Part shown: piece after piece, positions 1 to 9,895 of the stretch
Numbering within the stretch: position 1 is the stretch's first letter
Layout of the letters: every line of letters begins with the position of its first letter
Source: Escherichia coli
GTDB lineage: Bacteria; Pseudomonadota; Gammaproteobacteria; Enterobacterales; Enterobacteriaceae
Reading direction: 5' to 3' (one strand)
Assembly: GCF_003334355.1 (NCBI RefSeq)
Contig: NZ_QOWP01000057.1
Length of the DNA stretch: 9,895 nt
Program-made: the position numbers and the translations under genes
The notes under the pieces: model-generated
What the model saw: only the letters and a program-made list of their open reading frames with translations
What the model was told of the DNA's origin: nothing
The model's database searches: none

Positions 1-116
1 TGAATCTGAGGCAGCACCTGGCACGGCTGGGACGGAAGTCGCTGTCGTTCTCAAAATCGGTGGAGCTGCATGACAAAGTCATCGGGCATTATCTGAACAT
101 AAAACACTATCAATAA
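1..116 (+). CDS. insB: IS1 transposase InsB, C-terminal portion (5' end outside window)
   Basis: Frame starting at 3 translates to [37 protein letters not shown] with stop TAA at 114-116, which is the recalled InsB C-terminus. No start codon in window. Confidence 0.8.
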
Positions 117-131
117 GTTGGAGTCATTACC
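1..131 (+). mobile_element. IS1 insertion sequence, right-end fragment (element continues upstream of window start)
   Basis: Positions 1-131 match, from memory of the IS1 sequence, the InsB C-terminal coding region followed by the terminal inverted repeat (...CACTATCAATAAGTTGGAGTCATTACC ending at 131). Flanking DNA starts at 132. Confidence 0.85.
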
Positions 132-698
132 CAACTAATCTTATCTATATATCATGTGATATGTTCTGTAACAAGTAAAATCAACATAAAAAATTCAGCA
201 AAATTTAATATTCGCTCAACTAGCCGTCTCACATATGACATTATTAGTCAACTCCATTTGCCACAAAATGGCTATTTCATGGAACGCAGTAATTTCTTAG
301 TGGCTATTATCATGCTAATTCTTAGGTCCCTAGCGATTATTCCTGGCTGGTTCGTCAGTTTAGACCATGAGATTGTTACATTCCTTTTTATCATGGAGAT
401 ATGGGGGAAAGCAGGAAACGATTTTTTCATCTGCATCCGTTGGTAAATATGGCTTTGGTCACTACGACTTAAACCTTCCTCAATCACAGCTGTTCGCCGG
501 GCGATACGGCAAACAAACTAAGTGAGGCATCACCCTGAAAACACCAACATCAACAAGCCTCTCCAGATCGGCTTCAGGAGTGACCAGTTACAAGCCACAA
601 ACCAGGAAACATATTTCATGATGAGAATTATGCTAAGCCTGATGGCGGGTAAACACTTATTTTCACCAAGCTCACTGAGTTAGCTTACAAAGCTTCCC

Positions 699-717
699 TT
701 ATTTAGACTCTAAATAA
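699..717. repeat. Perfect 9-bp inverted repeat TTATTTAGA-C-TCTAAATAA, followed by a second IR AGATATT-N6-AATATCT at ~733-752
   Basis: Read directly from sequence. Lies in the AT-rich nanC-upstream regulatory region; candidate protein-binding palindrome. Confidence 0.4.
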
Positions 718-878
718 ATTATTTATAAAACAGATATTTAAAAGAATATCTTTAGTTTTTGAAGACCACCGCAAGTGTTCGTCTGGCTTCACATGGCATC
801 TTCCTCTTAGAAAAAGATCGACATATTTTGTGACACGAATTGCAAATCTGGTTTTGTTGTATGGATTGCGTGATTTTT

Positions 879-906
879 GATCTGGTATAACAGGTATAAA
901 GGTGCA
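879..906. promoter_or_regulatory. NanR-type operator: GGTATA-ACA-GGTATA-AA-GGTGCA repeats immediately preceded by a GATC Dam site
   Basis: GATC at 879-882; GGTATA at 884-889 and 893-898; degenerate third repeat GGTGCA at 901-906. Tandem GGTATA hexamers are the recognised NanR binding motif, and such a site is known in the fimB-nanC intergenic region. Confidence 0.6.
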
Positions 907-1157
907 CCGCGATAGACAATGAGACAGGGCATCTTGCAATCTATGGCAAACATCACTTCAGTTCTTTCTCATCGGGTGATGAAAACGCACTTCAGTCTGA
1001 AAGGAATATGAAAATGAGATCAACAAACACTCTATTTTATGACTCTGGGTAAAATGGATTGAGTAAGTGATATAGCTTACGAACATTCAAATCAATTAAA
1101 CATCAGAAGAGATTTTATACTCAGGTATTTAATCTGGCTCTCTGTTTATTTAAATAA

Positions 1158-1178
1158 TGTGAAAAGAGAATTTTCACA
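1158..1178. repeat. Perfect 8-bp inverted repeat TGTGAAAA-N5-TTTTCACA about 145 bp upstream of the nanC start
   Basis: Read directly from sequence; candidate operator in the nanC promoter region. Spacing does not fit a canonical CRP site. Confidence 0.4.
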
Positions 1179-1321
1179 GGAGACCTTATACAAAAAATAT
1201 AAAATAAGCTACCCATTGCCAAAGACACTATAAGCCTGGCAAAAAATATTACACAACATAAATGCTAATTGTTTATGCGGGCTTTGTATTGCTTTCTGTA
1301 TCCTACAAATGAGTGAAATTT

Positions 1322-2038
1322 ATGAAAAAGGCTAAAATACTTTCTGGCGTATTATTACTGTGCTTTTCGTCACCATTAATTTCTCAGGCTGCGACACTGG
1401 ACGTACGTGGTGGATATCGTAGCGGAAGCCATGCCTATGAGACTCGACTCAAAGTCAGTGAGGGATGGCAAAATGGATGGTGGGCAAGCATGGAAAGTAA
1501 TACCTGGAATACCATTCATGATAATAAAAAGGAAAATGCCGCACTCAATGATGTTCAGGTTGAAGTTAATTACGCGATTAAACTTGATGATCAATGGACG
1601 GTGCGCCCGGGAATGTTAACGCATTTTAGCAGCAACGGCACCCGCTACGGACCCTACGTAAAACTGTCCTGGGACGCGACAAAAGATCTTAATTTTGGCA
1701 TTCGCTATCGTTACGACTGGAAAGCTTACCGACAACAAGACTTATCCGGTGATATGTCTCGTGATAACGTTCATCGTTGGGATGGATATGTCACTTACCA
1801 TATTAATAGTGATTTCACCTTCGCATGGCAAACGACGCTATACAGCAAACAGAACGATTATCGCTATGCAAACCATAAGAAATGGGCGACGGAAAATGCA
1901 TTTGTTCTACAATACCATATGACGCCCGATATTACGCCATACATAGAATATGACTACCTTGACCGTCAGGGTGTTTACAACGGCAGAGATAATTTATCGG
2001 AAAACAGTTATCGCATTGGTGTGTCATTTAAACTGTAG
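1322..2038 (+). CDS. nanC: N-acetylneuraminic acid outer-membrane channel NanC (KdgM-family porin), 238 aa
   Basis: ORF-track frame 1313-2038. Chosen start is the ATG at 1322 (MKKAKILSGVLLLCFSSPLISQA..., signal peptide ending AQA-A); the track start at 1313 is an upstream GTG. Sequence recognised as E. coli NanC (YjhA). Stop TAG 2036-2038. Confidence 0.93.
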   Translation: MKKAKILSGVLLLCFSSPLISQAATLDVRGGYRSGSHAYETRLKVSEGWQNGWWASMESNTWNTIHDNKKENAALNDVQVEVNYAIKLDDQWTVRPGMLTHFSSNGTRYGPYVKLSWDATKDLNFGIRYRYDWKAYRQQDLSGDMSRDNVHRWDGYVTYHINSDFTFAWQTTLYSKQNDYRYANHKKWATENAFVLQYHMTPDITPYIEYDYLDRQGVYNGRDNLSENSYRIGVSFKL

Positions 2039-2057
2039 TAGACAGGAGACAGTCACA

Positions 2058-3164
2058 ATGAATAAAACAATAACGGCGCTTGCTATCATAATGGCTTCAT
2101 TTGCCGCAAACGCGTCTGTATTACCGGAAACTCCTGTGCCATTTAAAAGTGGTACCGGAGCAATTGATAACGACACTGTCTACATTGGTTTAGGTAGCGC
2201 AGGTACAGCATGGTACAAGCTGGATACACAGGCCAAAGATAAAAAATGGACAGCGTTAGCTGCATTCCCTGGTGGACCGAGAGATCAAGCAACCTCTGCA
2301 TTTATTGATGGTAATCTGTATGTGTTTGGCGGCATTGGCAAAAACAGCGAGGGCTTGACTCAGGTATTTAATGACGTACACAAATACAACCCCAAAACCA
2401 ATAGCTGGGTTAAATTGATGTCGCACGCGCCGATGGGCATGGCGGGCCATGTGACTTTTGTACACAACGGCAAGGCTTATGTTACTGGCGGTGTTAACCA
2501 GAATATCTTCAATGGCTATTTTGAAGATCTCAACGAAGCTGGAAAAGATTCAACCACTATAGATAAAATCAACGCCCACTATTTTGACAAAAAAGCAGAA
2601 GATTATTTCTTCAATAAGTTTCTGTTGTCTTTTGATCCCTCTACACAGCAATGGAGTTACGCTGGCGAATCTCCCTGGTACGGAACGGCTGGTGCGGCGG
2701 TTGTGAATAAAGGTGATAAAACCTGGCTTATTAATGGCGAAGCCAAACCAGGATTGCGAACGGATGCCGTATTTGAACTTGATTTCACCGGTAATAATTT
2801 AAAATGGAATAAGCTTGCTCCCGTCGCATCACCAGATGGCGTCGCTGGCGGTTTTGCAGGCATGAGCAATGACTCACTTATATTTGCCGGAGGGGCCGGA
2901 TTCAAAGGTTCACGAGAAAATTACCAGAACGGTAAGAACTATGCGCATGAAGGCCTGAAAAAATCATATAGCGCTGATATTCATCTTTGGCATAACGGGA
3001 AATGGGATAAATCGGGCGAATTATCGCAAGGTCGGGCCTACGGAGTATCATTGCCCTGGAATAATAGTTTATTAATTATTGGCGGTGAAACTGCAGGCGG
3101 CAAAGCGGTGACGGATTCAGTTTTAATTTCTGTGAAGGATAATAAAGTCACAGTACAAAACTAA
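2058..3164 (+). CDS. nanM: N-acetylneuraminate mutarotase NanM (Kelch-repeat beta-propeller, periplasmic), 368 aa
   Basis: ORF-track frame 1950-3164. Chosen start is the ATG at 2058 preceded by AGGAGA (2044-2049); the track start at 1950 overlaps the nanC 3' end. MNKTITALAIIMASFAANASV... signal peptide; recognised as NanM (YjhT). Confidence 0.93.
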   Translation: MNKTITALAIIMASFAANASVLPETPVPFKSGTGAIDNDTVYIGLGSAGTAWYKLDTQAKDKKWTALAAFPGGPRDQATSAFIDGNLYVFGGIGKNSEGLTQVFNDVHKYNPKTNSWVKLMSHAPMGMAGHVTFVHNGKAYVTGGVNQNIFNGYFEDLNEAGKDSTTIDKINAHYFDKKAEDYFFNKFLLSFDPSTQQWSYAGESPWYGTAGAAVVNKGDKTWLINGEAKPGLRTDAVFELDFTGNNLKWNKLAPVASPDGVAGGFAGMSNDSLIFAGGAGFKGSRENYQNGKNYAHEGLKKSYSADIHLWHNGKWDKSGELSQGRAYGVSLPWNNSLLIIGGETAGGKAVTDSVLISVKDNKVTVQN

Positions 3165-3170
3165 CGCTTC

Positions 3171-3192
3171 AGGGCCCCGGTAAAGGGGCCTT
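3171..3192 (+). other. GC-rich stem-loop (AGGGCCCC / GGGGCCTT, loop GGTAAA) in the nanM-nanS intergenic region
   Basis: 8-bp stem read directly from sequence, starting 7 nt after the nanM stop. No clean downstream T-tract, so it looks more like an intra-operon attenuator or RNA-stability hairpin than a strong terminator. Confidence 0.4.
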
Positions 3193-3228
3193 GCTATCAA
3201 TTTGTCATTTGTATTACGCGAAAATTAT

Positions 3229-4209
3229 ATGAACGCAATAATATCGCCCGATTATTACTATGTTCTTACCGTTGCTGGTCAGTCTAATGCCATGGCGTAT
3301 GGCGAAGGACTACCATTACCGGACAAGGAAGATGCGCCTCATCCCAGAATTAAACAATTAGCGAGATTTGCGCATACACATCCCGGAGGCCCGTCATGTC
3401 ACTTTAACGACATTATTCCACTGACTCACTGCCCACACGATGTTCAGGATATGCAGGGTTATCACCATCCTCTGGCAACGAATCATCAAACACAGTACGG
3501 CACCGTTGGCCAGGCACTACATATAGCACGGAAATTACTGCCCTTTATTCCTGATAATGCAGGGGTTCTCATCGTTCCGTGTTGCCGTGGCGGATCGGCT
3601 TTTACCGCGGGCAGCGAAGGGACATATTCAGAACGGCACGGAGCCAGCCATGATGCTTGTCGTTGGGGAACGGATACTCCGCTATACCAGGATTTAGTCA
3701 GCAGAACGCGAGCCGCACTGGCAAAAAATCCGCAGAACAAATTCCTCGGCGTATGCTGGATGCAAGGCGAATTTGACTTAATGACCAGTGACTACGCGTC
3801 ACACCCTCAACACTTTAATCATATGGTTGACGCCTTTCGTAGGGATCTAAAACAATACCATTCTCAGCTTAATAAAATTACTGACGCGCCGTGGTTTTGC
3901 GGCGATACCACCTGGTACTGGAAAGAAAATTTCCCTCATGCGTATGAAGCTATTTATGGCAATTATCAAAATAATGTTCTAGCCAATATTATTTTCGTCG
4001 ACTTCCAGCAACAAGGTGCAAGAGGACTGACGAACGCGCCTGATGAAGATCCGGACGATTTAAGCACGGGATATTACGGTTCAGCGTACCGGTCACCGGA
4101 GAACTGGACGACGGCACTGCGAAGCAGTCATTTCAGCGCGGCAGCCCGTCGAGGGATTATTTCTGACAGGTTTGTAGAAGCAATTTTGCAGTTTTGGCGC
4201 GAAAGGTGA
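3229..4209 (+). CDS. nanS: 9-O-acetyl-N-acetylneuraminate esterase NanS, 326 aa
   Basis: ORF-track frame 3202-4209. Chosen start is the ATG at 3229 (MNAIISPDYYYVLTVAGQSNAMAYGEG...); the track start at 3202 is a TTG. Recognised as NanS (YjhS). Stop TGA 4207-4209. Confidence 0.9.
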   Translation: MNAIISPDYYYVLTVAGQSNAMAYGEGLPLPDKEDAPHPRIKQLARFAHTHPGGPSCHFNDIIPLTHCPHDVQDMQGYHHPLATNHQTQYGTVGQALHIARKLLPFIPDNAGVLIVPCCRGGSAFTAGSEGTYSERHGASHDACRWGTDTPLYQDLVSRTRAALAKNPQNKFLGVCWMQGEFDLMTSDYASHPQHFNHMVDAFRRDLKQYHSQLNKITDAPWFCGDTTWYWKENFPHAYEAIYGNYQNNVLANIIFVDFQQQGARGLTNAPDEDPDDLSTGYYGSAYRSPENWTTALRSSHFSAAARRGIISDRFVEAILQFWRER

Positions 4210-4219
4210 GCGTTCATTA

Positions 4220-4488
4220 ATTTGATTTATTCGCATCCATCAGCGCTTTTAACTCCTCCGGCGTAAACGGTGGTTTGCGTCGGTGCAACATCGCATGGCA
4301 ATTAGGGCACACAGGAAGTAAAAAAACATATGAGATCAAGGTAATATATCTTCGCTTGCAGGCTTGAACCGCAGAAAATTTGCGAGCATGATCGCAATTA
4401 TTTCACTGCCAGGGATATCAATGGCTTCCAGTAAATCGCTGACGAGCCTTTTTTTGCTCTCCAGCAAATCCGTAAGCAGCGTGACCCA
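4220..4488 (-). pseudogene. HNH endonuclease remnant (C-terminal CxxCH zinc-finger region), frameshifted, no start codon
   Basis: - strand frame with codons at 4402..4220 ends ...LISYVFLLPVCPNCHAMLHRRKPPFTPEELKALMDANKSN* (stop 4217-4219). An adjacent - strand frame (4488..4339) gives the protein-like VTLLTDLLESKKRLVSDLLEAIDIPGSEIIAIMLANFLRFKPASEDILP. The two segments are in different frames and both are bounded by stops upstream. Confidence 0.4.
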
Positions 4489-4857
4489 TTATTTCGCAAA
4501 CATGTATTACGCGCTTATAACTACCAGTGCGCAATATGTAGCTTTAATATTTGTTACGGCAACTCCACCGTCTCACTGGAAGCGACACATATAAAATGGA
4601 AACAACATGGTGGCCCTTGTGAAATTCCCAATGGCCTGGCGCTTTGCGCGATACATCATAAAGCCTTTGATAAAGGAACGATTGGCCTGGATGAAAATAT
4701 GCGGGTACTGGTATTGGATGCGGTAAACGGCGGAGAGATCATTGAGAGGTCATTCTGGGATTTTGACGGAAAAATTATTGCGTTGCCACAGGTGCGTAAA
4801 AATTACCCTTTTGAGGGGGTTGTAGAGTGGCATCGGAAAGAGTTTTTTAGGGGGTGA
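4435..4857 (+). pseudogene. HNH_2-type endonuclease remnant (N-terminally truncated; in-frame TAA at 4432-4434)
   Basis: + frame 4435-4857 translates to ...QQIRKQRDPLFRKHVLRAYNYQCAICSFNICYGNSTVSLEATHIKWKQHGGPCEIPNGLALCAIHHKAFDKGTIGLDENMRVLV...EFFRG*. This matches the recalled HNH_2 signature (FR..vL.aY..CAiC ... LEAaHI ... NGLaLC..HH.aFD.G). No plausible start codon or RBS; the upstream frame is closed by stops. Confidence 0.5.
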
Positions 4858-4860
4858 GGT

Positions 4861-5169
4861 AACCATTATATATCTTTCACCTAGAATTTTAAATGTAATA
4901 GATAAAGTATTTTCTGACACCGAAAGTATTATTTATGAGTACATAGCCATAAATCAATTTTAAAATCTCAATATAAAACACGTTTACAAATATTCTAGTC
5001 AGAGTAAATATATATTCATTATAAGAGAATCCAATTATTAACCAATCGACATTACAAATTAAAAAATAATTAGCATGTTGAACTGTACATTAATTTATAT
5101 ACATAGTAAATTTACATCTATTCATGATATAATTATCGTGATATCAATTCATTAATCAGGAAAATCATA
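4861..5169. other. Strongly AT-rich intergenic block (by eye well under 30% GC)
   Basis: Dense A/T runs and TA-rich words read directly from sequence, contrasting with the nanCMS genes. Typical of horizontally acquired DNA and promoter islands. Confidence 0.7.
5125..5133 (+). promoter_or_regulatory. Candidate extended -10 promoter element TGATATAAT upstream of the 5170 ORF
   Basis: TG-n-TATAAT at 5125-5133, about 37 nt upstream of ATG 5170. No good -35 at 17 bp spacing; the AT-rich context makes chance matches likely. Confidence 0.3.
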
Positions 5170-5472
5170 ATGGAATTATTAAATACTTATGATGATAAAG
5201 AAACAGCTGAAATATTTTTTGAAAGAATAGAAGGAGAGAAAAGATTAGCAAGTGAACGAGATGCTACGGAAACAGTCTATAACCTCTTCGGGCAACCAAC
5301 CTGGAAAAATTTATATCTTCTTGATATGTTTAACCTAAAAGAATTACAAGGGATTATAGAGTGTAGAAAAAATGGACAGTCTTTCGACCAGGAACGACAC
5401 CGGGAAATAATAAAAATGCTTGAATATGCAGCAAAATCGTTTGACTTAATTATTCCTGCACATTGGCGATAA
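5170..5472 (+). CDS. Hypothetical small protein (100 aa), function unknown
   Basis: ORF-track 5170-5472. AGGAAAA 5 nt upstream of the ATG; followed by a strong hairpin terminator. Sequence (MELLNTYDDKETAEIFFERIEGEKRLASERDATETVYNLFGQPTWKNLYLLD...) not recognised as any family I know. Confidence 0.5.
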   Translation: MELLNTYDDKETAEIFFERIEGEKRLASERDATETVYNLFGQPTWKNLYLLDMFNLKELQGIIECRKNGQSFDQERHREIIKMLEYAAKSFDLIIPAHWR

Positions 5473-5474
5473 TA

Positions 5475-5507
5475 TCTGCTCCATATCTCACAGAGATATG
5501 GAGCAGA
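5475..5507. terminator. Bidirectional intrinsic terminator between convergent genes
   Basis: 15-bp perfect stem (5475-5489 pairs with 5493-5507; TCTGCTCCATATCTC / GAGATATGGAGCAGA) with 3-nt loop ACA. Flanked by A/T-rich tracts on both sides, between the 5170-5472 ORF stop and the 5519 stop of the - strand gene. Confidence 0.7.
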
Positions 5508-5518
5508 ATCATATTTAT

Positions 5519-8500
5519 TTACTCGCTAACCATCTTACTGAATAATTTCTCCAGATACAATGAGCCAGTATCCTCAATAAAAAGCACATTTCTGGCTTCC
5601 AGATTCTCTTTTGAATCAGGTACGTTTACTAAGTCAACATAACAAGTTTCAGAAACAATAAATGCACTTAATGATAAGTTATCATCCGATAATTTATGTT
5701 CAAGATTCTTGATTTCTTTATATAATCCGAACTTTGGATCATCAAGATTAAGATTGCGGATGCCTTTTGGATCAATAAGACTTAACCATTGTTTACCACT
5801 TTTATCATCGACTAACCACAATAAGAAATCCGGATAAAAATTACCCGCAGTAGCAAAGCCCAGGCCTCTATTTTTAGAATCCGCATTTCTTAGCAGATAT
5901 AAACTTTTATCACCAATAATTTTCTGCCCTTTTGTCGAATCAACAAAAGACTGAAGATCATGGACAAAAGTAATCTCACTTGATGCACCCAGTGTTGCCG
6001 GTCGCATTTTTAGCGGTATGTTGGCATTTTTTTCAATCGAAAGAAGTGGATAATAGAGATGTTTATCAAAGGTAATAGCAACCATCCCGGATGCACTCCA
6101 GGATTTTGCTTTACCGATTTCGCCGTCGATGACCAATTGTTGTAATTGTTCCAGCCGACTGGCATATGCCAACCCATCATCAGTTTCTTCGATCTCGAAA
6201 TGGTACATTTTGATCATACCAGGATCATCTTCTTTCACCTGCGTGACTTCATAAAACTGACCTTCATAAGCATTTTTCAATGTGTTGTAAAAGCGATCAG
6301 TATAATCAGTCAGCAGACGAAGCATAATATCTTCCTGCTTAGCAATATCTGCATATTGCTTAATCTCAAGCTCTGAAGCTGGAATCAAAAGGGTATACCA
6401 ACTATTTCCGATCTTTGTCTTACCGGTACAAAAGTCGATCAAACGTTGTTTATCCACACGTAAATTTGACCAGCCGCGTTGTAGTTTATAATTCTGAATG
6501 GCGAGATAAAGCCGATCAAAATCAAACGCACTAATGATTTTATAATCTAACTTCGCTTCATTACGCACGTTAACCGGAGTATTGTCCCCTTTTCTGCTGG
6601 TATCAATCGACTCAAGTTTCGGGTATAGGTCCAGCTTAATATGCGGCTGCTTAATTTTCCCCTGAAAATCAGCAGGAACTTCATACAATTCGGGAAAATA
6701 GACACGTTTAAAGCCGAGTCTTTGATTATCTTTATAACCATCTTTAAGCTTAAGTGTTTTAAGCCTGGTTGCTGGCATATTTGGCCGAGTTTCAAAATTC
6801 AGCTCAAGGATCTCGTCACTTGGCGTAATCCCTTCATCTTCCAGGTATTGTTTAAAGGTTGCCATGTAATCGGCACGTACACCGAATACATTCAGTGTCT
6901 CTAATTTTTCCAGATGCAACCCTTTCGGACGCTCACCGGGTGTACTGCGTTTCAAAGAATAATTGCGACCTTTAAGGCGAACGCCACGACCAAATAACTG
7001 AATGATCTGTGAACCTTCTCCACGGCCCATATTGAGCAATCCCATCGTTGAGACGCGCCAACTGCTCCAGCCTTCAGTAAATTTTCGCGAGCCGATCAAA
7101 ATATGTAGTTGCGAGTCTTTGTCATTTAACGTATGAAAGAGTGACTTCGCAAAATCATCTCTCTGATAATCAAATGTCGTATCCTCTTCACACATTTTGT
7201 AAAGAGACGGTGCATCACCAATATTGATAAGACCAAACGGTTCGGCCTCACCAACCTGTAATGCCAGTTCACCTTTACTGCCTATTAAATTCAGAACTCG
7301 CAGTCTCTGACCTGAGTGAGTGGTGTTAAACAAACGAGAAAGAATATCTGCGTAGATATCTTCCGGGCCGTTCATTAGTGCGGTAAAGCGATTTTCAAAA
7401 ATGTTACGCTCTTTGGTATCAAGAATTCGCGCTTTATTTTCAATGAGATCTTTAATCCACGATTTTGCCTGCGATTCATGATTTAAAAACCATGCTAAAA
7501 AACGCAGTACTGCGTGAATGTCTGAATCTTCACCACTTACGGTGTTACCGACAAAAACCCATAGCGGTTTTTCGATATTAAATTCATTTAATTTTTCTTT
7601 ATTCTTATTGAATAAATATTGTTGCTGATAAAAGCTGAGCAAACACGCGGTAAAATACTCATACCGACGCTCATCTTTTTTATCCTCTTCAGGATTAAGG
7701 TTAAGAATCAGTGATTCTTTACCATAACCATCCTCATAGAAGAATTTATAGGAGTAATCGAACAGAATCGATTTCCCATAGACTTCTCGTGTCGCCTGAA
7801 TACGCGCATCACGTTGTTCTTCGCTGGTTAATGCTATTTGCGCTAACTGTTCTTCGCTCAGTTTACCTAAGGCAGTTGTTTCAAAAAGCAGCTTTGCTTT
7901 TTTCTTCTGAATTTCTGTTTCAACTGCCTCAACATTATTGCCACCGGCCACTGCCTGGCCAAAAGTTGCTGAATATTCAAACGCAAATCCGTCACGCGTT
8001 AATTTGTCACGACGGCGCATCCAGGCACCAGCAGCACTTCCTGTGCCTTTATGCCCTTCATCAATCAGGACCAGATTGTTGCCTTCAAATGCCTCAACGG
8101 CAACAGTTTTGTCACCCATTTCATCGGCAAGTTTATTGATATCAATAACTTCAATCGTGCCTTTAAATGGCGCGGATTTACTCTTATCGAATAACTGGTA
8201 TTGGGTAAATCCTGAGTTTTCCAGTTCATCTAAATGTTGCTTCGATAGGCGTTCATCCGGCGTAAGCAGGATGATTTTATCCGGGTAATGATGGCTATTA
8301 CCGTTCTGGAAATAATGTAAATATTGCAAAATATTGACATGTAATAGCAGTGTCTTACCAGAACCAGTAGCGTTCCAGTATGCCAGTTTATTCAAATCAT
8401 CCAGAACGTATGATTTGAACTGATTAGCCCGGTCTTTTGCTGTTTTATCATTTTCAGCATTGTATGCTGCCAGCTCGTTATTTAGCCCATCGAGTAATTG

Positions 8501-8899
8501 CTGTTTACGGTTGAAGTACCAGTCCAGGTAGATCTCGGTAAACAGAAGCGACAAGTACTGAAAATATTTCATGTTCAGCACTGTGTCTTCTTTACGATTA
8601 CGGTGCTCGGTTATCTGCTGCCAGTGCTGCACGATATTGAGATCGTAACGACGCAGTTCATCGAGATCGATAAGATCGACCTCGAATAAATAGTTACTCA
8701 GCTCATGGAAGAATAAGCTTTGGCCATCTTCATGGATGCCTTCAAAGCGATCCTCGCCTAACCGATTCTTCAAACCTTGCAATGTGCCATCTTTAAAAAA
8801 ATGGAACATAAAGCGGTTTAAAACCAACTGCTTATGAAAGCTCAGCTTGCTGTTAGTCTCTTTTTTAACTGCTTTACCGGTGGTCGGTTTTTTAGCCAT
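5519..8899 (-). CDS. SF2 helicase with C-terminal PD-(D/E)xK nuclease motif; Type III restriction Res-like subunit (1126 aa)
   Basis: Intact ORF. Strong RBS GGAGGAGG 7 nt upstream of the ATG at 8899. Walker A ATGSGKT (aa 177-183; 8351-8371), motif II LIDEGH (aa 278-283; 8051-8062), motif VI QLFGRGVR (aa 634-641; 6977-7000), and C-terminal YPDFLLWLV...LIDPK (aa 1022-1045; 5765-5833) fitting PD-x(n)-(D/E)xK. Helicase-then-nuclease order matches Type III Res. Confidence 0.8.
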   Translation of the reverse strand: MAKKPTTGKAVKKETNSKLSFHKQLVLNRFMFHFFKDGTLQGLKNRLGEDRFEGIHEDGQSLFFHELSNYLFEVDLIDLDELRRYDLNIVQHWQQITEHRNRKEDTVLNMKYFQYLSLLFTEIYLDWYFNRKQQLLDGLNNELAAYNAENDKTAKDRANQFKSYVLDDLNKLAYWNATGSGKTLLLHVNILQYLHYFQNGNSHHYPDKIILLTPDERLSKQHLDELENSGFTQYQLFDKSKSAPFKGTIEVIDINKLADEMGDKTVAVEAFEGNNLVLIDEGHKGTGSAAGAWMRRRDKLTRDGFAFEYSATFGQAVAGGNNVEAVETEIQKKKAKLLFETTALGKLSEEQLAQIALTSEEQRDARIQATREVYGKSILFDYSYKFFYEDGYGKESLILNLNPEEDKKDERRYEYFTACLLSFYQQQYLFNKNKEKLNEFNIEKPLWVFVGNTVSGEDSDIHAVLRFLAWFLNHESQAKSWIKDLIENKARILDTKERNIFENRFTALMNGPEDIYADILSRLFNTTHSGQRLRVLNLIGSKGELALQVGEAEPFGLINIGDAPSLYKMCEEDTTFDYQRDDFAKSLFHTLNDKDSQLHILIGSRKFTEGWSSWRVSTMGLLNMGRGEGSQIIQLFGRGVRLKGRNYSLKRSTPGERPKGLHLEKLETLNVFGVRADYMATFKQYLEDEGITPSDEILELNFETRPNMPATRLKTLKLKDGYKDNQRLGFKRVYFPELYEVPADFQGKIKQPHIKLDLYPKLESIDTSRKGDNTPVNVRNEAKLDYKIISAFDFDRLYLAIQNYKLQRGWSNLRVDKQRLIDFCTGKTKIGNSWYTLLIPASELEIKQYADIAKQEDIMLRLLTDYTDRFYNTLKNAYEGQFYEVTQVKEDDPGMIKMYHFEIEETDDGLAYASRLEQLQQLVIDGEIGKAKSWSASGMVAITFDKHLYYPLLSIEKNANIPLKMRPATLGASSEITFVHDLQSFVDSTKGQKIIGDKSLYLLRNADSKNRGLGFATAGNFYPDFLLWLVDDKSGKQWLSLIDPKGIRNLNLDDPKFGLYKEIKNLEHKLSDDNLSLSAFIVSETCYVDLVNVPDSKENLEARNVLFIEDTGSLYLEKLFSKMVSE

Positions 8900-8901
8900 T
8901 C

Positions 8902-9873
8902 TTAAACCTCCTCCGCAAACATCAGGTTCAAGAATTCAGGTTCGATCTGGCGGATTTTCAGGCTACGAACAATCTCGCCGTCTTCTTCATCAACGGTAAA
9001 GGCGGTAGGTAAGTTATGATCGCCATTGATATAGATAACGTCGAACGTATTTTCTTTTGCATATAAATCGAATCTGTTGGCATATTTATTCAATTCTTCA
9101 TAGCCGATCTTGTCGCAATCGCGCCACAGAATAAGGGTACGCTCGCCAGTTGGTAGCGTTCCTTCAACACGCACATAGCCACGTTCGATATTGGATTCGA
9201 TGGATTTCACATGTAAGCCAATGAGATAGTTGAAAGTTTCAACTAAATCGATGTTCTTACGCTCAGTAGCACCTGCGGAATCCGTTGTAACATCCATTTC
9301 GTAGTTAAATGGTTTTTTGAAATTATCAGTATTGAGTAGTGAGCCTTTGCTTTCTGTTTCAAGCATATAGTTAAGAACATAATCCTCTCGAATTTCTTTA
9401 AGATCGTCGAAAAGATCCTTTGTTGTTTCAGTACGTTTCAGTGCTATATTGTTAAGAGTATCCTCAAAACTCTCAATTTTAATATATTTTATTAATGTCT
9501 GCTCAACTGGATTACAGCTTAGTGCTTTTCCATACTTCCAGTCAGTTGTAAAAATAGCTTTTTTTACTCTAGGCAAGGTAACAGAATAAAAATATTCACC
9601 TTGTTCGACCAAGCTAAATTTTCGAAAACCATTATCATCCCTATTCATATCTACCACTGCATGCCCTGTAGTACCAGAGCCAGCAAAATAGTCTAAGAAA
9701 TGAGCATACTTCGAATTACTAAGCGACTCTAAACATTCCTTAACCGCATAAATACTTTTTGGAAAAGAAAAATTAATCTGAGTCACGTTAAACAAACTAT
9801 TTAATAGTTCCGAACCATTGAACCGCCCCGGGTTTCCTGGAGAGTGTTTTATCTGTGAACTCAGGCTGCCAGA
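8902..9873 (-). CDS. Type III Mod-like N6/N4 DNA methyltransferase, C-terminal portion (AdoMet motif I plus C-terminal domain); reading frame interrupted upstream
   Basis: Open frame 9873..8902 contains FSFPKS...LDYFAGSGTTGHAV (motif I at 9667-9693) followed by RKFSLVEQGEYF, the pattern seen in beta-class and Type III Mod methyltransferases. The stop TAA overlaps the res RBS with only a 2-nt gap to the res ATG. In-frame stop at 9874-9876; a different frame is open 9800-9895. The catalytic DPPY-type motif is not in the window. Confidence 0.65.
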   Translation of the reverse strand, partial: SGSLSSQIKHSPGNPGRFNGSELLNSLFNVTQINFSFPKSIYAVKECLESLSNSKYAHFLDYFAGSGTTGHAVVDMNRDDNGFRKFSLVEQGEYFYSVTLPRVKKAIFTTDWKYGKALSCNPVEQTLIKYIKIESFEDTLNNIALKRTETTKDLFDDLKEIREDYVLNYMLETESKGSLLNTDNFKKPFNYEMDVTTDSAGATERKNIDLVETFNYLIGLHVKSIESNIERGYVRVEGTLPTGERTLILWRDCDKIGYEELNKYANRFDLYAKENTFDVIYINGDHNLPTAFTVDEEDGEIVRSLKIRQIEPEFLNLMFAEEV

Positions 9874-9895
9874 TCATCGTTTCCGATGGAAGCAT

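Follow-up and report, generated by a model that had tools for sequence, protein, structure and literature searches.

Positions 699-752 of the window (the whole 9,895-nucleotide stretch of DNA analysed) are probably the AT-rich apex of a NagC–IHF–NagC loop in the fimB–nanC control region of Escherichia coli, and the inverted repeats located there would be by-products of the underlying sequence. These palindromes are best read as a lineage-specific accident inside an already known element.

The window derives from the E. coli chromosome; over positions 132-1321 it matches strain C9 with 100% identity and most of 5107 complete E. coli genomes with 95-96% identity. Alignment to K-12 MG1655 places the stretch in the fimB–nanC intergenic region, on the nanC side and read toward nanC, as the initial annotation had correctly proposed. 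The intergenic region analysed is 1190 bp long. The features referred to below are as follows.

1-131, plus strand: right end of IS1, with the junction at 131/132
610-632, minus strand: NagC operator O_NC2, published as "fimB2" (CATAATTCTCATCATGAAATATG), with the top NagC matrix score in the window and π = 0.019
685-765: hypervariable AT-rich segment of conserved length, where diversity in the fimB–nanC intergenic region is highest
699-707/709-717: inverted repeat IR1, TTATTTAGA-C-TCTAAATAA, a perfect 9-nt repeat (100% complementary) with 1 nt between the arms
711-717/719-725: third repeat, TAAATAA-A-TTATTTA, a perfect 7-nt repeat with one arm in common with IR1
728-740, plus strand: IHF-type core AAACAGATATTTA (AAACAG-ATAT-TTA), with one mismatch to WATCAR-N4-TTR
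732-738/745-751: inverted repeat IR2, AGATATT-N6-AATATCT, a perfect 7-nt repeat with a 6-nt spacer
822-844, minus strand: NagC operator O_NC1, published as "fimB1" (TGCAATTCGTGTCACAAAATATG), with the second NagC matrix score in the window
884-906: NanR operator O_NR, with GGTATA at 884-889 and 893-898 plus a degenerate GGTGCA; π = 0.002
1322-2038, plus strand: nanC, of the only target operon (nanCMS) that remains to the control region in this lineage

The conserved operators flank the repeats. The fimB2 and fimB1 operators are given in FITBAR Table 1, compiled from El Qaidi and Plumbridge 2008 and a personal communication of J. Plumbridge (PMC3098098), and their sequences are the reverse complements of window positions 610-632 and 822-844, respectively. 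A NagC matrix built from eight non-fim NagC sites ranked O_NC2 and O_NC1 first and second in the whole window, with 18.7 and 9.0 bits, respectively. Measured between their centres (621 and 833), the operators are separated by 212 bp; the midpoint is 727, and the repeats therefore occupy the centre of the NagC–NagC loop. Checked against the published NagC sites, the palindromes lie between the operators and do not coincide with them. The distance from the palindromes to the GGTATA motifs of O_NR was measured as 133-185 bp, in agreement with an earlier estimate of about 130-185 bp. GATC sequences adjoin O_NC1 (816-819) and O_NR (879-882), and both are also present in K-12.

A metagenome scan anchored on a 20-mer of O_NC1 yielded 90 usable E. 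coli contigs; outside E. coli, its only other matches were three unrelated chance ones and an E. coli-like contig from a Bacteroides MAG. The spacing between O_NC2 and O_NC1 was 212 bp in 83 of 89 contigs, 211 bp in four and 213 bp in two, and was thus kept despite very high substitution diversity between the operators. Diversity in O_NC1 was about zero (π), but this operator had served as the search anchor.

The IHF-type core at 728-740 sits at the midpoint between the operators. Its single mismatch to the consensus is an A for T at position 3, and the equivalent K-12 sequence, AAACAAATAGTTA, likewise carries one mismatch. Directly 5' of the core is the tract TAAATAAATTATTTATA (711-727), which is 100% A/T. 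The 1.19-kb intergenic region contains four matches to WATCAR-N4-TTR with at most one mismatch, three of them at 713-740, and the match at 728-740 keeps the C-A-R and TTR bases. Such matches are not enriched window-wide (37 vs 29.7 expected), and the consensus is degenerate. Across the 90 contigs, positions 729-732, 739, 740 and 742 were invariant and positions 728 (89/90), 738 (86/90) and 741 nearly so; position 733 was A or G in 72 contigs, and the N positions 735-737 were polymorphic. Retention of the consensus-fixed bases alongside variable N positions involves few positions (p of about 0.05 by estimate) and lends weak support.

The title of Sohanpal et al. 2007 states that IHF is needed, and the study reportedly describes, for K-12, IHF binding midway between O_NC1 and O_NC2 and aiding NagC occupancy of both. 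Binding of IHF at 728-740 of the window is suggested by this report together with the sequence evidence. The main text of an IHF ChIP-seq paper does not mention the fimB–nanC locus. Conservation and spacing together are as predicted for a phased loop whose apex is bent by IHF, and it is likely that IHF, not a palindrome-reading regulator, binds here. IHF sites are asymmetric, so the symmetry of the palindromes is not what IHF would read. The initial annotation had named a nucleoid protein among the candidate binders; that candidacy gains from the IHF-type core and A/T tract at 711-740, which lie at the operator midpoint and may form an IHF site, and the symmetry on which it was based is irrelevant to IHF.

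In the proposed mechanism, NagC dimers would bind O_NC2 (610-632) and O_NC1 (822-844), whose separation of 212 bp corresponds to about 20 helical turns. IHF would bind at the midpoint through the core AAACAR-N4-TTA (728-740) and the 5' A/T tract (711-727), and its sharp bend would promote cooperative NagC binding at both operators. The loop complex, together with NanR at 884-906, would then control the divergent fimB and nanCMS promoters. The palindromes would be incidental to a low-complexity A/T sequence that repeats TTATTTA/TAAATAA in alternating orientation, with the substitutions A701, T737 and T747 perfecting the repeats in one haplotype. In genomes with the IS1 fim deletion, the loop would serve only nanCMS. 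Two observations run counter to this account: the outer half-sites of IR1 (699-700, 702-705, 711-714 and 716-718) are nearly invariant, which also fits a dimeric protein site, and diversity in the segment is far above the synonymous level, which a constrained IHF site and a neutral spacer do not predict.

The repeats themselves are real features of the sequence. IR1 was located exactly where it had been reported (699-717); IR2, reported at about 733-752, exists but was placed one base off and spans 732-751. Among 1000 dinucleotide-shuffled versions of the 1190-bp intergenic region, 6.8% contained a perfect repeat with arms of at least 9 nt and a loop of at most 10 nt; the figure was 3.5% when the 80%-AT stretch 680-760 was shuffled and 41% for the whole 9.9-kb window, in which four such repeats are actually present. 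Chance would yield about 1.3 repeats with 7-nt arms per intergenic region, and for this reason IR2 alone is unremarkable. The view that these palindromes are unlikely by chance is therefore weakly borne out for IR1, which is only mildly unusual, and fails for IR2, which is at chance level. Three distinct repeats in a stretch of 53 bp amount to a modest local excess. The heptamer TTATTTA/TAAATAA is present three times in alternating orientation, and the third repeat forms the A/T-rich tract directly 5' of the IHF-type core, with columns mostly conserved across the 90 contigs. The left arm of IR2 overlaps the IHF-type core and its right arm lies inside a hypervariable block (743-749).

The dyad symmetry is not kept across strains. 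The 90 contigs contain 47 alleles of 690-760, and many alleles were likewise found among sixteen complete genomes spanning the identity range. IR2 is complementary at 7/7 positions in four of the 90 contigs, with a modal complementarity of 4/7, and IR1 at 9/9 in 12 and at 8/9 or less elsewhere. Two versions of perfect IR1 exist: TTATTTAGA/TCTAAATAA (A701/T715) in five contigs and TTGTTTAGA/TCTAAACAA (G701/C715) in seven. The bases that perfect the repeats in the window are rare (A701, 5/90; T737, 5/90; T747, 11/90); G701 is found in 84 of the 90 contigs, and IR1 is perfect in this window because of the rare A at 701. K-12 differs from the window by eight substitutions in 699-748, is identical over 749-908, and has complementarities of 7/9 (IR1) and 4/7 (IR2). 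The 96-bp segment 680-775 was matched exactly in 102 of 5068 complete genomes and at 95-99% in 219, with the rest at 81-94%, so that the haplotype is present in about 321 of 5068 complete genomes (approximately 6%).

Column shuffles of the 90 contigs revealed no covariation in IR2 or the third repeat, whose complementarity was at or below the shuffle mean. For IR1, the observed complementarity was reached in 9.8% of shuffles when unique haplotypes were used and in 0.3% when all sequences were used; this marginal excess of complementary states is driven by the pair 701/715. Nucleotide diversity is 0.104 (π) for IR1 vs 0.019 for O_NC2. The initial annotation's proposal of a dimeric regulator binding at the palindromes is thus not supported: both repeats are degraded in K-12, perfect repeats are few (IR2 4/90, IR1 12/90) and the haplotype has a frequency of about 6%; conservation across genomes is poor, the very outcome it had set against its own proposal. 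K-12 (4,540,076-4,540,079, equivalent to window 747-750) and some other haplotypes have an extra GATC (AAGATCT) in the hypervariable block that the window does not have.

Diversity is concentrated at the loop apex. It reaches π = 0.14 for 699-752 and 0.23 (0.229) for 732-751, against an intergenic mean of 0.038 and 0.0265 at the fourfold sites of nanC in the same contigs. Within 699-752, 31 of 54 positions are polymorphic. Sites with at least three alleles, each seen at least twice, number eight in these 54 bp and eight in the other 1109 bp, and parsimony steps per site are 2.6-4.1 in the segment vs 0.4 in the flanks. The apex thus combines four to nine times the neighbouring synonymous diversity with a fixed length and an invariant IHF-type core. 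AT richness was rejected as the cause, since π does not exceed 0.03 in other bins of 77-80% AT. Other workers have employed the nanCMS–fimB spacer as a diverse, host-informative marker. Independent IS insertions in or near the segment were seen in strain HCP4S3_I4 (at about 735) and strain 702/18 (at about 680, window-equivalent); one of the inserted elements is of the IS3 family and the other is ISKpn26. Bent AT-rich DNA may be a preferred target for IS insertion.

A mutational hotspot, template switching at quasi-palindromes and diversifying selection on loop geometry are possible sources of this diversity, and a general drive toward palindromy is disfavoured by the covariation test. As a tentative extension that we consider doubtful, segment 685-765 would be a hypervariable regulatory cassette in which either a hotspot at IHF-bent AT-rich DNA or diversifying selection repeatedly alters the bases around the invariant IHF core, with the length preserved. 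If so, these changes would tune loop stability and with it, lineage by lineage, the set-points of fimB-dependent phase switching of type 1 fimbriae and of expression of the nanC sialic-acid porin, and the perfect palindromes of the IS1 fim-deletion lineage would be one extreme allele.

Other explanations attribute a function to the palindromes or to the AT-rich DNA around them. IR1 (TTNTTTA-N5-TAAANAA) could regulate nanC, fimB or both, either as the operator of another dimeric transcription factor or as a third, weak site of the NagC/Mlc type. The nearly invariant half-site columns around a variable centre (706, 708-710), the two different perfect versions, the marginal excess of complementarity and the TT/AA at ±5/6, as in NagC sites, all point in this direction. 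The G701·T715 mismatch, however, is found in 84 of 90 contigs; C715 occurs only on the G701 background, which has a frequency of 93%, and may reflect a single event; and the invariant A/T columns are equally explained by the A/T tract of an IHF site. The near-invariant T/A half-sites fit with or without a dimeric protein and neither prove nor exclude one. A NagC site at IR1 in particular was rejected: IR1 scores 5.46 bits at best (698-720) and -6.36 bits in the symmetric register, where the majority G701 allele scores -10.8, whereas all ten validated NagC sites score 9.2-21.9 bits (leave-one-out). By-eye comparison of the repeats with the SlyA, Fur, Lrp, Nac and CRP consensus sequences gave no convincing match. 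Taken together, an operator at IR1 appears unlikely.

The 80%-AT segment might instead be a nucleation site for H-NS or another nucleoid protein, or a curvature element, silencing nanC and fimB, with the palindromes irrelevant. The AT fraction is 0.80 over 680-760 vs 0.64 for the intergenic region, positions 711-720 match the H-NS motif TCGATAAATT at 8/10 bases, and H-NS represses fimB at promoter-proximal sites. Against this, matches to the H-NS motif occur at chance frequency window-wide (24 vs 21.3 expected) and mapped H-NS binding is limited to the vicinity of the fimB promoter. Silencing by H-NS would also leave the invariant AAACA…TTA pattern and its midpoint position unexplained, and we regard it as improbable.

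Template-switch mutagenesis driven by the quasi-palindromes would account both for the hypervariability and for the perfected palindromes of one lineage. The diversity peak coincides with the repeats, as does the clustering of multi-allelic sites (8 in 54 bp vs 8 in 1109 bp), and all three rare haplotype-defining alleles (A701, T737 and T747) raise complementarity. This last observation is biased, the repeats having been defined from the window's own haplotype. Across haplotypes, neither IR2 nor the third repeat is more complementary than its column-shuffled versions, the arms of IR2 typically pair at 4/7 positions, and the hottest block (743-749) shifts to many states and not toward the complement, all of which makes this mechanism quite improbable as the explanation of the segment.

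It is highly improbable that the repeats act as hairpins in RNA or DNA, whether in a terminator, a small RNA or a cruciform: the single-strand folds of IR1 and IR2 have z-scores of -4.5 and -2.4, respectively, and G701·T715 would be a G·U pair in plus-strand RNA, but this reading is effectively refuted by stems worth just -3.3 and -3.1 kcal/mol, by the lack of terminator-like sites in 132-1330 and of Rfam matches overlapping the repeats at an E-value of 1 or less, and by pairing that is not kept across contigs.

The preferred reading, an IHF-bent apex between two NagC operators, has close counterparts among known systems. The IHF-assisted NagC loop of K-12 (Sohanpal et al. 2004, 2007) is at the same locus, with base-identical O_NC1, O_NC2 and O_NR, the same 212-bp spacing and an IHF-type core at the same position. 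The window differs from K-12 in that the eight substitutions in 699-748 perfect IR1 and IR2 and remove the GATC at 747-750, and in that fimB has been lost to IS1, leaving nanCMS as the sole target. IR1 resembles the 23-bp NagC/Mlc operators (nagE, nagB, chbB, glmU, manX and galP, among others) as an AT-rich near-palindrome with TT/AA at ±5/6, but is without their C/G-containing inner positions and is variable at 701. In the nagE–nagBACD loop, NagC binds its two operators cooperatively by looping the DNA, which cAMP-CRP bends between the operators. The fimB–nanC loop would be similar in its paired NagC operators and in a DNA-bending protein at the apex; it differs in using IHF and not CRP, in its size (212 bp vs about 90 bp) and in acting at long range, over more than 470 bp, on fimB. 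NagC requires two sites and looping (PMC5401889). Quasi-palindromes that are template-switch mutation hotspots, such as those of thyA and lacZ reporters (Ripley and Lovett), share with the window locus the imperfect repeats and clustered substitutions, and one haplotype here looks "corrected"; unlike them, the locus has no population-wide shift to complementarity.

The perfect-palindrome haplotype and the IS1 fim deletion seem to be markers of a single lineage. In strains C9, M217 and NCCP12480, IS1 is bordered on its other side by a 3' remnant of a fimbrial gene adjoining gntP, and fimB and the whole fim operon are therefore deleted. The SlyA site OSA1 (TTAGCATGATAA), published at -179 to -168 relative to the fimB start, is the minus strand of window 307-318. 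With its position as the anchor, the fimB transcription start was placed near window 139 on the minus strand (window position x corresponding to about -(x-139) in fimB coordinates), and the 131/132 junction would be approximately 8 bp downstream of this start. The IS1–fimB junction was found in 324 of 5426 complete E. coli genomes (approximately 6%), and all five IS1-junction genomes sampled have the haplotype with perfect IR1 and IR2, with A or T at 721. Since fimB is gone, only nanCMS is left to respond in this lineage; nanM and nanS come after nanC.

About 150 bp upstream of the nanC start codon, positions 1157-1178 contain a perfect 8-nt inverted repeat, GTGAAAAG / CTTTTCAC-like (TGTGAAAAGAGAATTTTCACA), with TGTGA/TCACA ends and a weak match to the NagC matrix (7.7 bits); its 11-bp spacing means that it is not a canonical CRP site. 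Beyond nanS are fragments of an HNH endonuclease and of a phosphorothioate-dependent restriction enzyme, followed on the minus strand (5519-9818) by a Type III restriction–modification-like pair comprising a 1126-aa res-type helicase (PADLOC REase_III, E = 0) and then a methyltransferase gene. The latter ends early, at 9818, compared with a 3105-bp gene in strain NCCP12480; positions 9819-9895 depart from this otherwise near-identical strain, begin TGAACCGCCCCGGG… and look like an IS3-family terminal repeat interrupting the methyltransferase gene. A perfect 15-nt inverted repeat with a 3-nt loop at 5475-5507, between the convergent ORFs 5170-5472 (plus strand) and 5519-8899 (minus strand), is probably a bidirectional terminator.

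Through the fimB–nanC control region, type 1 fimbriation and the NanC porin are coupled to sialic acid and GlcNAc, which signal host inflammation. The present analysis clarifies that the conserved operators here are the flanking NagC sites and not the palindromes, and that the element between them resembles the IHF bend site of K-12. Local hypervariability is the only part that might repay more work: should looping be modulated by the variable bases, strain differences in fimbrial switching would have a simple origin.

Follow-up and report, generated by a model that had tools for sequence, protein, structure and literature searches.

Escherichia coli K-12 has three NanR operators, and the one closest to the element analysed here is O_NR in the fimB-nanC (yjhA) intergenic region (Sohanpal et al. 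2004 PNAS; El-Labany et al. 2003), which represses nanCMS and activates fimB from ~760 bp upstream. The operator of nanATEK-yhcH carries three hexamers, (GGTATA)3 (Kalivoda et al. 2003; Horne et al. 2021, PMC8012715), and the remaining one precedes nanXY (yjhBC). Genomic SELEX has placed NanR on the nanC/fimB spacer of K-12, where it was bound in vitro even with Neu5Ac (PMC5934670). At nanA, nanC and yjhB, NanR binding falls within 5 bp of a GATC; all three of these sites are reported to be protected from methylation, with methylation rising in long-term stationary phase (PMC5155068). In the pap (Lrp; PMC11316696) and agn43 (OxyR) switches a regulator beside or over a GATC likewise shields it from Dam, however, in these two the regulator's own binding sites contain the GATCs, and it has been demonstrated that their methylation prevents binding and causes phase variation that is inherited. 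A block of NanR by methylation, in contrast, is described as not yet shown (PMC5155068), and many species do without the GATC.

The window, i.e., the whole 9,895-nt stretch of E. coli chromosomal DNA that was analysed, contains a related element, GATCTGGTATAACAGGTATAAAGGTGCA, at 879-906. An earlier note on this DNA had read it as a NanR-type operator with a directly adjacent GATC, kept as a sialic-acid-responsive element despite a nearby IS1.

Operator architecture and orthology with K-12

The element is composed as GATC-T-GGTATA-ACA-GGTATA-AA-GGTGCA, and its parts are as follows.

879-882, no strand assigned: Dam site GATC, corresponding by orthology to the GATC beside the K-12 NanR site, with a single base (T883) between it and repeat 1
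884-889, plus strand: NanR operator repeat 1, GGTATA, followed by the spacer ACA
893-898, plus strand: NanR operator repeat 2, GGTATA, followed by the spacer AA
901-906, plus strand: third, degenerate repeat, GGTGCA, matching the hexamer at four of six positions

The array at 884-906 has the form of a NanR operator, i.e., two to three direct GGTATA repeats that are 2-3 nt apart, and the GATC at 879-882, 1 nt from repeat 1, has the position of a regulator-protected Dam site, within or beside the footprint. The description in the earlier note, GGTATA hexamers in tandem and a GATC directly on their 5' side, is correct for this arrangement, with the refinement that one base separates the GATC from repeat 1 and that only two of the hexamers are perfect.

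Aligned to the fimB-nanC intergenic region of K-12 MG1655, positions 879-908 are 100% identical and lie at the orthologous position, and there are zero differences from K-12 over 753-908. The site is hence present in K-12 and shows no divergence, and the proposal of a NanR-type operator is borne out by this alignment and by a 25-mer, GATCTGGTATAACAGGTATAAAGGT, common to the nanA and nanX operators. The operator is located ~420 bp upstream of the nanC ATG and ~750-770 bp from the inferred fimB start, the latter in agreement with the published distance of ~760 bp. Sequence, spacing to nanC and the adjacent conserved core are all shared with K-12, and the element at 879-906 is, as judged from the alignment, the orthologue of O_NR of the K-12 fimB-nanC region, i.e., an already known, ordinary and intact operator. 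Unlike in K-12, IS1 stands here in place of fimB and the other genes of its operon, and only the nanCMS-repressing role can remain.

The genes that it precedes are intact.

1322-2038, plus strand: nanC, 100% identical to K-12 NanC
2058-3164, plus strand: nanM, 98% identical to K-12
3229-4209, plus strand: nanS, 97% identical to K-12

The operator thus belongs to the promoter region of nanC-nanM-nanS, an operon for the use of sialic acid that lies downstream of it, and its overlap with the core promoter is predicted (see below). The gene for the regulator is outside the 9.9-kb window; of the 5426 complete E. coli genomes compared, 5411 (99.7%) have nanR-nanA, and it is probable that nanR is present in the source genome.

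The 25-mer GATCTGGTATAACAGGTATAAAGGT takes in the GATC as well as both spacers, ACA and AA, and its presence at the K-12 nanA and nanX (yjhB) operators goes together with a GATC at the same one-base distance in all three K-12 operators. It is followed by ATA at both nanA and nanX/yjhB, whereas GGTGCA as third hexamer is confined, among the K-12 three, to the nanC copy. The nanA operator accordingly differs in its third hexamer, GGTATA, and furthermore in its distance from the start codon, ~60 bp compared with ~420 bp here. The nanXY operator likewise has a perfect third repeat, and its downstream sequence is unrelated, however, its 5' flank is paralogous to that of nanC and includes the TGTGAC...CAAA element and TTGTTnTnTGGATTGC. 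This paralogy between the nanC and nanX upstream regions is recognisable for ~60 bp 5' of the operator; window positions 780-905 are 76% identical over ~125 bp to the K-12 nanX upstream region (L005, 8519-8650). Because the similarity spans more than the operator alone, it suggests that a whole promoter-operator cassette may have been duplicated between nanC and nanX.

Conservation of the operator and of the adjacent GATC

An 81-bp stretch around the operator was searched for in 5426 complete E. coli genomes, and 5072 of them carry it with a coverage of at least 80%, in agreement with the published nanCMS prevalence of ~93% (PMC10088187). Among nine E. coli strains picked to span the identity range, positions 879-908 are invariant, compared with 10.8% variable intergenic columns in the same alignment, and only two columns vary over 817-908. 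The operator is enclosed by a larger conserved block, which is also evident in a divergent Escherichia genome (E69) retrieved by genome scan.

817-903, plus strand: conserved regulatory core of 87 bp enclosing the operator, 98.9% identical in Escherichia E69, with flanks at 56-71%

The NanR-adjacent GATC is invariant in the nine strains and in E69, and E69 has GGTACA as its third hexamer.

When one genome of each bacterial species was scanned for the 20-mer GGTATAACAGGTATAAAGGT, 90 loci were returned, nearly all from Enterobacterales and mostly of the nanA type. The exact 20-mer is kept across ~20 Enterobacterales genera (loci L007-L096), and the operator is in this respect unusually rigid. 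Three of the operator regions come from assemblies labelled as a Bacteroides MAG, Methylobacterium mesophilicum and Chryseobacterium (L011, L077 and L080). L011 and L077 match E. coli nanC-type and nanX-type regions and L080 matches a Citrobacter sequence (L068); these enterobacterial contigs are very likely contamination.

The third hexamer varies at the 90 loci (GGTATA in 45, GGTATG in 21 and GGTACA in 16), and for that reason the degenerate third repeat at nanC falls within the range of natural variation. Decay of this repeat after the IS1 event was considered and rejected, since GGTGCA is also found in K-12 and in all sampled E. coli. With GGTGCA in this place, a third dimer may occupy the operator less well than it does at nanA.

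The sequence 5' of repeat 1 is conserved to different degrees. The dinucleotide CT directly before the repeat is found in 88 of the 90 enterobacterial operators, a G at -5 in ~80% and an A at -4 in ~62%, and the full GATCT in 49 (54%) of the operators with the exact 20-mer, the remainder being one base off (GGTCT, GTTCT, AGTCT, TATCT and others). Lineages that keep the GATC are Escherichia, most Citrobacter and Lelliottia, and single-base loss is seen in Rahnella, Kluyvera, Raoultella and Atlantibacter; both states occur within the single genera Citrobacter, Buttiauxella and Trabulsiella. Since only 54% of otherwise identical operators carry it, the adjacent GATC would be a common but not obligatory, accessory feature of this operator type rather than an essential one.

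Promoter geometry and the role of the Dam site

T883 and G884 together with TATAAC at 886-891 read TGgTATAAC (883-891), which follows the pattern TGnTATAAC. By analogy with the geometry at nanA, repeat 1 probably lies within the extended -10 element of the nanC promoter, and repression would be by promoter occlusion. An extended -10 element of this kind would in addition account for the CT that almost always precedes repeat 1, whatever the species. A scan with a generic sigma-70 consensus called no promoter at the operator and found no -35 match, however, we do not count this against the promoter, because a -35 match is missing from CRP-dependent and extended -10 promoters in general. CRP reportedly activates nanC, and two further elements upstream of the operator bear on this geometry.

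816-819, no strand assigned: second GATC, from the sequence and the K-12 alignment
829-844, plus strand: CRP-like half-palindrome, TGTGAcacgaaTTGCA, with two mismatches, its centre 61.5 bp upstream of the predicted +1 (~898)

On its own, a match to the CRP consensus such as that at 829-844 is expected at chance frequency, and it is conserved in the nine E. coli strains and in E69. The same geometry of CRP site and start was counted on the K-12 sequence at nanA. We infer from its position that TGTGAcacgaaTTGCA is a CRP site, and it probably overlaps the NagC site O_NC1. The GATC at 816-819 is presumably the NagC-adjacent Dam site of K-12 (Sohanpal et al. 2004). It is changed to TATC in strain SH21PTE31 and in E69, both of which keep the NanR-adjacent GATC.

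The following mechanism is proposed. NanR dimers would bind the tandem GGTATA repeats cooperatively, and since the predicted extended -10 element (883-891, predicted +1 near 898) shares bases with repeat 1, bound NanR would exclude RNA polymerase. The GATC would fall within the spacer of the predicted promoter, between about -19 and -16, and bound NanR would cover it, one base upstream of the repeat, so that Dam could not methylate it. Neu5Ac would weaken NanR binding, by which nanC-nanM-nanS would be derepressed and the GATC opened to Dam. In this strain the operator would serve nanCMS only, as fimB, which is activated by NanR from this site in K-12, is lost. We hold this account, a NanR operator of nanCMS with a Dam site, acting by exclusion of RNA polymerase, shielding of the GATC and relief by Neu5Ac, and with no role in fimB expression, with high confidence.

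The identity, orthology, conservation and intact target genes in this account were computed, the overlap with the promoter and the +1 are deduced from the geometry, and NanR binding, the Neu5Ac response and protection from methylation would carry over from published K-12 experiments on the identical sequence. NanR is said to have a footprint of roughly 30 bp over the nanA promoter. The suggestion in the earlier note that regulator binding can protect the Dam site is in agreement with the K-12 reports for the identical nanC site (PMC5155068) and for NanR on the spacer (PMC5934670). The persistence of NanR binding with Neu5Ac in the latter study complicates a simple release model.

A larger role for the GATC, as an epigenetic control element, is conceivable, although we regard it as doubtful. 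Dam methylation after release would here hinder rebinding of NanR and generate hysteresis or cell-to-cell heterogeneity in nanCMS expression, a model proposed in PMC5155068. Consistent with this are the one-base distance of the GATC in all three K-12 NanR operators, the frequencies of G and A at -5 and -4 among the 90 enterobacterial operators, the position of the GATC in the predicted promoter spacer and the 3- to 5-fold lower nanC expression of a dam mutant at 72 h (PMC5155068). The same study, however, found nanA expression unchanged in the dam mutant and describes a block of NanR by methylation as not yet shown. Furthermore, the GATC is kept in only 49 of the 90 operators with the identical 20-mer, with single-base gains and losses within genera, and the three E. 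coli copies may reflect common descent, the nanC and nanX upstream regions being paralogous. A narrower version, to which we assign still less weight, places the GATC in the spacer of a NanR-occluded extended -10 promoter, where methylation would feed back on NanR rebinding specifically in the lineages that keep the GATC. If true, it would mean epigenetic memory or bistability in the expression of the sialic-acid porin and esterase. The preferred reading remains that of a NanR operator that represses nanCMS and, when bound, shields its GATC.

The IS1 junction and the neighbourhood of nanCMS

The left part of the window is made up as follows.

1-131, plus strand: right end of IS1, with K-12 intergenic homology beginning exactly at base 132
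132-1321: nanC-proximal 1.19 kb of the fimB-nanC intergenic region, by alignment to K-12
307-318: SlyA operator of the fimB promoter region, TTATCATGCTAA, whose reverse complement TTAGCATGATAA is O_SA1 (PMC3173223)

The end of IS1 (position 131) is 748 bp away from the operator, and with 753-908 identical to K-12 the sialic-acid-responsive element is kept despite the nearby IS1, as the earlier note had stated. What that note missed is the nature of the junction. The K-12 spacer continues for another ~266 bp before fimB begins at its start codon, and this strain lacks that part. The best-matching genomes run gntP-IS1-nanC, without any of the fim operon (fimB-fimH); strain C9 has a fimbrial gene fragment left on the far side of IS1. 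Read from these genomes, the IS1 is not a simple insertion and marks a deletion that took out fimB-fimH entirely. Exactly this IS1/intergenic junction recurs in 359 of the 5426 complete genomes of E. coli, a sign that the fim-less lineage is widespread. Judged by the survival of O_SA1 at 307-318, the deletion ends at roughly the point where fimB transcription starts, and all upstream fimB-activating elements, the operator included, are retained without a gene to activate.

With the fim operon absent, the second role of the operator in K-12, the activation of fimB, is without a target, and the remaining role is repression of nanCMS. The gntP-IS1-nanC order in the best-matching genomes and the activation of fimB by O_NR from ~760 bp in K-12 could be taken to mean that the operator is a functionless relic here, conserved mainly for long-range activation of the deleted fimB. 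This is very improbable, however, as the operator also represses nanCMS, whose genes are intact here, 753-908 has no substitution relative to K-12, and the 359 genomes with the identical junction still keep the operator. A chance co-occurrence of hexamers and GATC in AT-rich intergenic DNA has a negligible probability, and was ruled out by K-12 identity, cross-species conservation and a shuffle test: GGTATA and GATC each occur at background frequency in the window, without enrichment (6 matches compared with 3.96 expected, and 40 compared with 37), but the composite GATCNGGTATANNNGGTATA, found once in the window, was recovered in none of 200 dinucleotide-preserving shuffles with one mismatch tolerated, the exact 15-mer GGTATAACAGGTATA is unique in the window, and the site, which is kept across species, agrees in sequence and orthologous position with one that was defined by experiment.

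Downstream of nanS, the window contains parts of restriction systems.

5519-8899, minus strand: Type III restriction gene (res), 1126 aa, intact
8902-9818, minus strand: C-terminal part of the Type III modification gene (mod), cut at 9818
9819-9895: end of an IS1203/IS629-like IS3-family element, interrupting mod

The IS3-family insertion in mod is absent from all top-matching genomes, no genome in the collection matches the window past 9818, and an intact res beside a disrupted mod is an unusual pairing. Between nanS and the Type III system (4217-4857) there are fragments of an HNH endonuclease and of a phosphorothioated-DNA-binding restriction endonuclease, according to the annotation in matching genomes, and these look like remnants of a decayed defence island.

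The operator is of little importance beyond annotation, the feature being already known, and the cross-species tally of the adjacent GATC is a small addition to the knowledge of NanR operators. For the organism, the finding means that a fim-less lineage, in which IS1 replaces fimB-fimH, keeps a K-12-identical control region of NanR-regulated nanCMS; since this control region and nanCMS are intact, sialic-acid-inducible uptake and processing should still work.

Follow-up and report, generated by a model that had tools for sequence, protein, structure and literature searches.

The perfect inverted repeat upstream of nanC, at positions 1158-1178 of this Escherichia coli DNA, is probably a chance palindrome in A+T-rich sequence, without a specific protein partner or a function under selection. 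Positions are those of the window, by which we mean the whole stretch of DNA that was analysed, 9,895 nucleotides in length. The repeat is real as sequence, and shuffled versions of its surroundings yield repeats of the same quality in about a quarter of cases. One of its arms is polymorphic among strains, and it matches none of the regulatory motifs against which it was compared. Most likely, then, it is a sequence feature without a specific function. In the explanation that we favour, the palindrome would have arisen by chance in the stretch that separates the promoter-operator module of nanC from its start codon. The promoter would lie about 260 bp upstream of the repeat, at the NanR operator, so that the repeat would be transcribed within a leader of roughly 420 nt. 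There it could form a weak, probably inconsequential stem-loop.

Sequence of the repeat and its chance expectation

The repeat reads TGTGAAAA-GAGAA-TTTTCACA, and its arms are 100% complementary. The left arm occupies 1158-1165, the spacer 1166-1170 and the right arm, which includes the -35-like hexamer TTCACA, 1171-1178; none of the three is assigned to a strand. From the end of the repeat it is 144 bp to the ATG of nanC, whose coding sequence runs from 1322 to 2038 on the plus strand, and the local G+C content is 28-29%. The preliminary description had reported a perfect 8-bp inverted repeat with a 5-nt spacer here, as well as TGTGA and TCACA pentamers 11 nt apart within it. The sequence agrees exactly with the first statement and confirms the second.

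Chance expectation was assessed with 1000 dinucleotide-preserving shuffles of the spacer at 132-1321 (36% G+C), in which we counted perfect inverted repeats whose arms were 8 nt or longer and whose spacer did not exceed 12 nt. At least one equally good inverted repeat appeared in 26% of the shuffles of this 1.19-kb sequence, with a mean of 0.31 per shuffle. The real sequence holds two, at 699 and 1158, and the whole 9.9-kb window holds 11, mostly within genes. The expectation for the exact word of the repeat is 0.01, a figure that is irrelevant as a test of chance because the word was chosen post hoc. Across genomes the repeat is single-copy (2,762 places in 2,759 genomes, with a median of one), and not present in the multiple copies that mark the end of a repeated or mobile element.

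The palindrome at 699-717, TTATTTAGA-C-TCTAAATAA, is also perfect and is longer than the repeat at 1158. It stands between the NagC sites at 610-632 and 822-844 and scores 5.8 bits with the NagC matrix described below. Its place is presumably, in rough terms, that of the IHF binding reported in Sohanpal 2007.

Promoter, control sites and putative leader of nanC

Positions 1-1330 of the window are 100% identical to E. coli strain FORC_031. The window opens with the end of an IS1 element (bases 1 to about 131), and bases 132-1321 correspond to the nanC-proximal 1.19 kb of the 1,455-bp fimB-nanC spacer of K-12. The nanC gene starts at 1322 and is followed by nanM. IS1 stands in place of the whole fim operon, including fimB, and therefore the NanR and NagC sites found here can serve nanC only. 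Gene order in FORC_031 (L128) is gntP, a fimbrial-gene remnant, IS1 and nanC. In the same strain, within the region that corresponds to about 3200-9795 of the window, nanS is annotated as a truncated pseudogene. After it come fragments of an HNH endonuclease and of a phosphorothioate-dependent restriction endonuclease, and beyond these, on the minus strand, a 1,126-aa DEAD/DEAH helicase and a DNA methyltransferase. This part of the window looks like a restriction or defence island adjoining the nan genes.

The nanC promoter is marked by the NanR operator GGTATAACAGGTATAAAGGTGCA (884-906, plus strand), which overlaps an extended -10 element, TGgTATAAC (883-891), made by the first of its repeats. 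Farther upstream, the NagC operator-like site O_NC1 (822-844, not assigned to a strand) contains a CRP-like site, TGTGACACGAATTGCA (829-844), of canonical spacing. The centre of this CRP-like site is 61.5 nt upstream of the predicted transcription start at about 898, and its placement relative to the NanR operator is just that of the CRP-like site of nanA. From the (T/A)GTGA half-site through GATCTGGTATAACAGGTATAAAGGT, these elements make up a promoter-operator module common to nanA, nanX and nanC. The module occupies 829-906 of the window for nanC and, in K-12, positions 5385-5465 of L129 for nanX and 16985-17045 of L130, on the minus strand, for nanA. At nanA only 45 nt separate the end of the module from the ATG, and the promoter must therefore lie in the module or just upstream of it.

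Published work bears on the same region. The NanR operator has been placed inside the promoter region, on the downstream side of the RNA polymerase site (Horne et al., PMC8012715), and the in-vitro SELEX peaks of RNA polymerase holoenzyme nearest to nanC are at 4538050 and 4538166 (PMC5493296). With window and K-12 coordinates tied through the published coordinate of the NagC site, these peaks map to about 798 and 682 in the window, close to the module, with 370 bp or more between them and the repeat.

We predict from the sequence that nanC transcription starts near 898. Given the promoter module at about 829-906, the repeat would belong to the leader and not to the promoter, at about +260 to +281 of a transcript leader of roughly 420 nt. 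The preliminary description had assigned the repeat to the nanC promoter region, which is imprecise: the NanR operator, which marks the promoter, ends 252 nt before the repeat begins.

The leaders of nanC and nanX both appear to exceed 400 nt. In each gene about 411-416 nt lie between the operator and the ATG, and patches of homology between the two extend over about the first 150 nt of the leader, among them TTCAGTCTGAAAGGAATATGAAAATGAG at window positions 991-1018. The putative nanC leader contains small ORFs at 919-1011 (30 codons) and 1014-1052 (12 codons). The former is probably non-coding, because a 1-nt deletion in one sequence (L013) disrupts it; the start region of the latter, GAAAATGAG, is conserved in the nanC and nanX leaders. 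We also considered, and rejected, a 24-codon ORF at 1159-1233 whose GTG lies inside the repeat: it lacks a Shine-Dalgarno sequence, and a common indel in the A-run at 1191 shifts its frame.

Variation among strains

Two alignments were used to follow the repeat across strains. One comprised the window, K-12 and 11 other Escherichia sequences; the other comprised 116 sequences, including 106 metagenome contigs that were retrieved by a flank-anchored pattern leaving the 21 nt of the repeat free. Among the 21 positions, two are commonly polymorphic: 1162 (A/G), a left-arm position where the G allele breaks the DNA palindrome, and 1170 (A/T), a spacer position where C is found rarely. All four combinations of these alleles are frequent. 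Among 5,426 complete genomes, the A/A haplotype of the window was found in 412, the K-12 type A/T (one mismatch) in 2,347, G/A in 668 and G/T (G plus one mismatch) in 1,607. The left arm is broken by G1162 in about 45% of 5,034 complete E. coli genomes. Metagenome contigs carry G1162 in 62 of 106 cases (58%) and A1162 in the remaining 44, and hold solely the four common haplotypes and one spacer variant.

In the 116-sequence alignment, nucleotide diversity per site is 0.049 in the repeat, compared with 0.028 across 780-1321, 0.005 in the NanR operator and 0.003 in the promoter core at 851-905. The repeat stands at the 84th percentile among 21-nt windows. There is no sign of purifying selection on the repeat in these figures, and the conservation above neutral background across strains that is a general mark of operators is not seen in it. 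The right arm and seven of the eight left-arm positions are invariant in more than 100 E. coli sequences, the right arm being the same in every sampled sequence except L002. This invariance carries little weight because the whole region is 96-98% identical.

Both of the most divergent sequences, L006 and L002, carry G1162, and therefore the perfect palindrome is probably the derived state. NanC of L006 is only 85% identical, with a leader that is about 96% identical; in L002, from E. coli strain E69, NanC is 99% identical and the leader about 88%. Comparison of the two suggests that the nanC locus is mosaic, as a result of recombination, of diversifying selection on the porin, or of both. Leaders of the other Escherichia variants found are 96-98% identical to the window, and a megablast search of complete E. 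coli genomes with the E69-type leader returned no match.

Searching genome contigs for NanC gave matches only in E. coli (E69) and in one likely contaminant. The latter is a 462-nt contig (L003) labelled Terrisporobacter petrolearius that codes for a NanC 99% identical to that of E. coli; it is probably assembly contamination. At the nanC-nanM-sialidase locus of Aeromonas, which was reached through NanC homologues, the upstream region is unrelated and lacks the repeat. NanC proteins of 62-64% identity may represent the paralogue that belongs to the nan-9 cluster (PMC10088187).

Operator, proximal promoter or RNA element

The view that this is not a canonical CRP site, already taken in the preliminary description, is correct. 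The repeat and a CRP site both have inverted TGTGA and TCACA pentamers, but in the 22-bp symmetric CRP site these are 6 (or 8) nt apart, whereas in the repeat they are 11 nt apart, and at the canonical distance each arm lacks a partner. With a spacing of 6 nt a single half-site matches, and the 3 mismatches in 10 that result are background: the window contains 49 matches of this geometry with 3 mismatches, against 39 expected. The position of the repeat is about +270 relative to the inferred start at 898, or near -42 relative to a doubtful proximal promoter that is considered below.

For NagC we took a matrix from the FITBAR table (PMC3098098), minus the site from this locus; its training sites score at least 12.6 bits. 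The matrix recovers O_NC2 at 610-632 (16.4 bits, not assigned to a strand), which is the published site with literature position MG1655 4538216, and the site at 822-844 (10.7 bits), 212 bp away. We take this distance to be the O_NC2-O_NC1 spacing of Sohanpal et al. 2007. The NagC operators and the repeat are alike in being A+T-rich, roughly palindromic 23-mers in the fimB-nanC spacer, and the repeat is the third-best locus of the matrix there. It scores 5.9 bits, however, a level expected by chance 1.5 times per 1.2 kb, and the two commonest haplotypes reach only 0.2 and -1.2 bits. The NanR operator and the repeat are both upstream of the same operon, but the operator is nearly invariant, whereas the repeat is polymorphic and lacks GGTATA: the two or three tandem GGTATA repeats of a NanR site are absent from 1150-1186.

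Several other candidates were set aside. Each arm is a one-mismatch match to a DnaA box, yet such words occur at or below chance. RcdA, whose box is TTGTnnACA, has been reported to bind the nanC-fimB spacer; by eye the repeat agrees at five of the seven specified positions, and TTGTGACA at 827-834 is a better match. Among the consensuses of TyrR, the Cra/LacI family, the KdgR/IclR family, ArgR and RcsB, we know of none with a half-site spacing that fits the repeat. Motifs resembling TGTGRAAA-N5-TTTTCACA (up to 3 mismatches) are absent within 35 kb around nanRATEK (nanA) and within 12 kb around nanXY, and therefore the repeat is not a shared element of the sialoregulon.

The idea, put forward in the preliminary description, that the repeat is an operator for a different dimeric regulator finds no support in these results. 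Such a putative transcription factor would act on nanC as a roadblock or from a distal site, which we consider improbable. Consistent with an operator are the perfect 8 + 8 arms with their 5-bp spacer and half-site centres about 13 bp apart, present in roughly half of strains, as well as the reported response of nanC to more regulators than there are mapped sites; the putative protein might also tolerate the G1162 allele. OmpR and CpxR are reportedly among the nanC regulators, but these proteins bind direct, not inverted, repeats, which counts against their use of this site. Arguing against any operator, the palindrome is broken in 45-58% of strains and more diverse than the region on average, genomes hold it in one copy, the control regions of the other sialoregulon genes, near nanA and nanX, lack it, and it does not fit the CRP, NagC, NanR or DnaA patterns. 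Of the checks that had been proposed for the operator, the conservation analysis, in which a lack of conservation was to count against function, has largely gone that way, and the weight-matrix scan leaves the repeat at chance level with the NagC matrix. Less credible still, in our estimation, is a second, proximal nanC promoter with TTCACA (1173-1178) as its -35 element and TATAAA (1198-1203) as its -10 element, and it would be equally far-fetched to see the palindrome, near -42 of that promoter, as a class-II-type activator or repressor site. These hexamers do form the top-scoring plus-strand -35/-10 pair in 760-1315 (5/6 and 5/6), and the centre of the repeat is about 42 nt upstream of the start that they imply. 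The distance between them, however, is 19 nt here and at least 1 nt longer in other haplotypes, as the length of an A-run varies; it is 20 nt in K-12, whose run is one A longer (29 of 116 sequences). TATAAA is changed to AATAAA in L002 and L069, a promoter scan of the plus strand found nothing, and the RNA polymerase SELEX peaks are elsewhere.

Alternatively, the repeat may act not as a DNA site but as a plus-strand RNA stem-loop in the long nanC 5' leader, which we think unlikely, though less so than a protein-binding site. Such a stem-loop could stabilise the transcript or direct its processing, act as a pause element, or offer an RNA-binding protein or a small RNA a place to dock. The possible weak hairpin at 1158-1178 on the plus strand has 8 pairs, a 5-nt loop and a predicted energy of -7.3 kcal/mol, and both the minimum-energy and the centroid fold of the whole putative leader retain it; the repeat is, moreover, probably downstream of the promoter. 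The A1162G change turns an A-U into a G-U pair and so preserves the stem on the plus (nanC-sense) strand only. All five haplotypes, including that of L002, fold into an 8-pair plus-strand hairpin of -6.0 to -7.3 kcal/mol; L002, with five substitutions within the 21 nt, reaches -6.0 kcal/mol by shifting its pairing register, with GCAA as the loop. Against this, the G-U pair arises by a transition, the most frequent kind of mutation, at one site only, and RNAalifold, with a covariation term of just -0.19, finds one broken pair and no pair in which both sides have changed. The compensatory substitutions typical of structured cis-regulatory RNA are thus not seen, which at such low diversity is a weak test. 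The whole leader is no more structured than its shuffles (z = -0.42), the paralogous nanX leader has no counterpart of the repeat, and no Rfam family matches. With 144 nt between it and the start codon, the hairpin is clear of the ribosome-binding site. Nor does it resemble an intrinsic terminator or attenuator, as 2 of the 8 pairs in the stem are G-C and GGAGACC, not a U-run, comes after it, and a terminator scan found none. Like the ompA-type leader hairpins of enterobacterial outer-membrane protein mRNAs, it would be a short stem-loop in the leader of a porin mRNA; those hairpins are at the 5' end, whereas this one would be internal to the leader, weak, A-U rich and without covariation. An RNA element is thus allowed by the folds and unsupported by covariation. 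A more specific form of this idea, in which a strand-specific stem-loop in the leader of about 420 nt, foldable in all E. coli lineages, exerts post-transcriptional control of the sialic-acid porin, seems to us quite unlikely. Foldability would then have been kept by alternation of A-U and G-U pairs and, in the E69 lineage, by the register shift with a GNRA loop, and the stem-loop would dock an RNA-binding protein or a small RNA, or determine processing or stability.

A functional operator or RNA element at this place would bring one more regulator to a control region that is already well studied. As the chance palindrome that we favour, it is a poor candidate for a regulatory site and not worth carrying forward. 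A by-product of the analysis is a map of the control elements in the window: two NagC sites, the NanR operator with its extended -10 element, and a CRP-like site. These elements belong to the fimB-nanC spacer, which ties the sensing of sialic acid and GlcNAc to fimbriation and porin expression.

Follow-up and report, generated by a model that had tools for sequence, protein, structure and literature searches.

In the 3' protective model of differential decay, an endonuclease cuts the poorly protected downstream part of a message and exonucleases stall at a hairpin (Dar and Sorek 2018, PMC5927463). The hairpin between nanM and nanS in the sialic acid operon of Escherichia coli resembles this class, with its malE-malF example, in being a stable stem-loop placed just 3' of the cistrons proposed as stabilised, inside a co-transcribed operon. 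It is also like members of the class in being conserved in relatives, in having a strong ribosome-binding site upstream and a weak one downstream, and in lacking the U-tract of a terminator. Both the position and stability of the hairpin and its conservation, in nanM lineages down to 68% protein identity, are those of a 3' protective element. Unlike malE-malF, whose element is made up of REP repeats with hundreds of copies, the nan hairpin is unique in the genome, and unlike most of the structures in the 2018 survey, which lie inside the downstream open reading frame, it is intergenic.

The hairpin also shares features with intrinsic terminators, namely a GC-rich 9-bp stem, a 6-nt loop, a position a few nucleotides past a stop codon and a moderately U-rich sequence downstream, and homologous hairpins carry U-tracts in some relatives. 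It differs from them in that the 8 nt past the stem contain only 3-4 U, the tail starts with CUAU, and the downstream gene depends on read-through. Finally, the hairpin recalls papBA-type processing by RNase E in its intercistronic position within an E. coli operon and in the AU-rich single-stranded RNA on either side of it, but here the conservation follows the upstream nanM and the downstream cistron looks poorly translated. Most likely, the nan hairpin represents operon fine-tuning of a well-known kind, not a new one, and is itself a new example of the intercistronic protective or attenuating class.

The nanM-nanS junction and its hairpin

The window, which is the whole stretch of 9,895 nucleotides that was analysed, carries nanC, nanM and nanS as consecutive + strand genes of the sialic acid operon on a segment of the E. 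coli chromosome. Strain M217 has the same sequence as positions 2900-3500 (100% identity), and this segment has matches in 5,053 of 5,426 complete E. coli genomes. At the identical locus, RefSeq annotates nanC, nanM and a sialate O-acetylesterase, the latter being named nanS in some genomes, and this annotation agrees with the NCBIfam epimerase call in supporting the gene names nanM and nanS of the original prediction. According to Vimr's review, the three genes are a single operon co-induced under the control of NanR, whose operator is defined as three GGTATA repeats (PMC3658417). A NanR-operator-like repeat has one match in the window, with none expected by chance. The features of the locus are as follows.

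884-898, + strand: NanR-operator-like GGTATA repeat GGTATAACAGGTATA, upstream of nanC, from the operator search
1322-2038, + strand: nanC, cistron 1, a KdgM-family outer-membrane channel, from the RefSeq annotation of the identical locus
2058-3164, + strand: nanM, cistron 2, N-acetylneuraminate epimerase (NCBIfam NF010730, 606 bits), with its stop codon TAA at 3162-3164
3170-3178, + strand: 5' arm of the hairpin, CAGGGCCCC, from sequence and folding
3179-3184, + strand: loop of the hairpin, GGTAAA (in RNA, GGUAAA), from sequence and folding
3185-3193, + strand: 3' arm of the hairpin, GGGGCCTTG (in RNA, GGGGCCUUG), from sequence and folding
3194-3228, + strand: AU-rich (74%) spacer, mostly unpaired, from folding and motif scan
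3229-4209, + strand: nanS, cistron 3, sialate 9-O-acetylesterase, intact with 326 codons, ATG at 3229

The Shine-Dalgarno sequence of nanM, AGGAG, is strong (anti-Shine-Dalgarno duplex of -7.4 kcal/mol), whereas none was found for the nanS ATG at 3229 (duplex of 0.1 kcal/mol). An in-frame TTG at 3202 would lengthen the nanS reading frame by nine codons (3202-3228); it likewise has no Shine-Dalgarno sequence and is probably meaningless as a start. In most E. coli, RefSeq/PGAP calls the chromosomal nanS an 'incomplete, missing C-terminus' pseudogene of 345-615 nt, and the same call is made in the K-12-derived MC4100, despite an intact reading frame of 326 codons (in the window, at 4330-5310 of L002 and in L007-L014). 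A guess at the cause is that the model behind the annotation is geared to the prophage NanS-p proteins, which are longer. At the other end of the operon, three divergent Escherichia (L004, L005 and L006) gave no tblastn match to NanC in the 3 kb that precede nanM, and nanC is thus absent or displaced in these lineages.

From the end of nanM to the start of nanS, the junction reads TAA (3162-3164), CGCTT, CAGGGCCCC, GGTAAA, GGGGCCTTG, CTATCAATTTGTCATTTGTATTACGCGAAAATTAT and ATG (3229). The arms form a 9-bp stem, closed at its base by C3170-G3193, with seven G-C pairs, one A-U pair and one G·U pair (G3172·U3191), which with the 6-nt loop gives an element of 24 nt. The 8-bp G/C-rich stem that had first been noticed at 3171-3192 is real and gains a ninth pair, C3170-G3193, which can be read from the sequence. 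Counted from the nanM stop, the stem starts after some 5-7 nt, and 35 nt lie between its end and the nanS ATG, in agreement with the spacing given earlier for the 8-bp stem (7 nt from the stop and ~37 nt to the start).

The folding energy, which had been proposed as a check, speaks for the hairpin: ViennaRNA gives -15.8 kcal/mol for 3171-3192 and -18.8 kcal/mol for 3160-3205. In this strain, the hairpin has a free energy of -18.3 to -18.8 kcal/mol and a z score of -2.6 to -2.8, and equally good folding is reached in one or two of 200 shuffles (ViennaRNA). It is retained in all of the larger contexts folded, with an unpaired probability of 0.02 for the stem in a context of 96 nt. Among the simple hairpins of the + strand in a window-wide scan it ranks second in stability, and when the whole 9.9-kb window is dinucleotide-shuffled 100 times, a simple hairpin of -18 kcal/mol or better arises on either strand in only three of the shuffles.

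The tail after the stem (CUAUCAAUUUGU) has three U in its first 8 nt, and at most four when the 8-nt window is offset by 1-2 nt; six U fall within the first 12 nt (CUAUCAAUUUGUCAUUU). Its first four bases are CUAU. The terminator scan called for at least five T in an 8-nt window beginning 0-2 nt past the stem, and the hairpin is absent from the 15 terminator-like sites that it returned in the window. Thus, the description of the hairpin as one without a clean U-tract is accurate, its 3-4 U in 8 nt being below the five in eight of the scan. The stem and the loop are within the dimensions of an intrinsic terminator (stem of 5-14 bp, loop of 3-8 nt) and the tail is short of its U-tract. All Escherichia variants of the junction have 2-4 U in the 8 nt after the stem.

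In the 64-nt interval between nanM and nanS (3165-3228), the promoter scan had no match and the NanR operator was likewise absent. Because nanS has neither a promoter-like site nor a NanR operator in this spacer and is part of one operon co-induced with nanC and nanM (PMC3658417), it must be transcribed through the hairpin, which on this reasoning should not be a full terminator. The RNase E motif RN|WUU is matched three times in the 35-nt spacer downstream of the stem (3199, 3211 and 3222), as AU composition alone predicts. Sequestration of the nanS ribosome-binding site by the hairpin was considered and rejected, the stem being 35 nt from the ATG and the spacer mostly unpaired. As for 3' ends, the nan operon was presumably repressed in the LB or glucose media that were used in one E. 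coli Term-seq study. The supplement of this study, read with that presumption, has no 3' end at the nanM-nanS junction (PMC7815308).

Conservation and covariation of the hairpin

About 5,040 of the 5,426 E. coli genomes have the hairpin, in a single copy each. A search with the 64-nt spacer gave 5,042 places, spread over 5,037 genomes (median one and maximum two per genome), and no second near-exact copy was found within genomes. A dispersed repeat of the REP/BIME type was rejected on this copy number, the element being single-copy. Rfam 15 has no match at gathering score in the whole window.

For the study of variation, nanM-nanS junctions were gathered from annotated genomes and from a metagenome scan that was anchored on the last nanM and the first nanS codons and left the hairpin unconstrained; a scan of the genome collection with NanM yielded four loci only. 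The set comprises 103 junctions with 24 distinct spacers. The commonest stem in E. coli is a perfect one of 9 bp (CAGGGCCCC/GGGGCCCTG, -21.0 kcal/mol), most E. coli having C at position 3191, and the U3191 variant of the window, with its G·U pair, is found at 8 of the 103 junctions. Compensatory double changes have taken place at two pairs, C7>U with G7'>A (L003, L056 and the L016 group) and, independently, C8>U with G8'>A (L004). Three further changes are one-sided, all of them C>U and all yielding G·U on the mRNA strand (the window, L082 and L062/L087). The outer A-U pair is broken in two singletons (L028 and L066), and disruptive substitutions in the inner seven pairs are not found among the 103 junctions. 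A recurrent loss of 1 nt in the GGGG run (window 3185-3188), present at 9 of the 103 junctions, re-registers the hairpin to an 8-bp stem and a 7-nt loop with a free energy of -15.8 kcal/mol. All natural variants are at -15.8 kcal/mol or better, with the exception of one low-coverage contig.

When the 20 distinct spacers without the G-run deletion are aligned, 98.9% of the cells are paired, against 13-64% in slid controls, and the double changes at two pairs are matched by 12 of 500 shuffles. In E69 (L003), the stem is saved by a compensatory change while the tail has been rewritten to CGCUCAAUGGCU, with two U in eight, implying that the conserved unit is the hairpin alone and not the hairpin together with its tail.

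Rearrangement end points cluster at the hairpin. In strain fS149a (L015, ~427-443), an IS1 lies directly next to the final base of the 3' arm. In E. whittamii and Escherichia sp. E1V33, neither of which has a nanS open reading frame, a deletion (L005 4113-4200 and L006) fuses the CAGGG of the 5' arm to about codon 27 of nanS. The hairpin that these two carry (TTTTCAGG...CCTGAAAA) was considered as an ancestral terminator that predates nanS and rejected, since tblastn detects remnants of nanS (aa 27-53 and 265-325); it is an accidental product of the deletion, whose left break lies inside the 5' arm.

Beyond E. coli, NanM homologues were searched for and their contigs inspected 3' of the nanM stop. 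Where NanM identity is 68% or more, most lineages have a hairpin that begins 5-7 nt past this stop, regardless of the downstream gene. The relatives are listed here with the NanM identity, the gene order and the hairpin.

L106, E. albertii: NanM 85%; nanS pseudogene; GGCUCCU/AGGAGCC, -11.2 kcal/mol
L108: NanM 86%; nanX-nanC-nanM with no nanS downstream; CAGGGCUCC/GGAGCCCUG, -19.0 kcal/mol
L109, Salmonella Eastbourne: NanM 78%; nanC-nanM-nanX-nanY; imperfect stem followed by U7, tail AAUUUUUUUC
L110: NanM 77%; nanC-nanM-nanX-nanY; GACUCUC/GAGAGUC, tail CUACAUUUUAUUUU
L113: NanM 71%; nanE-nanK-nanC-nanM and then a SASA (nanS-like) gene; AGCCCGGAG/CUCCGGGCU, -17.7 kcal/mol, 9-bp GC stem, no U-tract
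L115: NanM 68%; nanC-nanM with no nanS-like gene called downstream; hairpin of the L113 type with one U·G pair

The sequence of the L113 hairpin is unrelated to that of E. coli and cannot be aligned with it, yet the hairpin has the same position after the nanM stop. Above 60% identity the exceptions are L112 (84%), in which a degenerate stem is followed by U8, and Aeromonas sobria (67%), which has no hairpin; L116, at 59%, has a strong hairpin of 13 bp. Hairpins beyond shuffle expectation were not found in K. oxytoca, S. diarizonae and the E. coli nan-9-like paralogue (at most 57%) or in A. sobria, and the hairpin is therefore not universal to nanM. The loop varies in the relatives (AGUAAA, AGCAAA, GGUUAG and GUGCA), and this freedom argues against sequence-specific recognition of the loop. 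Since relatives with a nanS pseudogene, with no nanS or with nanX-nanY in its place still have the hairpin, the element is best assigned to the 3' end of nanM, and not to its junction with nanS in particular.

A covariance model built from the E. coli-type spacers and searched at a cut-off of E up to 0.05 recovers L106 (E = 4e-12), L108 (3e-6) and L110 (0.02); the reverse-strand matches that came with a search at E up to 10 were discarded as spurious. Plain MAFFT alignment of the distant hairpins left L110, L106 and L109 out of register, and the covariance-model alignment was used instead. With E. albertii, L108 and L110 included, 96.8% of the cells are paired against 31-56% in slid controls, in an alignment that is fitted to the structure and leans towards it. 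In the same alignment, five of the nine pairs have changed on both sides (G-C>A-U, G-C>C-G and, three times, C-G>U-A), which none of 500 shuffles reaches. The Escherichia set, which is free of this bias, points the same way. The independent covariation events are few, about 6-7 double changes across about five lineages.

All four one-sided changes in the core (the window, L082, L062, and L115 relative to L113) are C>U; in the + strand RNA each of them gives a G·U pair, whereas an A·C mismatch would result on the other strand or in a cruciform of the DNA. With n = 4 and p ~0.06 under symmetric transitions, this is suggestive of a hairpin that acts in the + strand, mRNA-sense RNA, and the strand so indicated agrees with the direction of transcription. 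The rarity of such a hairpin in shuffles, its genome-wide occurrence, the compensatory changes and its persistence across nanM loci all argue against a chance palindrome, and the hairpin is very probably an RNA structure kept by selection. The original prediction held that the hairpin may set differential expression within the nanCMS transcript, by partial termination or stabilisation of a 3' end, and may not be a full terminator. A selected, mRNA-sense structure short of a full terminator is what the compensatory and G·U-only changes and the lack of a promoter or operator for nanS support; the differential expression is carried forward below as a proposal.

Some of the relatives differ from E. 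coli in the arrangement of their nan genes. In L109 (1771-6061) and L110 (2056-5873), nanX (MFS) and nanY (a GFO/IDH oxidoreductase) come directly after nanC-nanM, whereas E. coli K-12 has these two in an operon of their own, and L109 has a second GC hairpin, CCCACCTCCC AGG GAGGTGGG, between nanM and nanX. The L113 cluster, nanE-nanK-nanC-nanM-nanS(SASA), is located at 1267-4132 in Logan ERR13373953, which indicates that the order nanC-nanM-nanS is not confined to E. coli, contrary to the suggestion of the 2013 review.

Proposed role in the nanCMS transcript

The role proposed here, with about an even chance of being right, is that the hairpin blocks 3'-to-5' exonucleases, perhaps with some weak termination in addition, so that nanC-nanM exceeds nanS. 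Since the tail has no U-tract, RNA polymerase would mostly pass through the hairpin. RNase E would preferentially attack the downstream part of the transcript, that is, the AU-rich unpaired spacer and the nanS cistron, which is probably poorly covered by ribosomes because it has no Shine-Dalgarno sequence. PNPase and RNase II would then degrade the nanS part and stall at the hairpin of -18 to -21 kcal/mol, leaving a stable nanC-nanM message, and the polarity may be reinforced by a minor share of transcripts that truly terminate at the hairpin. The outcome would be more NanC and NanM than NanS from a single NanR-controlled promoter. In this scheme, what we infer is which nucleases act, where the 3' ends lie and how expression is affected. 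The nan genes are not among the entries of the differential-decay supplement tables (PMC5927463), and in an acid-stress transcriptome they appear only as a pooled range of 2.1-3.2-fold.

If this role is true, it would explain how the sialic acid porin and mutarotase on the one hand and the O-acetylesterase on the other are made in unequal amounts from one NanR-controlled promoter, and it would add a single-copy case with covariation support to the intercistronic protective or attenuating hairpins. In nanCMS constructs, biosensors and annotation pipelines, the 24-nt element is best treated as part of the 3' region of nanM, which is of modest practical relevance.

The distance of 5-7 nt between the nanM stop and the hairpin is constant even where the sequence of the stem has been replaced (L113 and L115), and this leaves room for a translation-sensitive variant, in which the element would be a sensor of nanM translation. 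A ribosome at the nanM stop or trailing to it would cover and melt the 5' arm, and either read-through into the next gene or the protection of the nanC-nanM 3' end would then depend on the coupling of translation and transcription. Such a sensor, a translation-gated attenuator without a leader peptide, seems unlikely.

The main alternative to protection, though a tentative one, is a leaky intrinsic (Rho-independent) terminator or attenuator, at which some polymerases would stop, so that fewer transcripts of nanS are made and the hairpin is the 3'-terminal hairpin of nanC-nanM. The GC-rich 9-bp stem and 6-nt loop are suited to such a function, the tail is only one U under the threshold of the scan, real runs of U follow the equivalent hairpins in L109, L110 and L112 (U8), and in L108 the hairpin follows the last gene of the cluster. 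Given the U-tracts of L109, L110 and L112, termination may even be the primary or the ancestral role. In E. coli terminators, however, the proximal U's matter most, and with a tail that begins CUAU the efficiency should be low; in addition, E69 keeps the stem with only two U in eight, the hairpins of L113 and L115 are also without a U-tract, and nanS needs transcription through the hairpin. A protective structure is favoured over a leaky terminator because it is the stem that is kept and not the tail, because nanM has a strong Shine-Dalgarno sequence and nanS none, and because the spacer is AU-rich and unpaired. Protection and leaky termination would both lower nanS relative to nanC-nanM, and the two can coexist.

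The reverse polarity, as in papBA, would arise if RNase E cut at the end of nanM and the hairpin shielded the 5' end of nanS, thereby stabilising nanS and not nanC-nanM. Although processed transcripts led by a hairpin are a documented route of differential decay (PMC5927463) and the sequence just 5' of the hairpin (ACAAAACUAACGCUU) is AU-rich, this is improbable at the nan locus. The hairpin is kept with a nanS pseudogene in E. albertii (L106), without nanS in L108 and before unrelated genes elsewhere, and its distance is constant to the nanM stop and varies to the downstream start (35 nt in E. coli, ~24-25 nt in L113, ~50 nt in L110). A nanS without a Shine-Dalgarno sequence fits a weakly expressed, unstable cistron better than one that is protected.

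That the hairpin has no function, being a chance or hitch-hiking GC palindrome such as a scar from the joining of nanS to nanC-nanM, is very unlikely. The junction region is indeed plastic, with the end points of the deletion and of IS1 at the hairpin, and nanM genes of 57% identity or less are mostly without it. Against this stand the compensatory double changes at five of nine pairs, the single changes that give G·U only, pairing of 97-99% despite diverged flanks, the stability reached in only 3 of 100 shuffles of the window, and the second, non-alignable hairpin that L113 and L115 have at this position. A DNA-level element (a protein-binding palindrome, a cruciform or a dispersed repeat of the REP/BIME kind) is hardly credible, in spite of the perfect inverted repeat in most strains and the rearrangement end points nearby, for the hairpin has a single copy per genome and no Rfam family, the tolerated single changes are G·U in the + strand RNA and mismatches in DNA, and both arms are wholly replaced in L110 and L113 with the pairing kept, which speaks against sequence-specific recognition by a protein.

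Other features of the window

The most stable hairpin of the window, at 5475-5507, is a perfect one of 15 bp with a free energy of -24.4 kcal/mol. It is situated between the ends of an open reading frame at 5170-5472 (+) and of res (-), and looks like a bidirectional terminator. At 4258-4283, 49 nt past the nanS stop, there is a GC hairpin without a T-tract (CCGGCGTAAACGGTGGTTTGCGTCGG, -16.4 kcal/mol); further on, at 4380-4397, is a palindrome that resembles a terminator and is flanked by T-rich sequence on both strands. A type III restriction-modification system occupies the region downstream of nanS (5519-8899, - strand, and 8902-9795, - strand). Its Res protein has 1,126 aa (PADLOC REase_III, 2316 bits; Pfam ResIII), and the Mod methyltransferase is represented by its C-terminal part only and appears to run off the end of the window; NCBIfam gave no match for Res or Mod. 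The Term-seq supplement of PMC7815308 contains an RNA 3' end antisense to nanS, at MG1655 4536716 (+), and in K-12 the 3' part of nanS is thus crossed by antisense transcription.

Follow-up and report, generated by a model that had tools for sequence, protein, structure and literature searches.

Beside nanS in Escherichia coli: an eroded nuclease pair very probably forms the flank, and not the cargo, at one edge of a leuX-anchored defence hotspot

Where, beside nanS, does the conserved chromosome of Escherichia coli end and exchangeable DNA begin? We addressed this question in a stretch of 9,895 nucleotides (contig NZ_QOWP01000057.1; hereafter, the window). A first-pass annotation had placed a sharp junction immediately after the nanS stop codon and counted everything beyond it, including two nuclease-gene remnants, as acquired variable DNA. 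The features it listed are all present where it put them (Table 1), but the sharp junction does not lie directly after the nanS stop. We hold with high confidence that positions 4210-5518 form the edge nearest nanS of E. coli defence hotspot #37, which is anchored at leuX, and that this edge has two layers, an eroded flank and an exchangeable cargo.

Table 1. Features of the window, with the evidence on which each is placed
Feature	Position	Strand	Basis or remark
IS1 3' end beside the nanC upstream region (context)	1..116	+	L001 annotation
nanS (sialate O-acetylesterase), core flank gene of the hotspot	3229..4209	+	annotated in RefSeq at the identical locus L001
29-codon ORF antisense to the nanS 3' end, homologous to K-12 YthB	4128..4217	-	annotated as WP_374758120.1 in L003, L005 and L006
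HNH endonuclease gene (216 aa when intact), of which the last 34 codons remain	4217..4321	-	PGAP pseudogene
Intergenic region between the two divergent nuclease genes	4322..4420		aligns to L003, L004, L005 and L007
Apparently dead SBD-HNH (phosphorothioate-dependent, EcoWI/SprMcrA-type) restriction gene	4421..4857	+	deletion endpoints against an intact homologue
Cargo junction, from species-wide flank to swappable DNA	4861..4862		six-locus alignment, GC drop, genome-frequency drop
AT-rich spacer (22.1% GC), first part of the cargo, upstream of ORF100	4862..5169		GC profile
ORF100, unnamed conserved 100-aa protein family	5170..5472	+	homologues, conservation, predicted structure
Hairpin separating ORF100 from the convergent Res gene	5475..5507		perfectly paired stem of 15 bp with a loop of 3 nt
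Res-like subunit (1126 aa) of the Type III-like module	5519..8899	-	PADLOC REase_III PDLC03654, 2316 bits, full length
Mod methyltransferase gene, 3' 305 codons (1034 aa when intact)	8902..9818	-	cut off by IS
IS3-family element end, interrupting mod	9819..9895		matches stop at 9818

On the conserved side, a survey of 5,426 complete E. coli genomes finds nanS in 5,033 (93%), at 95-100% identity. Some records give it as a partial pseudogene; as its sequence is identical in these and in records annotated as full-length (L001 versus L006), 'partial' reflects an annotation difference and not biology. The ATG of the short antisense ORF at the 3' end of nanS, whose translation was compared with K-12 ythB, overlaps the HNH stop codon (TAATG). 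At the start of the window, the IS1 3' end accounts for the many multi-copy matches; in L001 the gene order there is gntP - IS1A - nanC, with no fim operon between.

Composition, alignment and genome counts all place the conserved/variable break some 650 bp past the nanS stop codon. GC content is steady at 44-45% across the remnants (4210-4861) and first drops, to 22%, at position 4862 (nanS 48.5%, spacer 22.1%, ORF100 33.3%, Res 40.0%). In a six-locus alignment the loci are identical through GGTGAGGTA(A/G) and then part into three cargo classes at exactly 4861/4862, which is 4-5 nt past the SBD-HNH stop codon. Some part of the HNH/SBD-HNH pair was found in 4,936 of the 5,426 complete genomes (91%) and the stretch 4862-5518 in 379 (7%); as this collection is skewed to clinical lineages, the change from 91% to 7% across the junction should not be read in terms of population frequencies. 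The break is thus real and far beyond chance, and it lies at 4861/4862 and not at the nanS stop. A GC profile and alignment with other loci, part of the check that had been proposed, reveal the expected compositional break but shift its position; the nuclease remnants, common to most genomes and similar in GC to the nan genes, are conserved flank and not acquired DNA.

That two nuclease-gene remnants follow nanS was correctly noted. The first, when compared with the intact gene of locus L004, has lost ~570-580 bp, including everything from the start codon through codon 182; the Pfam HNH domain of the intact 216-aa protein occupies residues 141-197. The second retains an ATG and seven codons, followed by a 428-bp out-of-frame deletion and then by 141 codons of the HNH domain with no usable start; the earliest ATG of that frame, at 4699, is downstream of the catalytic motif. 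The deletion endpoints carry the microhomology AAAT(C/T)GCT. Since this frameshifting deletion between short imperfect repeats interrupts the gene, no nuclease domain is translatable from it, and the sulfur-binding and HNH domains that NCBIfam NF045808 describes are not joined in one intact frame. On the evidence of their reading frames, both nuclease genes appear to be dead in this strain.

The intact SBD-HNH homologue in L004 (290 aa) scores 438.7 bits with NF045808 (cut-off 180), and its sulfur-binding domain matches ScoMcrA (PDB 5zmo). It resembles the EcoWI/SprMcrA-type enzymes in its domain order, sulfur-binding at the N terminus and HNH at the C terminus, and its size agrees with the 33.4 kDa of EcoWI (PMC7461809), with which it is placed by type and not by identity. 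Enzymes of the EcoWI type restrict phosphorothioate-modified plasmids (PMC7461809). The window copy differs from them in being frameshifted and in lacking the sulfur-binding domain, and is a pseudogene.

Positions 4210-4861 would therefore seem to hold what remains of a species-ancestral pair of divergent stand-alone HNH restriction nucleases, a 216-aa HNH protein and a 290-aa SBD-HNH protein. At least 80% of the pair is kept in only 326 of the 5,426 genomes. The intergenic region aligns in part to K-12 (window 4321-4380, at 86.7%), and the K-12 deletions in the pair differ from those of the window; to judge from these differences, different lineages, K-12 included, have lost different pieces of the pair by independent deletions. 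Identity between lineages is 82-97% for the pair against 97-98% for nanS. Given this greater divergence, the pair could be an old, often re-imported layer of cargo and not true core.

The annotation had also proposed that the nanS-distal side adjoins a leuX-associated variable region, and that a defence module sits here at a known variable hotspot. Both proposals are borne out. Strain A22 (L007) shares the window's flank allele, and in it ~8 kb separate nanS from an integrase, tRNA-Leu and ahr/yjgB, and nanS, the remnants, a Type III system, the integrase, tRNA-Leu and ahr all lie inside ~9 kb. The leuX-side bound (yjgB/ahr, tRNA-Leu(CAA) and integrase) is seen in the flank-sharing relatives L007 and L008; the window itself stops short of that side, and in L001 the 12 kb past the window contain IS66, IS2 and island remnants, with leuX not yet reached. 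In the S1 Table of Hochhauser, Millman & Sorek 2023 (PMC10121019), the entry for hotspot 37 runs from nanS, named as its upstream flank, to yjgB with tRNA_Leu_CAA, and counts 475 genomes with the hotspot and 462 in which it is occupied; the review PMC12707154 also covers this hotspot. The present locus agrees with that entry in having nanS as the core gene on one side, in the tRNA-Leu and integrase anchor of its relatives, and in the interchangeable defence systems that different strains carry, namely McrBC, Type I, Type III, a Mokosh remnant and the Type III-like/SNF2 system. As the nanS-yjgB/leuX interval is published as hotspot #37 in that table, our main point was already known: that the interval is the most heavily occupied E. 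coli defence hotspot is a published fact, here rediscovered. A keyword search of PMC10121019 and PMC12707154 did not find the fine structure of the nanS side, that is, the HNH/SBD-HNH pair, its independent decay, the fixed junction or ORF100.

From 4862 onwards, the cargo of this strain opens with an AT-rich leader and ORF100; a hairpin, the probable terminator, separates these from the convergent operon of Type III-like Res and Mod genes. The Res gene occurs in 191 of the 5,426 genomes (3.5%). Its product has a Pfam ResIII/DEAD match at residues 167-313 (E = 2.6e-7 for ResIII), and a PD...DPK motif can be seen by eye near the C terminus, where no domain match for a PD-(D/E)xK nuclease was obtained; nor did its sequence match any solved structure, Type III enzymes included. 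Mod has a Pfam N6_N4_Mtase domain (PF01555) at residues 491-790 (E = 8e-16), and the intact Mod of L001 scores 1624 bits with the PADLOC MTase_III model. An N6/N4 methyltransferase Mod encoded directly upstream of res is the arrangement expected of Type III systems, and the mod-res order is present in L001, L005 and L009. The module resembles the EcoP15I/EcoP1I type in this order, in the methyltransferase of Mod, in the SF2 ResIII/DEAD motor of Res, and in full-length matches to the MTase_III and REase_III models. It differs in that Mod (1034 aa) and Res (1126 aa) are much larger, in that the window's Res does not match the EcoP15I Res structure, and in its neighbours, as a co-oriented gene for a DrmD-like SNF2 helicase lies directly upstream and the convergent ORF100 follows res.

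In Type III systems, Res needs Mod for DNA recognition. In the window an IS has inserted after mod codon 729, and the top whole-window matches all end at 9818; the mod/IS junction was found in 0 of the 5,426 genomes, the final 77 bases recur in 4,072, and in L008 the same IS end adjoins genes annotated 'IS3 family transposase'. Because an IS3-family element splits mod, the Type III-like module is probably inactive in this strain.

The SNF2 gene lies beside mod in intact relatives; the window ends inside the IS, before reaching it. Class 1 DISARM comprises DrmD, DrmMI, DrmA, DrmB and DrmC, and the locus is similar to it in that an SNF2 gene stands beside a methyltransferase gene and has DrmD as its best match (PADLOC, 661 bits). 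It is unlike DISARM in that DrmA, DrmB (DUF1998) and DrmC are all absent: neither drmA nor drmB is annotated beside SNF2-Mod-Res in L001, and Res has no DrmA match in PADLOC. The NCBIfam equivalog model DISARM_DrmD_b gives 667 bits against a cut-off of 950, over residues 31-671 of 963. A literature search for the trio of SNF2 and Type III-like genes returned only a paper on HmaA.

An AT-rich spacer before the ORF had been pointed out and is confirmed. It is 97% identical in XH990 (L005) despite the different flank allele of that strain, and is partly retained in another island of strain D8. Promoter-like matches in the spacer are weak and, at 6 versus 5.5 in shuffled sequence, no commoner than expected, so we claim no promoter; a search of 3900-5800 yielded no Rfam match at E <= 1. 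The hairpin between ORF100 and Res is probably a bidirectional terminator.

The ORF that precedes the res/mod-like genes had been called an orphan. It is present, but it belongs to a conserved family: 113 homologues with 49-95% identity were found, nearly all of 100 aa, with nine invariant and 21 nearly invariant columns, and synonymous changes outnumber non-synonymous changes among close alleles. AlphaFold2 predicts its structure with a pLDDT of 96.5. Searches of Pfam, NCBIfam, PADLOC and PHROGs gave no match, and the predicted fold gave none beyond its own family. This conservation marks ORF100 as a real gene of an unnamed 100-aa family, and it is the only possibly new item at the locus. A role as a toxin with an upstream HTH/CbeA antitoxin was considered and is not supported, the upstream neighbours being many unrelated clusters with few HTH proteins, and RadC/CbeA being upstream of ORF100 only in Aeromonas-type islands. 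An acidic DNA mimic with anti-restriction activity is likewise not supported (family median net charge -2.5, median pI 5.6).

Could the core nevertheless end exactly at the nanS stop, with everything beyond it acquired and Res the intact counterpart of K-12 yjhR? K-12 does diverge from the window 3 nt past that stop, and it does have, as stated in the annotation, the pseudogene yjhR beside nanS, in the place and orientation of the window's Res and, like it, encoding a helicase-related protein. However, the divergence of K-12 is a deletion of HNH codons 6-216, which kept the HNH start and upstream sequence that now form ythB, and part of the nuclease pair, with its nan-like GC, is present in the great majority of genomes. 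Nor are the two proteins members of one family. In the PADLOC MkoC model of type II Mokosh, the 325 C-terminal positions match yjhR (464 bits; profile positions 812-1135), which also includes a PLD-like region with MkoB/DrmC matches; a preprint treats yjhR as a fused Mokosh protein. REase_III is the only PADLOC match of the window's Res, which fits none of the MkoC, MkoB or DrmC models and so lacks the match to the MkoC helicase-PLD protein by which type II Mokosh is recognised, and BLASTP between yjhR and Res gave nothing meaningful (best E = 0.006 over 47 residues). On these profile matches, K-12 yjhR is a C-terminal fragment of the Mokosh protein MkoC; it has in common with Res a slot beside nanS and helicase relatedness, and is unrelated to Res. 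Because they are unrelated, the window does not hold the K-12 cargo in a more intact form, as had been suggested, by the refutation that the annotation had itself specified. This reading as a whole, with the core ending at the nanS stop, is highly improbable. The outcome for that interpretation is accordingly mixed, in that the leuX border, yjhR in K-12 and a module at a hotspot stand, whereas the 'more intact' cargo and the junction at the nanS stop fall. With the boundary at 4861/4862, the question becomes how cargo is exchanged there. Type III-like/SNF2 cargo is found in the window, L001 and L005, McrBC, sometimes together with a gene for a Type I M subunit, in L003 and L004, classic Type III in L007, and an MkoC remnant in K-12. 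XH990 (L005) combines a flank allele of the McrBC type, which matches the window at 88.8% over 4433-4861, with the window's cargo at 95-97%, and A22 (L007) has the window's flank allele (97.2%, both deletions shared) with classic Type III cargo. Strain D8 has SBD-HNH, ORF100, Res, Mod and SNF2 in another island, at tRNA-Phe, and Res is also found on two plasmids. Anatomy, frequencies, deletion endpoints and mosaic alleles can be read directly from these genomes; from them we infer that one cargo gives way to another through homologous recombination within the conserved flanks, which would shuffle flank alleles and cargoes independently.

The competing mechanism is a site-specific entry of cargo at 4861/4862, with the 3' end of the SBD-HNH gene providing an att-like or cassette-type site. 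McrBC and classic Type III cargoes begin at exactly the same nucleotide in other strains as the Type III-like/SNF2 cargo does here, the junction has moved with its block to the tRNA-Phe island of D8, and a short IS3-end-like sequence can be seen by eye just past the junction in L007. There is also a weak 22-nt direct repeat (4331-4352 and 4855-4876), but at 73% identity it is within chance for AT-rich DNA and is absent from McrBC-type loci, and we rejected it as a cassette boundary. A tRNA-derived att site was rejected too, as the window has no tRNA and no match to the leuX 3' end at <=3 mismatches. No recombinase gene lies beside the junction, and the mosaic of flank SNPs and cargo is the product expected of homologous exchange; we thus consider site-specific entry very unlikely and retain homologous exchange. 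The sharing of one breakpoint, within 1 nt, by three unrelated cargoes is not predicted by random homologous exchange alone. It requires either that each cargo was joined beforehand to the SBD-HNH 3' end or a site-specific step, of which none was found. A further alternative concerns ORF100, which might be a working component, as regulator or establishment factor, of Res-Mod-SNF2 and other methylation-based systems and not merely an edge gene. In many gammaproteobacteria its homologues face, tail to tail, the gene that closes a BREX, Hma or Type III-like operon: of 62 species loci, 53 have a convergent downstream gene, usually within 60 bp (median gap 32 bp), and 38 hold Type III-like/SNF2, BREX-1, BREX-3 or Hma, all of them methyltransferase-based, with upstream neighbours that vary. 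The block of ORF100, Res, Mod and SNF2 recurs in E. coli (leuX and pheU islands), Arsukibacterium, Shewanella, Rheinheimera, Pseudomonas and a Burkholderiales MAG. Against a component stands the dependence of ORF100 identity on host genus (~78% within and ~60% between genera) whatever the cargo, together with the McrBC-type and classic Type III cargoes that occupy the hotspot without ORF100 and a predicted structure that suggests neither a DNA-binding nor an enzyme fold. Moreover, between E. coli and Shewanella or Arsukibacterium, Res is 83% identical and the adjoining ORF100 58-59%; this disparity suggests that the exchange boundary lies between ORF100 and Res. We regard a working component as unlikely. 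ORF100 instead probably belongs to no one system and is a recurrent edge gene of such cargo slots. That it represents an undescribed family of small proteins, marking an edge of a cargo slot that recurs among the integrase islands of gammaproteobacteria, and may help cargo to work or become established, is a proposal that we make tentatively and ourselves find doubtful. ORF100 evolves with the host lineage and not with the cargo.

For pangenome and defence-island software, the practical boundary of this hotspot is the SBD-HNH 3' end rather than nanS; with the boundary set at nanS, most strains are credited with cargo that is in fact a pair of decayed Type IV nuclease genes. In K-12, ythB, the SBD fragment and yjhR are deletion products of the ancestral layout and of a Mokosh system, and not relatives of the Type III-like module. 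If the function of ORF100 is tied to methyltransferase-based systems, it could, for example, delay restriction while a newcomer system methylates the host chromosome. With such a role ORF100 would be a new accessory of methylation-based immunity, and without one it would be a handy marker of the cargo slot.

We found that the junction between conserved and acquired DNA lies at 4861/4862, a break on which base composition, genome frequency and alignment agree. GC content is 48.5% in nanS and 43.9% and 45.0% in the two nuclease-gene remnants that follow it, 22.1% in the spacer at 4862-5169, 33.3% in a short open reading frame (ORF100), 40.0% in Res and 37.2% in Mod. Among 5,426 complete genomes, nanS is matched in 5,033 and some part of the intact nuclease pair of strain CFSAN064036 (locus L004) in 4,936, with at least 80% of the pair kept in only 326; positions 4862-5518 are matched in 379 (184 complete) and Res in 191. 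When six loci are aligned, identity runs to GGTGAGGTA(A/G), 4-5 nt past the stop codon of the second nuclease gene, beyond which they split into three unrelated cargo classes: Type III-like/SNF2 (the window, XH990 and D8), McrBC (L003 and CFSAN064036) and classic Type III (A22). The nuclease pair therefore belongs to a near-universal, eroding flank, and acquired DNA starts 650 bp past nanS. The first-pass annotation had listed both remnants, the AT-rich spacer and the orphan ORF, all of which are present, and had set a sharp junction at the nanS stop; the break is real but lies further on.

Features of the nanS-proximal flank and its cargo (window positions)
Feature	Position	Strand	Remark
nanS	stop at 4209
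HNH endonuclease remnant	4217-4321	-	last 34 residues of a 216-aa protein
SBD-HNH gene	4421-4857		sulfur-binding domain, then HNH nuclease domain
SBD-HNH start	4421-4441		ATG plus seven codons
SBD-HNH nuclease-domain remnant	4435-4857		141 codons, without start
ORF100	5170-5472	+	100 codons
Hairpin	5475-5507		perfect, 15 bp; between ORF100 and convergent Res
Res	5519-8899	-
mod	8902-9818	-	split after codon 729 of 1034
IS3-family element	9819-9895 (end of the element)		splits mod

The window is E. coli chromosome; over positions 1-9818 its identity to at least 30 complete genomes is 99.9-100%. In the annotation of NCCP12480 (L001), an IS1 end is followed by nanC, nanM and nanS, the HNH pseudogene, a 'phosphorothioated DNA-binding restriction endonuclease' pseudogene and a hypothetical protein; on the opposite strand come a DEAD/DEAH helicase-family protein, a DNA methyltransferase and an SNF2-related protein, with island-backbone gene remnants and several IS elements beyond. 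Positions 1-116 are the IS1 end. In the genomes that match, gntP, IS1A and nanC stand side by side (L001, 11419-13321), and the fim operon, which lies between gntP and nanC in K-12, is absent; 1000C-3 (L006) retains a fimbrial-gene fragment beside IS1. This arrangement points to an IS1-associated deletion of the type 1 fimbriae genes in the window lineage.

The HNH gene is intact in CFSAN064036, and the window copy lacks about 570-580 bp, including the start codon. The 290-aa SBD-HNH protein of the same strain is intact and reaches 438.7 bits on NCBIfam NF045808 (cut-off 180); in its N-terminal half it matches the sulfur-binding domain of ScoMcrA (PDB). Because HNH has lost its start, and because SBD-HNH is frameshifted by the loss of 428 bp between imperfect repeats, AAATCGCT and AAATTGCT, with the first in-frame ATG of its nuclease domain (4699) past the catalytic motif, both genes are dead in the window. 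Other deletion classes have SBD-HNH intact and HNH lost (UTI89, HS), SBD-HNH truncated and HNH intact, or a K-12-type fragment alone.

By alignment, K-12 seems to part from the window 3 nt beyond the nanS stop. It keeps the HNH start codon and first five codons (MNKLP), joined to a short antisense ORF that reaches into the 3' end of nanS; this fusion is the annotated small protein YthB (L002, 16598-16696), a deletion product. Where the HNH 3' end survives (window 4128-4217, minus strand, and L004), the ATG of the antisense ORF overlaps the HNH stop (TAATG). K-12 also retains the intergenic region and, of the sulfur-binding domain, ~250 bp (codons ~8-90) that lack the start codon. Given these remains, an ancestral nanS / HNH / SBD-HNH layout also accounts for K-12, whose divergence after nanS reflects deletion, not foreign DNA.

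Res had been proposed as a more intact counterpart of K-12 yjhR, a proposal that hung on the two being related. In PADLOC, yjhR (338 codons) aligns with positions 812-1135 of MkoC, a 1136-position model (464 bits), with weaker matches to MkoA, MkoB and DrmC, and Res matches REase_III alone; BLASTP gave no meaningful alignment between them, and the proposal falls. A preprint independently regards yjhR as a fused Mokosh protein. Since yjhR is assigned to MkoC and Res to REase_III, the contents of the slot differ, K-12 having once held a type II Mokosh system and the window holding a Type III-like module.

Within this module, Res matches REase_III over its full length (2316 bits), carries a ResIII/DEAD motor and has no sequence match to any solved structure; the methyltransferase matches MTase_III (1624 bits), and in PADLOC the SNF2 protein scores highest against DrmD (661 bits). 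An assignment to DISARM was rejected, because the SNF2 protein reaches 667 bits against a curated DrmD cut-off of 950 and the module, as annotated in L001, is without drmA and drmB. None of the whole-window matches listed runs past 9818, the final 77 bases turn up in 4,072 genomes, and the window-end sequence adjoins 'IS3 family transposase' genes in a related locus (L008); mod is therefore split by an IS3-family element. The 9818/9819 junction was found in 0 of 5,426 complete E. coli genomes, which suggests an insertion peculiar to the source strain. Target recognition by Res in Type III enzymes depends on Mod, and because mod is split the module is probably inactive in that strain. Among NCCP12480, XH990 and D8, both ends of Mod are 98-100% identical and residues ~400-930 only 20-60%; Res is meanwhile 97-99% identical (DNA). 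This suggests that target-recognition or catalytic regions of Mod have been swapped, hence different specificities within E. coli.

In XH990 the flank allele is that of the McrBC strains (88.8% identity to the window over 4433-4861) and the cargo is that of the window (95-97% from 4862 on), the pattern switching at the junction in the six-locus alignment; A22 has the flank allele of the window, including both deletions (97.2%), and another cargo. Because such a mosaic is what homologous exchange within conserved flanks yields, the cargo would most likely have been swapped in this way. Site-specific entry of cargo at the junction, which the sharpness of the shared breakpoint favours, seems to us improbable; the window holds no leuX-derived repeat and no tRNA. 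The ~90 bases directly after the junction in A22 (L007, ~9653-9750) seem to resemble an IS3 terminal inverted repeat, and could have been left there by an earlier IS. The block from SBD-HNH to SNF2 also moves as a unit between hotspots, as D8 (NZ_CP010151.1; L009, 8083-18502) carries the SBD-HNH pseudogene, ORF100, Res, Mod and SNF2 in a tRNA-Phe island beside dsbD/dicD, and Res is also found on two plasmids. The module is gone in ~190 genomes, among them several 'strain 167' deposits and 1000C-3, whose ORF100 is interrupted by an IS66-family element at window position 5292. A 5.7-kb contig of an 'uncultured Streptococcus sp.' MAG (L026, USKA01000072.1) holds SBD-HNH, ORF100 and Res at 96-99% identity to E. 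coli, and is almost certainly a mis-binned E. coli contig.

The suggestion that a defence module sits at a recognised variable hotspot held up. In Hochhauser, Millman and Sorek (PLoS Genet 2023, PMC10121019), hotspot 37 is bounded by nanS and yjgB with tRNA_Leu_CAA; of the 475 genomes in which it was detected, 462 (97%) have it occupied. A 2025 EcoSal review (PMC12707154) names leuX as its anchor and gives it the highest occupancy among the 41 E. coli defence islands. A minimal form is seen in A22, where nanS and both remnants are followed by Type III res and mod, a hypothetical gene, a decayed integrase, tRNA-Leu and ahr. Identical or near-identical nanS is annotated unequally in RefSeq (L001 versus L003, L005, L006 and L007), either as a full-length 981-bp gene or as a partial pseudogene accompanied by a 29-aa 'hypothetical protein', which could mislead hotspot calling based on flank genes. 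As the locus is published hotspot #37 and holds known kinds of genes, the finding itself is not new; what may be new is confined to the ORF100 family and its place 3' of methylation-based defence operons.

ORF100 is a genuine gene whose strongly conserved, unnamed family occurs across Gammaproteobacteria. Its 113 homologues (49-95% identity, nearly every one of exactly 100 aa) come from Aeromonas, Vibrio, Shewanella, Pseudoalteromonas, Salmonella, Marinomonas and others, with nine invariant and 21 nearly invariant positions; synonymous to non-synonymous changes between close alleles stand at 9:4 and 12:4, and the AlphaFold2 model is very confident (pLDDT 96.5). There was no match in Pfam, NCBIfam, PADLOC or PHROGs and no fold relative beyond its own family. 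A context scan with one genome per species returned 77 loci, and ORF100 is usually arranged tail-to-tail with the closing gene of a BREX-1, BREX-3, Hma or Type III-like/SNF2 operon, no more than about 60 bp away. The downstream gene is convergent in 53 of the 62 loci in which one was called (median gap 32 bp), and BLAST to references checked against PADLOC typed the operons as Type III-like/SNF2 (12), BREX with PglXI/BrxHI/PglZ (12), Hma (8), BREX with BrxL/PglZ/PglX (6) and unclassified (24), counts that are indicative only, coming from a crude ORF caller and mutually related loci; individually inspected contigs agree. Upstream neighbours vary, with a P4-type integrase directly upstream in several loci. 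Membership of a toxin-antitoxin pair was rejected on this variation, and a DNA mimic on median net charge (-2.5) and pI (5.6). ORF100 identity is ~78% within a genus and ~60% between genera, regardless of cargo, and between E. coli and Shewanella or Arsukibacterium Res is 83% identical and the adjacent ORF100 58-59%. We read ORF100 as the probable edge gene of a recurrent cargo slot, not as a co-evolving subunit, and it may have a generic role with methyltransferase-based systems.

Follow-up and report, generated by a model that had tools for sequence, protein, structure and literature searches.

Beside nanS on the Escherichia coli chromosome lie what are, with high confidence, the remains of a dead divergent two-gene cassette of modification-dependent restriction nucleases, disabled by two independent deletions and left thereafter to relaxed selection. 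The window, meaning the whole 9,895-nucleotide stretch of DNA that was analyzed, retains the 3′ ends of both genes: gene A on the minus strand, which when intact encodes a ScoMcrA_N domain and an HNH nuclease, and gene B on the plus strand, which encodes a sulfur-binding domain and an HNH_2 nuclease. An earlier note, made from the letters alone, had described two decayed HNH-type nuclease genes in opposite orientation at this place, and intact homologues at the same locus bear this description out at 99.1% and 89.9% DNA identity. The features of the window are as follows.

Positions 3229-4209: nanS, a full-length open reading frame (ORF), intact in the window.
Positions 4217-4321, minus strand: gene A 3′ remnant, codons 183-216 and stop (translation, DNA homology, PGAP).
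Positions 4311-4322: junction of deletion 1, 572 bp, with positions ~3114-3685 of the intact-locus reference L004 lost (blastn overlap, junction sequences compared).
Positions 4322-4420: intergenic stretch between the two divergent genes (promoter region), kept (blastn).
Positions 4421-4440, plus strand: gene B start codon and first 6-7 codons (MASSKSL), kept (alignment to L004 3795-3814).
Positions 4433-4440: junction of deletion 2, 436 bp (3n+1), L004 ~3815-4250 lost (blastn overlap).
Positions 4435-4857, plus strand: gene B 3′ remnant, codons 150-290 and stop (NF045808, Pfam HNH_2, blastn, PGAP).
Positions 4449-4455, plus strand: run of seven T (T7), just past junction 2.
Positions 4860-5170: AT-rich spacer, GC 22-27%.
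Positions 5170-5472: 100-aa ORF that follows the AT-rich spacer.
Positions 5519-9818, minus strand: Type III-like restriction-modification module, continuing in locus L007 to 11193.

Comparison with other strains, which the earlier note had proposed as a check, found both genes intact at this very position. The next gene after nanS in strain VTB96816v encodes a 216-aa HNH endonuclease and lies on the minus strand, and a 290-aa phosphorothioated-DNA-binding endonuclease gene on the plus strand comes after it; the two are divergently transcribed, lie ~136 bp apart, and each has its own start and stop. Intact gene B matches the NCBIfam profile NF045808 from end to end (438.7 bits), its N-terminus aligning to the ScoMcrA sulfur-binding domain (PDB 5ZMO, E=6e-8) and its C-terminal HNH region to the TagI HNH (PDB 6GHS). 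Residues 24-87 of intact gene A align to the ScoMcrA head domain (PDB 5ZMM) and its C-terminus to the HNH of EcoK McrA (PDB 6GHC), with Pfam HNH PF01844 located at residues 141-197. Each gene has a reader domain of its own, the HNH families differ within the pair (PF01844 in gene A versus PF13391 in gene B), and precomputed Pfam labels on homologues are PF26340 (DNA-SBD_ScoMcrA) and PF26345 (ScoMcrA_N).

The homology and the deletion boundaries can be read directly from the alignment. By blastn, the window falls into three pieces collinear with the intact locus, with two separate gaps of 572 and 436 bp and no inversion, the pieces overlapping by 12 nt at junction 1 and by 8 nt at junction 2. 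Window 4101-4322 corresponds to L004 2892-3113 (99.1% DNA identity, E=4e-112), 4311-4440 to L004 3685-3814 (95.4%) and 4433-4860 to L004 4243-4670 (89.9%). Deletion 1 takes gene A codons 1-182, including the start codon, together with ~27 bp upstream, and is flanked by the imperfect repeats CAGGAAGTAAA and CAAGCAGCAAA. Deletion 2, flanked by AAATCGCT and AAATTGCT, takes gene B codons ~8-149 and with them the whole sulfur-binding domain; its length being 3n+1, the HNH-coding part of gene B lies in another frame than the ATG at 4421. Gene A would thus have lost its start, reader domain and catalytic core in one event, and gene B its sulfur-binding domain in the other, which would also have uncoupled the surviving HNH-coding half from the kept promoter and ATG. 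Both deletions lie between short imperfect direct repeats, a setting from which we infer replication slippage or illegitimate recombination as the mechanism. In strain H22 (locus L010), a deletion-1 junction of equal length differs at two bases, CAGGCAGCAAAAAAAC against CAGGAAGTAAAAAAAC in the window (4309-4330), indicating a crossover at another point of the imperfect repeat; this may be either an independent recurrence of deletion 1 or a later conversion.

The minus-strand remnant translates as LLPVCPNCHAMLHRRKPPFTPEELKALMDANKSN followed by a stop, identical to residues 183-216 of the intact 216-aa HNH endonuclease of VTB96816v. It begins at L183 and keeps, of the nuclease, the terminal CPNCH zinc knuckle alone, the C-terminus that had already been recognized from the sequence; the catalytic His/Asn region and the N-terminal ScoMcrA_N (head-like) domain are gone. 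With 34 codons the fragment is too short for a profile match and by itself finds none in NCBIfam, so that it was identified by the homology of its DNA with that of the intact gene: it is orthologous to the intact members by sequence at the 3′ end and by position beside nanS. PGAP labels it a pseudogene, ‘HNH endonuclease, missing N-terminus’. A 29-aa ORF (MNAHLSRQNCKIAS...) occupies 4128-4217 on the minus strand, antisense to the 3′ end of nanS, and its ATG overlaps the stop codon of the HNH remnant (TAATG).

The plus-strand remnant is an open 140-codon stretch containing CAIC...LEATHI...NGLALCAIHHKAFDKG, in which the HNH_2 nuclease core (CxxC...H...N...HH) is recognizable as CAIC...THI...NGLALCAIHH. 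The HNH_2-like core that the earlier note had seen is confirmed by Pfam HNH_2 (E=3.4e-8) and by NF045808, ‘phosphorothioated DNA-binding restriction endonuclease’ (E=1.3e-56, 191.8 bits), whose curated cut-off of 180 bits the remnant exceeds. The profile search for HNH similarity was therefore positive for this fragment, with the minus-strand one settled by DNA homology. The NF045808 match covers profile positions 149-284 of 284 only, and the sulfur-binding domain (PF26340, ScoMcrA SBD fold) that intact alleles carry is missing. PGAP again calls a pseudogene, ‘phosphorothioated DNA-binding restriction endonuclease, missing N-terminus’. No uninterrupted ORF of ~290 aa is left: the intact protein begins MASSKSLQQ, and from the kept ATG at 4421 translation now runs out of frame for 57 aa, to position 4594, while the HNH frame has no ATG, GTG or TTG before 4699. 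The statement that both fragments lack starts thus holds for gene A, whose start is deleted, and fails for gene B, whose ATG is kept. Likewise, of the stops and frameshifts said to interrupt them, the frameshift is real and is produced in gene B by the 436-bp deletion, whereas the stops lie in the spacer 4322-4420 between the genes, the homologous parts being free of them. Neither remnant can make a nuclease, and both are presumably not expressed.

The kept intergenic region contains an 18-bp inverted repeat, TTGCGAGCATGATCGCAA, at 4380-4397, which may serve the two genes as an operator or be a mere hairpin. A consensus promoter scan of this region returned nothing above shuffled expectation.

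The surviving half of gene B has drifted. Intact alleles differ from it at 22-24 amino acids, and the changes cluster in the loop that follows CxxC; nine of them lie within CGFNMRHDDTTVALEAAH, a segment conserved in homologues of other genera. Comparison of the remnant with intact alleles gives dS 0.26 and dN/dS 0.28, and comparison of two intact gene B alleles with each other gives dS 0.09 and dN/dS 0.07. On these sequence comparisons, the drift agrees with a relaxation of selection on an allele that was already old and divergent, the amino-acid changes having presumably been gathered after the deletions. When the 140-aa remnant was used to search for homologues, most of the matches were likewise truncated ORFs, and the divergent allele did not turn up in intact form; the sole relevant find was P0002, a mosaic allele.

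These data bear on whether junction 2 is instead the scar of a homeologous or illegitimate recombination that imported a divergent gene B 3′ half together with the AT-rich island. To the left of 4440 the DNA is 95-99% identical to intact alleles and to the right ~90%, and this step leaves the import of a divergent 3′ half by recombination a modest chance of being right. The dS of 0.26, the drop in GC from ~45% to 22-27% directly past the stop codon of the remnant, and the occurrence of the double remnant with several different downstream contents point the same way, and the mosaic P0002 indicates that such recombination does occur. Against it, no donor allele was found in the search, and the very association of the double remnant with varied downstream DNA (IS66, IS630 or the Type III-like module) argues that the remnant predates the islands. 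We therefore regard import as unlikely and retain simple deletion followed by drift as the preferred account of gene B.

The T7 run raises the question of conditional expression of the plus-strand remnant. The promoter region and ATG are kept, the run follows directly after the junction, and computation shows that one additional T (T8) restores a 145-aa ORF without the sulfur-binding domain, so that this protein might arise by slippage from T7 to T8 or by a −1 slip of the ribosome on C CUU UUU UUG. The loss of one T (T6) was also considered as a frame-restoring change and was rejected, since the computed frame stays broken. A form of SprMcrA whose sulfur-binding domain is truncated actively nicks DNA without specificity (PMC7461809), a precedent for a 145-aa nuclease serving as a toxin or non-specific nickase. 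Yet all four window-type genomes examined carry T7, alleles 2-3% divergent included, and the nine clustered substitutions together with the raised dN/dS indicate no selection for function. Conditional expression is accordingly very improbable, and so is a role for its product as a toxin or nickase; the reading of gene B as a relic cut off from its own start is kept.

Intact and intermediate alleles, observed directly in other E. coli genomes, separate the two lesions. Strain 2017-03-3CC and E. coli W have gene A deleted (deletion 1) and an intact 290-aa gene B, and strain 300709 has an intact 216-aa gene A and a truncated gene B. In K-12, gene A carries a 631-bp deletion, a ~71-bp deletion removes the gene B start, and gene B is truncated after codon ~89; these deletions each lie at their own microhomology, unlike those of the window. 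The K-12 gene B fragment is directly beside nanS by blastn and unannotated in NC_000913.3. The K-12 pseudogene yjhZ had been considered as the missing gene B N-terminus, which would have implied an inversion or insertion, and was discarded on that blastn placement. The K-12 nanS-yjhR interval (ythB and the unannotated gene B fragment) is thus the same locus with the same two ancestral genes and microhomology deletions; it differs in what is left, namely codons ~7-89 of gene B and the first five codons of gene A, the latter joined to the ythB frame, whereas in the window it is the other end of each gene that survives. The window type, the K-12 type and the single-gene losses together make at least three sets of microhomology deletions that arose independently at the locus.

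Frequencies were taken from 5,426 complete E. coli genomes. Because the search joins pieces up to ~500 bp apart, junction-spanning queries were unsuitable and the census was made by deleted segments. Both genes are full length in ~326 of the 5,426 (~6%; at least 80% of a 1,676-bp two-gene query covered). The gene A 5′ segment is present in 1,237, the gene B N-terminal (sulfur-binding-domain) segment in 1,742 and the gene B C-terminal (HNH_2) half in 2,079. The window-type double remnant occurs in ~361, the arrangement being common to them through position 5200, and is also seen with IS66 or IS630 as the downstream DNA.

K-12 YthB (MNKLPAHLSRQNCKIAS...; locus L006 5598-5696) is in the same frame as the 29-aa ORF of the window, fused by the K-12 deletion, and its N-terminus, MNKLP, stems from the first five codons of the dead gene A. 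With its frame fused to MNKLP, YthB looks like a chimeric relic driven by the start of gene A. In many RefSeq records nanS is annotated as a truncated pseudogene (‘missing C-terminus’) and in others with identical DNA as nanS; the pseudogene label is probably an annotation artefact tied to the calling of a YthB-like ORF.

The earlier note had also entertained a rearrangement that split one ancestral nuclease gene, by inversion or otherwise, into two opposed fragments. Intact genes A and B do jointly carry ScoMcrA head, sulfur-binding and HNH domains, and at a deep level the pair resembles a ‘split ScoMcrA’. The intact alleles are nonetheless two complete ORFs with their own starts and stops, distinct HNH families and a spacer between them, and the window is collinear with them apart from the two gaps. 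Since alleles with one deletion only exist (2017-03-3CC, W and 300709) and the K-12 deletions differ, the lesions are independent and not the product of a single splitting rearrangement, which we consider extremely improbable for the recent history of the window. Chance motif matches in non-coding DNA, for which the sole point is the shortness of the minus-strand fragment and its failure to match a profile alone, are given no weight in view of the NF045808 score and of the intact genes at the same locus, with which the DNA is 99% and 90% identical.

Comparison with characterized enzymes places gene B close to EcoWI, a phosphorothioate-dependent restriction endonuclease of SBD-HNH architecture (Lutz et al. 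2020, PMC7461809). EcoWI cuts N7/N6 away from GpsAAC/GpsTTC, in which it binds the Rp-phosphorothioate, and thereby keeps out plasmids with dnd modification in transformation; it acts alone when cloned and has a predicted size of 33.4 kDa; phosphorothioate-dependent cleavage was demonstrated for EcoWI only (PMC7461809). In E. coli W, gene B at the nanS locus is intact (WP_000168572.1), with 290 aa and 33.31 kDa. As the EcoWI paper gives neither accession nor sequence (PMC7461809), we infer the equivalence with the strain W gene from enzyme name, size and family, which make gene B very probably an EcoWI orthologue. The remnant in the window is homologous to the C-terminal HNH_2 half of the NF045808 family, but it lacks the whole sulfur-binding domain, is out of the start-codon frame and is no active enzyme; compared with the strain W protein, 24 of its 140 residues are changed.

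ScoMcrA of Streptomyces coelicolor, organized as head-SBD-SRA-HNH (PDB 5ZMM/5ZMO; PMC6224610), shares with the intact pair its sulfur-binding domain, found in the gene B N-terminus, and its head domain, found in the gene A N-terminus, and both A and B end in HNH nucleases. The function of the head domain is stated to be unknown (PMC6224610). In E. coli, by contrast, these domains are spread over two divergent genes, the SRA domain is absent and the two HNH domains come from different Pfam families; the window holds no reader domain at all. EcoKMcrA resembles intact gene A in its HNH, aligned over McrA residues 199-269, of which the remnant keeps the CxxCH knuckle. It differs in that the N-terminus of intact gene A is ScoMcrA_N and not the McrA reader, and in that the remnant is without the catalytic His and Asn.

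Beyond E. coli, the intact divergent pair was also found in Citrobacter farmeri, Klebsiella aerogenes and another Klebsiella, in unrelated genomic contexts (L011, L013-L015, L019). Its neighbors are type VI secretion genes in Citrobacter farmeri and, in Klebsiella, either a Type I HsdR and an Mrr_N-HNH gene or JetD-like genes. More distant ScoMcrA_N-HNH genes are solitary in the samples from Pantoea, Citrobacter freundii, Shewanella and an E. coli paralogue; the last adjoins TraI_2 relaxase and ArdC-family genes and likely sits in a conjugative element. Intact pairs in varied contexts, together with solitary distant genes, indicate that the pair is mobile as a cassette among close relatives and that pairing is not obligatory. 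That the divergent pair is a conserved mobile two-gene cassette whose members act together as a ‘split ScoMcrA’ is a more doubtful proposal, to which we give a small chance. A literature search found no characterization of the 216-aa ScoMcrA_N-HNH protein.

The window as a whole is E. coli chromosome. The right end of an IS1 occupies positions 1-131 and is followed by nanC, nanM and nanS; strain NCCP12480 matches positions 1-9818 at 100%. Homology to K-12 starts at position 132, ~264 bp upstream of fimB, and the gene order gntP-IS1-nanC in the matching strain indicates that IS1 has taken the place of the entire type 1 fimbrial operon (fimB-fimH). On the other side of the remnants, the 100-aa ORF gave no match in NCBIfam or PADLOC. 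The module beyond it encodes a Type III-like restriction enzyme/helicase of 1126 aa (PADLOC REase_III, 2316 bits), a Type III-like methyltransferase of 1034 aa, and an SNF2 protein of 963 aa with DISARM DrmD as its best match. The methyltransferase gene breaks off at 9818/9819, where it meets one end of an IS1203-like element, a multicopy member of the IS3 family (window 9819-9895), and in the window the methyltransferase is probably inactivated. This junction occurs in none of the 5,426 complete genomes, so that the source strain of the window lies outside that collection.

The suggestion that defense genes are repeatedly gained and lost at this site agrees with the variation of the DNA beyond the remnants among strains, which may be McrBC, a Dcm-type methyltransferase, IS66 or the Type III-like restriction-modification module. 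The locus forms the distal edge of the leuX-anchored hypervariable island (‘hotspot 37’), called the most occupied E. coli defense island in a recent review (PMC12707154). The remnants are genuine, non-functional relics of defense-gene turnover. Much of this is already known: both are flagged as pseudogenes in RefSeq/PGAP, EcoWI has been characterized biochemically and the leuX hotspot is a described defense island. The value of the finding is therefore modest, as a clean, datable example of defense-gene decay, and it draws attention to ScoMcrA_N-HNH, the partner gene by which EcoWI-type genes are accompanied in several genera of enterobacteria. Should the pair prove to act as a ‘split ScoMcrA’, the copies in the window would still be dead, the 216-aa partner would be a second modification-dependent nuclease or an EcoWI accessory, and the recurrent, independent gene losses in E. 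coli would be a sign that, at the leuX hotspot, these nucleases come into conflict with DNA-modification systems that have been acquired.

Follow-up and report, generated by a model that had tools for sequence, protein, structure and literature searches.

What is a gene for a protein of only 100 residues doing between a run of pseudogene fragments and the last gene of a defence operon? The question is raised by a 9,895-nt stretch of Escherichia coli DNA (hereafter, the window), which makes up the far end of a hypervariable, leuX-anchored region known as E. coli defence hotspot #37 (PMC12707154), and whose positions 4200–5700 are 100% identical to the chromosome of strain FORC_031 and of many other strains. 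In the RefSeq annotation, nanC-nanM-nanS come first and are followed by pieces of one HNH gene and of one ScoMcrA-like SBD-HNH gene, each carrying a pseudogene label; a very AT-rich stretch of about 310 nt then leads to the ORF of interest, which we call T (5170–5472, plus strand) and whose product, WP_000421876.1, is a hypothetical protein in RefSeq. Facing T on the minus strand is the gene for a Type III-like Res, a DEAD/DEAH helicase-nuclease of 1126 aa (5519–8899; RefSeq and PADLOC REase_III, E = 0), which is the last gene of the defence operon, and behind it the 3' part of the gene for a Type III-like Mod methyltransferase of 1034 aa (8902–9895, minus strand; PADLOC MTase_III, 3.7e-151 for the part in the window and E = 0 for the full protein), which runs off the window. 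Farther out come a DrmD-like SNF2 gene (DrmD model PDLC02619, 9e-199) and the backbone of a CP4-type island, and the island that contains T also holds an ArdB-type gene. With Mod and Res in one operon, these neighbours make up a putative Type III restriction-modification (RM) system, an atypical one in the size of its Mod and in having the DrmD-like SNF2 gene first. The first-pass annotation of the window, which had placed the ORF convergent with a helicase-nuclease gene and beside a defence module, read this arrangement correctly. Searches of the E. coli locus gave no tRNA or Rfam match, no copy of the leuX 3' end was found within the window, and no terminal repeats or att sites surround the module formed by T and its cargo, apart from a hairpin discussed below.

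The signals proposed for expression of the ORF are also present at the nucleotide level. T runs from an ATG at 5170 to a TAA at 5470–5472, and the predicted ribosome-binding site corresponds to a Shine-Dalgarno AGGA (5158–5161, plus strand) lying 8 nt upstream of the start codon. The sequence suggested to be an extended -10 element, TGATATAAT (5125–5133, plus strand), matches TGnTATAAT perfectly and goes unlisted by a simple sigma-70 scan because a good -35 at the right spacing is absent. That the ORF sits in the most AT-rich part of the window is equally accurate: G+C content reaches its minimum, 0.217, at 4951–5250.

AT-rich DNA beside pseudogene fragments might also give rise to a spurious ORF or to a functionless remnant in decay, and the truncated copies of T found in about 175 E. 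coli genomes, like the T pseudogenes found at about one-tenth of species-level loci, would suit such a reading. Conservation refutes it, however, and we regard it as almost certainly wrong. Among 5.8 billion proteins there are 113 homologues, of which nearly all have a length of 100 aa and identities of 50–68%; they come from Aeromonas, Vibrio, Shewanella, Pseudoalteromonas, Salmonella, Marinomonas and other genera, and identity across genera is 45–68%. A scan of one genome per species located 77 species-level loci, many in Pseudomonas, nearly all in Gammaproteobacteria and one in a Burkholderiales MAG. The median dN/dS is 0.11 (73 unsaturated pairs), and differences number 3365 at third codon positions against 1954 and 1566 at the other two. 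Because length is conserved, dN/dS is low and substitutions are biased to third positions, T goes beyond chance and is, on the evidence of its sequence, a real protein gene under purifying selection. The first-pass annotation had called the ORF an orphan and had made its conservation, with a bias to synonymous change, a point to be checked; such conservation is what we find, and with more than 100 full-length homologues and a very regular genomic context the term orphan no longer applies.

The N-terminal 58 residues are highly conserved (MKLLNTY...G.KRLASERD.T..IYNLFG.P.W.NF; 71% identity across genera), and the C-terminal helices are variable up to a conserved tail, IP.HW. Ten residues are invariant: S28, R30, Y37, L39, F40, W45, L51, L56, P96 and W99. 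The AlphaFold (AF2) model is confident (pLDDT 96.5), a further point against a spurious ORF, and predicts a strand at 2–7, a helix at 10–19, a hairpin at 24–41 and three helices, that is, a beta-alpha-beta-beta N-domain followed by helices. When two copies were modelled as a tandem joined by a 30-residue Gly-Ser linker, pTM was 0.54 and pLDDT was lowered, a prediction that counts mildly against an obligate dimer. In keeping with its earlier description as a small acidic protein, E. coli T has a pI of 5.0 (19 acidic and 14 basic residues); across the family the median pI is 5.7 (range 5.0–8.0) and the median net charge -2, making these proteins only mildly acidic.

No family could be assigned in the first-pass annotation, and our searches agree: T has no match in Pfam, NCBIfam, PADLOC or PHROGs (best, PHROG hits at E 0.17–0.31), and none in PDB, AFDB or BFVD. 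A fold that matches nothing also tells against the accessory role considered below. The 77 matches from a profile search of 1.84 billion representatives consist of the narrow T family itself, fragments and weak chance matches, among which a bulb-lectin repeat was dismissed as a chance hit. Proteins that seem to carry T with N-terminal extensions or fusions, including a '175-aa DNA-binding regulator' in AFDB and several long ORF calls, are most likely artefacts of upstream in-frame start codons; in L093, an IS66 cuts the gene. The accession WP_000421876.1 was not mentioned in the literature searched, and judging by term searches the gene is not described in the RptR paper, in a study of BREX diversity (PMC12839542), in one of embedded systems (10.1101/2024.01.29.577857), in one of Pseudomonas GI hotspots (PMC12629846) or in a review of RM systems (PMC12707154). 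By these comparisons, T belongs to an unnamed and previously undescribed family of about 100 aa with a narrow distribution.

If the protein resembles nothing known, its neighbours offer another way to ask what it does. ORFs were called in all fetched loci, the neighbouring genes were clustered, and representatives of the clusters were annotated with PADLOC and Pfam. A recognisable defence system based on DNA modification adjoins T in 62 of 64 usable loci from some 60 bacterial species, a proportion that overstates the number of independent events, as the loci are related by descent and recombination. At least eight system types and four arrangements were seen, however. The cargo comprises Type III-like Res-Mod-SNF2 operons (about 12 species, E. 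coli included), Hma/DUF499 systems, often with an embedded HEC-01 or Septu (about 10), BREX type 3 (about 11), BREX type 1 (6–7), a BrxHI-BrxD-PglZ-BrxC form of BREX (BREX 6-like being listed among the cargo), a UvrD-helicase with a Type III methyltransferase, an SNF2 protein with an HmaB-like methyltransferase and HerA, a Pbe/Dnd-like cluster of PbeC/DndD and a methyltransferase, and several unrelated Type II RM systems. PADLOC matches in this cargo include Res/Mod with the DrmD-like SNF2 protein; HmaA, HmaB and HmaC; BrxA, PglZ, BrxHI, PglXI and BrxC; BrxL, PglZ and PglX; Type II restriction enzymes with methyltransferases; and PbeC/DndD. Other types of defence occur at T loci only embedded in, or added to, modification-based systems. 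The tie to res/mod homologues that the first-pass annotation anticipated was too narrow, T accompanying at least eight kinds of system, of which the Type III-like operon is one.

What these systems share is DNA modification, and its genes lie mostly on one side of T. Among the 42 loci with both flanks of at least 8 kb, a DNA methyltransferase homologue occurs in the downstream flank of 35 and in the upstream flank, which serves as an internal control, of 6. Counting either side, 59 of the 64 loci have such a homologue; in three of the five that lack one, a contig end truncates a BREX or Res operon. Two distant homologues of T (about 25–30% identity) adjoin an MmeI/Eco57I-type methyltransferase and a helicase, in divergent orientation. 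Upstream of T, the neighbours are of many unrelated kinds. T often comes right after a P4-type integrase, as in E. coli JX2 (leuX-int-T) and in Vibrio (int-AlpA-T), and it is also found after RadC-CbeA, with CbeA preceding T in Aeromonas and Pseudomonas islands.

The position of T beside integrases suggests a plain explanation for its association with defence, namely that T is a backbone gene of tRNA-integrating islands, with a job in maintenance, excision or transfer that is unrelated to defence, and that it merely flanks the slot into which cargo is inserted, its conservation making it an anchor for recombination. T cassettes do lie inside tRNA-integrating islands, and modification-based systems, at roughly 40% of the entries summed from a table in PMC12707154, are common cargo of the E. 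coli leuX hotspot anyway. The comparison of loci brings out several features in favour of this explanation. Identity between T proteins is 0.74 within a genus and 0.59–0.61 between genera, alike for the same and for different cargo; each half of the protein taken separately gives the same result, and no co-variation of either half with cargo type was found. T sequence tracks host genus, not cargo type. As such, the candidate role of T as a component of one defence system (BREX, Hma or Type III) was rejected, identity being independent of cargo and PADLOC giving no match.

The breakpoints, obtained from an all-against-all blastn comparison of T loci, are equally regular. Where loci share a backbone and differ in cargo, homology ends at the T stop codon (-22 to -1): this is seen among four Pseudomonas loci on one backbone (L049, L051, L053 and L059, carrying BREX3, BREX1, Hma and BREX3, respectively), and L024 (BREX3) and L032 (Type III) are 92.8% identical as far as the T stop. 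Where loci share cargo and differ upstream, homology begins at the T start codon (+1 to -8), as in the pairs L010/L029, L056/L072, L073/L088 and L023/L032. Near-identical copies of T accordingly flank different defence systems. Because homology breaks exactly at the start or the stop of the gene, T DNA is a crossover hinge at which island backbones and cargoes are swapped. Cargo can, moreover, do without T: T pseudogenes lie beside intact BREX3 or SNF2-methyltransferase operons (L089, L064 and L040). T is not an antidote: it is not needed to tolerate a defence system that is already established and can decay while the cargo remains intact, and this coexistence makes the immunity factor entertained in the first-pass annotation unlikely.

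The breakpoints at the ends of T, its tracking of host genus, its place after integrase or RadC-CbeA and the survival of cargo without it all fit a boundary gene of this kind, and the known flanks of hotspots (those of P2/P4, of ICEs, of the Pseudomonas GI hotspots in PMC12629846 and of leuX #37 in PMC12707154) are likewise conserved genes at the edge of variable cargo where homology stops. Those flanks, however, belong to the backbone of one type of element and border defence systems of all kinds. T occurs with many backbones and diverse upstream neighbours, and it borders essentially one class of cargo. Its plasmid copies make the same point: small plasmids have T with Type II RM systems and lack the integrase and RadC-CbeA backbone genes of chromosomal islands, one T facing an XcyI-family restriction enzyme with M.Pac25I and another the remnant of a BglII/BstYI enzyme. 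In L049, L072 and others, T comes directly after a backbone to which, in L079 and in E. coli, the unit of T and cargo has the opposite orientation, and the distant homologues keep their methyltransferase neighbourhood in a different setting. Nor does T carry an HTH, Xis or AlpA signature, and it is acidic rather than basic.

The distribution within E. coli bears on the same question. T is present in 376 of 5426 complete genomes: 188 have an intact copy and the Res gene, about 175 have a copy cut after about codon 41 by IS66 and have lost the RM system, and 11 have diverged copies, one of them in JX2, in which leuX is followed by integrase, T, ATPase, hypothetical gene and methyltransferase. 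CP4-type backbones are widespread in E. coli. With T in only these 376 complete genomes, it cannot be counted among the genes that CP4-type islands generally have as backbone. Weighing both sides, we consider a simple boundary gene on the whole unlikely, though it is the main rival of the reading that we prefer.

Two proteins typical of such islands were also tried as identities for T. The CbtA toxin, which has a Pfam domain (CbtA_toxin) and is always paired with its partner CbeA (YeeU), was rejected for want of a Pfam match and because most T loci have no CbeA upstream; an excisionase or AlpA-type directionality factor, typically a small basic DNA-bending protein of HTH_17/Phage_AlpA or winged-helix fold encoded beside the integrase, was rejected because T has no Pfam match and is acidic, and because a separate AlpA gene occurs in the same islands.

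Small acidic proteins of mobile elements also include the anti-restriction proteins ArdA, Ocr and KlcA/ArdB, and the first-pass annotation allowed for an anti-defence remnant. T was absent from 50,697 phage records; 2 IMG/VR contigs among 2.9 million carry it, as do 7 of 72,556 plasmids. Proteins of the ArdA/Ocr type have a very acidic, DNA-mimicking surface and are encoded by phages or in the leading regions of plasmids, whereas T is mildly acidic, has no Pfam match, is nearly absent from plasmids and lies beside the element's own RM system and not in a leading region. Given purifying selection, the absence from phage records and the mild acidity, an anti-defence remnant is unlikely.

The orientation of T relative to its cargo suggests a second explanation. 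The next gene is convergent, tail-to-tail with T, in 53 of the 64 loci and co-directional in 11. Convergent genes are separated by -13 to 385 nt (median about 29 nt), and 41 of the 53 gaps fall between 0 and 60 nt; in 20 loci the gap is at most 15 nt, so there is no room for a terminator and the transcripts must overlap. The gene facing T is usually the last of its operon and encodes a nuclease or effector, and in every operon examined a methyltransferase gene lies 5' of that last gene.

T would also be transcribed on its own. Twenty-two loci of the Pseudomonadaceae clade (20 Pseudomonas, one Stutzerimonas and one Burkholderiales MAG) have a -10-like element, GG[CT]ANAAT, at -35 to -44 from the T start codon, and it is retained even where the remaining upstream DNA is unrelated; the extended -10 of E. 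coli lies at a similar distance from its ATG. In Pseudomonas and its close relatives, the gene 5' of T often has its own terminator, and T moves together with about 60 nt of its own promoter DNA. From these features T is very probably an independent transcription unit with its own promoter. Apart from the lineage-specific -10-like element, no family-wide operator was found upstream of T, and no conserved palindromic operator was found in T promoters across the family. The lack of a family-wide operator motif, together with the WYL regulators that several cargo operons already have, weighs against the accessory reading taken up below.

If the T promoter is constitutive, transcription from it could run into the operon at its 3' end, lowering the level of the distal effector (Res, REase, BrxL, PglZ or HmaC) relative to the promoter-proximal methyltransferase; T, as it accumulates, would then repress its own promoter and release restriction once the chromosome has been modified. 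The predominance of tail-to-tail loci, with 20 gaps too short for a terminator, the position of the methyltransferase gene, the promoter DNA that T carries along and the independence of such a mechanism from cargo type all speak for this timing device. Precedents for establishment control in RM systems, including antisense and convergent promoters that favour the methyltransferase over the restriction enzyme, are reviewed in PMC12707154: the reverse promoters of EcoRI and Eco29kI oppose the restriction enzyme gene and are proposed to favour the methyltransferase and delay restriction on entry. Like them, the T promoter points into the effector end of an operon. They lie inside the restriction enzyme gene and encode no protein, however, whereas T encodes a conserved protein, lies outside the operon and, in this E. 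coli locus, has a strong hairpin between itself and the operon.

That hairpin (5475–5507, with no strand assigned) is perfect, with 15 bp and a 3-nt loop, and its stability of -25.3 kcal/mol (z = -6.4) was equalled by none of 200 shuffles. It starts 3 nt past the T stop and ends 11 nt short of the stop codon of the convergent Res gene. Its form makes it a likely terminator, the better case being for the plus strand, where AUCAUAUUUAUUUA comes after it. The first-pass annotation had noted a strong hairpin and taken it for a terminator shared by the two genes; this stands for the E. coli locus and does not extend to the family, in which hairpins of -15 kcal/mol or below follow T in 36% of loci as compared with 23% of control windows. 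A strong hairpin after T is a trait of the E. coli locus and some others, and is not clearly enriched family-wide.

Such hairpins are nevertheless a difficulty for a timer. One intervenes in E. coli, a textbook bidirectional terminator lies between T and the next gene in L002, and strong hairpins separate the genes in about one-third of convergent loci. Because of these intervening hairpins and the co-directional loci, a purely transcriptional mechanism cannot be general; the same two observations also stand against the accessory reading. Self-repression, in turn, would call for an operator, and none is conserved even though the putative reading head is invariant; no confident homodimer was predicted, and DNA binding by T is hypothetical. 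We therefore think a timer of this design improbable.

T may nonetheless be a regulator, one of the roles that the first-pass annotation considered, and regulators of restriction are the proteins with which it invites comparison. Controller (C) proteins are likewise small (about 80–100 aa) and encoded beside RM genes, and they delay or limit the nuclease on entry into a new cell (PMC12707154). They are Xre-type helix-turn-helix dimers, encoded upstream of the restriction enzyme gene, co-transcribed with it and binding to C-boxes, whereas T has no HTH signature and no structural match, faces the operon from the 3' end in most loci, and is found with BREX, Hma and Type III-like systems as well. 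BrxR/CapW resembles T in that its gene occurs beside many kinds of defence system and island, whatever the cargo. BrxR, however, has about 300 aa with a wHTH-WYL-WCX architecture and is encoded at the promoter end, and T, with 100 aa and neither WYL nor HTH, is a gene of the distal end that goes with modification-based systems only. The two can occupy opposite ends of one operon: a WYL (BrxR-like) regulator, with 303 aa in some loci, is encoded at the 5' end of several cargo operons whose 3' end adjoins T. At least where a WYL gene thus occupies the promoter end, the main regulator of the operon is not T. RptR (PDB 9R2Z; PMC12255303), recognised only recently, shares with T its small size, its conservation in Gammaproteobacteria, the want of a close PDB homologue and a strong genetic association with RM systems. 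It is a dimeric, all-helical protein of 79 aa that acts through TAGCTA repeats to repress the promoter preceding Type I RM/DarTG islands; T matches it in neither sequence nor fold, differs from it in position and, among the loci seen, shows no link to Type I systems. Set against C proteins, BrxR/CapW and RptR, T fails every testable defining feature, whether domains, fold, position or operator.

Because the association is with modification as such and not with one effector, the target of T might instead lie in the host. In a third explanation, T neutralises a conserved host response to new DNA modification or to transient self-restriction, for instance by Type IV nucleases such as Mrr or through the processing of breaks, so that an incoming methyltransferase cassette is tolerated. 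Foreign methyltransferases, Type III Mod included, are reported by Tesfazgi Mebrhatu and colleagues (2011) to elicit Mrr. The tracking of host genus by T sequence, the conservation of its N-terminal 58 residues and the loss of T once a system is resident would all fit a conserved host target. In E. coli and Salmonella, T is flanked on its other side by the gene for an SBD-HNH Type IV-like enzyme or by what is left of it, and elicitation of Mrr by foreign methyltransferases, including Type III Mod, as given in PMC12707154, also counts in favour. A factor acting on the host would not, however, be expected once for each cassette. Two T paralogues with 75–76% identity occur in one genome, each with its own cargo, showing that there is one T per cassette. 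T is also absent from phages, including methyltransferase-carrying phages that face the same problem, and it is unlike known inhibitors; with a median net charge of -2, it is not a DNA mimic. Such neutralisation of a host response strikes us as quite unlikely.

The reading that we prefer is broader, the timer and the neutralised host response being two more specific versions of it. T would be a generic, cargo-agnostic accessory of mobile modification-based defence cassettes, acting on something common to all of them, and we hold the case for this to be evenly balanced. Its genomic context suggests that it probably acts at the establishment or compatibility of the cassette. Its target would be not a specific defence protein but some factor conserved among hosts, or else the DNA or the transcripts where the cassette ends on its 3' side. 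T would act mostly when a cassette reaches a new, unmodified host, where it could either keep the toxic effector at the distal end in check or bring the host to accept the new modification; once the cassette is established, T would be dispensable and free to decay. In its strongest form, the proposal is that T is the first cargo-agnostic establishment or compatibility factor common to unrelated modification-based systems (Type II and III RM, BREX, Hma/DUF499), a small protein of new fold at the effector end that enables a cassette to settle where the host DNA is unmodified, whether by timing the distal effector through convergent transcription or by disarming a conserved host response, and whose DNA doubles as a recombination hinge; this stronger form we offer only tentatively, as a possibility that may well fail.

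How large modification-based systems such as BREX, Hma and Type III-like operons enter a naive cell without killing it, and how they are exchanged so fast between islands, are questions on both of which T gives a testable handle. T is also a practical marker for modification-based defence cassettes and for their exact 3' border, and searching with it exposes cassettes that are uncharacterised, including L036, L093 and the ATPase-methyltransferase cluster of JX2. Even if T should be the mere flank of a hotspot, it would still document a precise recombination hinge across the Gammaproteobacteria. Narrow in distribution but highly regular in context, the T family shows where mobile modification-based defence cassettes end on their 3' side, and it probably serves these cassettes.

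Some genes of the T family, whose E. coli member is the ORF at 5170-5472, are decayed. In E. coli EJN001 (L099:8071-8238), and likewise in roughly 175 further complete genomes of E. coli, an IS66 element cuts T after about codon 41, leaving a remnant annotated as a 55-aa 'hypothetical protein' (WP_000421877.1); in these IS66-cut genomes, the entire Res-Mod-SNF2 system and the CP4-type backbone have been deleted. At three further loci (L089:10001-10320, L064:10001-10310 and L040:10001-10310), T is a pseudogene, the lesions being a frameshift, a stop at codon 68 and a W45-to-stop change, and the adjoining BREX type 3 or SNF2-MTase operon has kept full-length ORFs.

Gene remnants also occur upstream of T in the window, where 4128-4857 holds what is left of two nuclease genes, each annotated as a pseudogene in E. 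coli FORC_031: an HNH endonuclease gene (about 4217-4321, minus strand) and a ScoMcrA-like SBD-HNH 'phosphorothioated DNA-binding restriction endonuclease' gene (4435-4857, plus strand). In a Salmonella locus (L015), the SBD-HNH gene that flanks T on this side is full-length (291 aa), and a Type IV-like enzyme was therefore once a neighbour of the RM cassette in the E. coli window.

Two sequence features overlap T's predicted promoter and transcription start site: a TGATAT direct repeat (5125 and 5141) and a perfect 8-bp palindrome, TGATATCA (5141-5148). Together (5125-5148), they form a possible operator; no equivalent motif common to the T family was found. Elsewhere in the window, when nanM is called as the longest ORF, from the ATG at 1950, its first 89 nt (1950-2038) overlap the end of nanC; since the RefSeq start of nanM lies about 108 nt downstream of this ATG, the overlap is an artefact of ORF calling.

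The 'Type III' system beside T (window 5519-9895; L009:1225-10624) is atypical: Mod has 1034 aa, Res has 1126 aa, and the first gene of the operon encodes a DrmD-like SNF2 helicase (PADLOC DrmD model, E 9e-199). In relatives, Mod and SNF2 are separated by additional embedded genes (e.g., L032, L044, L019 and L038). Several T-associated operons, of both the Type III+SNF2 and BREX kinds, have a WYL-domain (BrxR-like) gene at their 5' end (L050:10663-11571, L054:15187-16107, L023:19724-20254 and L088:19827-20279), and these cassettes are therefore bracketed by two genes, BrxR on the promoter side and T on the distal side.

Two genomes, P. delhiensis RLD-1 (L055/L071) and P. fluvialis ASS-1 (L053/L077), each carry two T paralogues that are 75-76% identical, and a different large operon adjoins each copy. 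In E. coli JX2 (L098:12390-18611), a diverged T comes directly after a P4-type integrase at tRNA-Leu (leuX). Next come an uncharacterised 562-aa AAA ATPase and a 407-aa protein, neither of which PADLOC matched, and a convergent Type II-like MTase; this cluster is a candidate for an undescribed modification-based system. Only at L036:7163-11054 and L093:10720-14230 did the large genes beside T match neither a PADLOC model nor an MTase seed. Because T elsewhere adjoins modification-based systems, these neighbours are themselves candidates for new defence systems.

What the first reader, a model, noticed from the sequence alone, without database searches (positions are those of the whole stretch)
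5519..9895. Translationally coupled Mod-like methyltransferase and 1126-aa helicase-nuclease: a Type III R-M-like defence module in AT-rich acquired DNA
Two - strand genes are separated by 2 nt (mod stop TAA 8902-8904, res ATG 8897-8899), with the res RBS GGAGGAGG inside the mod 3' end. The upstream gene carries a methyltransferase AdoMet motif (DYFAGSGTT). The downstream gene has SF2 helicase motifs I, II and VI plus a C-terminal PD-(D/E)xK-like motif. That is the Type III mod-res arrangement, but the Res-like protein is longer than usual and the whole block is visibly more AT-rich than the adjacent nan genes. Whether it is a working restriction system, a variant such as a standalone helicase-nuclease, or a decaying one cannot be decided from sequence alone.
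Basis: partly seen in the sequence, partly recalled or inferred. Interest (0 to 1): 0.75.

Follow-up and report, generated by a model that had tools for sequence, protein, structure and literature searches.

The report
IS-truncated Eco86II-type Type III restriction remnant
This is the tail end of an already characterised kind of E. coli Type III restriction-modification system (the Eco86II family): its nuclease-helicase gene is intact, but an insertion sequence has cut off its methyltransferase gene, so it is almost certainly a dead remnant.

Summary
Two minus-strand genes lie 2 nt apart, a GGAGGAGG ribosome-binding site sits in the end of the upstream gene, DYFAGSGTT is present, and the SF2 helicase and PD-(D/E)xK motifs are conserved across the family.

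The upstream "mod" gene does not run off the window. Homology to intact loci stops at 9818, and 9819-9895 is the end of an IS1203-like IS3-family element. Only residues 731-1034 of a 1034-aa Mod remain. The catalytic DPPY motif (around residue 500) and the target-recognition region are gone.

The 1126-aa Res differs by 1 residue from E. coli 042 Res. It is 98.4% identical to the Res at the same chromosomal site in E. coli NCTC86. That locus fits the published Eco86II system: Type III, m4C, site GAGCC, cut about 25 bp 3' of the site, with an extra helicase-like gene 5' of mod. Intact relatives carry SNF2-like ATPase, Mod (~1030-1110 aa) and Res (~1125 aa), so the "long" Res is normal for this family.

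Verdict: a known family, here as a decaying remnant. Because Type III Res depends on Mod, restriction and methylation are almost certainly lost. Interest is low.

The parts
5519..8899 (-). res: an intact 1126-aa Type III Res-like helicase-nuclease. Walker A is at 177-183, DEGH at 280-283, motif VI at 634-641, and PD...DPK at 1023-1045.
8907..8914 (-). Shine-Dalgarno sequence GGAGGAGG for res, inside the last codons of mod. A 2-nt gap (8900-8901) separates the mod stop from the res ATG.
   Evidence: Read directly from the sequence. The same 2-nt spacing occurs in NCTC86, Salmonella and Yersinia loci. In distant loci the genes overlap by 4 nt or are 1 nt apart.
8902..9818 (-). 3' remnant of mod: residues 731-1034 of the 1034-aa E. 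coli 042-type allele, plus the stop codon. It keeps AdoMet motif I (DYFAGSGTT) and the conserved C-terminal domain. It lacks motif IV (DPPY, around residue 500 of the intact protein) and the target-recognition region.
   Evidence: PADLOC MTase_III PDLC03646 covers model positions 764-1057 only. Homology to intact loci ends at 9818.
9819..9895 (-). Right end of an IS3-family IS1203-like insertion sequence. The terminal repeat starts TGAACCGCCCCGGG on the + strand at 9819. The transposase 3' end has its stop at 9861-9863 and is oriented like mod and res.
   Evidence: The 81-nt query matches 24,655 places in 4068 E. coli genomes, annotated there as IS3-like IS1203 family transposase.
5475..5507 (.). 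Perfect 15-bp hairpin between the convergent res and orf100 genes; a likely bidirectional terminator.
5170..5472 (+). orf100: a conserved 100-aa gene of unknown function, convergent to res. It travels with the cassette in Enterobacterales. Elsewhere it borders other defence cargo, so it is probably an island-backbone or boundary gene rather than a subunit of the system.
   Evidence: Searches show co-location at 59-60% identity in Salmonella and Yersinia. Searches show other contexts. It has no hit in any family library.

Best explanation
Window 5519-9818 is the distal part of a chromosomal Eco86II-family Type III restriction-modification cassette.

In intact relatives the operon reads SNF2-like ATPase, then Mod (a beta-class N6/N4 methyltransferase of about 1030-1110 aa), then Res (about 1125 aa, an SF2 ATPase plus a C-terminal PD-(D/E)xK nuclease). 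Mod and res are translationally coupled.

By established Type III mechanism, a Mod dimer recognises a short asymmetric site and methylates one strand. Res uses ATP to switch the complex into a sliding state and cuts about 25 bp 3' of an unmodified site when two inversely oriented sites communicate. For Eco86II the published site is GAGCC with m4C methylation.

In this strain an IS1203-like IS3-family element abuts mod codon 730. The 5' 70% of mod is therefore disrupted or deleted. That part includes the DPPY catalytic motif and the target-recognition region.

Steps shown here: res is intact, and mod is truncated by the IS.

Steps inferred: Type III Res depends on Mod for site recognition and activity. 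The locus should therefore neither methylate nor restrict, and should be a recently inactivated remnant. Any residual res transcription would have to come by read-through from the IS transposase, which points the same way.
For: Res is a Type III Res:
- It hits the PADLOC Type III models strongly.
- The helicase and nuclease motifs are conserved.
- The predicted topology around E975, PD1024 and DPK1045 is alpha-beta-beta-beta-alpha-beta.
- Some NCBI records name this exact protein 'type III restriction endonuclease subunit R'.

Link to Eco86II:
- NCTC86 carries SNF2 (963 aa), Mod (1040 aa) and Res (1126 aa) at the same site next to nanS.
- The window's Res is 98.4% identical to that Res.
- PMC8259958 says NCTC86 has one Type III system, with an extra helicase-like gene 5' of mod, methylating GAGCC to m4C and cutting about 25 bp 3' of the site.
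- The paper's 5.9-kb mod clone fits a mod gene of about 3.1 kb.

Truncation of mod:
- There is an in-frame stop.
- Homology ends at 9818.
- The IS end is identified.
- The remnant equals residues 731-1034 of 042 Mod, and DPPY lies upstream of that.
- The same junction occurs in three other assemblies.
- Two complete genomes show IS1-mediated deletions of the mod 5' part with res left intact.

Conserved Mod-Res pairing:
- It is seen in distant loci and in Salmonella and Yersinia.
Against: - The window is an entire draft contig that ends inside the IS. I cannot see whether the 5' part of mod and the SNF2 gene survive beyond the IS (simple insertion) or are deleted.
- Equating the NCTC86 locus with Eco86II rests on the paper's description, not on a locus tag or a sequence given in the paper.
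- Res shows no sequence similarity to EcoP15I Res in the PDB, even with a profile.
- By fold, Res is no closer to EcoP15I Res than to other SF2 enzymes.
- The dependence of this particular Res on Mod is inferred from classical Type III enzymes.
- The window's Mod allele (042 type) has a different catalytic and recognition core from M.Eco86II, about 25% identity over residues 390-900. Its former specificity and methylated base are unknown.
Confidence: 0.9

Rival explanations
1. One reading: this is a working two-gene Type III R-M module whose mod gene simply continues beyond the window.
For: Res is intact. It is tightly coupled to the upstream ORF, which carries AdoMet motif I.
Against: The mod frame is closed by a stop at 9874-9876. 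The last 77 nt are IS1203-like sequence, not mod. The remnant lacks DPPY and the recognition region.
Confidence: 0.02
2. The orphan Res, possibly together with the 297-304-aa Mod C-terminal fragment, keeps a Mod-independent or trans-complemented activity and is retained for that reason. Examples would be a stand-alone helicase-nuclease, or a partner of a Mod encoded elsewhere.
For: Res is intact with a single substitution relative to E. coli 042. Res stays intact after independent IS-mediated truncations of mod in at least three lineages. The IS transposase reads toward res and could supply transcription. The C-terminal ~140 aa of Mod are conserved across alleles, which fits a Res-contact role.
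Against: Near-identity of Res and the flanking DNA to intact loci (99.94% over 9.8 kb) means the events are recent, so an intact res is expected under neutrality. No evidence for a good start or ribosome-binding site for the remnant was found. Promoter-like sites are not above chance. Classical Type III Res is inactive without Mod (established knowledge; PMC8259958 introduction). All 167 E. coli genomes with this mod family have just one copy.
Confidence: 0.06
3. The parent cassette is a DISARM class 1 variant rather than a Type III R-M system, because its first gene is DrmD-like.
For: The SNF2 gene of the intact locus hits DISARM DrmD models best: NCBIfam DrmD_b at 2e-199 and PADLOC DrmD at 658 bits.
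Against: The score of 665 is below the curated cutoff of 950. No DrmA, DrmB (DUF1998) or DrmC genes are present in the 042 or NCTC86 loci. The methyltransferase is a beta-class Type III Mod, not DrmMI. Eco86II cuts like a Type III enzyme, and no peptides of the helicase-like protein were found in the partially purified active enzyme preparation (PMC8259958).
Confidence: 0.02

Closest known systems
Eco86II (E. coli NCTC86), the three-gene m4C Type III R-M subgroup of Murray et al. 2021 (PMC8259958)
   Same: It occupies the same chromosomal site next to nanS and has the same gene order. Res is 98.4% identical. The Mod N-terminal ~390 aa and C-terminal ~140 aa are nearly identical. The mod-res gap is the same 2 nt. 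The same 100-aa downstream gene is present.
   Different: The window's Mod allele (042 type) diverges through the catalytic and recognition core, about 25% identity over residues 390-900, so GAGCC/m4C cannot be assumed for it. Here the gene is cut by an IS at codon 730. The SNF2 gene is not visible in the window.
E. coli 042 locus EC042_RS25695-25705 (SNF2-related protein, DNA methyltransferase, DEAD/DEAH helicase)
   Same: It is 99.94% identical over window 1-9818. Res differs by one residue (A969T). The Mod remnant is an exact match to residues 731-1034.
   Different: E. coli 042 has the complete 1034-aa Mod and the 963-aa SNF2 gene. The window has an IS1203-like element at that point.
Classical Type III enzymes EcoP15I and EcoPI
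   Same: Both have the mod-then-res operon and a beta-class Mod; the intact 042 allele matches 4zcf_A at E 1e-12. Res is an SF2 ATPase with a C-terminal PD-(D/E)xK nuclease. Cleavage about 25 bp 3' of an asymmetric site is reported for Eco86II.
   Different: Mod here is about 1030-1110 aa, against 644 aa for the EcoP15I chain. Res shows no detectable sequence similarity to EcoP15I Res and only generic SF2 fold similarity. A frequent third SNF2-like gene is present. The characterised member methylates m4C rather than m6A.
DISARM class 1 (DrmD plus DrmMI plus DrmA/B/C)
   Same: The SNF2-like first gene of the parent cassette is most similar to DrmD models.
   Different: The hit is below the curated DrmD cutoff. 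There is no DrmA, DrmB or DrmC. The methyltransferase is of a different class.

Membership tests
Type III R-M, Res subunit | N-terminal SF2 helicase/ATPase core with Walker A, DExH and motif VI | tested here: met
   ATGSGKT 177-183, DEGH 280-283, SAT 310-312 and QxFGRGxR 634-641 are invariant or nearly so in 62 homologues. Pfam ResIII hits residues 167-293. Foldseek places the model among SF2 enzymes, including EcoR124I HsdR and EcoP15I Res.
Type III R-M, Res subunit | C-terminal PD-(D/E)xK endonuclease domain | tested here: met
Type III R-M, Res subunit | Detectable homology to established Type III Res proteins | tested here: inconclusive
   The PADLOC REase_III model PDLC03654 hits at 2316 bits over its full length, and a 98.4%-identical protein sits in the Eco86II-type locus. 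However, Res has no NCBIfam hit and no PDB sequence hit to EcoP15I Res, even with a profile.
Type III R-M, operon | res lies immediately downstream of a beta-class mod gene in one operon | tested here: met
   There is a 2-nt gap with the Shine-Dalgarno sequence inside mod. The same arrangement occurs in the 042, NCTC86, Salmonella and Yersinia loci and in three distant metagenomic loci.
Type III R-M, Mod subunit | Complete beta-class methyltransferase: catalytic motif IV (DPPY), target-recognition domain, then AdoMet motif I (FxGxG) | tested here: not met
   The intact allele has IDPPY around residue 500 and FAGSGTT around residue 770. The window keeps only residues 731-1034, that is motif I but not motif IV or the recognition region.
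Type III R-M, activity | ATP-dependent cleavage about 25-27 bp 3' of an asymmetric site, requiring inversely oriented unmethylated sites, plus hemimethylation by Mod | not testable with these tools
   This is reported for Eco86II: GAGCC, m4C, cuts about 25 bp 3' of the site (PMC8259958). It has not been measured for this allele or strain.
Eco86II-like three-gene subgroup | An additional SF2/SNF2-like ATPase gene directly 5' of mod | not testable with these tools
   The gene is present in the 042, NCTC86, Salmonella and Yersinia loci and in one distant locus at 46% identity. In this strain the region lies beyond the IS at the contig end.
DISARM class 1 | DrmA helicase plus DrmB (DUF1998) core, with DrmD and DrmMI | tested here: not met
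   The SNF2 gene of the parent locus scores 665 bits against a DrmD_b cutoff of 950. No DrmA, DrmB or DrmC genes are in the intact loci. Mod hits only Type III and Type II methyltransferase models.

The most novel reading that the evidence does not exclude
The intact orphan Res, perhaps with the conserved C-terminal Mod fragment, may be retained after repeated independent IS-mediated loss of the mod 5' half because it has a Mod-independent role. It would be transcribed by read-through from the IS. That would make these loci a stand-alone helicase-nuclease derived from a Type III system rather than junk.
Probability: 0.05. Interest if true: 0.5.

Novelty: already known. Interest (0 to 1): 0.12.

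Why it matters
It matters little as a discovery. The family is in REBASE-derived models, one member has been characterised biochemically, and this copy is broken.

It is still a clean example of how Type III systems decay. IS elements remove the mod 5' end, which silences both activities safely because Res depends on Mod. An intact res is left behind, and naive annotation could count that as an active defence system.

The open questions lie in the intact relatives, not in this window:
- the role of the SNF2-like third gene;
- the specificity of the non-Eco86II Mod alleles;
- the meaning of the 100-aa gene that borders variable defence cargo.

Tried and rejected
- I scanned genome contigs for the IS/mod junction to find a closed source genome and got no match. 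No complete E. coli genome has the junction either.
- I suspected that K-12 yjhR was a remnant of this res gene. K-12 shares no DNA homology beyond about window 4380, so I dropped the idea.
- Sequence searches of Res against the PDB, with a single sequence and with a 62-sequence profile, found nothing. NCBIfam found nothing for Res or for the Mod remnant.
- I considered DISARM membership because of the DrmD-like hit and rejected it.
- I considered orf100 as a fourth subunit and rejected it after finding it next to unrelated defence cargo.
- Literature searches for the specificity of the 042-type Mod allele, or for a function of the third helicase, found only PMC8259958.
- A promoter scan inside the mod remnant was not above chance.
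Full report
**Observation**

The window contains an intact 1126-aa ORF on the minus strand at 5519-8899. Directly upstream the sequence reads GCGGAGGAGGTTTAAGAATGGCT. The upstream stop TAA is at 8902-8904, two bases follow, then the ATG at 8897-8899. GGAGGAGG at 8907-8914 lies inside the end of the upstream gene. The upstream frame contains DYFAGSGTT. GC content is 0.394 for this block and 0.453 for nanC-nanM-nanS.

The upstream frame is not open to the window edge, however. It has a stop at 9874-9876.

**Where the window comes from and where mod ends**

Window 1-9818 is 99.94% identical to E. coli 042. In 161 complete E. coli genomes one match covers at least 80% of window 4300-9895, and in the genomes listed every match stops at window 9818. 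The last 77-81 bases occur 24,655 times in 4068 E. coli genomes, where they are annotated as IS3-like IS1203 family transposase. In a reference copy the transposase CDS ends 46 nt inside the element and points toward the end.

In the window the element therefore starts at 9819, with TGAACCGCCCCGGG on the plus strand. Its transposase stop is at 9861-9863 (frame shown), and it reads in the same direction as mod and res.

The window is an entire draft contig, QOWP01000057.1 of GCA_003334355.1. It is bracketed by IS1 (window 1-131) and this IS. Three other assemblies break at the same junction. No complete E. coli genome and no GTDB representative carries the junction. What lies beyond the IS is therefore unknown.

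**The intact parent locus**

In E. coli 042 the genes are an SNF2-related protein (963 aa), a DNA methyltransferase (1034 aa) and a DEAD/DEAH helicase (1126 aa). The intact Mod has Pfam N6_N4_Mtase over residues 491-790, with IDPPY around residue 500 and FAGSGTT around residue 770. It matches solved Type III Mods: Mbo45V at 6.6e-24, H. pylori Mod at 1e-19 and EcoP15I Mod at 1e-12.

The window's remnant translates to exactly residues 731-1034 of this protein. It keeps motif I and the C-terminal domain. It has lost the catalytic motif IV and the recognition region.

**Res**

PADLOC's REase_III model PDLC03654 matches Res end to end at 2316 bits. Pfam sees only a weak ResIII/DEAD hit at residues 167-313. 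NCBIfam and PDB sequence searches see nothing.

The family is large. There are 7925 clusters at 90% identity, and 780 representative clusters at E<=1e-30. Full-length members among the best 150 are typically about 1000-1140 aa, so 1126 aa is normal for the family.

In 62 homologues at 33-59% identity the following residues are conserved:
- invariant: A177-T-G-x-G-K182-T183, D280-E281-x-H283, S310-A-T312, Q634-x-F-G-R-G-x-R641, E975, P1023-D1024 and P1044;
- D1043 is D in 57 and E in 5;
- K1045 is K in 51 and H in 11.

**Link to a characterised enzyme**

Murray et al. 2021 (PMC8259958) describe Eco86II from E. coli NCTC86.
- It is a Type III system that methylates GAGCC to m4C.
- It cuts about 25 bp 3' of its site.
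- It has an additional helicase-like ATPase gene 5' of mod. That gene is not needed for methylation, its peptides were absent from the active enzyme preparation, and it is co-located with Mod and Res in more than 500 genomes.
- NCTC86 has a single putative Type III system.

The NCTC86 genome carries SNF2 (963 aa), Mod (1040 aa) and Res (1126 aa) at the same chromosomal site next to nanS. The paper's 5.9-kb mod clone fits a 3.1-kb gene. The window's Res differs from the NCTC86 Res at 18 of 1126 positions. I infer that this locus is Eco86II; the paper gives no locus tag.

The 042-type Mod shares the N-terminal ~390 aa and C-terminal ~140 aa with the NCTC86 Mod. It is only about 25% identical between residues 390 and 900. 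Its specificity cannot be assumed to be GAGCC.

**Conservation of the architecture**

Salmonella and Yersinia carry SNF2 (963 aa), Mod (1048-1105 aa) and Res (1125 aa) with the same 2-nt mod-res gap, in unrelated chromosomal contexts. Three distant metagenomic loci, with Res at 33-47% identity, all have a 1020-1110-aa N6_N4_Mtase gene directly upstream of res. One of them also has an SNF2 gene at 46% identity, and two lack it. Mod-Res is therefore the core and the SNF2 gene is a frequent accessory.

The SNF2 protein is closest to DISARM DrmD models but falls below the curated cutoff (665 bits against 950). No DrmA, DrmB or DrmC genes are present. I reject DISARM membership.

**Mechanism and state of this copy**

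Shown here: res is intact, and mod is cut at codon 730 by an IS.

Inferred from established Type III biology: Mod provides both site recognition and methylation, and Res is inactive without it. This locus should therefore neither methylate nor restrict.

The same route to loss recurs in other strains.
- In strains CH10508 and KN13-4 an IS1 abuts mod remnants of 1668 and 1305 nt. Unrelated DNA lies beyond the IS, and res is intact.
- Other genomes have IS1B or ISKpn26 inside mod.

By analogy an IS-mediated deletion is plausible here but is not shown. The transposase points toward res, so read-through transcription is possible (inference). Promoter-like sites in the remnant are not above chance.

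**Verdict**

The system belongs to a known, characterised family and is here a decaying copy. Interest is low.

Noticed in passing
window 5170-5472 (+); L014 12426-12728; L015 12429-12731; L016/L017 10001-10303; L018 10001-10303: A 100-aa gene with no family hit sits convergent to res. It accompanies the SNF2-Mod-Res cassette in Salmonella and Yersinia (59-60% identity, next to an integrase in Yersinia). In Aeromonas and Dongshaea the same gene family (1141 clusters) borders quite different defence cargo: an Hma-like cluster with a PARIS-like pair, and a PglZ cluster. It looks like an island backbone gene marking a variable defence-cargo slot.
   Followed up: partly
window 4217-4321 and 4435-4857: These are remnants of an HNH endonuclease gene and of a 'phosphorothioated DNA-binding restriction endonuclease' (Type IV, SBD-HNH). 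That gene is intact (290 aa) in NCTC86. A deletion of about 430 bp shared with E. coli 042 removes its N-terminal half, so a second defence gene is decaying in the same islet.
   Followed up: partly
window 1-131 and 9819-9895: The window is a whole draft contig bounded by an IS1 end on one side and an IS1203-like IS3-family end on the other. The assembly broke at repeats on both sides.
   Followed up: yes
L012 5001-7381; L013 5001-7020; one search hits H65, H66, H73, H76-H79, H105, H107: Recurrent, independent IS-associated disruption of mod in E. coli, with res left intact. IS1 sits at remnants of 1668 nt and 1305 nt, other truncation points are seen, and IS1B and ISKpn26 are inserted in mod. 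About 10 of the 60 listed genomes have a broken mod.
   Followed up: partly
L001 13603-16707 versus L004 31610-34732; The mod gene exists in several allele classes in E. coli, with gene lengths of 3105, 3123, 3174 and 3120 nt. The ends are conserved, but the central half is highly divergent, including the catalytic region and not only the recognition domain. Only the Eco86II-type allele has a published specificity.
   Followed up: partly
L001 16728-19619; L010 539-3568: The SNF2-like third gene is closest to the DISARM DrmD_b model but below its cutoff. It is conserved at 46% identity over its full length in a distant metagenomic Type III-like locus and absent from two others. Its function is still unknown according to the only paper found.
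   Followed up: partly
window 5475-5507: A perfect 15-bp inverted repeat with a 3-nt loop lies between the convergent res and orf100 genes; a likely bidirectional terminator.
   Followed up: no
Res residue 1045 (window about 5765-5767): The lysine of the nuclease (D/E)xK motif is replaced by histidine in 11 of 62 homologues, while the rest of the motif stays invariant.
   Followed up: no
window 4213-4380 versus L002 (K-12): E. coli K-12 shares the nanCMS genes, but its homology to the window ends at about 4380. K-12's yjhR pseudogene region is unrelated DNA, so this site downstream of nanS holds different cargo in different strains.
   Followed up: partly

What the first reader, a model, noticed from the sequence alone, without database searches (positions are those of the whole stretch)
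5519..8899. Res-like protein has extra domains: ~175-aa N-terminal region before Walker A and ~480-aa C-terminal region after helicase motif VI
Walker A sits at aa 177-183, later than I would expect for a canonical Type III Res. Residues ~320-370 are highly charged and coiled-coil-like (EIQKKKAKLLFETTALGKLSEEQLAQIALTSEEQRDARIQ). The putative nuclease motif is only ~100 aa from the C-terminus (aa 1022-1045), leaving a ~380-aa unassigned region (aa ~642-1020) between helicase and nuclease. These may be regulatory or sensing domains and could set this family apart from classical Res enzymes.
Basis: partly seen in the sequence, partly recalled or inferred. Interest (0 to 1): 0.55.

Follow-up and report, generated by a model that had tools for sequence, protein, structure and literature searches.

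The report
Divergent Type III-like restriction subunit
The 1126-residue protein is the DNA-cutting subunit of a little-studied, Type III-like restriction-modification system; most of its "extra" regions have counterparts in classical enzymes, and in this strain its partner methylase gene has been cut by a mobile element.

Summary
Walker A is at residues 177-183, motif VI at 634-642, the PD...DxK nuclease motif at 1023-1045, and 484 residues follow motif VI.

The reading "extra domains" holds only in part. EcoP1I Res also has 432 residues after motif VI and 359 between motif VI and its PD motif, against 381 here. In EcoP15I that stretch is a spacer plus an endonuclease. So the C-terminal plan is the ordinary Res plan.

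Two parts are truly additional:
- **N-terminal region:** about 90 more residues before Walker A. They form a helical domain conserved across the whole family.
- **Helical insertion (about 321-368):** present in only about 9% of relatives.

I found no evidence for sensing or regulation.

The family is nevertheless distinct from classical Res. It does not match NCBIfam NF012027, and no Pfam family matches its C-terminal 484 residues. Only its own PADLOC model, REase_III PDLC03654, matches.

Its partners are a roughly 1030-residue Mod and, in 47 of 55 informative loci across many phyla, a DrmD-like SNF2 ATPase.

In this window an IS3-family element cuts mod at 9818/9819, so res is probably a silent orphan.

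Moderate-to-low interest.

The parts
5519..8899 (-). Complete res-like gene, 1126 aa plus stop
   Evidence: ORF list and translation. PADLOC REase_III PDLC03654 matches end to end at 2316 bits. One residue differs from E. coli 042 WP_001085526.1.
8420..8842 (-). N-terminal all-helical region, residues ~20-160 (residues 1-19 disordered). The part before ~107 has no positional counterpart in EcoP15I Res.
   Evidence: AF2 helices 21-149 with pLDDT about 90. Occupancy 0.9-1.0 in 67 relatives; Q114 and E122 invariant. No Pfam hit. No similarity to the EcoP1-type N-terminus (hhalign E 0.41).
7940..8407 (-). RecA1 lobe, residues ~165-320, with Walker A (177-183 = nt 8351-8371), DEGH (280-283) and SAT (310-312)
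   Evidence: Pfam ResIII at 167-293, E 2.6e-7. Motif residues invariant. hhalign to EcoP1-type RecA1 gives E 3.2e-4 with motifs I, II and III in register.
7796..7939 (-).
   Evidence: Occupancy 0.09 for 326-350 and 0.47 for 351-375 in alignment A2. phmmer matches split here in most relatives. Three short helices in the model.
7580..7795 (-). Conserved element between the two motor lobes, residues ~369-440 (ILFDYSYKFFYEDGYGK hairpin plus long helices). It sits where EcoP15I has its Pin domain.
   Evidence: Column identity 0.71 for 376-400; Y374, Y384, F387, D390, G393 and K394 invariant. EcoP15I Pin is aa 288-365, between RecA1 and RecA2. The correspondence is by position only, not by superposition.
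6830..7567 (-). RecA2 lobe, residues ~445-690, with motif V (FTEGW 607-611) and motif VI (634-642 = nt 6974-7000)
6095..6817 (-). Alpha/beta spacer, residues ~695-935, specific to this family
5522..6082 (-). C-terminal PD-(D/E)xK endonuclease domain, residues ~940-1126. Catalytic candidates are E975, D1024, D1043 and K1045 (motif 1023-1045 = nt 5765-5833).
8902..9818 (-). 3' remnant of the mod gene, Mod residues ~731-1034. It keeps motif I (FAGSG) and the C-terminal domain but has lost DPPY.
   Evidence: PADLOC MTase_III PDLC03646 positions 765-1057. The intact 1034-aa Mod in E. coli 042 has DPPY at 497 and FAGSG at 774. Identity to 042 ends at 9818.
9819..9895 (.). End of an IS3-family insertion sequence that interrupts mod
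   Evidence: This 77-bp stretch matches thousands of sites annotated 'IS3 family transposase' in E. coli genomes. Sequence diverges abruptly from E. coli 042 at 9819.

Best explanation
The ORF encodes the restriction (Res-like) subunit of a divergent, Type III-like, ATP-dependent restriction-modification system. From N to C it has a helical N-terminal region (~20-160), an SF2 DEGH motor (RecA1 ~165-320, RecA2 ~445-690) with an inter-lobe element at the position of the EcoP15I Pin domain, a ~240-residue alpha/beta spacer, and a PD-(D/E)xK endonuclease (~940-1126). This is the same order of parts as in EcoP1I/EcoP15I Res. The additions are ~90 N-terminal residues and a ~45-residue insertion found only in close relatives. 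By inference from classical Type III enzymes, the partner Mod (1034 aa, beta-class N6/N4 methyltransferase) reads and methylates the target site. Res would bind Mod, use ATP to start long-range communication along DNA, and cut unmethylated DNA with the C-terminal nuclease. The N-terminal region and the spacer most likely act as scaffolds that hold Mod and/or the usually co-encoded DrmD-like SNF2 ATPase and position the nuclease; they are unlikely to be sensors. In this window an IS3-family element has removed the first ~730 codons of mod, so res is probably an inactive orphan. Shown here: the layout, the folds, the conservation, the gene neighbourhood and the IS break. Inferred: complex formation, the ATP-driven mechanism, the scaffold role and the inactivity in this strain.
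Against: No member of this family has been characterised experimentally in anything I could find. Sequence similarity to classical Res is limited to the helicase and nuclease motifs. The spacer and N-terminus show none, so their equivalence to EcoP15I parts rests on position only. The conserved SNF2 partner has no counterpart in classical Type III systems, so the mechanism may differ. The scaffold role for the N-terminal region and the spacer is untested. Q114 and E122, invariant on one helix, could instead be a nucleotide-contacting Q motif.
Confidence: 0.72

Rival explanations
1. One reading: the N-terminal ~175 residues and the ~380 residues between helicase and nuclease are additional regulatory or sensing domains that set this enzyme apart mechanistically from classical Res.
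For: The N-terminal extension is real and conserved. The spacer is alpha/beta rather than purely helical as in EcoP15I, is ~50 residues longer, and has no detectable homologue in Pfam or the PDB. The PADLOC profile for this family (1154 positions) is longer than the other REase_III profiles seen (871-989).
Against: Classical Res has a region of almost the same size at the same place (PMC4490356). Spacer conservation is low and shows no cluster of invariant polar residues that would suggest a ligand pocket. The N-terminal region is kept whether or not an SNF2 gene is nearby. No known sensor fold was matched.
Confidence: 0.12
2. The protein is the effector of a three-protein, DISARM/ARMADA-like machine (SNF2 ATPase + methyltransferase + helicase-nuclease). 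In this view defence needs the SNF2 motor and does not follow the two-site collision mechanism of Type III enzymes.
For: The upstream SNF2 protein in E. coli 042 matches PADLOC DrmD at 658 bits and BrxHII at 251 bits. SNF2 is adjacent in 85% of informative loci across phyla, in two fixed gene orders. ARMADA and class 1 DISARM share the SNF2 + methylase + helicase(-nuclease) theme (PMC12458937).
Against: The methylase is a beta-class PF01555 Type III Mod, not PglX-like or DrmMI. The helicase-nuclease shows no DrmA, DruE or DUF1998 match. Eight informative loci lack SNF2 yet keep full-length Mod and Res.
Confidence: 0.3
3. It is an ordinary member of the classical EcoP1I/EcoP15I Res family and nothing about its architecture is distinctive.
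For: It has the same order of parts, the same mod-res coupling, and older NCBI names call it 'type III restriction endonuclease subunit R'.
Against: It gets no hit to NF012027, which EcoP1I Res hits at 1081 bits, and no hit to the PADLOC models that EcoP1I Res hits. The whole-length profile-profile comparison gives only a motif II-III match. It also has the extra N-terminal region, a Mod of 1034 aa, and the SNF2 partner.
Confidence: 0.08

Closest known systems
Type III restriction enzyme Res subunit, EcoP1I/EcoP15I type (NCBIfam NF012027; PDB 4ZCF)
   Different: About 92 extra N-terminal residues. A 45-residue lineage-specific insertion. The spacer is alpha/beta, ~240 aa, with no detectable sequence similarity. 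No match to NF012027 or to any Pfam family over the C-terminal half, whereas classical Res carries PF19778. Mod is 1034 aa rather than ~645. An SNF2 gene usually accompanies the pair.
Class 1 DISARM and ARMADA defence systems (SNF2 ATPase DrmD/ArmA + methyltransferase + helicase or helicase-nuclease)
   Same: The neighbouring SNF2 protein is a close match to PADLOC DrmD. The overall theme of SNF2 + methylase + helicase fused to a PD-(D/E)xK-type nuclease recalls ARMADA type I (PMC12458937).
   Different: The helicase here is not of the YprA/DrmA type (no DUF1998, no DrmA or DruE model hit). The methylase is not PglX-like or DrmMI. No DrmB or DrmC genes are present in the 042 locus.
Type I restriction enzyme HsdR motor
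   Different: From established knowledge of Type I enzymes, HsdR carries its nuclease at the N-terminus and works with HsdM and HsdS. Here the nuclease is C-terminal and the partner is a single Mod-type methylase.

Membership tests
Classical Type III Res (EcoP1I/EcoP15I, NCBIfam NF012027) | SF2 helicase motifs I-VI in an N-terminal motor | tested here: met
Classical Type III Res (EcoP1I/EcoP15I, NCBIfam NF012027) | C-terminal PD-(D/E)xK endonuclease domain | tested here: met
Classical Type III Res (EcoP1I/EcoP15I, NCBIfam NF012027) | Match to the family's curated sequence models (NF012027 equivalog; Pfam PF19778 over the C-terminal part) | tested here: not met
   No NCBIfam hit at E<=0.01. No PF19778 hit. 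Positive control: EcoP1I Res scores 1081 bits against NF012027, cut-off 564, and classical homologues carry PF19778.
Classical Type III Res (EcoP1I/EcoP15I, NCBIfam NF012027) | Spacer between RecA2 and nuclease homologous to the EcoP15I helical spacer | tested here: inconclusive
   Same position and similar size. hhalign E 0.084. The structural test could not use the nuclease end of Res, which is not modelled in 4ZCF; 627 residues are modelled in 4zcf_C.
Classical Type III Res (EcoP1I/EcoP15I, NCBIfam NF012027) | Encoded directly downstream of a beta-class N6-adenine Mod methyltransferase | tested here: met
   PF01555 Mod with DPPY at 497 before FAGSG at 774 in E. coli 042. 2-bp mod-res gap. 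Mod-Res adjacency seen in almost every GTDB locus with enough upstream sequence.
Classical Type III Res (EcoP1I/EcoP15I, NCBIfam NF012027) | Mod2Res1-2 complex; ATP-dependent cleavage needing two inversely oriented unmethylated sites | not testable with these tools
   Needs biochemistry; no characterised member found.
PADLOC REase_III subfamily PDLC03654 (catalogued putative Type III Res) | End-to-end match to the subfamily profile | tested here: met
   2316 bits, residues 3-1124 on profile positions 7-1128 of 1154.
DISARM class 1 | DrmA (YprA-type helicase) with DrmB (DUF1998) and DrmC (PLD), alongside DrmD and DrmMI | tested here: not met
   Only the SNF2 neighbour matches DrmD. Res matches no DrmA model. 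The 042 locus has no DUF1998 or PLD genes. Mod matches MTase_III, not DrmMI.
ARMADA | YprA-like helicase with a Vsr-type nuclease plus a PglX-like methyltransferase | tested here: not met
   No DUF1998 or YprA signature in Pfam or PADLOC. The methylase is PF01555 beta-class. Family definition taken from PMC12458937.
Type I HsdR | N-terminal nuclease; HsdM/HsdS partners | tested here: not met
   The nuclease is C-terminal. The partner is a Mod-type methylase and there is no hsdS.

The most novel reading that the evidence does not exclude
SNF2-Mod-Res is an undescribed three-component defence machine, a hybrid of Type III R-M and DISARM/ARMADA. In it, the family-specific N-terminal region and the alpha/beta spacer of Res dock a second motor (the DrmD-like SNF2 ATPase). 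Cleavage would then be licensed by SNF2-driven translocation or remodelling instead of, or in addition to, the classical two-site collision.
Probability: 0.25. Interest if true: 0.6.

Novelty: new variant of a known kind. Interest (0 to 1): 0.35.

Why it matters
Type III enzymes are understood mechanistically from essentially one lineage, EcoP1I/EcoP15I, and the nuclease end of Res is missing from the EcoP15I structure (4ZCF). This family is large: 780 clusters at 50% identity match at E<1e-30. It is spread over many phyla, keeps the Res plan with very different sequence, and almost always travels with an SNF2 ATPase. If the SNF2 protein is part of the machine, it would link classical restriction with the DISARM/ARMADA type of defence. 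For genome annotation the practical points are these. The C-terminal 484 residues are a spacer plus a PD-(D/E)xK nuclease that Pfam does not cover. The "extra" C-terminal length is not evidence of new domains. In this particular strain the system is broken.

Tried and rejected
- **Sequence searches against solved structures.** The single protein and the family profile both found nothing usable.
- **Whole-length profile-profile comparison with EcoP1-type Res.** It aligned only motifs II-III. Region-wise hhalign was needed to see the RecA1 and nuclease registers. Those E-values are for single comparisons and are weak.
- **Foldseek of the full model against the PDB.** It returned only generic SF2 helicases with low TM-scores.
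- **Q-motif placement.** Aligning Q114 with the EcoP15I Q-tip was inconclusive, because hhalign paired it with a different Q.
- **My initial recollection that K-12 yjhR is a fragment of this gene.** This was wrong: yjhR is a Mokosh protein.
- **A possible 'short Mod' variant (L004).** That ORF aligns only to Mod residues 731-1034, so it looks like another truncated mod, not a variant.
- **Link between the N-terminal region or long Mod and SNF2.** I found none: loci without SNF2 keep both.
- **Literature searches for the three-gene system or its accession numbers.** They found nothing specific.
- **Model coordinates.** They are not available to scripts, so I could not do contact-based domain parsing or a pairwise superposition with a predicted EcoP15I Res.
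Full report
**What is in the window.**

The window is Escherichia/Shigella chromosome. On the plus strand it carries nanC, nanM and nanS (1313-4209) and a 100-codon ORF (5170-5472). On the minus strand lie the 1126-codon ORF under study (5519-8899) and the 3' end of a second gene (8902-9818).

Megablast against complete E. coli genomes finds window 5000-9818 at 99.9-100% identity in 165 of 5426 genomes. There it is annotated "DEAD/DEAH box helicase family protein" and "DNA methyltransferase".

In E. coli 042 the intact operon has three genes:
- an SNF2-related protein of 963 aa;
- a DNA methyltransferase of 1034 aa;
- this helicase of 1126 aa.

The window's protein differs from the 042 protein at one residue.

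Identity to 042 stops abruptly at 9818/9819. The last 77 bases match thousands of IS3-family transposase sites. So in this strain mod has lost about 730 codons, including the catalytic DPPY at residue 497. It keeps only motif I and the C-terminal domain.

**Checking the observation.**

- Walker A ATGSGKT at 177-183;
- DEGH at 280-283 and SAT at 310-312;
- FTEGW at 607-611;
- motif VI QLFGRGVRL at 634-642;
- YPDF at 1022-1025 and IDPKG at 1042-1046;
- the quoted peptide at 329-368.

Two descriptive details are overstated. The 320-370 segment is 31% charged against 28% for the whole protein. It is predicted as three short helices, not a coiled coil.

**The decisive comparison.**

I took EcoP1I Res (970 aa) from the phage P1 record and located the same landmarks.

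| Interval | This protein | EcoP1I Res |
|---|---|---|
| N-terminus to Walker A lysine | 182 | 90 |
| Motif I to II | 98 | 136 |
| Motif II to III | 30 | 27 |
| Motif III to V | 298 | 252 |
| Motif V to VI | 26 | 25 |
| Motif VI to PD | 381 | 359 |
| PD to (D/E)xK | 20 | 19 |
| (D/E)xK to C-terminus | 81 | 52 |

So classical Res also has about 430 residues after motif VI, with the nuclease motif near the C-terminus. The EcoP15I structure paper gives these domains: RecA1 7-269, Pin insertion 288-365, RecA2 366-594, helical spacer 620-810, then a disordered endonuclease domain (PMC4490356).

It is not an addition.

The real length differences are these:
- +92 residues at the N-terminus;
- +46 between motifs III and V, about the size of the ~45-residue insertion described below;
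- about +50 spread over the spacer and the C-terminal tail.

**Conservation.**

A search of 1.84 billion cluster representatives finds 2487 relatives at E<=1e-3 and 780 at E<=1e-30. Most listed relatives are about 1020-1130 aa long.

In an alignment of 68 members at 33-93% identity, occupancy is 0.8-1.0 along almost the whole protein. This includes residues 26-175 and 643-1126. The exceptions are residues 326-350 (0.09) and 351-375 (0.47). The charged segment is therefore an insertion confined to the closest relatives.

Invariant residues include:
- Q114 and E122, on one N-terminal helix;
- the Walker A, DEGH, SAT and motif V/VI residues;
- E975, R1004, N1005, P1023, D1024 and P1044 in the nuclease. 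D1043 is conserved at 90% or more, and K1045 is the consensus residue.

**Structure.**

AlphaFold2 with this alignment gives a confident model (mean pLDDT 87.3, pTM 0.74). Its parts are:
- helices 21-149;
- a RecA1 lobe at about 165-320;
- the insertion helices at 323-368;
- a conserved hairpin-plus-helices element at 370-440;
- a RecA2 lobe at about 445-690;
- a mixed alpha/beta region at about 695-935;
- an alpha-beta-beta-beta-alpha-beta unit from about 940 to the end.

Pfam matches nothing in the C-terminal 484 residues of any of 68 family members.

**Relation to classical Res.**

The family is catalogued. PADLOC's REase_III model PDLC03654 matches end to end at 2316 bits, and the mod remnant matches MTase_III PDLC03646.

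It is nevertheless not the EcoP1I/EcoP15I family:
- It has no NCBIfam hit.
- As a control, EcoP1I Res scores 1081 bits on NF012027. It hits PADLOC PDLC03649 and PDLC03647 but not PDLC03654.
- Profile searches against PDB sequences find nothing.
- Whole-length hhalign against an EcoP1-type alignment aligns only motifs II-III.

Region by region, RecA1 aligns with motifs I, Ia, II and III in register (E 3.2e-4). The nuclease aligns with PDF and (D/E)xK in register (E 0.0065). The spacer (E 0.084) and the N-terminus (E 0.41) do not align. These E-values are for single comparisons and are weak. They support the same plan and a distant relationship, nothing more.

**Genomic context across bacteria.**

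Eighty loci from GTDB species representatives were retrieved. They include Proteobacteria, Planctomycetota, Acidobacteria, Chlorobi, Spirochaetes, Nitrospirae, Verrucomicrobia and a Bacillota member.

Nearly all loci with enough upstream sequence have a Mod of 960-1161 aa (median 1039) just before Res. A DrmD-like SNF2 gene of about 960 aa is adjacent in 47 of 55 informative loci. Usually the order is SNF2-Mod-Res; in Pasteurellaceae and Neisseria it is Mod-Res-SNF2.

The 042 SNF2 protein matches PADLOC DrmD at 658 bits. Its Pfam domains are SNF2-rel_dom and Helicase_C.

Loci without SNF2 keep the full N-terminal region of Res and the long Mod. Neither feature is therefore tied to the presence of SNF2.

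In many loci other genes sit between mod and res:
- YhcG/DUF1016;
- RhuM;
- an ABC/AAA-type ATPase with a weak, sub-threshold MAD3-like match;
- a Fic-like protein, also below the curated cut-off.

From my own knowledge, cargo of this kind is commonly lodged inside Type I R-M operons. I did not test that comparison here.

**How it most likely works.**

Shown here are a motor-spacer-nuclease protein encoded 2 bp downstream of a beta-class methylase gene. The same 2-bp gap was reported for EcoP1 (PMC3874151).

The rest is inferred from EcoP15I. Mod would recognise and methylate the site. Res would bind Mod, hydrolyse ATP to start long-range communication, and cut unmethylated DNA with E975/D1024/D1043/K1045.

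The N-terminal helices and the spacer are best read as scaffolds for Mod and possibly SNF2. This rests on their low conservation, the absence of any ligand-binding or sensor fold, and their fixed presence. The conserved 370-440 element sits where EcoP15I has its DNA-contacting Pin domain and may play that part; this is by position only.

The role of SNF2 is unknown. Its 85% linkage suggests it belongs to the system, by analogy with DrmD in DISARM and ArmA in ARMADA (PMC12458937). Membership in those systems fails on the defining YprA/DUF1998 helicase and on the type of methylase.

**State in this strain.**

With mod truncated and the operon's upstream part displaced by the IS, res is probably a silent orphan. 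In EcoP1/P15 the amount of Res depends on Mod, which was proposed to promote its folding and protect it from proteolysis (PMC3874151). This is an inference. The ORF itself is intact.

**Verdict.**

The protein does belong to a family distinct from classical Res, but not because it has extra C-terminal domains. The true additions are the conserved N-terminal helical region and a lineage-specific insertion. There is no evidence for sensing.

This is a widespread, uncharacterised, usually three-gene SNF2-Mod-Res module. I rate it a new variant of a known kind, of moderate-to-low interest.

Noticed in passing
window 9819-9895 (junction at 9818/9819): The end of an IS3-family insertion sequence interrupts the mod gene. 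Only Mod residues ~731-1034 remain, and the SNF2 gene and operon promoter are displaced. No complete E. coli genome in the collection showed this exact junction.
   Followed up: partly
window 8897-8904: The mod stop codon (8902-8904) and the res ATG (8897-8899) are 2 bp apart, with a GGAGGAGG ribosome-binding site inside the end of mod. The same 2-bp gap was reported for EcoP1 mod/res, which suggests translational coupling.
   Followed up: partly
window 5170-5472 (+): A 100-codon ORF in a 29% GC stretch, convergent with res. It is annotated hypothetical (WP_000421876.1) in E. coli 042 and has no PADLOC, NCBIfam or PHROG match.
   Followed up: partly
window 1313-5500; L001 7230-8858: nanC-nanM-nanS sit next to the system, and the site downstream of nanS differs between strains. 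E. coli 042 has a truncated nanS plus remnants of an HNH endonuclease and a phosphorothioate-dependent restriction enzyme. From memory, K-12 carries the Mokosh gene yjhR at this site; the paper I read confirms only that yjhR is a Mokosh protein, not its position. It looks like a hotspot for defence genes.
   Followed up: partly
L011 8839-9891; L019 8891-9931; L016 8147-9984; L073 2148-3257: In many distant loci other genes are inserted between mod and res: YhcG/DUF1016 nuclease, RhuM, an ABC/AAA-type ATPase (weak MAD3-like match) followed by a small ORF, and a Fic-like protein.
   Followed up: yes
L032, L037-L040, L042, L044, L055, L061, L066: In Pasteurellaceae, Neisseria and some Moraxellaceae the gene order is Mod-Res-SNF2 instead of SNF2-Mod-Res. 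In several of these loci the SNF2 or Mod gene is split into two ORFs, which may reflect frameshifts or phase variation.
   Followed up: no
L001 12903-16007 (Mod of E. coli 042): Mod is 1034 aa. The only Pfam domain is PF01555 at 491-790, so about 450 N-terminal residues and about 240 C-terminal residues are unassigned. It is far longer than the ~645-aa EcoP15I Mod.
   Followed up: partly
L004 323-1864: A metagenomic relative has a 513-aa 'Mod' that aligns only to residues 731-1034 of the long Mod. That is almost the same truncation point as in this window, and it may be an independent decay event.
   Followed up: partly

What the first reader, a model, noticed from the sequence alone, without database searches (positions are those of the whole stretch)
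9797..9895. Mod-like gene is not one clean reading frame at its 5' side
The frame carrying the methyltransferase motif hits a stop at 9874-9876. A second - strand frame is open from the window edge (ATG at 9893-9895) down to a stop at 9797-9799. The two frames overlap for about 74 nt. This fits a frameshifted or 5'-truncated mod (pseudogene), an assembly indel, or less likely phase variation; I saw no long homopolymer or short-repeat tract here. In Type III systems Res needs Mod for target recognition, so a dead mod beside an intact res would be notable.
Basis: seen in the sequence. Interest (0 to 1): 0.55.

Follow-up and report, generated by a model that had tools for sequence, protein, structure and literature searches.

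The report
IS629 insertion cutting a mod gene
The apparent frame switch at the 5' side of the methyltransferase gene is the edge of a common mobile element (IS629/IS1203) that cut the gene in two, at the point where a draft E. coli assembly contig ends; this is an ordinary gene disruption, not a frameshift.

Summary
The coordinates are correct, but the cause is not a frameshift, an indel or phase variation. Window 9819-9895 is the right end of an IS3-family element, IS629/IS1203. It is 77/77 identical to copies found in 4056 of 5426 complete E. coli genomes. From 9818 downwards the window matches an intact E. coli locus with 1 mismatch in 7219 bases. In that locus the methyltransferase (Mod) is 1034 aa, with DPPY at residue 497 and FAGSG at 774. 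The junction lies inside codon Y730, so the window keeps only residues 731-1034 and lacks the catalytic motif. The "second frame" (9895 to 9797) belongs to neither gene. The transposase ends in the third frame at 9861-9863, and a 32-codon open stretch has about a 0.2 probability by chance. The window is a whole 9895-bp contig (QOWP01000057.1), bounded by IS1 at one end and IS629 at the other. Two other assemblies show the same junction and a third breaks 1 nt from it, so the insertion is real. Mod is predicted dead, and the intact 1126-aa Res beside it is predicted inactive, because Type III Res needs Mod. I could not determine whether the 5' part of mod survives beyond the IS. Other E. coli strains carry independent IS insertions, deletions and nonsense mutations in this same gene. 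The finding is ordinary.

The parts
9819..9895 (-). Right terminal 77 nt of an IS3-family element, IS629/IS1203. Read on the + strand from the outer end it begins TGAACCGCCCCGGGTTTCCTGGAGAG. The window, which is a whole contig, ends inside the element.
   Evidence: It is 77/77 identical to copies annotated 'IS3-like element IS1203 family transposase', found in 4056 of 5426 complete E. coli genomes. It also aligns to the right end of the 1310-bp copy on S. boydii pSB4_227 (L002 1268-2577).
9861..9895 (-). Last 10 codons plus the stop (TGA, 9863-9861) of the IS transposase OrfB, '...ASIGNDDLAA*'.
   Evidence: frame offset 2. The annotated transposase CDS in L002 ends at L002 2535, which corresponds to window 9861.
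9818..9819 (.). Junction between the IS and mod. Position 9819 is the last IS base (the A of ...GGTTCA on the - strand). Position 9818 is the first mod base, the second base of codon Y730 in the intact gene.
   Evidence: The alignment to the intact locus L001 starts exactly at 9818, and upstream identity is at chance level. Contigs from two other assemblies (L004, L006) carry the same junction, and a third (L005) begins 1 nt past it.
8902..9818 (-). 3' remnant of the Type III-like mod gene, covering residues 731-1034 of a 1034-aa protein plus the stop at 8902-8904. It keeps the AdoMet-binding motif I (FAGSG). It lacks the catalytic motif IV (DPPY497), the region between the two motifs, and the N-terminal 730 residues.
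   Evidence: 1 mismatch in 7219 bases against L001. PADLOC model MTase_III PDLC03646 matches the intact protein over its full length. Pfam N6_N4_Mtase covers residues 491-790, so the domain is cut at 730.
9797..9895 (-). It is a chance open frame that runs across the IS end into the mod remnant and is not a gene.
   Evidence: It is out of frame with both the transposase and mod. The chance probability of an open stretch this long is about 0.2.
5519..8899 (-). Intact res gene encoding a 1126-aa Type III-like restriction subunit. Its ATG lies 2 nt after the mod stop codon.
   Evidence: PADLOC model REase_III PDLC03654 matches over the full length. There is one substitution, A969T, relative to WP_001085526.1. 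Pfam ResIII is recorded for this protein.
1..131 (.). IS1 end at the other end of the contig. The contig is therefore bounded by repeated IS elements on both sides.
   Evidence: sequence ends ...GGAGTCATTACC; DDE_Tnp_IS1 fragment called at this end; the same IS1|nanC junction in E. coli 042.

Best explanation
An IS629/IS1203 element (IS3 family, 1310 bp) sits inside the mod gene of a Type III-like restriction-modification locus in the E. coli chromosome. The locus order is SNF2-like gene, mod, res, next to nanS/nanM/nanC. The element has the same orientation as mod, and its right end abuts codon 730/731. This cut separates the catalytic DPPY motif from the FxGxG AdoMet-binding motif. The window is a complete short-read contig that stops 77 nt inside the IS because the IS is a multi-copy repeat. 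The 'second frame' is IS sequence read out of frame. The insertion junction and the truncation of mod within this contig are shown directly. It is inferred that no functional Mod is made, so there is no methylation, and that the intact Res is inert because Type III Res depends on Mod for target recognition. Translation of res may also lose its coupling to mod. It is unresolved whether this is a simple insertion, with the 5' part of mod and a 3-4 bp target duplication on the far side, or an IS-mediated deletion or rearrangement.
For: Only window 9895 down to about 9800 matches IS3-family elements on thousands of plasmids and chromosomes. The rest of the query matches 'DNA methyltransferase | DEAD/DEAH box helicase' loci, starting exactly at query base 78. 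Window 9819-9895 is 77/77 identical to IS1203-family copies. A complete 1310-bp copy shows the ends TGAACCGCCCCGGG...CCCGGGGCGGTTCA and an OrfB stop that corresponds to window 9861. The intact homologue is 1034 aa with DPPY at 497 and FAGSG at 774, and the junction falls within codon Y730. The window differs from the intact locus at 1 base in 7219 from 9818 downwards. PADLOC models MTase_III and REase_III match over their full length. Pfam N6_N4_Mtase spans residues 491-790. The window is the entire contig QOWP01000057.1 of GCA_003334355.1. GCA_002190165.1 and Logan run ERR4578542 show the same junction, with 21 and 30 nt of IS respectively, and the GCA_012531255.1 contig begins 1 nt past it. 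Other E. coli genomes carry IS1, ISEc52 and ISKpn26 insertions and an IS1-mediated 5' deletion in the same gene. IS629 makes 3-4 bp target duplications and is a frequent cause of gene disruption in E. coli (PMC3271280).
Against: Only one end of the IS is in the window, so the full element, a target-site duplication and the 5' part of mod were not seen. The predicted N-terminal fragment proteins (730 aa plus read-through into the IS, for 3- or 4-bp duplications) are not in the protein collection. The predicted left junction is absent from JGI metagenome contigs. Both of these negatives are weak. None of the 5426 complete RefSeq E. coli genomes carries this junction, so no closed genome confirms the arrangement. 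The loss of function of Mod and Res is inferred, not measured.
Confidence: 0.95

Rival explanations
1. IS-mediated deletion or rearrangement rather than a simple insertion. Under this reading the IS629 copy marks a breakpoint, and the 5' 2.2 kb of mod, and perhaps the SNF2-like gene, are gone or lie elsewhere in the genome. This is a sub-variant of the best explanation, and it concerns only what lies beyond the window.
For: Exactly this kind of event occurs at the same locus in E. coli WP4-S18-ESBL-09, where IS1 abuts mod at nt 1117 and the SNF2-like gene plus the 5' part of mod are missing. 5'-truncated matches also occur in other complete genomes (H80-H83, H111). The predicted N-terminal fragment proteins and the left junction were not found.
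Against: Simple IS insertions that leave both halves in place also occur at this locus (IS1 in MINF_8D, ISEc52 in MARGA_4), and they are the usual result of IS3-family transposition. The negative look-ups are weak: NCBI pseudogenes have no protein records, and JGI metagenomes may simply lack this lineage.
Confidence: 0.33
2. A frameshift, small indel or base-call error within mod joins two mod reading frames.
For: Two overlapping open frames are present on the same strand.
Against: Upstream of 9818 there is no similarity to mod in any frame. The ungapped comparison with the intact gene falls to chance-level identity there. That stretch is instead 100% identical to an IS end. The junction recurs in independent assemblies.
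Confidence: 0.01
3. Phase-variable mod, switched ON and OFF through a repeat tract as in Haemophilus, Neisseria or Helicobacter phasevarions.
For: None beyond the broken reading frame.
Against: The intact mod gene has no repeat tract longer than A7 or (TA)5, and none lies near codon 730. The break coincides with an IS terminus.
Confidence: 0.01
4. The 8902-9795 ORF is a free-standing, functional protein with its own start: a C-terminal Mod module that works with Res.
For: The same 294-aa C-terminal ORF is created independently by W720* and S732* nonsense mutations in other contigs. Res stays intact in all of these.
Against: That recurrence is largely an ascertainment effect, because I searched for exactly this ORF, and only disruptions between codons 715 and 741 can produce it. 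Most complete genomes carrying this allele encode one continuous 1034-aa protein. The candidate starts (TTG 9795, GTG 9786) have no recognisable ribosome-binding site upstream. The fragment lacks the catalytic motif and the region between motifs IV and I.
Confidence: 0.03

Closest known systems
IS629 / IS1203 (IS3 family) insertional gene inactivation in E. coli and Shigella, for example the IS629 insertions catalogued in O157:H7 (PMC3271280)
   Same: The terminal sequence is identical (77/77). The end has the TG...CA form, and the OrfB C-terminus ends 42 nt before the element's end. The element interrupts a chromosomal gene, and short-read contigs break at it.
   Different: Only the right end is visible here, so the target duplication and the full element were not seen. 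This particular insertion site (mod codon 730) is absent from all 5426 complete RefSeq E. coli genomes that were searched.
Type III restriction-modification systems (EcoP15I, EcoP1I, StyLTI)
   Same: The gene order is mod then res, with res starting 2 nt after the mod stop. Mod has the beta-class motif order, DPPY before FxGxG. Res is an SF2 helicase-type subunit (Pfam ResIII). PADLOC models MTase_III and REase_III both match over their full length. The dependence of Res on Mod explains why breaking mod is tolerated (established knowledge).
   Different: Mod is 1034 aa and Res is 1126 aa. From memory, M.EcoP15I is about 645 aa and R.EcoP15I about 970 aa. Mod here has roughly 450 extra N-terminal residues. 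Intact loci also carry an SNF2/DrmD-like helicase gene directly upstream. No biochemical data for this system were consulted.
Other disrupted copies of this same mod gene in E. coli: IS1 in MINF_8D, E1316, E1739 and LAU-OXA; ISEc52 in MARGA_4; ISKpn26 in THO-010; an IS1-mediated deletion in WP4-S18-ESBL-09; W720* and S732* in metagenome contigs
   Same: It is the same locus and the same gene. Res is left intact (annotated as the full 1126-aa protein where checked), and the disruption is IS-driven or mutational.
   Different: Both the element and the position differ (IS629 at codon 730).

Membership tests
IS3 family, IS629/IS1203 group | Terminal inverted repeat with the ends 5'-TG...CA-3', matching known copies | tested here: met
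   On the + strand, 9819 onwards reads TGAACCGCCCCGGGTTTCC.... The stretch is 77/77 identical to IS1203-family copies. Both ends of the complete copy L002 1268-2577 begin TGAACCGCCCCGGG.
IS3 family, IS629/IS1203 group | About 1.3 kb element with orfA and orfB, a programmed -1 frameshift and a DDE transposase | not testable with these tools
   Only the last 77 nt are in the window, which is a contig end. The related copy L002 is 1310 bp and matches NCBIfam transpos_IS3 (E = 9e-93 for OrfB). The window holds only the last 10 OrfB codons.
IS3 family, IS629/IS1203 group | 3-4 bp target-site duplication flanking the element | not testable with these tools
   The left end lies outside the contig. 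The predicted left junction was not found in metagenome contigs, and the predicted fragment proteins were not found either.
Type III R-M Mod (beta-class N6-adenine methyltransferase) | Motif IV (D/N)PP(Y/F) lies N-terminal to motif I FxGxG within one polypeptide | tested here: not met
   The intact homologue meets this feature, with DPPY at 497 and FAGSG at 774. The copy in the window retains only FAGSG, so it is a remnant of a family member and not a functional member.
Type III R-M Mod (beta-class N6-adenine methyltransferase) | Sequence-profile match to Type III Mod | tested here: met
   The intact protein matches PADLOC MTase_III PDLC03646 at 1624 bits over residues 1-1034 and Pfam N6_N4_Mtase over 491-790. 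The window remnant is identical to residues 731-1034.
Type III R-M Res | SF2 helicase-type restriction subunit encoded directly downstream of mod | tested here: met
   Window 5519-8899 encodes 1126 aa. It matches PADLOC REase_III PDLC03654 at 2318 bits over the full length and has Pfam ResIII recorded. Its start lies 2 nt after the mod stop.
Type III R-M Res | C-terminal PD-(D/E)xK nuclease motif and demonstrated Mod-dependent cleavage | not tested
   I made no motif or structure analysis of the Res C-terminus, and no experimental data were consulted.
DISARM (considered because of the upstream DrmD-like gene) | Presence of drmA, drmB and drmC together with drmD and a methyltransferase | tested here: not met
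   The intact locus L001 holds only the SNF2/DrmD-like gene, the methyltransferase and the Res-like helicase. The NCBIfam DrmD models score below their curated cut-offs (667 bits against 950).
Phase-variable mod (phasevarion) | Simple-sequence repeat tract within the mod ORF | tested here: not met
   The longest tracts in the intact gene are A7 (twice) and (TA)5, and none is at the breakpoint.

The most novel reading that the evidence does not exclude
The disruptions seen at codons 720, 730 and 732 (two nonsense mutations and this IS629 insertion) are not just an effect of how I searched. Under this reading they reflect selection for a split arrangement, in which the C-terminal roughly 300 aa of Mod is expressed separately with an intact Res, perhaps driven by read-out from the IS, and gives some new Mod-independent activity.
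Probability: 0.02. Interest if true: 0.6.

Novelty: already known. Interest (0 to 1): 0.1.

Why it matters
It matters little beyond annotation. The mod gene on this contig should be called an IS-interrupted pseudogene, not a frameshifted gene, and the Type III-like system in this E. coli lineage should be scored as non-functional. More generally, a 'frame change' at the very edge of a short-read contig should first be checked for a repeat or IS boundary. The side observation that this three-gene locus is broken repeatedly and independently in E. coli fits the usual turnover of defence systems.

Tried and rejected
1. Frameshift or indel: rejected, because similarity to mod ends abruptly at 9818.

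2. Phase variation: rejected, because the gene has no repeat tract.

3. A read-out promoter from the IS, or an internal promoter for res: the consensus scan of 8700-9895 found no more promoter-like sites than shuffled sequence (2 found against 3.2 expected), so no claim is made.

4. Finding the far side of the IS. Exact look-ups of four predicted N-terminal fragment proteins found nothing. The 248-aa fragment look-up returned only unrelated breakpoints. Two attempts at a JGI metagenome scan were not sent because the queue was full. The scans that did run, for the left and right junctions, both found nothing. I did not scan genome contigs, because it holds one genome per species and is very unlikely to include this lineage.

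5. A literature search for the IS terminal sequence string found no papers.

6. DISARM membership for the locus: rejected, because drmA, drmB and drmC are absent and the DrmD models score below cut-off.

Full report
**Observation.** I translated the - strand of 8902-9895 in all three frames.
- The frame that carries the methyltransferase motif FAGSGTTG has a TGA at 9876-9874.
- The frame that starts with ATG at 9895-9893 is open for 32 codons, up to a TAG at 9799-9797.
- The two open stretches overlap by 74 nt.

A 32-codon open stretch has a probability of about 0.2 by chance, so the second frame carries no weight on its own.

**What the sequence is.** I ran a megablast of window 8600-9895 against 5426 complete E. 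coli genomes and against PLSDB plasmids. The query split into two unrelated parts.
- Bases 9895 down to about 9800 hit IS3-family elements in thousands of records.
- Bases 9818 downwards hit 91 chromosomes at 'DNA methyltransferase | DEAD/DEAH box helicase family protein', always starting exactly at query base 78, which is window 9818.

The 77 bases 9819-9895 are 100% identical to copies annotated 'IS3-like element IS1203 family transposase', present in 4056 of 5426 genomes. IS1203 is an isoform of IS629 (PMC3271280). A complete copy on S. boydii pSB4_227 is 1310 bp long and has the ends TGAACCGCCCCGGG...CCCGGGGCGGTTCA. Its transposase CDS stops at the position that corresponds to window 9861. 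In the window this is the third - strand frame, '...ASIGNDDLAA*'.

**The intact gene.** In E. coli NCCP12480 (L001) the locus holds three genes: an SNF2-related protein (963 aa), a DNA methyltransferase (1034 aa) and a DEAD/DEAH helicase (1126 aa). A 100-aa ORF, defence-gene remnants and nanS/nanM follow.
- PADLOC matches the methyltransferase over its full length to a Type III Mod model and the helicase over its full length to a Type III Res model. The SNF2 protein resembles DrmD, but below NCBIfam's curated cut-offs.
- The methyltransferase has DPPY at residue 497 and FAGSG at 774. Pfam N6_N4_Mtase spans residues 491-790.
- From 9818 downwards the window matches this locus with 1 mismatch in 7219 bases.
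- Upstream of 9818, identity to the intact gene is at chance level.
- The junction lies inside codon Y730.

The window therefore keeps residues 731-1034 only. It has lost the catalytic motif, the region between motifs IV and I, and the whole N-terminal 730 residues. Res is intact, with one substitution (A969T).

**Why the window stops there.** The exact Res protein is found on a contig of exactly 9895 bp, QOWP01000057.1 of assembly GCA_003334355.1, and this contig is the window. Its other end (1-131) is an IS1 end, at the same IS1|nanC junction as in E. coli 042. The contig is thus a unique segment bounded by two multi-copy IS elements, which is the normal way short-read assemblies break.

Contigs from GCA_002190165.1 and from Logan run ERR4578542 carry the same IS|mod junction, with 21 and 30 nt of IS respectively. 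The contig from GCA_012531255.1 starts 1 nt past the junction. The junction is therefore a real feature of a small lineage and not a chimera. No complete RefSeq E. coli genome has it.

**Mechanism and consequences.** The IS insertion or breakpoint inside the methyltransferase domain is shown directly. The rest is inferred.
- No active Mod can be made from this contig. The remnant has no ATG before codon 788 (window 9648), and only TTG and GTG starts without a recognisable ribosome-binding site.
- Type III Res depends on Mod for DNA recognition (established knowledge), so the system should be both restriction-negative and modification-negative.
- A dead mod is therefore harmless to the cell. 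This is why a dead mod next to an intact res is expected rather than remarkable.
- res starts 2 nt after the mod stop, so its translation may also suffer.
- A promoter scan gave nothing above background.

**Context.** The same gene is broken in many other ways in other E. coli strains.
- IS1 simple insertions (MINF_8D and others).
- An ISEc52 insertion.
- An ISKpn26 insertion.
- An IS1-mediated deletion that removes the SNF2-like gene and the first 1116 nt of mod.
- Other 5' truncations.
- W720* and S732* nonsense mutations in metagenome contigs.

The two nonsense mutations lie close to codon 730. I found them by looking up the exact 294-aa downstream ORF, and only disruptions between codons 715 and 741 can create that ORF. 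I therefore do not claim a hotspot.

**Unresolved.** I could not determine whether the 5' part of mod and the SNF2-like gene lie just beyond the IS (a simple insertion) or are lost (a deletion or rearrangement).
- Look-ups of the predicted N-terminal fragment proteins found nothing.
- Metagenome scans for both junctions found nothing.
- Both outcomes occur at this locus in other strains.

**Verdict.** The interpretation as a frameshift, indel or phase variation is wrong. 'Truncated pseudogene' is right for this contig. The cause is an ordinary IS629/IS1203 insertion seen at a contig end. Interest is low.

Noticed in passing
window 1-131: The other end of the contig is an IS1 terminus. The IS1|nanC-upstream junction at 131|132 is the same as in E. 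coli 042. There, IS1A sits between gntP plus a fimbrial-gene remnant and nanC, which suggests that IS1 has replaced the fim operon.
   Followed up: partly
window 4217-4321 (-) and 4435-4857 (+): Between nanS and the res-side genes lie remnants that RefSeq annotates, in the near-identical locus L001, as a partial HNH endonuclease and a partial 'phosphorothioated DNA-binding restriction endonuclease'. This looks like a small graveyard of defence genes next to the Type III-like system.
   Followed up: no
window 5170-5472 (+): A conserved 100-aa ORF lies convergent with res, directly downstream of it. It is present in every related locus seen and has no PADLOC or NCBIfam match.
   Followed up: partly
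L001 901-3792 (outside the window, upstream of mod in intact loci): Intact loci carry an SNF2/DrmD-like helicase gene (963 aa) directly upstream of an unusually long Mod (1034 aa, with about 450 extra N-terminal residues) and a long Res (1126 aa). This is a three-gene Type III-like arrangement and not a classical two-gene one. drmA, drmB and drmC are absent.
   Followed up: partly
L001 3813-6917 compared with hits H84-H110: Among the 167 complete E. coli genomes that match this mod gene, 76 do so at only 95-99% identity. The rows listed from that group (H84-H110) match at megablast level over only about 51-53% of the gene, in two pieces. This would fit a swapped central region (target-recognition domain) giving allelic specificity variants.
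   Followed up: no
L007 5320-5322, L008 3556-3558 (mod codons 720 and 732): Independent nonsense mutations, W720* (TGG to TAG) and S732* (TCG to TAG), lie within 10 codons of the IS629 site in metagenome-derived E. coli contigs. The S732* contigs also lose similarity to mod upstream of codon 84. This is probably an effect of how they were found, but the distribution of disruptions along the gene was not measured.
   Followed up: partly
window 5993-5995 (res codon 969): Every contig that carries the IS629 junction has the Res substitution A969T relative to the common allele WP_001085526.1. This is a lineage marker, and its functional effect is unknown.
   Followed up: no
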